Assembly: GCF_001194135.2 (NCBI RefSeq)
Contig: NC_068987.1
Location: 65,584,107-65,622,952 of the forward strand
Reading direction: 5' to 3'
Source of the DNA: Octopus bimaculoides
Taxonomy: Eukaryota
DNA length: 38,846 nt
Shown here: one piece after another, positions 1 through 38,846 of the stretch
Numbering within the stretch: the first letter of the stretch is position 1
Layout of the letters: every line of letters starts with the position of its first letter
The notes under the pieces: generated by a model
Databases searched by the model: none
The model's input: only the letters and a program-made list of their open reading frames with translations
What the model was told of the DNA's origin: nothing
Translations under genes and position numbers: made by a program

Positions 1-15
1 CACTTGGCCATTGCG

Positions 16-16
<1 letters not shown>

Positions 17-70
<54 letters not shown>
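17..70. repeat. (CA)n microsatellite
   Basis: Continuous CA run. Confidence 0.95.
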
Positions 71-74
<4 letters not shown>

Positions 75-147
75 AAATTAAGGATAAAACCATTTTAATG
101 ATTTTATTAAGTGGTCAGTGTGTAATAAAACTATACAGGTAGCAATT

Positions 148-487
148 TATACTAATATATAATTATATAATGCAATGATATTAAAGGGATAAACCCTACC
201 AATACGTTAGAAGTAGACGCCAAATGTCGAAAAAACACATCTACACTCCCTTAGCATAAGTTGTAAGCGGGCAGATGAATAAACGAATGAGAATTTTTTT
301 AAAAATGGTTAATTGTAGATCGATTTCTAGCCTAGGGTTGTAAAACCCCTTGCTGCCATCATTGCAACTTGTGCCAACGGAGTGTAGATGTGGTTTTTAG
401 AGTCATTTGGCGTCTATTTCTAGCGTGTTGATGGGGCTTATCCGCACCCTTTAATATATTCGTATCATATAATTATATATTAGTATA
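148..487. mobile_element. Inverted-repeat element (~120-bp arms), probable PLE pseudo-LTR remnant
   Basis: 148-266 (TATACTAATATATAATTATA...TAGACGCCAAATG...CACATCTACACTCC...AAGTTGTAA) is the diverged reverse complement of 362-487. An HHR-like fold overlaps the spacer. Confidence 0.6.
311..369 (-). ncRNA. Degenerate or variant type I hammerhead-like motif
   Basis: Minus strand: AGTTGCA-ATGATGG-CAGCAAGGGGTTTTACAACCCTAGGCTA-GAAA-TCGA-TC-TACAATT. Helix III is the palindrome ATCGAT with an ATC triplet. The core differs from CTGATGA at 2 positions. Confidence 0.45.
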
Positions 488-533
488 TATATATATATAT
501 ACATACACACACACACTAATATATATACACTAA

Positions 534-641
534 TCCTGACCCAAAAGGATTGAAAGTGTTTTTTTTCCAGTTTTTGATTTTTTTGTTCATTTTTTGTTTG
601 TTTATTTTTTTCGATTTCTTCTTTTACCTACAGTAAATTTT
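534..641. repeat. 108-bp dispersed repeat, copy 1
   Basis: TCCTGACCCAAAAGGATTGAAAGTG...CTTCTTTTACCTACAGTAAATTTT, recurring at 2377-2484. Confidence 0.9.
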
Positions 642-675
642 ATATATATATTTATATATATATATATATATATAT

Positions 676-927
676 NNNNNNNNNNNNNNNNNNNNNNNNN
701 NNNNNNNNNNNNNNNNNNNNNNNNNNNNNNNNNNNNNNNNNNNNNNNNNNNNNNNNNNNNNNNNNNNNNNNNNNNNNNNNNNNNNNNNNNNNNNNNNNNN
801 NNNNNNNNNNNNNNNNNNNNNNNNNNNNNNNNNNNNNNNNNNNNNNNNNNNNNNNNNNNNNNNNNNNNNNNNNNNNNNNNNNNNNNNNNNNNNNNNNNNN
901 NNNNNNNNNNNNNNNNNNNNNNNNNNN
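676..927. other. Assembly gap
   Basis: N run after (TA)n. Confidence 1.
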
Positions 928-1377
928 ATATATACAAACAATCACAAACATGTACATATTTGATAAAACGCGGTAACATGCTTTCCAAAACAAATTATTC
1001 ACATTGATTATCTCTCAATCTCTTCCGTACCCCCCAAAAAACCACAATAATTACTTGAGCATAGACGTAAATATATCACATAAAAGTACTGTGAATTCAC
1101 ACGGATACAAAAGATAGGACAGTCAGAGCTTTCCTTTTACAACAAAGAGATAATCCACGTTATAAGAACTGATACTAATAATTGGGATACTTGATTGGTT
1201 TACAGAGGAAACTATTCCATTGATATTCAAGCCTGTAAGGTTTTAAATGCAAGTAGGTGGAAACTCTCTAAATAGTGATATTTGTAAGTTATATCTTAAA
1301 AAGAAAAGATAGAGACGTAAGATCAGTCCGGAAAGCTCTTGATTTTTCGAAAGAAATACCGCTAAATAGTGGGCAAA

Positions 1378-1510
1378 GTATGACCGAATGGCTCAAAAGT
1401 TCCTTCCTCACGCAAGAGGGCCTGGGCTCAATCCCACTGAATGATATCTTGGGCTGACGTCATGTTCTATAACCTTGGACACGTGCAGTTTGATAGACGG
1501 AAACTATCGG
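1378..1510 (+). mobile_element. Decayed tRNA-derived CORE-type SINE
   Basis: GGGCTCAATCCCACTG...TCTTGGGC...TTTGATAGACGGAAACT aligns by eye to the better copy at 9291-9456. Confidence 0.5.
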
Positions 1511-2376
1511 TGAATTGTATCTGAAGTTCAAAAAATACACACCGATTCTACTTGGGAAATACGTTAAGGGTACCTAGGTTTGTTCGGCCACCTGCACGTC
1601 AGTTCAGGAACAAGTAATTCTGTTGACCGAGTGACTGAATCCCCATCGTTGAAAGACGGAGATCCACCATCACAACAGTTAAATAACAGCAACAAATAAA
1701 CACTTTATGCAAGTGTTCAAAAGCAAGGCTATTATGAGCTTGATAGGAGTGAACTTCAAAAGTAATTAATTTCTTTGAAGATATTCTTTGCCACTCCATA
1801 TCTGACCACGAAAACAAGTTGAGCAAAAATCTGTAGGAAAAATATATTATGCATACCAACATAAGGTTATTCATGAGTATGAATCTCATAAACTTGGGTA
1901 AGGTGCCAATGTTTACAGGAAGTGCAACTTCTCTCCGACTCAAAACATCTACACTGTATCATATTTCGAAAATTAAAGAATTTTAATCCAAGAACAAGAG
2001 ATAACTGCAATGAACCTGTTGAAGAAATCGATTATACTATATATTTGTGAAAGGCAATACGTACGTAATCAGATCATCATCGCCCTAAAATATACCGTGT
2101 ATATTAGTGATTAAATCGCATTGGTAGTTAAATCACACCTCCGTGCTTTTTCTCATAATAACATTCTTGGCTTAATCCATGATTCGCATACAAGTCACAG
2201 GTTGTGTTTATCATTACTCTATGCTTGGCTTAAATTTCTATAAAAATACTTAACTAAATATCATATATTTCCTCGTAGTATAGACAACAATATGCAGGCA
2301 ATACAGCGTGGTACCTGCTCTATTTCTGTATGTTACAATGGCAATGCATGCCAACGATATTTAACGAGATTCCCCG

Positions 2377-2484
2377 TCCTGACCAAAAAGGCTTGAAAGT
2401 GGTTTATTTTCAGTTTTTGCTTTTTTTGTTCGTTTTTTGTTTGTTTATTTTTTTCGTTTTCTTCTTTTACCTACAGTAAATTTT
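2377..2484. repeat. 108-bp dispersed repeat, copy 2
   Basis: Direct match to 534-641 with scattered substitutions. Confidence 0.9.
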
Positions 2485-2597
2485 AGGATTCAGAAATTAT
2501 TTTGTTTTGATTATTAACTATACACATAAATGACAAAAGTGCGCTACTATTACAGTATGAAATTAAGCAGCGAATACAATATTTTATAGATTACTAA

Positions 2598-2829
2598 GGC
2601 GATGAGCTGGCAGAAACTTTAGCGCGCTAGGCGAAATGTTTAGTGGTATTTCGACTGCCGTTACGTTTTGAGTTCAAATTCCGCCGAGGTCGACTTTGCC
2701 TTTTATCCTTTTGGAGTCGATAAATTAAGTACCAATTACGTATTGGGGTCGATGTAATCGACTTAATCCCTTTGCCTGTCCTTGTTTGTCCCCTCTATGT
2801 TTAGCCCCTTGTGGGCAATAAAGAAATAA
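2598..2829 (+). mobile_element. tRNA-derived SINE, near full length
   Basis: A-box-like TGGCAGAAACTTTAG and B-box GAGTTCAAATTCC, then GAGGTCGACTTTGCC...GTCGATAAATTAAGTACC. Same family recurs at 2830, 3024, 27655 and 37067. Confidence 0.9.
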
Positions 2830-3020
2830 GAAACGTTAGCATGCCGGGCAAAATGCTTAGCGGTATTTCGTCTGTCTTTATGTTCAAATTCCACCGAAGT
2901 CGACTTTGCCTTTCATTCTTTCGGGATCGATAAGTTAATTGCCAGTTGCGTACTGGCGTCAATCGACTGGCCCCCTCCCCCAAAATTTTGGACCTTGTGC
3001 CTTGAGTAGAAAAGAATATT
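2830..3020 (+). mobile_element. tRNA-derived SINE, 5'-truncated second copy
   Basis: GAAACGTTAGCATGCCGGGC...GTTCAAATTCC...GCCTTGAGTAGAAAAGAATATT. Confidence 0.9.
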
Positions 3021-3023
3021 TAA

Positions 3024-3203
3024 GGCGGCGAGCTGGCAAAAACGTTAGTACGCCGGGCGAAATGCATTGCGGTATTTCGTCTGTCTTTACTTTATGAGTT
3101 CAAATCCCGCCGAGGTCGACTTTGCCTTTCATCCTTTCGGGGTCAATAAATTAAGTACCAGTTGCGTACTGGTGTCAACTGTCCCGTCCCCCAAAATTTT
3201 GTA
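3024..3203 (+). mobile_element. tRNA-derived SINE, third copy
   Basis: GGCGGCGAGCTGGCAAAAACGTTAG...GAGTTCAAATCCCGCCGAGGTCGAC. Confidence 0.9.
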
Positions 3204-3369
3204 TGATTCATATGCAAAGTTTTACATTGTATATCTATGAGGGAAAGTACGACTGATAGAAGTGCATGTGTATTTCTATAATTATTACTTCGGCATAACG
3301 TTATTGCTAAGCAAATATTTGTTATACATAGGAAGGACTGCATGAAGACAAATGCTACTCGTGTGGCGT

Positions 3370-3780
3370 TTTTGTGGGTTCCTTTTGTTATTAGATTGGT
3401 CCCGAGTCCAGAGAAAGAGTCTATGCTCCTTGGTCTTCACAGGGCCTCCGAAATCGGTGAAATTTATGCCGTTAATGCTTTTCTCGATCAGTAGGTTGAT
3501 GGCTTCTGAGAAAAATCTGTAGAGTGGGAATTCCAGAAGTCTGAGGTTCTGGAGAGGAAGGACTGGACGTAGTCACAAGGGTGGCACACAATAAGGGTAG
3601 GTTGAAACAGTAAGGATAAAGTGGAAAAGACAAAGTGGCTCTGGAGTGGTGATGGCAAAACTTTGCTAGGTCCGAACATGAGAAGCTTTTGTGGAAGTAG
3701 TAGAAAAGTCTGCAGCACGTCCGTGAGCCGGAGATTAGATAAACACCCTCGTACATGGTGGCTTTTTTGTGGTGCGATCT
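3370..3780 (-). mobile_element. 3' end of a CR1/L2-like non-LTR retrotransposon (decayed)
   Basis: Frameshifted minus-strand peptides CRLFYYFHKSFSCSDLAKF, HSRATLSFPLYPYCFNLP and DYVQSFLSRTSDFWNSH resemble the LFYRY..CS.EL / SFFPRT..LWNSLP C-terminus of this LINE group. Confidence 0.65.
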
Positions 3781-5549
3781 AAGATGTCAATAATTTTAAC
3801 AGCAGTGTTATCCTACATGTGTTGCAGTACACCATTTTCTATTTTTGTTGGTTCCAACTGAGATTTGTAGACGGTCAATTGTTGTTAGATGCTAAATGAT
3901 TTCCTGTTCCACAAAAGAAAGACCACAATTTAACAACGAGAATATTGATGAAACGTTCTCGTCAATATTCTCATCATATACAATAATAATAGACATGACA
4001 TAGTCGTGTGAATCAGAAACCAAAATTTATGTATTTTGTAGCGGTGAGCTACCAAGATTAGTGGAGTATTTCTTTCACTATAGGTAATAGAAGGGAAGAT
4101 TTATCCACAACTGTTTTGGAACCAATAGCTTTTATACCTAGACCATATATTTATATTAGTATCTATGACTTTTAGTGCGGTTTATTCATATGAAGTGTTT
4201 AAACTAGAGTTTTCAAGCAAATAGAGTCACCATCAAACTGGTATTCCACAAATTTAATACAAAATGAGAAATAGTGTAAATATGTATGTGAGAATGTGCG
4301 TATGAATATGTGAGTGAATAAATATGCGTGTATGTGCAGTCTTAAATGTAAAAATGTGATATAAAGCATTACGAGTATTTTATGTCATCTACAACACGTA
4401 GGTTTCGAGTAATGTGTCAATGGAATGTCAACGCTTCATTCCCAATTCTCGTGCTATTAACCTTTACTGACGTATGTAACTTCCAGCTTCATCTCATTCA
4501 TAGATTACTTTTACTTTATTTAGACAACATTTTAATACAGAGATCTCCTGTGACACGGAAACTCTGGTTATGGTTATAGAAGCGGTTGTGCTGTTTGTTT
4601 GTTTTTTTACCATCGAAGAAATGCATCACAAATTGCAACATAGATGTCAGTAGGAAAATAGGATTTAGATTATGGATGTCCCCTCATTACAGTAAAGACA
4701 TCAAGTGTGCAAATATTCTTAACATGAGGGATTGCTGTATTTTCAATTTAACGTACAATTTAATATAATTATTTTATCTAATTCGACATTGTAACAAACT
4801 ATGATAGTAAATTAACCTTACTTGATGATATTAAGATAGCTATCGTCTGCTCTCCAGGTCAAATTCTTGATTACCATAATCTACAATTTTTCTCTTAATC
4901 ACTCTTTATTCCGATTAATCCCCAGTAACTTAATTAAGCAATATTCCTACAACATCTACCGTTTCTCCAATTTGGCATAACTACATACAAGCTCATGATG
5001 TTACGATTGCAATATCTTAATTACCGTAACCAAAGTTGATAATTCATAAAATCGCTTTATCGTCATACTTTTTCTGACTGTCTATTGGTTCAAAGTTTAA
5101 GCACTCGAAATAATATGCACACTGGTAAATTTAGAAAAAAATTTATATGAATTACAGCCATCATGTTTCGAATTCAAATGTCTAACTTTCTAAATTCATA
5201 AAAAAAACTGATTTATGTCTTGTGGTTGGTTATTTAAATAAGAGCCTAGTTTCAAAATTTCATTTTTTTCTTAAATTTAATTCCATATATTACCTATACA
5301 TTAGCAATATTTTTTCTAAATATGGTATCTAACTATTCCACTTTCAAAATTTACTCCACCACTTGCCAAATCTCTATCAGCCTCTCACCCCTGTTTTTCT
5401 CCCTACTTTCCTTCATTTTGGCAAATAAATATTTTTCCCGATAAAAGAAATAAGGAATTCTAAGAGGAATGAAGCAGATCTGCCAATTTCTACGTAGACA
5501 AAATAAGTAGTTACCATTTACTGTGTTGAAAGTATTGAATTGGTGAAGC

Positions 5550-5720
5550 AATGTACATACATACATACATACATACATACATACATACATACGTACATAC
5601 ACACATACATACATACACATATACATACATACGTACATACATACATACGTACATGCATACATACGTACATACATACATACGTACGTATACGTATGCTATC
5701 TATGTGTGTATGTATGTATT
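5550..5720. repeat. (TACA)n microsatellite
   Basis: Imperfect TACA array; source of the HTYI/MYVC pseudo-ORFs. Confidence 0.95.
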
Positions 5721-5838
5721 CGCACGAAATTATGAGGATTTTTTGTCGATAACTGATGGGGAATGAGCATGTCCACGTTCTGTGTAAATTTTTTCTGTGT
5801 TTACCTTTGTGGCCCTTCTGTGTTATTTTACCCTCCCC

Positions 5839-5873
<35 letters not shown>

Positions 5874-6540
5874 NNNNNNNNNNNNNNNNNNNNNNNNNNN
5901 NNNNNNNNNNNNNNNNNNNNNNNNNNNNNNNNNNNNNNNNNNNNNNNNNNNNNNNNNNNNNNNNNNNNNNNNNNNNNNNNNNNNNNNNNNNNNNNNNNNN
6001 NNNNNNNNNNNNNNNNNNNNNNNNNNNNNNNNNNNNNNNNNNNNNNNNNNNNNNNNNNNNNNNNNNNNNNNNNNNNNNNNNNNNNNNNNNNNNNNNNNNN
6101 NNNNNNNNNNNNNNNNNNNNNNNNNNNNNNNNNNNNNNNNNNNNNNNNNNNNNNNNNNNNNNNNNNNNNNNNNNNNNNNNNNNNNNNNNNNNNNNNNNNN
6201 NNNNNNNNNNNNNNNNNNNNNNNNNNNNNNNNNNNNNNNNNNNNNNNNNNNNNNNNNNNNNNNNNNNNNNNNNNNNNNNNNNNNNNNNNNNNNNNNNNNN
6301 NNNNNNNNNNNNNNNNNNNNNNNNNNNNNNNNNNNNNNNNNNNNNNNNNNNNNNNNNNNNNNNNNNNNNNNNNNNNNNNNNNNNNNNNNNNNNNNNNNNN
6401 NNNNNNNNNNNNNNNNNNNNNNNNNNNNNNNNNNNNNNNNNNNNNNNNNNNNNNNNNNNNNNNNNNNNNNNNNNNNNNNNNNNNNNNNNNNNNNNNNNNN
6501 NNNNNNNNNNNNNNNNNNNNNNNNNNNNNNNNNNNNNNNN
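5874..6540. other. Assembly gap
   Basis: N run between TA tracts. Confidence 1.
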
Positions 6541-6813
6541 ATATATATATATGCATATGTATATATGTACATATATATATGTATACGTATATATATATAT
6601 ATATATACATATATATATTTATGTATATCTATATATATGCATATATCTATATATATATACACATATATATGCATATATATACACACATATATATACATAT
6701 ATATATGTATATACATTTATATATATACATATATATGTATATACATTTACATATATATATATATAAATATATATACATATGCATATATATATAGGTGTGT
6801 GAGTAGATATAGA

Positions 6814-6854
<41 letters not shown>

Positions 6855-6855
6855 G
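6541..6855. repeat. Compound (TA)n/(CA)n microsatellite
   Basis: Low-complexity dinucleotide mosaic. Confidence 0.95.
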
Positions 6856-7032
6856 GGTGTTTATGTCTGCAAGTGCATATATATATATGTCTATGTGTAT
6901 GTATGTACACATATGCGCGTATGTACTTAAAAGTACAATAATGTTATTTCATCAAATGCAATTTATTCTGATGTTTGTTTCTTAATATTTCACTTGTTTT
7001 ATAATATTTTTCTCCTTCATTTTATGCGCCTT

Positions 7033-7035
<3 letters not shown>

Positions 7036-7118
<83 letters not shown>
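7036..7118. repeat. (CT)n microsatellite
   Basis: CT run. Confidence 0.95.
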
Positions 7119-7122
<4 letters not shown>

Positions 7123-7439
7123 TTTCGATTATATGATCCCGAAAGAACGTTTCCCTATTTTCCACATCGATCCTATTACACAAATAAATAAAACCTAACA
7201 CTAACATACAAGAAAATAAGATACGAGTAGGAAGGAAACGAAAATCAATATGTCCTACAACATAGAAATAGGCATTTTCGTACAAATGTTGTGGGTATGG
7301 CTGTAAATGTTGTTGGCAGCAAAAGACAGTAATGAGAGGTGAGGTGAAATATGGATGTGACGTGGATTGTACAAAGGCGAAACTCTGATTTATTGGAGAA
7401 ATTGTAACGGAAATATGTGTGCGTGCATACATTCGTGGC

Positions 7440-7620
7440 TTGTGTTTATATGTATGTATATATGTATGTATGTATGTATGTATATATGTATGCATGTATG
7501 TATGCATGTATGTATGTATGTATGTATGTACATGTGTATGTGCGTGCTTGTGTATGTATGTATGTATGTTTGTATGTATGTGTGTGTACGAGTGTGTGTA
7601 TGTATGTATGCATGTATGTA
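7440..7620. repeat. (TATG)n microsatellite
   Basis: Imperfect TATG array. Confidence 0.95.
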
Positions 7621-8792
7621 TCTCATTAATAAGTTTTATTTCAAGATTTCTTGCCAATAGAGAAGGGACCAGTTTCTAACCTAAATCCAAGGTTCCTTCA
7701 GTGGAATTTCAACAACATCAATAGAGTATTTGTTTATGTTTGTGTGTATGAGCACAGTATTTGGTGACAGTGCATGTGCAGACTTGTATGACTTGTTTTA
7801 TGTATATATTCTCATGTATATATTCTCATGCATGTCTAGACATGCTCCTATATACTTATATGGTAAAATTCTGGAAAGTTTTACAAATTTTTACAGTTCC
7901 AGTGATGGTTTGGATCTCAAGCCTACATTCTCCCTTCTGATTTTGTGAAGTTTGATTTCTCAAGATTCATACATACGTAGAGTGTTACATAATTTGCGAT
8001 CTGAGCGGTGTTATGTGTTATATTAAGGCGCTTCCGATTTGTCCTATATAATTTCCTCTACATCCTGAGATTATATTGAATTGGCTAAAACGTCCATTTG
8101 ATTTTTATCTACGCTAAAATTCAAGGATTCTAATATGTAGCTAATTGAAACTTCAAGCTGTGTACAAGGAGGACTCTGTTACGGTACATGTACCAGAAAT
8201 AGTTTTTCAGGATTTCGCCCGAGAAAATTTTCGGTTGAAAATGGACCTCACTCTGGCCTCACTCTGAGAATAACAGCAATAAAATGGAACCACAAACACC
8301 AAACTCTCCCATTCATAAAATGGCACATATCAGAGGCAGTTTCAAGTAGTGGAAGTGGAGCAAAGCTAACAGCGGAGCTCCAGCATGACCGCAGCTTCCG
8401 AGTTGAAGTATAAATAAATAAATAAATGAATATATATGTGCGTATAAGTATGGATGCGTGCGCGCAAGTATGAATACATGCAAATATGCATACTTGAAAT
8501 TTTCTGGTTTGCACTGTAAATACAAAAACACTCTTATAATTGTATACATCATATATATAGATATGATACATATATGTGCGTATGTGTGTTTGTATGTATT
8601 ATTGGATGCATATGTTTCAACATACGTTTCGCTTCTGTCAACAATGTACCAAGGCTCCATGAGCCAACACCTGAGCCTCTGCGTGGTCACATATAGCAGC
8701 TGAATTCCCCCTAAAATTTTTCTTACATCAAGTAAAGTAAGAACACATGACCAAATGTAGTCTTACATAATCTAGAAGGACGGATGATCATG

Positions 8793-8876
8793 CTTATGAT
8801 CAAAGGCAATCCAGCATGACCTTATGATCAAAGGCAATCCAGCATGACCTTATGATCAAAGGCAATCTAGCATGAC
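8793..8876. repeat. 28-bp tandem repeat x3
   Basis: CTTATGATCAAAGGCAATCCAGCATGAC three times; one substitution in unit 3. Confidence 0.95.
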
Positions 8877-9041
8877 CATCTTAACCTCATCTTCAGATAT
8901 AGTATATCCAGATCTGCAATTTCGAATCTGCTTTGCCGTTTTTAAAATGTTAGGATGCAATCTGAGATAAGTTTAGCTGTTATTTCTAAAAGAACGTGCA
9001 ACTTTTACTTACATTTTTTTTGTTCTTTTATCTTTTACATT

Positions 9042-9218
9042 TTACATGTTTCAGTCATTAGACTGCGGCCATGCTAGGGCACCACCTGAATTGAACAAAT
9101 CGACCCCAGGACTTAATTTTTAAGCCGGGTACTTATTCTATCGGCTCTTCTGCCGAACCGCTACGTTACGGGAACGTAAACACCAACATCGCTTGTCAAG
9201 TGCTGATGGGGGGGGGGA
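9042..9218 (-). mobile_element. SINE body/tail (octopus-type family)
   Basis: TTTCAGTCATTAGACTGCGGCCATGCT...ATCGACCCCAGGACTT...GTACTTATTCTATCGG...GCTTGTCAAG, a family recalled from octopus. A similar tail stub lies at ~8372-8395. Confidence 0.55.
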
Positions 9219-9290
9219 GGAGGGAGGGATACAAACACGCGCACGCCGCGCACACACACACACATATATACATATATATATATATATATA

Positions 9291-9456
9291 TACGACGGGC
9301 TTCTTTCAGTTTCTGTCTACTAAATCCGCTCACAAGGCTTTGGTTGGTCCGAAGCTATAGTAAAAGACACTTGCCCAATGTGCCAGACAGTGGGACTGAG
9401 CACGGAACCATGTGGTTGGGAAACAAGCTTCTTACCACGCAGCCACTCCTGCGCCT
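9291..9456 (-). mobile_element. tRNA-derived CORE-type SINE
   Basis: Minus strand: GGCGCAGGAGTGGCTGCGTGGTAAG (A box) ...GCTCAGTCCC (B-box-like) ...CATTGGGCAAGTGTCTT (CORE-like) ...GAAACTGAAAGAAGCCCGTCGTA then TA tail. Confidence 0.85.
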
Positions 9457-10249
9457 ATTTAGCTTTACATTATTCACATGCTATACCGCCGGCGGCTCTT
9501 TCCATTTGGTCACTTTACACGATATAACATCTACTCACTGCATCTCTCACATAATCCCTCTCTTTCTATCTCCCTTTCTCTTTCTCTTTCTCTACTATCT
9601 AGCTTACTGTCTATCTAGCTCTCACTCTCTTTTTAACCCTGTCTCTCTGTCTCTCATTCCTTCTCTCTCTTTCGCTCTCTGTTTCTAAATTAACTACGTA
9701 TGCTCACTTATTCTCTGTCTTCTTAATTACATTTTCCACTTCTTCCCTCCACCAACCCTTCACAATCTCTTGTTCTGTTTCTTCTATGATTCCCCCTTCT
9801 TAGGTTTCTAAATACACACACACACTTACACACACACACACACACACACACACACGCGCACATGCGCGCAAACACACTCACACACTCACACATATTCTGT
9901 ATACACTCGAAGTGTGTGTGAGTGTGTATAAATATATAAATATATGCACATACAAACATACATAATCACTTGTTTATATATTTAATTATTACATGTCTGT
10001 TAGCATTTTGCATGGAAGATGCGCAAGCCATCCTGTAATATTTGTATACCTTGCATAGAATTGTGAAACCAAGGTGAGAAGCTCTACATTGTTGTTAAGA
10101 GAAATCATATCAAGGATGATCTGGAGGCATCAAAGCCTAACGAATACATGATCCGTTAGATTTCACGAGAAACTTCGGAATTAATTGAATTTCGCAAAGT
10201 AGGTTATCATTATTATCCAGTAACTTTACTTCTTGCTTTACTGAATATC

Positions 10250-10378
10250 ATTATCATCATCATCACCGTCATCGTCGCCGTAGTCATCGTCGTCGCCGTC
10301 GTCATCGTCGTCGCCGTCGTCATCGTCGTCGCCGTCGTCATCGTCGTCGTTGTCGTCGTCGTCATCATCATCAACAAC
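10250..10378. repeat. (ATC)n/(GTC)n trinucleotide mosaic with an 18-bp higher-order unit
   Basis: GTCATCGTCGTCGCCGTC repeated about 3-4 times. Confidence 0.9.
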
Positions 10379-10452
10379 GATGGCACACAGTATGGAAAAC
10401 AGACGGAACCGTCATGGATGCAATGTCTTAGATCTGCTGGAACTAACTGGAG

Positions 10453-11075
10453 NNNNNNNNNNNNNNNNNNNNNNNNNNNNNNNNNNNNNNNNNNNNNNNN
10501 NNNNNNNNNNNNNNNNNNNNNNNNNNNNNNNNNNNNNNNNNNNNNNNNNNNNNNNNNNNNNNNNNNNNNNNNNNNNNNNNNNNNNNNNNNNNNNNNNNNN
10601 NNNNNNNNNNNNNNNNNNNNNNNNNNNNNNNNNNNNNNNNNNNNNNNNNNNNNNNNNNNNNNNNNNNNNNNNNNNNNNNNNNNNNNNNNNNNNNNNNNNN
10701 NNNNNNNNNNNNNNNNNNNNNNNNNNNNNNNNNNNNNNNNNNNNNNNNNNNNNNNNNNNNNNNNNNNNNNNNNNNNNNNNNNNNNNNNNNNNNNNNNNNN
10801 NNNNNNNNNNNNNNNNNNNNNNNNNNNNNNNNNNNNNNNNNNNNNNNNNNNNNNNNNNNNNNNNNNNNNNNNNNNNNNNNNNNNNNNNNNNNNNNNNNNN
10901 NNNNNNNNNNNNNNNNNNNNNNNNNNNNNNNNNNNNNNNNNNNNNNNNNNNNNNNNNNNNNNNNNNNNNNNNNNNNNNNNNNNNNNNNNNNNNNNNNNNN
11001 NNNNNNNNNNNNNNNNNNNNNNNNNNNNNNNNNNNNNNNNNNNNNNNNNNNNNNNNNNNNNNNNNNNNNNNNNNN
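10453..11075. other. Assembly gap
   Basis: N run. Confidence 1.
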
Positions 11076-11136
11076 TATATATATATATATATATATGTAT
11101 ATCTGTAAAAATATGTGACACTTATTCGGTAACCAT

Positions 11137-11197
11137 GATAAAACTCCGAGTTTCGGATGCCGGGGCGGAAACCCACGCCGCCATCTCTTCAGTTATC
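11137..11197 (-). ncRNA. Type I hammerhead ribozyme motif
   Basis: Minus strand: GATAA-CTGAAGA-GATGGCGG cgtgggttt CCGCCCCGGCATCC-GAAA-CTCGGAG-TT-TTATC. Complete core, stem I GATAA/TTATC, near-palindromic helix III ACTCGGAGT, GTT triplet. Confidence 0.8.
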
Positions 11198-11263
11198 TGG
11201 CCAAGGAATGTAGGTAAGGGAGTAAAAAGCCCATAGTATTCGCGTAAGCGCACCAATCCGTAC

Positions 11264-11773
11264 ATGCCCCTATATGTATATACTCATCCACTCTCGCTTG
11301 AAACACACACATGCTCACCCACACATTCATGCACAGATAAAAATTTGTGCCTGCTAAATGGAGCTTGCATGTCCGAGACCATCATTTATGAGGCCACCGT
11401 GGACTCTATATCCACTAAGGACAGAGTTTCGACGAAGAAATACGTGGGCCTTACAGAGGGAAATTTCAAGGCCAGATTCAATAATCACACTTTGAGCTTC
11501 AGGTACTTGGATAAAAGGAAAACGATCAAATTATCCAGTCATATATGGTCCTTAAAAGGTGTCAGTTACAACATCCATTGGGAGATCTTAGCCAAGTGTA
11601 AACCTTACACCAACGGCAGCGGAAAGTGCGGTCTATGTGATATGGAAATATGGCTCATTTGGAAAGGCAGCTTAGACCCCACCACATGTCTAAATTCAAG
11701 AACTGAACTTTTTGGATCATGTCTACATGTGGCTAAATATTTACTACGTTTTTGGTCCCCCCGAGATTACTGA
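11264..11773 (+). CDS. GIY-YIG endonuclease domain of a Penelope-like retroelement (no RT attached)
   Basis: CTDKNLCLLNGAC, IIYEATV, KYVGLTEGNFKARFNNHTLSF, LSSHIWSLK, KPYTNGSGKCGLCDME, LNSRTE..CLH match PLE C-terminal endonucleases. No stop over 169 codons. Homology starts near 11310, so the first ATG may be fortuitous. Confidence 0.85.
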   Translation: MPLYVYTHPLSLETHTCSPTHSCTDKNLCLLNGACMSETIIYEATVDSISTKDRVSTKKYVGLTEGNFKARFNNHTLSFRYLDKRKTIKLSSHIWSLKGVSYNIHWEILAKCKPYTNGSGKCGLCDMEIWLIWKGSLDPTTCLNSRTELFGSCLHVAKYLLRFWSPRDY

Positions 11774-12485
11774 TAGGACTTGCTTTCTATATTGTGTCTA
11801 TGTACAAGTTTTTTTTTATCTCTCTATACTTTTTACTTAGATTTCTTATATATTTTATATATATTTTTTTACATATTTATAGATAATGTTTTGTATATTT
11901 TGCACACATATTTTTTCTGTATTCTCCCTGCCACCCTGGTAAATATTTCGTAAAAGACCCGTTCGTAACCTCTGTCTGAGACAGTTTCTTTACAAAAGTT
12001 TTTTCGAGTGCATTCAACGTATCTCACTTCCAAAGATTTGGCTACTATTTCTAGCACACCTTGCTACCGCGTGACACCTATTTGCGATAATGGACCCGAA
12101 ATACCAGTTATGTGGTAGCAGAACGTGCAAGAAATAGTAGCCAAATTTTTCCTGTTCTGGGGAAAGGAGCCGTTTAGAAATTTATTATTTCTAATTTTTG
12201 TAACCAGTGAATGTATTTCATTGAAATAGTATATCCTTGCGAGAGGTAAAACAAACTTTTTCAAACAGCTAGTCGTGCTACTTCAGGCTGATGACGAGCA
12301 AAGACTCAGAAACATGTCCCTGAATGCAGGCTGAGCTGGGTGGAGGAGTTTGTCTCCCCCTCACAAAGATAAGGACACAGGAAATGTATCAAGGCCTAAT
12401 AGGAAGCGGTCCAGCTTCCTAGGGCTAAATAGTAGTAGTATATTCCCTTATTTGGACTGTCACGTTAAGTTGGCAGTATACAACT

Positions 12486-12490
<5 letters not shown>
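11774..12490 (+). mobile_element. PLE 3' UTR / pseudo-LTR
   Basis: Follows the endonuclease stop, contains a hairpin and a hammerhead, and ends at (TA)n 12490-12517. Confidence 0.6.
12282..12324 (+). ncRNA. Minimal type I hammerhead ribozyme motif
   Basis: TTCAGG-CTGATGA-CGAGCAAAGACTCA-GAAA-CATG-TC-CCTGAA. 6-bp stem I, palindromic helix III ACATGT, GTC triplet ending at 12318. Confidence 0.85.
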
Positions 12491-12520
<30 letters not shown>

Positions 12521-13414
12521 CTTTACTAGATCTACCTACCTGTCTGTCTGTATGACACGTATACACGCAGATGCGCGCGTGCACACATACACGCACTTAC
12601 CCCCCCCGTCGACCCTCTGTGTGTATGTCATATACGTATGCATGTATGTATGTATGAATGTATATGTGCATGGAAGTAAGCAACACGTACAACTCCACAC
12701 GTCCGGTTTTACACACCGTTGCGAGTTTACTTCAGAAGTAAATCTTCAGAAGTAACACTTCAATTTCAAGTGTGCTTCTATTTAATTTTCAACAGTTAAG
12801 CAACTGTAATTGCATAAGTCTGTATATGTGAACAGCTGGATTTGTAGCGCACGTTCATATGTGTGTGATGTGTGTGACTCGTATAAACGTGCTTGAGTGC
12901 CTAGACATTGTGAATGATATTACTCTCAATATAACCTATATATTGGTGGTTATGTGTGTCTAACTTTATTAAATCTTATTAAAATATGATTAAGTGTCCA
13001 ACGAATAAATTACAACATCAAACGAACTTTCTGTCTTTTAACTTACGGATGTCTCAGCTTGTAATATTTTCTTTAATGTTCTTCATCCACTTTTCCCATC
13101 TTTTTCTCCGCTTAATTTTGCATCCACCTCCATCTCCCTCTTCATTTCTTTATCAGTCTAACCGTCCGTCCGTCTGTTTGTCTTCCTATAAGCTCTTTAT
13201 ATCCCCCACTCTCTCTCTCTCCATTCCTTCTAAATTATTTTCACTTTTCTAAGATTGATCTTCTCCGTTATTCTTATCTTGATTTCGCGCTCAATTCTGG
13301 AATTATACCATTTCGCGTACCTTTTGATGTTTCCTATCCATAATTTTGTCTTTCTTTCTTCAGATACGTGCATGCGTGCATACATACATACATACATACA
13401 TACATACATAGACA

Positions 13415-16400
13415 CACAAAACTCGAAGTGACAAGTCGCGTACTTGGCGTGGGAGACTATTTATCGAAGATACGATGAATACTAGCTCCAACTTTGGAAC
13501 CACAACTATCAGCCTTGTTGAATAACTGATTAATCTTCAGATGAATTAACTGAGGGAGCCTTTTATTCACGATCGATGTGATTTTCGACTGAAACTTGAA
13601 TTTAGCATGCAGAGAGTTACTACAAACAACATGAGTGGACACATCAGCAAAAACACAATCGAGGAACAGAACGAAAACAACAGCTCAACAGATAAACAAA
13701 TTCTTTCTAGCTGCAGTTATAGAAGAAACCGTAAGTACAAAGCTCATTTCTCTTGGAGTTATGAATTGAATAATGACCTATTTAACTGCAACGAAAAAGC
13801 GAAACTAAACCCCACTGTTGGTTATATGAATCGACTGAAATCATATTGGGACTATCTGCATCCGGAATAAAATCATTTTACCGCGAAGCAACTACGCCAA
13901 GAAGTAACATTTGTAAAACATAGAAAGGAGGTTAGTAACTGTAACTTTATTAAAACATTGAAAATTAACCTTCTTCCCAACTCTATAAACAAAACCGAAA
14001 ATGTGAACAATATAAGACCAACACGTGGTTTCGCAGCTAGCGACATTCCCACAGATTCCACAGTTTCTTGCGAGCCACACTACATTACTGACTCAAGTAA
14101 CTGACAACTGTCCCCCTACTACGAGTATGGTAAATAGCAGGCACAACCACAACGATTATTGTAGTAGTAATGTAGTCGGGATTATATGCCGGAGAAATGT
14201 GCCCTTACTGAAATTATCCGAGAAAAAATAACTGGCTTTGAAGTATTGTCTCGAAGAGAGAGTATTCTCTACCAAAGTAACTAAAAAACCACCAGATACA
14301 GTATTAAAAGCTGTTACCGAAAGTGGTGATGAGCATTTACAATAGTGCGATGAACCCACATACTGGTAGATTAACGTCTATCTATATGCTCTGGCTATTA
14401 CTGTAAAACAGTACATGAATGACATTCAAAAAGTAAACAAAACCGAAATAACAAAGGAAGTACCATCATGGGCTTTGAAGACAGAGAAAAAGATAACTGG
14501 TTTACGGAAGACCATCAGTAAGGTAATGATGCTTATTGCACGCAAACAAGCAAATTACTATACGTCCCAGCAACACAAAGTAAAGAAGGAGATAGAAATG
14601 ATGTTTGGAGATAGCAAAAGAAGGATACTCACTTGCAAACTGATTATCCTCAAGCAAGAGTTAAAAGCTGTCAGTGAAGAACTCCGACATCAGAGGAGAA
14701 TAACCGAGAGAAGAACAATAAACAAAAAATTTAACCGCAACCAGGCAGCAGTATACAGAGACATGAGAGGAGGAGCACTAAACATCATGGAAGCTCCTTC
14801 ATGAGACGACATAGACTCCTTCTAGAAGAAAATCTGGAGTGAAGAGAAGGAATTTAACCAAGATGCTTTGTGGCTGGAAGAAATCTGAAAAAGTTATTGC
14901 TCCTGCGTTACATCCAAGACATACAACACTGATGGTGAAACTCTTGCAGCTGTGATCCAGAATCTCCAGGATGGAAAAGCATCTGGAAGAGACTTGATTG
15001 TTGGATATTGGTACAAGAAGCTAAAAGCCTACTGACCATATCTTATCAATCTATACCAGCAAGCTTTCATAGGGAACAGTAGCATACCACACTGGTTAGC
15101 TCTGGCACAGAAAAAATTGACCCCCAAATGCAGAACCACCCACATGGCAAAAAACCACCAGCCAATTGCATGCCAGAACTTAATATATAAGATATATATA
15201 CAGCGTGTTTAAACCTCTTCCTCCAGAACCATTGTGAAACCAATAACACCATCACAGCAGAACAAGCAGATGGGAAGAAGGGAGTCTGGGGATGTGCTGA
15301 GCAATTGTTAATCAACAAAACTGCGATGTCAGAGGTGCAAGAGCATAGGAGGAACATAGTTTCAATGTGGCTGGACTACAAGAAAGCCTTTGACTCTGTT
15401 CTCCAATCATGGATGCTAGAAGCTCTTCAACTTGCTAAAGTTCCAGTGAGCATTGTCAAAGCCATAGCTGACCCGACTTCATTGTGGGCTACCATCTTGA
15501 AATTAAACATAAAGAGTGACTGTATCATTACGGATAGAATACAGTATCGCAAAGCATATTCCAAGGGGACAGCCTTTCTGTGATGTTGTTTATACTTTCT
15601 GCAAACCCCTTGTCATTCATGTTAAGGGAAGTCTGCAGGATATCTCACTGGTTCACAAGGTAACAGAAATACCAAGATTACACACTGTTTCTTTGTGGAT
15701 AACTTGAAACTTTAAGCAAAGAATATAAATGAGATGAAGAAGAGCCTTGACCTAGTTACAACATTCTCAAAGGATGAAGGGTTGGAGTTTGGTCAAGATT
15801 AATATTATATGGTTGTGAAAAGGGGGAAAACTATAAACCAAACTAGTAACATCTCCATCAGTGATTTGACTGTTTCTCCTGTATCTGATGAGGAATATTA
15901 CAGGTATCTGGGGTGGATGAAAATATATCTTACGATGGAACCTGTAACAATACACGTGTCACTAAAGAATATTACAGCCGAATAAAGAAAATTTGGACCT
16001 CATAACTCTCTGTATTCAATATAACAGTGACCCACAATGTGTTTGCAGTGCCAGTACATATACCAACATTTGGGCTGCTTGACTGGACGCTTGAGATCCA
16101 AGCCATTGATGCGAAAACCCGAAAAATACTAACAAGCACACCTAATTTCCACATAAACAGTGACGTTGACCGCCTCTACCTAAAATGAAAACAAGGTGGC
16201 AACATCTGTTAGCTACCAAGTGTCGAAGTGCTTCCCTTGACCAAGTTTGCATACATGAGGCTGATAACATCAGAAGACTTGGAAGGCAGCTCCTTGAGCA
16301 ACACTCTTTGTCTAGTAACCTAGAATACATGCCCAAAGAAGTCGCACGACTCTACCGCAACATATCATCAGACGAAAGGATGAGCCTGTATGAGCAGAAG

Positions 16401-16818
16401 ACTATGCATGGATATGTTAGTAGAAAGCTCCGTGATGATAGTAACATCGATCATCAAAGCAGTTTATTATGGACAAATAACCTGAATACTACCTTCCACT
16501 TTGAAGGGTATGTGTTTGCAATCCAGGAACAGGAAATATCGACCAAGTACCCGATGCACAAAATGGATAGAAATGTAGGAAAAGCCGTAAAATGTGACAA
16601 TTGATGCAGACTTTGTGGATTTCACACTGAAGATATCACCCACATCATAAGCAGTTGTCCGAAAATGTCATCACAGTATTATCTACCGATGAGACATGAC
16701 GTTGTAGCTAGGACACTTTATCATGAAATCCGTAGGATTTCCAAGGAAAAATAAATAAGAACCCACAATATGGTAGAAGCTATAGTTCAGTCACACAATA
16801 AAAAAGAATCATCGTGGA
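13415..16818 (+). mobile_element. R4/Dong-like (R2-group) non-LTR retrotransposon, decayed, lacking its 3' end
   Basis: N-terminal WSYELNNDLFNC..GYMNRLKSYW; RT motifs QLLINK, WLDYKKAFDSV, IFQGDSLSVMLF, HCFFVDNLKL, YRYLG; EGYVFAIQEQEIST; CCHC knuckle CRLC..TEDITHIISSC; RHDVVA. Many stops and frameshifts. Confidence 0.9.
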
Positions 16819-17562
16819 ACAAGAGTGACTTTCTAGCGTTCGTAAAGATTTTGCTAACGTAGTCTCTACTTCCGGCGACGTCACCCACATAATTCTTTAT
16901 CTTAGGATGGTGGCAAGCTTTTTCACTTCAGTGCTTATTTCACTGTATGTTAAAATGATGGTTTTCTTGTATGTTCTGATAATAGTGTTTGTAAGGAGTA
17001 TTCTAGTGAAAATTTTTGCTTCGTATATATTCTTTGATTTTTCAACGTGAACGTATGCATTGAGTGATTGATTAACATGTCTCGTGCAACTGATTGGAGA
17101 GTTTAGGAAGTGGTGAGTACGATGCCGATATCTAACATATTTTATGATATTCCTCAAACCAAGTTCGAAGTTCTCAACACTTTTTTGTTTTTATCTTGGG
17201 AAGATATTTTCGTGATTTGAAGCTGAATTTATCTGCAGATGTACTGGCGACAGACTCCTGGAACAAGCAGCGTTTCCAGCGCATGCATTTGATACATTTA
17301 CATTTTCCGTTTCTCGATCAGACATATTAAAGAAATTTCCTTGAGGGTATTTAGATGTTTTCAACGAGTATATAAGAGGTTGCTTCTCGATTTCCAACTG
17401 TTTATCCGTCGTTTGCGGATGGAGCACAAAAGAGACGAGGGCGTTAACACAAATGAAGGAACAAACGAAAGTAACACGCAACATATTTGGTTGGCGTTGT
17501 GTTACATGTATTCAATAGTTTGAGTCAACTCTGCATTGCTTAAAGTTTACACATACGTGAAA

Positions 17563-17859
17563 GCACGTAGCTAGCTCAGTAGCTAGGGTATTCAGCCAAC
17601 GATCATACGGGCGTAAGTTCGATTCCCAGCAGCGCGTTGTGTCCTTGAGCAAGACACTTTTTTCATGTTACTCCAATTCACTTAGCTGGCAAAAACGTTT
17701 AGTACCTGTATTTCTGGGTCAGCCTGACTCTCCCCGAGAATTACGTTGAGGGTATGTGTGTCCGTGGAGTGCTCGGCTATTTGCACGTTTATTTCATGAG
17801 CATGCTGTTCCGTAAGTCAGATCAACAGGAAACCTCATCGTCGTAACTGAGGGAGTGCC
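17563..17859 (+). mobile_element. tRNA-derived CORE-type SINE (second family)
   Basis: A box TAGCTCAGTAGCT, B box GTTCGATTCCC (17617-17627), CORE-like GTGTCCTTGAGCAAGACAC. Confidence 0.8.
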
Positions 17860-17977
17860 AGTTTCTATCTATTCATCCATATACATATATATAAATATAT
17901 GTGTGTGTGTGTGTGTGTGTGTATGTGTGTGTGTGCATATATATATATATGCATATATATATATATGCATATATATA

Positions 17978-17987
17978 NNNNNNNNNN
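17978..17987. other. Assembly gap (10 N)
   Basis: N run inside (TA)n. Confidence 1.
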
Positions 17988-18033
<46 letters not shown>

Positions 18034-18035
<2 letters not shown>

Positions 18036-18197
18036 CTGTTGTGTCTGGGGAGAGTCATTTTCTTATGATGCCTTAAAATTTAACACACTCACCGTTAAAA
18101 TTTCCACTTATTATTTTTAATTTCCTAAAATTTTCGTTGCGTCTTGCAACCTTTTCAATAGTCGATAACAAAATGACTCTCCCCAGACACAACAGAA
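18034..18197. mobile_element. Short element with perfect 28-bp inverted repeats
   Basis: TTCTGTTGTGTCTGGGGAGAGTCATTTT (18034-18061) and its exact reverse complement (18170-18197), with TA tracts nearby on both sides. Confidence 0.75.
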
Positions 18198-18699
18198 TAT
18201 GCTTCAACACACGAAATTACAGAAAAAATCTTGCAAACCAAATCCAAAAATTAAATATATATATATATATATATATTGTTCGAATTAGAATTTTCACTCC
18301 GTTACTCCTCTCCGAGACGCCTGTTGATATCACGTCGCTAAAGGCGACTGATGGAATGTTGTTGTTTTCGACACCAGCAGAATTTCAATCAAATACTATT
18401 AGTTAGTTTGCCAGGACAGTCATTCTTGCTGATGGCTAAATAGCATGTAAGATTAGCGTCAGGTGGCTTCTGATAACGTAGATTTATGACTCGCACGTTG
18501 TCATCAGAAAGATTTGTTGCAACATTCGTCTGTCAAAGAATTATACTGCGTACACTCAATAGGCGATAGTTAATGATGTTCAGTGTAGACCAACTGTCGG
18601 GACATCTACTGCTTTCCATTGGTGGGTTAATTTTTGTTCGCGTGTTGATTGTAGAGGTGATTACAGAGTTGGCAGGCAACCAGGACTTAATCAGAGTGC

Positions 18700-18783
18700 G
18701 TGCGTGTGCACACACAACAAACATCACACAGAAGCGCACAAAAACAAACAGAAACACGCACGCACGCACACACACACACACGC

Positions 18784-18841
<58 letters not shown>
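18700..18841. repeat. (CA)n microsatellite
   Basis: CA/CACG run. Confidence 0.9.
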
Positions 18842-18846
<5 letters not shown>

Positions 18847-20427
18847 CACAAAAGCACATGCTTTCAAGTATTTACAAACGTGAAATAACTGATCACTGTG
18901 AGCTAGTGAACCATTCAATTTCACCAGCAAAAGATGTATGTATTTATGTATGTAAGTATGCATGTATGTATCTATCTAAACGTGCATACACATACACGCA
19001 CATATATATTCATTCGTTTAGTGTTGTATTTGGAGCAACTGAGGCTCTTATTTCTGTCTGTGTTTTTATATTTGTCGGTAATTGAGTGGGAATATAATGT
19101 CTTTTAGAATCATGCTGTAGTTGAATAAACCGTAGAAAGAAAGGTGATTGTCCAGTGCATCTGAGGCTGTTCAGAGGAAGAGGAATTATCCTTCGACCGT
19201 AGACTTGGACTCAATCTTTGCAACAGTGGGAAATCGGCTAAAAATACACAGACCAGGTGCTGTTGTTAAACCAAGGTTTAATTTTAACACAACATATTAA
19301 AAACGACCCACCGGTATGCTTCAACGCAATCCCACTCTATTAAGAGTTTTTCCTGGGATGGAAACCCAAACCACTTTCTTATAAAGCGTAATTCTTAACT
19401 GTACAGCCATGTTAGCACGTATATTTTGTTGCTGATAGCTGGCACACGGATGTGGTATATGTACAACCTGAGCCTTTGGTAATGCGTACCACTCTCGATT
19501 GTGTTCTTTATGGTATTCATAATGGTGTGGATCGGATAGATCGGGACCTTAGACTGCGTTGATATAATCCATGATAAGTTAAATGTATTGTTTGCTAAAT
19601 ATATAATCAACACAAATCCTATAATTATCTTTTTAAAAGTTATCAACGCAAATCCTATAATTATCTACAAGAAATTATAAACTTCATAATATCTATATTT
19701 TACTCAATATATTTACTTCGTAATGAATATAATTAATGTAAGTGTAAATTCTTAAATTAACATTTGTATTGATTATTGTCATTATAAATTAAATTATGAT
19801 AACCTTGCTTTTTGCTGTCGAATCTTCAGCTTTGCTGAGATTCTCTGCTGTCTTTAGTAACGGGGCTTTCTGTATAAGGCTTTGCATCGTGTTATTCTTT
19901 TCTTCATTTTCATTGTTTTCTCGTATCTTCAAGATTTTTTTCTTAGCGAAATGGCAATTATTAGAACTCTATGACTATGACTTATAACTCTTCTCTTTTA
20001 TATGAGTTTCAATTTTCTCACCCGTTTTCTTTATGCCTATTATATTTGGAGCAGCGAAGACAAAAATGGGACAAGAACGCAGAACATCCAGAGAGTTAGG
20101 TGATACAAAAAAGGGACAACAAAACATCCAGACAGACGATACAAAGAAAACGAGCTCGGGTCATTCGGAGTTCCAGATTATCTTGGCAATTTCGGCTGGT
20201 TAAACTAGAAATTGCTCCAATCTAGCCAGCCCCAAAGAAAAACTAAGCTAAGAGCATTAGATTCCTTGGAAGAAAGCAGCGAATGTATACGAAAACAAGG
20301 ATGGAAAAAAACAGAGAAATGTTACACAAATACAAATGCAATTAATAGGACATAACAGCAGGTATTTTTCGAATAAGAACGAATTAAATTAAGCTGGCGT
20401 GTGTGGAAGTAAAGCCTTACGGCAGGG

Positions 20428-20487
<60 letters not shown>

Positions 20488-20559
20488 ACATCAAGAATCT
20501 TGCACACGAAATACACATACGAAATATATATATATATTTAATGTAAAACACTTTGATTC

Positions 20560-20705
20560 GGTTCCGAGCTACTTCAAGTTTCGCAGGCCCCTAACAGGAG
20601 CTTTTGGAATGCTGGATCCAGCATATACACTTCGGTATTCCAGAAGCCTGAAAGAGTCGGTGGGGTCCCGTTAGGGGCCTGCAAAACTCGAAGTAGCACG
20701 GAACC
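20560..20705. repeat. Nested hairpin / MITE-like element with 40-bp arms
   Basis: 20560-20599 vs 20666-20705 match 36/40. Inner GCTTTTGGAAT/ATTCCAGAAGC repeat and GCTGGATCCAGC palindrome. Confidence 0.8.
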
Positions 20706-21076
20706 ATGTTATTCATACAAAATCTGTTGAGCGCCCTTTTCTTTCTTTTGCGCGCGTGTGTACAATGTGCGCATGTATGAATGTATATTGGTATGTATGT
20801 AACTATTTAACTATTTGTTTATCATTCTCCCTGACTATTTGTTGAAATTAGTTCCGATCACTCCGCCCCACTTTTATTTTATACATTCTTCCCTCTCTGA
20901 CATGTGTCCCGTGATATATTCGTTCGAAAGGCTATAAAGACTAAAATCATAATGATGTGTGATGTGAGAGAGAAAGATGCAGATGATGAGAGATAGAGAG
21001 AAACGAAAAATAAACTCCACAAAAACTTAGATGTATCAATAAAAGTCCGTGTGAGAAGACAGAGAAACAAAGAAGG

Positions 21077-21197
21077 NNNNNNNNNNNNNNNNNNNNNNNN
21101 NNNNNNNNNNNNNNNNNNNNNNNNNNNNNNNNNNNNNNNNNNNNNNNNNNNNNNNNNNNNNNNNNNNNNNNNNNNNNNNNNNNNNNNNNNNNNNNNN
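21077..21197. other. Assembly gap
   Basis: N run before (GA)n. Confidence 1.
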
Positions 21198-21941
21198 AGA
21201 GAGAGAGAGAGAGAGAGAGAAAAAGGAAAAACGAAAGAGAGAGAAAGAGAATAAGAGTGAATGAAAAAGAAAAAGAAGGTAAGATACATTAAGCCATAAA
21301 TAAGTAATATGAAATAAAAACAATAATAATGGTGAGGAAAACAATAATAATAAAAAAAAAAAAAAAACGTTAGGAATTTCAGAACGATGCATTTATACAA
21401 GAGGAAGGACCATACAAAGAACCTAATAAGTTTCTTCTATAGAGAATTCTCCTGGTTTTTCTTTCGATCATTTGTATTGTAAAAATCATCTTTATCTCAG
21501 GATGAATATGCCCATATTTTTTTTTTATGCTTTGGATAATGAAAAGAATTATTTGAAACTTGCATATTCCTGATACAAATATTATTCCTCACAATACCGA
21601 AAATGTTTTAATATTTCCATCATTTTGTTGTTTAATTTTCTATTCTGTGCTTTGAGACAACGTCAGACTCAGGCATAATGAATAATTTATACCATTTATA
21701 TCCATACTGGATTTACCTGTTTATTTATTTGACAATTTCATATATATTACGTGTGTATACATGCATTCTGTGTGCATATTTATATGTGTATGTAAGTATG
21801 TATGCATACATGCATGTATATAATATTCATGCATTCATGTATATATATGTATGTATGTATGCATGTATGTATGTATGTATGTATGTATGTATGTATGTAT
21901 ATATATATATATATATGTATGTATATATACTATACATATAC

Positions 21942-22304
21942 NNNNNNNNNNNNNNNNNNNNNNNNNNNNNNNNNNNNNNNNNNNNNNNNNNNNNNNNNNN
22001 NNNNNNNNNNNNNNNNNNNNNNNNNNNNNNNNNNNNNNNNNNNNNNNNNNNNNNNNNNNNNNNNNNNNNNNNNNNNNNNNNNNNNNNNNNNNNNNNNNNN
22101 NNNNNNNNNNNNNNNNNNNNNNNNNNNNNNNNNNNNNNNNNNNNNNNNNNNNNNNNNNNNNNNNNNNNNNNNNNNNNNNNNNNNNNNNNNNNNNNNNNNN
22201 NNNNNNNNNNNNNNNNNNNNNNNNNNNNNNNNNNNNNNNNNNNNNNNNNNNNNNNNNNNNNNNNNNNNNNNNNNNNNNNNNNNNNNNNNNNNNNNNNNNN
22301 NNNN
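21942..22304. other. Assembly gap
   Basis: N run within TATG/TA arrays. Confidence 1.
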
Positions 22305-22343
<39 letters not shown>

Positions 22344-22493
22344 AATACATGCATACATACATGTACATATATATATTTATATATATACTCATATGCATGT
22401 GTGTATGCGAGTGCGTGTATGTATACACATCACGCCAGTGTCCTACCTCATAACATACACCACAGCGCATCTCATGCAGAAACGCATTAGTAC

Positions 22494-22537
<44 letters not shown>

Positions 22538-24189
22538 AGGTGCGCACATACGCACAGATACACACATCTTTAGATATCCATAAGCATGTGCGTGTATGTG
22601 AACATGTATATATGAGTGTTTTTATGTGAGATGTGGTATGGTGAGTGATGCGCAGGTTGTGTGGTTTGTATGTCGTTGCCGATAGTTTTGTACATTTTGA
22701 TAAAACTGCCTCTCATATCATAAAGATTTGAAAGAAATGAATTTCTCTGAATAGAAAACTTTTTCATCCTCTATTATGTTCGTACATAACAAATTTCTGA
22801 TAGTGTACATTTACAATAACTTCTGCCTCGCAAACATCTTTAGAAAACATGCGTTTCTATATCCACAAGAAATACTACACGAATCATTTGAATATCATAC
22901 ACTATTTTCACAGTTAGCGAACAATAAAAGGTTTCGAACTAGAAGCAAGTCTATCAATCAGTACAGAATAAATGGAAGTGTGTGCCTAATCTTAAAACAA
23001 CAAGCAGAGTAATGTGGTTATGTGCGGCAAACCTGTCCACAGGCTAGTGTCGCAATAAAAGGGGTAACGGAATATAGGCATTACAACCAGGGACTTTAGT
23101 TTTGAAGTCAAACCTCGGTTTGTCATTACTCTTGCAGTACAGTACGTGTAGGAGGTGAGATGGGTTTAGCACTGACATTGAAATGCAAATTCTTACGATC
23201 TCTGAAGGTCGGAAAGCTCATTCATGCTGATCTGTATTCTATTGTAGAAGCAGAAAAGACAGAAGATAGACTGTTGTTGTAAGGAAGAAGGCTTAGTTGC
23301 CATGTGTAGAGTTAAGAATCTTCTTACTCAAAAGAGCTGAAAAAGCAGCAGCAGAAGAGGAAGAAGAGGAAGACGTAGAGGAGAGGGAGGAGAGAAAGTA
23401 CAGCGACAAGTTGTAGGGTCAGTGGCAATAACAGAAAGGTCCTAAACAATCGTTTTCAGAGTATCACTGGTCGCGATTGTGAGAATAGCGAAATATTTTG
23501 TCTATCTATGGGATGCTCTGTTCTCATCTACATGGTGAGTTTTTACCTGTGTGTATGTTTATTTGTATGTATGTATGTATGTATGTATGTATGTGTCGCG
23601 CGCTTGTGTGTGTGAGAAGAGAGAGACTACGGGAAAATATTCCGTAATTCCATTCCAGATTCGAATTTGTATTCTTAACAATTTCTGTTCTCTCCACGCT
23701 CATCACAAGATAACAGTTATCCCGGCCTCTGATTTGTGTCTGTTGGCCGAATACATTAGTTCCCTAATTGCCCAAAGCCCCTATCTCACTATTCGTGAGA
23801 AACCTAATTTCTCTGCAGGTAGATTTCGACCGGCATATAAATGCTGTCATTATTTTTCTTGTTTTCCTGTCTGGCTATATCACTTAGCATCCAGTCTGGA
23901 ATATTAGCGATATAAATTATTACTGGATTAGCTAGAGTATTGATGCATATTACCTCATTTTAGCATTAGCTCTGTTTCAAGTATTAAACTAATGTATCTA
24001 TAACACTTTTTCTTTATATTATGTGTGTTGAGCTCCGTCTAGTTCATTTATTCTTAATTTGTAATTCTGTGTTCCTTCTAATTCTCTTAGGTTTTTTTTA
24101 AAGCATCGATTATGATGTTACATATTTTTATTAATTTTGCTTCCTTTAAAGTTAGCATGCCGCATATTTCTAAACCGTATTTCATATCA

Positions 24190-24910
<721 letters not shown>

Positions 24911-25044
24911 TATTACTCAGAATATACGAAAGAAGGGCTAACTAAAAGTCTGAAAACGAGTATAAACGTTTAGAACAAGCTTATAAAATTGCTTTGGAAA
25001 AACTTACGATGTCGGCGGCGAGGTTACGGCTGTTGTGTAGTTTT

Positions 25045-26380
25045 TTTTTTTATTATTTACTGTCTTGAGAATTAAAATGAATATTCCTGTCAGTGAGCCA
25101 TTCAAGTCTTGTTTCCGGCTATTTCAATGTTTCTTTAAATATTTCTGACAGCACTCTTATGCGTACCTGTCAAACGTTTAAAGCAGAAATTTCTAACTTT
25201 ATATCACATTTTGATACACTCCAGTTATATTTTGTAGCACTCGAGTTATTTTTCAATTGATATAGTTTCCATCGATTGTTCTGGCGTTGCACGTTGTTTT
25301 AAGTATAATTTTCTGTAGTAATTTCTGTCGATAACCATTCTCCTTGATTTCTATTTCAATTTTCACTTCGTCTTTGATAAAATGTTTTGGAGTCAATCTG
25401 TTGTATAATCAAATAATCGTTGTCAATTTTCATAAAGACAGACGTTTCGCTATTGGAGGACGCTCTCTTGTTTCAGATATTTTTTTAGATATAAGGTAAT
25501 TTTGTTTTCGTTATTGATTTCATTAAGAACTGAACGATGTTTAATTTTATTGCTATCCTTTTCAATATGGTTGTTTTCCGTGTTTATTAGGTTTGATATT
25601 CATATGTGAGGAGAGATAAGTGATTACTCACATCCCATTGTGAATCCTGCTATTGTAGTGTAGTTTGCTACACATATTATTTTTCGCTCCAATGCTACTG
25701 ATATTTACATTTGTTTTCATAAAGCCTGTGATCATCAGATTCGAATTTTATATTGCTGTTGTTATGTATCGTCAAGTTTTATTTTTTAAGAGGATCGTTT
25801 GTTGGTTTACAAAAAGTTATTCCAATTTTAGATTATTGTCATAATCAGAATTTCCATATTTAGTATTTTCTATTCTTAATCTTTCTTGTATTCGCATTTT
25901 ATATATTTCCATGCTTTATTCGGAAATGGCTTTTGTTAGTATTCTGTAGGTTGTTAGAGCTTGATTGTATCGTCTCGTTATTTACTCTGCTGTGATAGTA
26001 ACATATTTTGTTTTCTCCCTGTGCCATTCTCGCGACTTACTTTCTCATTGTTTTACCTATGATGTCTTTATTTTCGTTATGTTGCTCTCGTTTCTTTTCG
26101 TTGGTTGTCTGCATTTTCTCAATGTATTGTTTCTTTCAAGCATTATGTATCTCCACCTAACATCTTTGGTTTTCAGAATATATCTCCTTAATTTTGCCAA
26201 TCTGTTGGCCTAAATATTCTTTTAGACTAGAACTATTTTCTTTGCAGATACTATCTGTGCAAGCTCTGCGGTAATTCGATTTCTTTGGATAAAGTGAAAT
26301 ATACGTCAAGTACAAAAAAAAAAGATATTTTTCTCTCATCCATTTATGGCTTTCCAGTTATAATTTTGTGAGACATAAGC
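25045..26380 (-). mobile_element. Heavily decayed 5' half of another R4/Dong-like LINE
   Basis: Minus-strand peptides NQGEWLSTE, KVRNFCFKRLTGTH and LEWLTDRNIHF resemble the pre-RT motifs N.W, FW.KKL..H and PEWLT.G.T.LI. Confidence 0.45.
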
Positions 26381-27654
26381 AATAATGTCTGACCATCTAT
26401 CCCGATTAATCTCCTAATGATAGGGTAACAACATGTTTGTTTTTGGCGGTGAAGAGTTTTCACACACCATATATATACGTTTAATCAATCCAAGTACGCA
26501 TTCCCCTTTTAAGCTTGTGCCGAACGATGCAGTTTATATTTGTATTGTTTGTGTTTATATGTGTGGGAGACTGAATCTATCTGATGGCTACTTAACTTTT
26601 ACTCCATCAGTGTGTTCAGACGTGGTAGCAAATAGACCACTGGAACTAAAATTTGCAATACTTCACTTATACTAGAAAAAACAGCATTAAAACGTCGCTA
26701 TTAAATTAGTGTATTACGTAAGTATTCTTCGACATTTTTGTAATTTGTTTTCCATTTTCTTTGCTGTTATTTAATCGATGTTAATTGATTTCTTTCAGAT
26801 CAACGAAGCAGTATTGTAATTTTATTGTTTGCCTTGGTTCTCAACTTATCATAAAATTTATGAGAGGTGGCCGAGAACGGCGGCCTTCATACGGCTAAAA
26901 GGATCTACTTTAAATATGTGGCTGTAGATTAGCGGGAAAAACCTGAGAGAATTCACTTAACTTTGGAGTGTCAAGGTAATCTGAGGGTTCCTGGGATTCC
27001 TCGATTCGTTCTATATAGTTGGCCCTTATTTTGAGGATCTTACATGGATGTTAATTTGTTGTTCCATACTGATTTTGATAATAATCATTATCTATTTATT
27101 AACTGAATCATTATTTTTATTGTAGATTTCTGTTTATCCTGTACATTTCTTACTAACTTTGGTGTTTGTGGGTAATAATAACAATAATAATAACTCACCT
27201 TATAAACCGACAGATCTTTAAGGCTATAAAATAAATAAATGTATACATGCATATAAACATATATCATAACTATTGTTGTCTTATTTGTATAACAACGTAT
27301 TATTTCATTACCGAAAAAATGGTTACCCCGACACGATGAAGCGGAGACGAGATAGAAAGAAACCTTCAACGTGATATAGAAAAGACATGGAACGACCCAT
27401 CCCCCGACGTCATTGTACGGCACAGCACTTGTTCATTGTGATCAAAAGTACAAATGCATTTAACTGAAAAATTCTTTAACCTTTGAGAAATTTTTATGAT
27501 AGCAGAAAATATACCAACTGACTTTCCTAGTTATACCCGCAAATTCAGAAATAAATCAAGCAACCACGGTCAGTTTAAAATTGTTCTATTGGTTGAATGA
27601 CTCCATTTTATGGTTTGTCTAAGGAAGTATACTCGGAATATTGCTGATGAGTAA

Positions 27655-27866
27655 GGCGGCGAGCTGGCAGAAACGTTAGCACGTCGGGCGTTATGCTTAA
27701 CGGTATTTCGTCTGTCTTTACGTTCTGAGTTCAAATTCCGCCGAGGTCGACTTTGCCTTTCATCCTTTCGGGGTCGATAAATTAAGTACAAGTTGTGTAC
27801 CGGGGTCAATCTAATCGACTGGCCCCCTCCCCCCAAATTTCGGGCCTTGTGCCTTGAGTAGAAAAT
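27655..27866 (+). mobile_element. tRNA-derived SINE, full length, with degenerate target-site duplication
   Basis: Same family as 2598. AATATTGCTG flanks at 27638-27647 and 27867-27876. Confidence 0.9.
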
Positions 27867-28164
27867 AATATTGCTGTCAAGTATATCAAAGTTTCGAACT
27901 TGGTCGGTTCATTGTAGTTTATGAGCATCCTAAATATCAGAAACTTGCTCATTTCTCTTCTTGGCAGTAAACATTACACCGAATAGAAAGAAAAAAACCA
28001 ACTTATAAAACGCATCTCTGCTGCTTAGCAAAGGTTATTACACCAAATTTTAATTGTAGATAGAAAATTATCTTAATTGCAGTGAGGAATAAAACAATTG
28101 TTAGCTGAAAGTACGTTAGAAAATTTGAACCAAATACCCCTTCAGACGCTCGCAATAAAGACAC

Positions 28165-28760
28165 TCGGTCAACATCATTATCAGTTTCTCATGTGCTCTC
28201 GAGCACATTAGACAGGAAGTTTTCGCTATGGATTTCTGTTGGCTGCGGTTTTCGCTACATCTGGCCATGAGATAGTGACTTTTTTCATATCGGCTATGAA
28301 TGTTCTACGCCATGTAGTTTTCAGTTTTCCTCTATTTATTTTCCCCTCCGGTGGTGTCCATTTGAAAACTGGTTTATCATGGCATTGTTTTAGCAGCTGG
28401 AGTATGTAACCTGCTAGTTTTAATCTTCGTTCTGTGATTATTTTACTACAGTGTCTTGAGTTGGCTTTCTTTATTAGAATGTCTACATTAGTTACATGGT
28501 CTTCCAGTAAACATATACTCTGCCTCATTATGCTTTCAGAGAAAATTCCGTTGAATACCCTACTGTTCTCGTCGACAAAGTACTCGAATTATCACCGAAC
28601 AGTACTTCATTGGGAGTAGTATATAGTATCCAACAGTATTCAATGGGAGAAATATACCATATTGTGCTATCGATGAAGGACGCCGCCCTGATAACGTATC
28701 TATCGAAGCCAGAGTCGCCTGACTTACATGACAACTACGAAATTAAGATTGCTATATTAC
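28165..28760 (-). mobile_element. 3' fragment of an RTE-clade LINE
   Basis: IITERRLKLAGYILQL..KWTPPEGKINRGKLKTTWRRTFIADMKK..SWPDVAKTAANR and upstream VIRAASFI..IW..LY match RTE C-termini. Confidence 0.85.
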
Positions 28761-29349
28761 ACCAAAGTGTGGTCGCGAATTGGATTTCTATTTTGCAATG
28801 TTGCTTATTACCATCATCGGCCTCTGGAAGGAAGCTGCTCCTCATTGTACGCTCTCATTTCTCTGTATTTCATTGAAACATTGACATGTCTTCGCTGATT
28901 ACTGGGCTGAAATGTATACAACATAATTTTCCATGTATATAGTGTATATATAATTGTTTGTATATTTATCTCTATTTACTAAATAGATGCTTTTATTCAA
29001 TTAATCTTATTAAATACAGTTTGCTGCAAGTAATTACTTATAAAATTAAATATTCATCATCCATAGAATTTTCACGGGATCCACTAACAGGCAAAATATA
29101 AATGACTGAGTTAATTACTTAGAGACACCACCCGTAAGAAAACAATAGTTAAGTACTAATAGTTCTAACATATTTATTACATAAAATATGTTATCACTAA
29201 TTAAACTGTTAGTATATAAATTTATATCATCTTACTGAAAATTATTTATTACATCAATCGTTGTTCATTTGTAAAGATCGAGCAGCAGATTATTATTTTT
29301 TCTATCTACACAGTCCTATTTTGTCTGCAGTGATTCATGCATATAGCTG

Positions 29350-29716
29350 TAATTCATTCATGCAATCATTAATTAATTAATTAATTCGTTAGATAATTAA
29401 TAAATCAATTCAACCATCTCAATAATAAGCCATTCAGTAAATCAACCAATCATTTACTTAATGAGAAATTCGTTTAATAATACATTTATTTGTTAATTTA
29501 CTTCTCCATCTGTTCAGTCACTCAAGTTACCAATCTTCACTCATTCATTCAGTTAGTTCAGTTACTTATTCATCGAATTTTCTATTCCTTTATTCACGAA
29601 CTCATCAGTCAACCACTCAATCAGCTAATCAAAAAATCACTCAATGAATCAATCTTTCAATCGATCAATCCCTCATTCATTGACTTTTCTATTCTTTTAT
29701 TCACTCAGTTGCTCGG

Positions 29717-29747
<31 letters not shown>

Positions 29748-29910
29748 GTCTTTCATTCAGTTAATTCTTCATCCAATCACTTACTCAATAATTCACTCCT
29801 TCAAATATCCACACTTTTATTCAAGTATTCCCTCATCTCTTGACTTAATCATTCAGTCATTCCGTGTATTATTCATTCATTCATTCATTCATTCATTCAC
29901 TCACTCATAT
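29350..29910. repeat. Decayed (TCAA)n/(TTCA)n array
   Basis: Tetranucleotide periodicity with short perfect runs. Confidence 0.85.
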
Positions 29911-30400
29911 ATGTGTTTTTATTAATTATTCATCTCTTCAGGATGAATGTTCACGATAAAACTCATTTCAAAGGGGAAAAGAACATAAACAGAACTTGTA
30001 ATAAAATATCTCCATGTGGAAAGTAATTAGGATTTCGGCTTCAAAGAAACATTAGAGAGTGATAAATACATATACGCGTACGTGCAAACACTAACATACA
30101 CTCACACGTGTACTCATACAGACAAACACACATACGCATACACATACGTACATGTACACACACATGCCCGCGCGTACTCATACACTCCTACACAAACACA
30201 TACGTACAACGCACAAATGCAAGCATACACGCTTGAACATACATATAACTTTCTACATATACGCACATATTCTTGCACATGTACACACACACAAAGACAC
30301 ACAAATACACACAAACATACAGACGTACACACACATACTCTCTCTATCTTTCTACACACACAGGCACACAAACATTTATGCACATGTACATGTATACTCA

Positions 30401-30470
30401 TACGAGGAGGTGCTGAGAACTTCCTGGCTTTAAGAGTATCACAAAAGGCCTGGTTCGAGACCCAATCTTC
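30401..30470 (+). mobile_element. Mariner-like terminal inverted repeat stub
   Basis: TA-CGAGGAGGTGCTGAGAACTTCCTGGCTTT resembles mariner TIR starts. No partner end is seen. Confidence 0.5.
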
Positions 30471-31310
30471 CGCGCGCGCGCGCGTATGTGTGTGTGTGTG
30501 TGCGTGTGTGGGTGTGTGTATGTGCGTGTGAGACTGTCTGCGTGCGTGTGTGTGCGCGCACAAATATATATGTGTATAAATACATACGTAAATGTCGAAG
30601 GACGAGAATGAGTGCTCATCACCGAGAAAATGGATAAAATGTCTTTATTTGGGTACTAAGGTTACCATTGGTTTTATGTTAAAAAACATGAAAAAGAATC
30701 ATTTTGGCGTTGCATATAAATTCTTTTGCCAGACAGTGCTAATGCTGTATTAGAAAGGTTCAGCTTCAAGAATAGCATAAACTACATCGAACCAAATACA
30801 GATAGATCAAGAAGACGCAGACAGCGGAAAATATTACCGTTTAACCCACCTTATATCCTGAATGTCGCCTCTGTTCTAGCTGTGAAATTCTTAAAATTAA
30901 TAGATTATCATTTCCCCACATTCGGACAAAAACCATGAGATGTTCAACAGAAACACTGTTAAAGTTAGTTATAGTTGCCTCGCCAATACATGGTCGATAA
31001 TATTCAACCACAATAAGAATAAATACACCAGAACTACCATCGAAAGAAAGATACTGTAACTGTAGATCTCCAAACCACTGTCCTCTAAATAATGACTGTC
31101 TGGAAAAAGTTAAGGATCCCAGCGGAGCAACTCGTTGAAAGAAAGATACACACAACACCTGGTGTCATTCAAGAACAAAAATAAAATACATGCGGCATCC
31201 TTATCCAATATGATATGGACATTGAAAGAAGGGAGAGTAAGCAACTCAATCATTGCTAAACCCATAAAAGGCAGAGGAGTTTGTGTGTTGTATATATTCA
31301 ATGTTCACGT

Positions 31311-31735
31311 TATGTTCTGTCCCTGAACGTGAACATTGAATATATACAACACACAAACTCCATACATAGAAACATACATACAATCCCCAGCGATGAAGTC
31401 CCTCAGCACGCAAACATACAAACATCACATATATCAATAACCAAATGTGAGCTCTGTGTCACTGAAAAGCTAAATATTATACAGTCTGCAGATAAAATCC
31501 TAAATATTAAGGATGAATCATTCTCTTTCTGCATACACAAGCAATATTTCACACTCCGACATTTCAAAGAGGAACCAACACTCGCACTGCCAACCTCACA
31601 AGGATATGTTCTGTCCCTGAACGTGAACATTGAATATATACAACACACAAACTCCATACATAGAAACATACATACAATCCCCAGCGATGAAGTCCCTCAG
31701 CACGCAAACATACAAACATCACATATATCAATAAC
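31311..31735 (+). repeat. 131-bp direct repeat (31311-31441 and 31605-31735) plus a 36-bp perfect hairpin (31276-31361)
   Basis: The two copies read identical. 31276-31311 is the reverse complement of 31326-31361. Confidence 0.95.
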
Positions 31736-31957
31736 ATAATATAATATAATGCACACAAATTCACTATCCAACTGGGTTTTCTCCCAAAAGTCAAATCGAG
31801 GGAGATAATTACTCAAAAGCTGTCAGCCAAGAGTAACGCCCCTTGTTTTGTATACGAGACTTTTTGTGAATTACCGAGAGTTTTCCTGAGACAGTTTGTG
31901 TTTTCATCCAAAATGGAGACGAACACCATTTCTTCATGCGATCAGCTTGAAAAATTG

Positions 31958-32006
31958 TTAAGATATTAAGATATTTTCCTTAACATGAAACCAATGGTGG
32001 TCTTAA
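31958..32006 (+). ncRNA. Decayed hammerhead remnant
   Basis: TTAAGAT-ATTAAGA-TATTTTCCTTAACAT-GAAAC-CAATG-GTG-GTCTTAA. Stem I and GAAAC are kept; core and triplet are mutated. Confidence 0.4.
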
Positions 32007-33063
32007 TGCACAAATATACATATATATTTGCTCATATGTATTTGTTTAGATGTTCATATTTATATGTATAAATATATGTGTATATTTATGTATATATGCA
32101 TCTGCGTATATATGTGAATTTGTATGTATATATATCTGTATTTGCATGCATATAATTGGAAATGATGTATTGTGGTATTTTTTCTTGATGTTCGCCTTCT
32201 CGTTGAGATTACACCTTCTGTAACCAACCTCCTATGAGCAGTGAGAAAGGGTCACTTCGAGATGAAGCTAATGGATGATAGTAGACCTTCAGTTAAGTGT
32301 TGGAGAAAGGGAGTGAGTAAAAGAGGGAGAGAAAGAGACAGAAGAAAGAGAGGTGAGAAATTAAAAAAAAATTGGTGAGTAGAAGCCTAGTGTTGGTGTG
32401 AATTGTATAATGAGAATGAAGGGAAGAACATTGCCAGGATTGGTGGCTTTGGTTTGAAAAGATCTGTGGTTCTTTCGCGTTTGACCTGATAATGTAACTG
32501 ATGATGATCTCGGTGGAGTGGGAAAAGACTAAGTTGGAGACTAATATTTTGAATTTCTAATCTTTTTGATGTCTGAGGATGAATATTGATGACTATGATT
32601 CTTTTGCCGAATGCTATTCTGGAGAGTTAAAAAAGCAACTTTACTTTATCTTGTTTTACTCATTTTGTCCCAGCTAAATTTGCTCCTTATATTGTCAAAG
32701 AGAAGAGAGGTAATTTTCTGAAATAGTATTCAAATTATGTTATAGTGTTGTTGATGCATTGAAAGAAAGGCATTTGATTAGCTGATATACTTTTTATAAG
32801 GTAGTGAGCATTTCTAAAACATTTATGTTTGCTCAAATTAAAAAATGCAGTAAATTTTATTCATAGTGCTCCACTCACACACCGTTGTCAATTCTTTCGT
32901 ACAAACATTTGAAAGCGATCCTGCATATGGCTACACCTCAACGGAAACATGTGAAAGAATATAATAAAAGATTAATGCAGTTTGCATGATGGTAATATGT
33001 ATCAGCCACCGACCTTGCTGTCTATTGTTCTGTACACACAAACACGCGCGCGTACACACGTAT

Positions 33064-33097
<34 letters not shown>

Positions 33098-33438
33098 ACG
33101 TGTGTTTGTGTGTACAGAACAATAGGCAATATTAGAGGTTTAGAAATAATAACAATAATATATATATATATATTAGTAAAATGTAAAGGAATACCACAAA
33201 ACGATTACCAGTTTGCTCTCAGTTAGGTATTCAAAATATGTTATTCAACAGTTTACATATAAATCCAATAAAGTTCTTATAAGATAAGAAATTAGAGGAA
33301 TATGCCGTTGGATAATTTTGAATATATTTCCTTAACCATATAGGTTTCCTGGAGTATTAATATTGACAATATTAAGAATAAGGATTACTCCGAAGTTGCA
33401 ATAGCATTACATTTAATTCTATAATTATATACTGCCTT

Positions 33439-33538
33439 TTAAGACCATGCCTTTTAACACATGTTTCAATTGCACCGACTAGTATTCGTTGCAATTGCAA
33501 CCCTACTATAAAACGGTGCAGTCTCTTCTGGGTCTTAA
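33439..33538 (-). ncRNA. Damaged hammerhead copy (sense to the endonuclease)
   Basis: TTAAGACC-CAGAAGA-GACTGCACCG..CGGTGCAATT-GAAAC-ATGTG-[~10-nt duplication]-TGGTCTTAA. Confidence 0.6.
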
Positions 33539-34237
33539 CTTGATAGCCCTCGGTGTGGCTGTTTAATGATTTTTTAAAATAAACTTTGCGTTGTATAATT
33601 TAGAGCTGTCCGTCATGTCAGGCGCGTGAAATCTCTATTTCAAGTTCTTATTGGATAATCATTTTTAGTCCATCATTTAGAAACCTTGTATAGTTTAAAT
33701 GATAATTATTCATTTATACTTTGCAAATGTGAACTTCCTCATGTACAAGATTTTCAATACATGATCCTGTCTAGAATTTATTCATTACCTTTGTATGTGA
33801 AAATCTAATAAAATTCTTCTAAGCATAAGTCACATCTATTGGTTCCAGGTCTGTATGGTTTTGCATTTCATCGTATAGTCCTTGTTACTATCCTTAAAAG
33901 ACCAGATTAATTTGCTAAGACTCGTTTGGAACTTCTTATTTTTGTCTTTAAATGAACTCAAATGATTTGCCAGGCTCCTCTTAAAAATTAATGATGTCCC
34001 GCCGATGTAAAAGAATTCCTTACCCTCAGATGTAAATATACATCTAAATTACATTTTTAGTTTTACACTTATTTTCCACATAACATGATTCCCGTTTAGA
34101 ACTATTGCAAAAATAGCCTTTTATATTTCCATCAGAAATAGAGATTGCTCGCATTACATTTGACGGACAGCTCCAAATTATACAACGCAAAGTTTATAAA
34201 ATAAAGTCATTAAACGGCCATATCGAGGGATATCAAG

Positions 34238-34327
34238 TTAGGACCCTGAAGAGACTGCACCGTTTTATAGTAGGTTGCAATTGCAACGATAACTAATTGG
34301 TACAATTGAAACATGTGTTGGTCTTAA
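34238..34327 (+). ncRNA. Type I hammerhead motif with long stem II (inverted copy)
   Basis: TTAGGACC-CTGAAGA-GACTGCACC...GTTGCAATTGCAAC...GGTACAATT-GAAAC-ATGT-GTT-GGTCTTAA. 8-bp stem I, intact core, GTT triplet. Confidence 0.75.
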
Positions 34328-34422
34328 AATGCGGTACATAATTATAGAATTAAAGGTAATGCTATTGCTACTTCAGGGTAATCCTTATTTTTAATATTAT
34401 CTATATGTATATATATATATTT

Positions 34423-34530
34423 TTTCATTAGCTTACAGCTGTTTCCACTATAAGAAGTGGTGGACTCATAGTTGAGTATCTGAGTAAGTAAATCGCATCT
34501 TACAGTGGAAACAGCTGTTAGCTAATGAAA
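34423..34530. repeat. Hairpin / MITE-like element with 33-bp arms
   Basis: 34423-34455 vs 34498-34530 match 31/33. Confidence 0.85.
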
Positions 34531-35039
34531 TTCATAAAATAATCATTCATTAGCGAGACCCAAGAATATTTCACGAAATTAACGGTAAACTTATTGGATT
34601 ATTTCTGAAAACTTTATCCCAAAAAACTGAAAGCGTAGCCTGTGTTTTGCATGTATCAAAAGATAATCGTTCATCTGCTAATCATTGAAAAGTGAAGGAA
34701 ATTGGAACAATTGGACTACTTAATGCACTTTATATATACACTTTATATACTTTGTGCACAATTTTATAAGTTTAATATACAACACTCTCACTCTTTCTCT
34801 TTCACTCTTCACCTTACTCTCTTTCTCTCTCTCCTTTTTCTTTCGCTCTTTGCCTTTCCCTTCAACTAATCACGTGAAAGCGTTACAGATGGGCTAAGGA
34901 ACGGAGAAAAAAACTTAGTTAAAAATATTACACATTTCATTCACCACCACCTTTCCTTCCCCTCCCCTGTGTGTGTGTGTGTGTGTGCGTGTGTGTGTGT
35001 GTAGTTTCCATCAATCAGATTAATATTCAAAACAATAGT

Positions 35040-35150
35040 GAACACAGAGCTACGGTAGAAGATACTTTGTAGAGGTACCACGCAGTGGACAGGAACCCAA
35101 AACTTAGTAGTTGTAAAGCAAACTTCTTAATCAGACACCCATGTCTGATT
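35040..35150 (-). mobile_element. Decayed CORE-type SINE remnant
   Basis: GTAGAAGATACTT..GTACCACGCAGTGG..GAACCC..AAACTTCTTAA parallels 9355-9450. Confidence 0.45.
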
Positions 35151-37066
35151 CAATAGGTATTATTTTATTTTATAACACAAACGGTGAATAATAAGCTAAT
35201 CTATTTATTATAAGTTCCTGATGAACTAGTCACTAGAACCACATAGTTGAGAAACGAATTTCTTAACACAGTTACATTCTGAGTTCAAATTCAGCCCAAC
35301 TTCTTTCATCTTTCTGAGGAAGGGTTCAATAAAGAATTACCAATAAAATACTGTAATTGACTGAATTGTCTTTTAACCCGGTTATCTTGCGGGCATAAGA
35401 ATTTATGGCCTTTTGTCAATTAAAAAAAATTTTCGATACAGATCGTTTATGAACTTTCTAAAGATCATCTTGCAACACAATTTATAATCATTTTAAAATA
35501 TAACAAAATAATCACAACATAAGACATACATCCCTTCATGCCCATGGATAAGGAATAGAACTTATCCATCAAGCAATTTCAAACAACTTGGACTCATATA
35601 TTAAAAAAAGGTTAAGAATCTCATATATCGTATTACGTATATAAGTATTATATTTAGAGCACTCCATTTTATTTTTGTTCTAGAATAAAGTACATTCAAG
35701 TAAGGAATAAAAGCAAATAACTAAATGGATAAAAGATAATAAGAAAATATTTATACGCCACCATTCTTCAAAACTTACTTAAAAATTCTCGTCTGACAAA
35801 AGAGATTTAGATTCACTAGTGACATTTTGTAAAACGAAAATGCCGTAGACTAACGTGATCAGAATTCTGTCTACATTTTACAGTAAAAAAATAATTTTAT
35901 TTTAAGTTTACTTTAATATTCATCGTATATGCAATTTCTTCATCCTCCATTCTCTTCATTCAGAGCTAAATATTGATCCTGATCTTTATATAATGTCCCC
36001 CATCAAGTATTTTCAGTAAACAACAATCAATGTAGGACAGCAATTCACCGATACATCGACTACAAATAAATGGACACAATCACTGAGAAAACTATCGATA
36101 TGAATATTAACAATACTACTGACGGAACGGACAATGAGGAAGACATTACAACTTAGCTTAAACAACTTAACAAAATAAATCTATCAAAAAGAGTTAAAAC
36201 AAAAAAATGAAGAAACTGTACTAAGAATCTTTGTGAATTCTGTGTTCCAAAATCAACAGAAATACAATAGTTTAAGCCAACCCGAAAACTGATTTGCCTA
36301 GATAACAATGTTTAGATGGCAGATGACCTTATGAATGTTCGATAACCTAACAGTTTTTGCTTCTCATAGTAAATTATTTTTTTAAATATTGTTATTTCCA
36401 TCATCCTTTCACGGATATTATTAATACTTAGCCCAAAAGTAATATCAGTTTCACTAAACAACCATTGTCATCACTACAATCATCACTGTTGAAAACATAT
36501 AATTTAATGGAAGTGTATCAATGACGTACGCAATATTTTCATTTTACTGAGATTGCTAACCTGATACGCTTTCATGTAATGAGAGATTTCTTCCTTTACA
36601 TATGTTGTATAATATAAACGCATGCGCAGTTCGAGGATGAACGTCAATAACACGTGCAATCTGCTTCCATCTTGAAAACATTAGTGCACTGCTTGATTAA
36701 CGTATGTTAACTACGATATACATTTATAACTTCGTGTCAGAAATGTCGCCTAAACCGGATTATTGGCTTTATCGATGTGCATTACATGTATTGGTGGCAC
36801 TTCGCTGTTTCTTATTTTGTTCGCCAATAATGTGGCAGATATGATGAGCTGCTAATGGACTGTAATTGAAGTAATTGAGACTAACGTCACACTATAAGGA
36901 ATATTTCTAAATGGCTGAATTTCAGTTCTTAACTCCAATCCCTTTATCTGGTGTCTGTTCAAAGAGGATTTCACACAATTTCTTGTGACTATTGAGATTA
37001 AATGAAAATTGCACTGCAATTGTGCACTATTGATAAGCGACGTACCAATATTTATATAAATTTTAA

Positions 37067-37188
37067 GGCGGCGAGCTAGCAGAATCGTCAGCACGCCGGA
37101 CAAAATACTTAGCAGCATTGCGTTCGTCTTTACAATCTGAGTTCAAATTTCAATAAAGTCGGCTTTACTTTTCATTCTTTAGGGGTCG
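37067..37188 (+). mobile_element. tRNA-derived SINE, 3'-truncated and diverged
   Basis: GGCGGCGAGCTAGCAGAATCGTCAGCACGCCGG...GAGTTCAAATTTC. Confidence 0.8.
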
Positions 37189-37376
37189 CTCTGAGAAGGG
37201 ACTTCACTGGAGTTGTCACGCTTGCCTATAACTTGCTTTCAGGTGTTTTTAACACCAGGTGCATTGAAAGTTTTCTCTTACGCCTAAAACGCAGCTGACC
37301 CAGGAACTGACAACACACACATCTTGTGCATGTGTGTTTGATTTTGTTTATATACCTAGAGCTGCTTCTAATTCAT

Positions 37377-37430
37377 ATCTGAATCTATCTATCTATCTGA
37401 ATCTATCTATCTATCTATCTATCTATCTGA

Positions 37431-37468
<38 letters not shown>
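37377..37468. repeat. (ATCT)n microsatellite
   Basis: Direct reading. Confidence 0.95.
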
Positions 37469-37469
<1 letters not shown>

Positions 37470-38085
37470 ATTATGTGCGTGTTTTTTGTTTGTTTTTATC
37501 CCTCACTGCTTGACAACCAGTCCTAGTTTGTGAACGTCCTTGTCTCCTAATAGTTCGGGAAACAAAGACCAATAAAATAATCATTATATTCAATATAAGT
37601 ACCAATGCCAGTTTGTCCCTCCAACCCTTGAAAGTGACCTGCATATGATGCACTCCAGCGACTGGGATATGGTAGTATGAATCAGCGATCGACCTTTCAA
37701 TTTATTGTTTTGTGCACCATCGATGAACTATTCCACCCACGCTTTATTAATTGCATTTGGTCCAAATCCAATTTTTGAAATGTTTATGCATTTGGTATAA
37801 ATGTATGAAGTAAGAGTCCATTCCATGATTTCTCAGTTCTGATGTATAAATAGATAGCAAAACATCCTTCCACTTAACTCAGTAGATTTCCAGAATAAAG
37901 GTGGGGGAATATTTTGATATACTTATTTGATTTGTTTTTATATTCTGTTTTTTTTTGTGTATAATGTATTTAATTGTTTTTTCATTTATTTGTTTTCTTT
38001 TTCTCCAAAATTAGTATCTTGTTCTTGTTTGACACATTCTAATCAAAGAGAGAAAGATAGAGAGAGATAAGAGAAGAAAGGCTGA

Positions 38086-38138
<53 letters not shown>

Positions 38139-38650
38139 GGAGCATGACGGAGGTAGAGAAGAAACATTATATTCAACTAACTATAAATAATATGAAAAAA
38201 CAAAACAAAACCACCCTAAACAAGCCAAAAGAAAAAGAGAGCAATGAACTTAAAGCTTAAGCTTCGTTTTATCGATTTTCTGTCAATATTGATTATTACA
38301 ATTGGCAGCATCAAATAGAAATCATACAACATTAGTTATGTATGTGTAATGTCTTTGTATAAATATCTAACTCACATTTCTGATGGATTTGGTTGGGTCG
38401 GATTTGATTTCTGTTTGGTTGGTGGTTAGTTCACTGATTTTGATCAATGGCGGGTATGAGTGCAGGTTGGCAGCGGAAAGGCAAAGGTTGGAGGTGGAGA
38501 TAGAATGGGAATGTTGGGATAGGAAGAATAGAATAGGATAGGAGAGGATAGGATTCGATCAAACGAACAAGACGCGATATCCGATACTAAAACAAGTGAT
38601 TTCCCCTTCTAACATTTGCTGGCGTTATTCCAATTGCAAATATTAGATTT

Positions 38651-38652
<2 letters not shown>

Positions 38653-38717
<65 letters not shown>
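38653..38717. repeat. (AAT)n microsatellite
   Basis: Direct reading; source of the poly-Leu pseudo-ORF. Confidence 0.95.
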
Positions 38718-38721
<4 letters not shown>

Positions 38722-38804
38722 CCACAATTCTTTCATTATGAAATGTTCGCTTACCAAATTTTTCTCGCTCTACTTCCTTTTTCCGTTCACTTCCCACATA
38801 AACA

Positions 38805-38846
<42 letters not shown>

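Follow-up and report, generated by a model that had tools for sequence, protein, structure and literature searches.

The window that we analyzed is a 38.8-kb stretch of A+T-rich animal DNA with many microsatellites and six assembly gaps, and within it 1.4 kb of complex sequence sits between a (TA)n tract and a (TA)14 tract (Table 1). On the plus strand, this block carries an open frame with a GIY-YIG endonuclease domain, followed by a long 3' region that includes a strong hairpin and a type-I hammerhead motif. Upstream of the frame, beyond a short microsatellite-like spacer, lies a minus-strand fragment of PLE type with a type-I hammerhead motif of its own. A sequence-only reading of the same stretch had reported a stop-free PLE-type endonuclease frame, two full-core hammerheads, one on each strand, and (TA)n on both outer sides, and our analysis bears out all of these observations, with both hammerheads at the coordinates given there.

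Table 1. Features of the (TA)n-bounded block and of the tracts that bound it, in window coordinates.
Feature	Position	Strand	Basis or remark
Left (TA)n target microsatellite	11076-11096	none	Abuts assembly gap 10453-11075; full length hidden by the gap
Minus-strand PLE-type 3'-terminal fragment (left arm)	11097-11265	-	~170 nt; inner boundary approximate
Type-I hammerhead motif, left	11137-11197	-	Descriptor and folding
Open frame	11264-11773	+	169 aa, stop-free
(TA)/(CA) microsatellite-like spacer	11266-11326	none	30-60 bp
5'-truncated ORF remnant: last linker Cys residues, complete GIY-YIG domain, and natural stop 11771-11773	11327-11773	+	Homology
3' region (UTR/pLTR) up to the right (TA)n	11774-12490	+	717 nt
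Near-perfect 119-nt hairpin within the 3' region	12032-12150	+	Folding compared with shuffles
Type-I hammerhead motif, right	12282-12324	+	Descriptor and folding
Right (TA)14 target microsatellite	12491-12518	none	Sequence

The endonuclease assignment is supported by both motifs and homology. All of the motifs that had been listed for the ORF are present (IIY, YVG, R, H, CGLCDME, LNSRTE, and CLH), and of the 12 positions that are invariant across the family alignment, the window protein keeps every one. Its GIY-YIG homology to PLE relatives spans 11327-11770 (tblastn E = 9e-42 against P0001), the domain occupies 148 codons, and its C-terminus is the natural C-terminus of the family. The protein departs from the family in having Ile in place of the near-invariant Lys after the catalytic Glu, Leu in place of the linker Pro, and His at the first linker Cys. 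A phmmer search of 1.84 billion representatives returned 3422 clusters with E<=1e-3 and a best E of 2.5e-31. The majority of these relatives are short database fragments with the matched domain at the C-terminus, and the long relatives carry an upstream RT, as in P0114, a protein of 723 aa with ADKT and YRDD motifs.

The long relatives also have the features of the Hydra clade of PLEs. In a census of 43 homologues, each of at least 600 aa, Y.DD was found in every protein (43/43), as were CxxC..E and N..CxH (43/43), whereas a Cys between GIY and YIG was found in none (0/43); DKT was present in 42 of the 43, the CxCX5C linker in 41, and RWK in 26. These features match the Hydra-clade diagnostics described by Craig et al. 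2021 (PMC8557442), in which (TA)n targeting, canonical hammerheads, and elements of <3 kb are also reported. Like Hydra-clade PLEs, the window copy has a C-terminal GIY-YIG domain without the CCHH cysteines (zero Cys in its GIY-to-YIG stretch, IIYEATVDSISTKDRVSTKKYVG), a CxxC before the catalytic E (CGLCDME) and a CxH after the catalytic N (LNSRTELFGSCLH), a (TA)n target, and a hammerhead in its 3' region or pLTR. Their CxCX5C linker is only partly retained: the window linker reads H-S-C-TDKNL-C, in which Cys 2 and 3 are kept and His occupies the first position, at or beyond the point of truncation. The window copy also lacks the RT of its Hydra-clade relatives, which contains DKT and RWK in proteins of ~705 aa encoded by elements of <3 kb, and it differs from the relatives sampled in its longer 3' region and in a hammerhead with C.A at 10.1/11.1. 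Judged by these sequence features, the window endonuclease belongs to the Hydra clade.

Pfam gave zero matches for the ORF on its own, and the Pfam GIY-YIG family was reached through relatives only, in 4 of 23 family members with a best E of 1e-5. A word-indexed protein search with the ORF likewise gave zero matches, and its relatives were found by the full HMMER scan. No close relative was found among 15 billion proteins, and the exact protein is not on record in public assemblies. Sequence searches of the PDB, with the single protein and with a profile, returned nothing relevant. An AlphaFold model of the window protein has a pLDDT of 75 and a beta-beta-alpha-alpha-beta-alpha order of elements. 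When this model was compared with the PDB by Foldseek, nothing significant was found, the best matches being APOBECs at a TM of 0.28; against BFVD, GIY-YIG nucleases topped the list, all at E >= 0.01 and none significant. These BFVD matches to a predicted structure weakly back a GIY-YIG fold, for which the support, from the Pfam matches of family members and from this model, is indirect.

The absence of an RT had been noted as part of the description of this frame. At the locus itself it holds, because tblastn with full-length relatives revealed no RT homology upstream of the endonuclease; only the linker and endonuclease align, over 11297-11770. As a sign of a discrete unit it does not hold, because the full-length relatives carry an upstream RT. 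In those relatives, the endonuclease domain forms the C-terminal part of an RT-EN protein, and the missing RT therefore amounts to 5' truncation at ~11297-11327, where element homology begins inside the CxCX5C linker (tblastn). No native start codon is present in the frame, and the Met at 11369 aligns with K or T of relatives. Truncation of this kind is routine for target-primed reverse transcription, and the window copy is a non-autonomous, 5'-truncated remnant, not a functional element.

Other copies in the window support this view of the frame. Two further Hydra-clade copies were found by tblastn, copy B at 30828-31592(+), which is frameshifted, and copy C at 34009-33814(-), each with a different truncation point, and the N-terminal extensions of database fragments vary continuously from 0 to ~230 aa. 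Because copies B and C are cut at other points, random 5' truncation is indicated, and not a discrete endonuclease-only unit. Copy C has its own 3' region inverted upstream of it, with 34150-34406(+) aligning to 33359-33624(-) at a score of 332 compared with a null maximum of 26, and the inverted pair spans 33359-34406. The upstream hammerhead of this pair has an intact core, and the core of the downstream one is mutated. The 3' region of copy C is also long, with ~260 nt to the hammerhead, whose helix III is of GAAACAUGU type. Altogether, at least four PLE-derived pieces lie within the 39 kb of this window.

The two hammerhead motifs of the locus were identified with a relaxed type-I descriptor (helix I, 5 bp or longer; CUGANGA; helix II, 3 bp or longer; GAAA; A15.1-U16.1 as the closing pair of helix III; and H17). 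Across the whole 38.8-kb window, this descriptor matched at these two sites only, compared with a mean of 0.02 matches and a maximum of 1 in 200 dinucleotide shuffles. In the minus motif, helix I (GAUAA/UUAUC) is extendable to ~11 bp, the core consists of CUGAAGA, GAAA, and U17, helix II is G+C-rich, helix III is ACU-CGG-AGU, and cleavage is predicted between 11142 and 11141. Its core and helix III resemble the hammerhead of L001 and L007 (CUGAAGA...GAAACUCAGAGUU), two loci from relatives that are described below. The plus motif has a helix I of 6 bp (UUCAGG/CCUGAA), a core of CUGAUGA, GAAA, and C17, a helix II made up of C.A and GAG/CUC with the loop CAAAGA, and a helix III of 1 bp in the GAAACAUGU style that it has in common with copy C; its predicted cleavage site falls between 12318 and 12319. 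For both motifs, helices I and II are recovered in the centroid or MFE fold. When JGI metagenome contigs were scanned for the exact pattern of either hammerhead, 0 matches were found.

In general form, these motifs agree with the metazoan type-I hammerheads of PLEs described by Cervera & de la Pena 2014 (PMC4209133), with an open helix I of ~6 bp, a short helix II, and 1-3 bp of helix III capped by a small palindromic loop, which is CAUG in the plus motif. The plus motif has the architecture that the same paper describes for canonical members. Each motif also departs from that standard at the junction of helix II with the core. The plus motif has C.A in place of the highly conserved G10.1-C11.1 pair, whereas the minus motif has an unusually long helix II of 31 nt and an extra unpaired C on its 3' side, beside the core, such that the closing G-C pair of helix II is kept only if one C is bulged. 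Because of these helix II irregularities, both motifs escape a stricter descriptor, which matches the hammerhead of copy C only. With one irregularity of helix II or the core in each, we name them hammerhead motifs and not proven ribozymes; by sequence both are of type I, and their catalysis is possibly impaired.

Read on the minus strand, the left arm is the 3'-terminal fragment of a PLE-type element: ~68 nt of 3' UTR come first, then the hammerhead, and last a tail of 40 nt that reaches (TA)n. This geometry matches that of Hydra-clade relatives, in which 31-39 nt separate the end of the hammerhead from (TA)n. The arm is unlike the right-hand 3' region, in agreement with the earlier statement that the two ribozymes share no sequence beyond the core and are not a self-inversion. 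Local alignments of the left arm (11097-11330(-)) with 11774-12490, copy B, and copy C all scored at the null level, and permissive alignments of the parts likeliest to overlap gave p = 0.14 and p = 0.23. By these alignments, the left arm is not the reverse complement of the endonuclease copy's own 3' region. PLE hammerheads sit in flanking repeats, and their sequence is extremely variable between families (PMC4209133).

Between the two arms, the spacer holds tatatgtatata at 11272-11283, followed by CA-rich sequence. Within 11097-12490, only the stretch 11261-11345 has matches in the rest of the window, all of them (TA)/(CA) microsatellite tracts; in sequence, the spacer looks like host microsatellite. 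It is short and partly ambiguous, as the CA-rich codons from 11297 on may belong to the element.

To place this layout in context, we compared loci around full-length and fragmentary relatives in other organisms, leaving out the closest relatives, P0001 and P0002, whose contigs are too short for 3' regions. In these relatives, a sense-strand hammerhead follows the stop codon by 74-155 nt and lies shortly before (TA)n. Three loci, L001 (6517-7213), L007, and L008, are head-to-head truncated pairs with outward hammerheads and (TA)n tracts at both ends, and L007 has 80 bp of (TA)n between its two copies. An adjacent inverted, 5'-truncated copy with pLTRs is also the arrangement drawn for PLEs (PMC8557442 Fig. 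2). Bracketing by outward hammerheads is thus a standard PLE layout, as seen in L001, L007, L008, and copy C of the window. The locus shares with this architecture a truncated copy, an inverted hammerhead-bearing 3' end upstream of it, outward ribozymes, and (TA)n at both ends; it differs in that the copy's own 3' end and the inverted arm are not reverse complements, and in the microsatellite-like spacer that intervenes. What is unusual about the locus, as had been noted, is its unrelated arms; the bracketed, outward layout recurs. Since each PLE copy ends in a hammerhead-bearing 3' region beside (TA)n, any two head-to-head copies automatically yield outward ribozymes with (TA)n on the outside.

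Our results support a model in which the locus is probably PLE debris in a (TA)n hotspot, in which a truncated Hydra-clade copy and the 3' end of a different family face each other head-to-head as a result of separate insertions. In this model, a nick in (TA)n would prime reverse transcription of a Hydra-clade PLE RNA, giving rise to the plus-strand part of the block (~11300-12490). Synthesis would proceed through the 3' region, pLTR hammerhead included, and through the last 148 codons, and would halt short of the RT, leaving a dead-on-arrival copy. The last 170 nt of another PLE family, consisting of 3' UTR, hammerhead, and tail, would enter the same microsatellite in the opposite orientation (~11097-11265). 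Given the microsatellite-like sequence between the arms, two independent insertions are the most economical reading, because leftover target DNA is expected where two copies enter one tract independently, as in L007, and is unexpected for cDNAs joined in one event. The spacer is the one observation from which we infer that the two arms arrived separately. With at least four pieces of (TA)n-targeting PLEs in 39 kb, the chance adjacency of two families is likely and unsurprising. The sequence-only reading had inferred either a chimera made by template switching or a propagating endonuclease-only unit; a need for one of these is not supported, given the truncation and the standard layout, and the spacer favors separate insertions. 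At this locus, both the ribozymes and the protein fragment are presumably without function.

We consider it unlikely that the block is a heterologous inverted pair made in one event, in which both ends of a single (TA)n break prime, or the RT switches templates, on the RNAs of two PLE families and the truncated cDNAs are joined midway. Such an event would account for the unrelated arms and for outer ends that both abut (TA)n, and inverted pairs from single families are common. A purified PLE protein can cut both strands of its target in vitro and extend them (PMC11167929), and this activity provides a plausible route to inverted pairs. However, the TA remnant and CA-rich DNA between the arms fit two insertions as in L007, although filler DNA is possible, and no observation requires a single event in a window where PLE density is high. 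Target-primed retrotransposons, LINE-1 with its twin priming being one example, leave dead-on-arrival, 5'-truncated copies and head-to-head structures made at the target site; these belong to another class of element, and in twin priming both arms derive from one RNA. If a one-event origin were true, the locus would be evidence, from nature, that a PLE enzyme can use the template of another family, with a bearing on template choice, and the block 11097-12490 would possibly be the founder of a mobilizable composite.

The 3' region of the endonuclease copy leads to a second, more doubtful alternative. At 717 nt, this region exceeds that of cnidarian-type relatives, and the plus hammerhead lies atypically far from both the stop codon (508 nt, compared with 74-155 nt in relatives from other organisms) and the (TA)n (166 nt, compared with 31-39 nt). 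There is a TA-like tract at 11853-11885, 80 nt past the stop, and the hairpin at 12032-12150 is exceptionally stable, with a dG of -59.5 kcal/mol and z = -11, a value matched by 0 of 200 shuffles. The hairpin could be the snap-back 5' end of another truncated copy, a small insertion of foldback type, or a structural element of the 3' UTR. Given the long distances, the TA-like tract, and the strong hairpin, the 3' region may hold more than one insertion, and the right hammerhead may belong to a third. The minus fragment would then be the same-family inverted partner of the endonuclease copy, whose own 3' end was lost, and the plus hammerhead would come from a third PLE or retrozyme-like insertion near 12032. 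In its core, its helix III, and its distance to (TA)n, the minus hammerhead is like those of Hydra-clade relatives, as this alternative would predict. On the other hand, 11774-11905 and the inner minus fragment are not significantly similar (p = 0.14, over a testable overlap of only a few tens of nt), and beyond 12518 no hammerhead or tail that the endonuclease copy might have left behind was found. In addition, the long 3' region of copy C and its GAAACAUGU-type helix III indicate that the plus hammerhead fits a Hydra-clade element of the same genome. We therefore regard a third insertion as improbable, and the whole 717-nt 3' region probably belongs to the endonuclease copy.

It is very improbable that one of the hammerhead motifs, or both, arose as a look-alike by chance or is a decayed and inactive relic unrelated to PLE biology. 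The defect in each motif where helix II meets the core would be in keeping with this idea, as would the weak single-sequence folding z-scores (-1.2 and -1.0) and the poor in vitro cleavage by metazoan PLE hammerheads (PMC4209133). Rfam found no hammerhead at the locus, either at its gathering threshold or at E<=10, but it equally missed the canonical hammerheads of L001, L002, L006, L007, and L008; because it misses these textbook hammerheads of relatives, its silence at the locus carries no weight. The number of descriptor matches is far above that in shuffled sequence, and both motifs have the position and orientation expected of PLE 3' ends beside (TA)n. A chance origin is thus unlikely, whereas inactivity of these two copies is quite possible and is compatible with the debris reading.

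Non-LTR retrozymes (Li, Clavereau & Pollet 2026, bioRxiv 10.64898/2026.07.22.740005) are short, non-coding, hammerhead-bearing relatives of pLTRs, and the 170-nt minus fragment is similar to them in size and content. They consist of tandem, same-strand repeats and give circular RNAs, whereas the locus has one motif on each strand, and no tandem repeat was found in 11097-12490, so by that criterion the block is not a retrozyme. Retrozymes are regarded as non-autonomous derivatives of PLEs (bioRxiv 10.64898/2026.07.22.740005), and the open frame, its full set of invariant residues, and the two bracketing ribozyme motifs could be taken to mean that 11097-12490 is itself a propagating, endonuclease-only, ribozyme-delimited unit mobilized in trans as one piece, but this is hardly credible for a frame that starts within the linker motif, lacks its native start (the Met at 11369 standing where relatives have K or T), and has Ile where a near-invariant K follows the catalytic E and Leu where the linker has a conserved Pro, in a block whose ribozymes are on opposite strands, so that no one transcript has both in the active sense, and which has no tandem repeats, no second copy in the window, and no close relative of its protein among 15 billion.

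For annotation, the region should be masked as Hydra-clade PLE debris and not reported as a gene or as a new ribozyme system, and beyond annotation its importance is small. More generally, scans that depend on Rfam under-report the open-helix-I hammerheads of PLEs, textbook ones included. Endonuclease fragments of the Hydra clade are very abundant in public data, where the 3422 clusters, defined at 50% identity, include corals and pipefish.

A textbook case of a self-inverted pair of Penelope-like element (PLE) copies spans 33359-34406 and encloses copy C, one of two Hydra-clade remnants in the window besides the endonuclease remnant copy A. Upstream of copy C lies an inverted duplicate of its own 3' region (34150-34406 versus 33359-33624). 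Each arm carries a hammerhead; in the downstream motif CUGAAGA is replaced by CAGAAGA and 9 nt have been inserted. The other remnant, copy B, extends further upstream in protein coverage than copy A and contains an internal duplication of a 136-bp segment (31311-31446 and 31605-31740, 99% identity). No hammerhead was found downstream of copy B.

Further Hydra-clade PLE features in the window
Feature	Position	Strand	Description
Copy B	30828-31592		Hydra-clade remnant, frameshifted
Copy C	34009-33814	minus	Degenerate Hydra-clade endonuclease remnant, within 33359-34406
Copy C upstream hammerhead	34238-34327	+	Core intact, helix II of 55 nt

Between the copy A endonuclease stop and the plus-strand hammerhead downstream of it, a near-perfect 119-nt hairpin occupies 12032-12150 (dG -59.5 kcal/mol, z = -11). 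It may have arisen as a snap-back 5' end or as a small foldback element, or it may be a structured UTR; no counterpart was present in the relatives examined. When the PLE loci of other organisms (L001, L002, L006, L007 and L008) were searched with Rfam 15 at E<=1, none of their clear type-I hammerheads was reported, CCCCUGAUGAGUGGGCAACCACGAAACAGGCUUGUAGGGA being one example of those missed, and the Rfam library is effectively blind to PLE hammerheads with an open helix I.

Breaks in the assembly coincide exactly with the microsatellites that PLEs target. Direct inspection of the edges showed (TA)n bordering the gaps at 676-927, 5874-6540 and 10453-11075, and the inverted-repeat listing indicates an apparent (TA)n border at 21942-22304. 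Because the assembly breaks at these target sites, PLE ends adjoining gaps may be under-represented or mis-joined.

Protein searches showed that public data are very rich in Hydra-clade-type endonucleases: the matches form 3422 clusters when grouped at 50% identity, and 2115 proteins reach E<=1e-10, with named matches in the coral Oculina patagonica and the pipefishes Nerophis ophidion and Entelurus aequoreus. The host range is wider than the phyla included in the 2021 description of the clade (PMC8557442).

Other repeats also occur in the window. A short dispersed family of ~175-280 nt (2589-3189, 27646-27872 and 37064-37188; copies 78-93% identical), which contains GTTCAAATTCCGCCGAGGTCGAC, looks SINE-like; ARAGORN found no tRNA in the window. 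Immediately left of the gap at 10453-11075 lies a 9-nt periodic repeat of the TCATCGTCG / TCGCCGTCG type (10239-10379). Although both of its strands can be read through in long frames of a poly-Asp/Thr-like kind, it is more likely to be a minisatellite than an exon.
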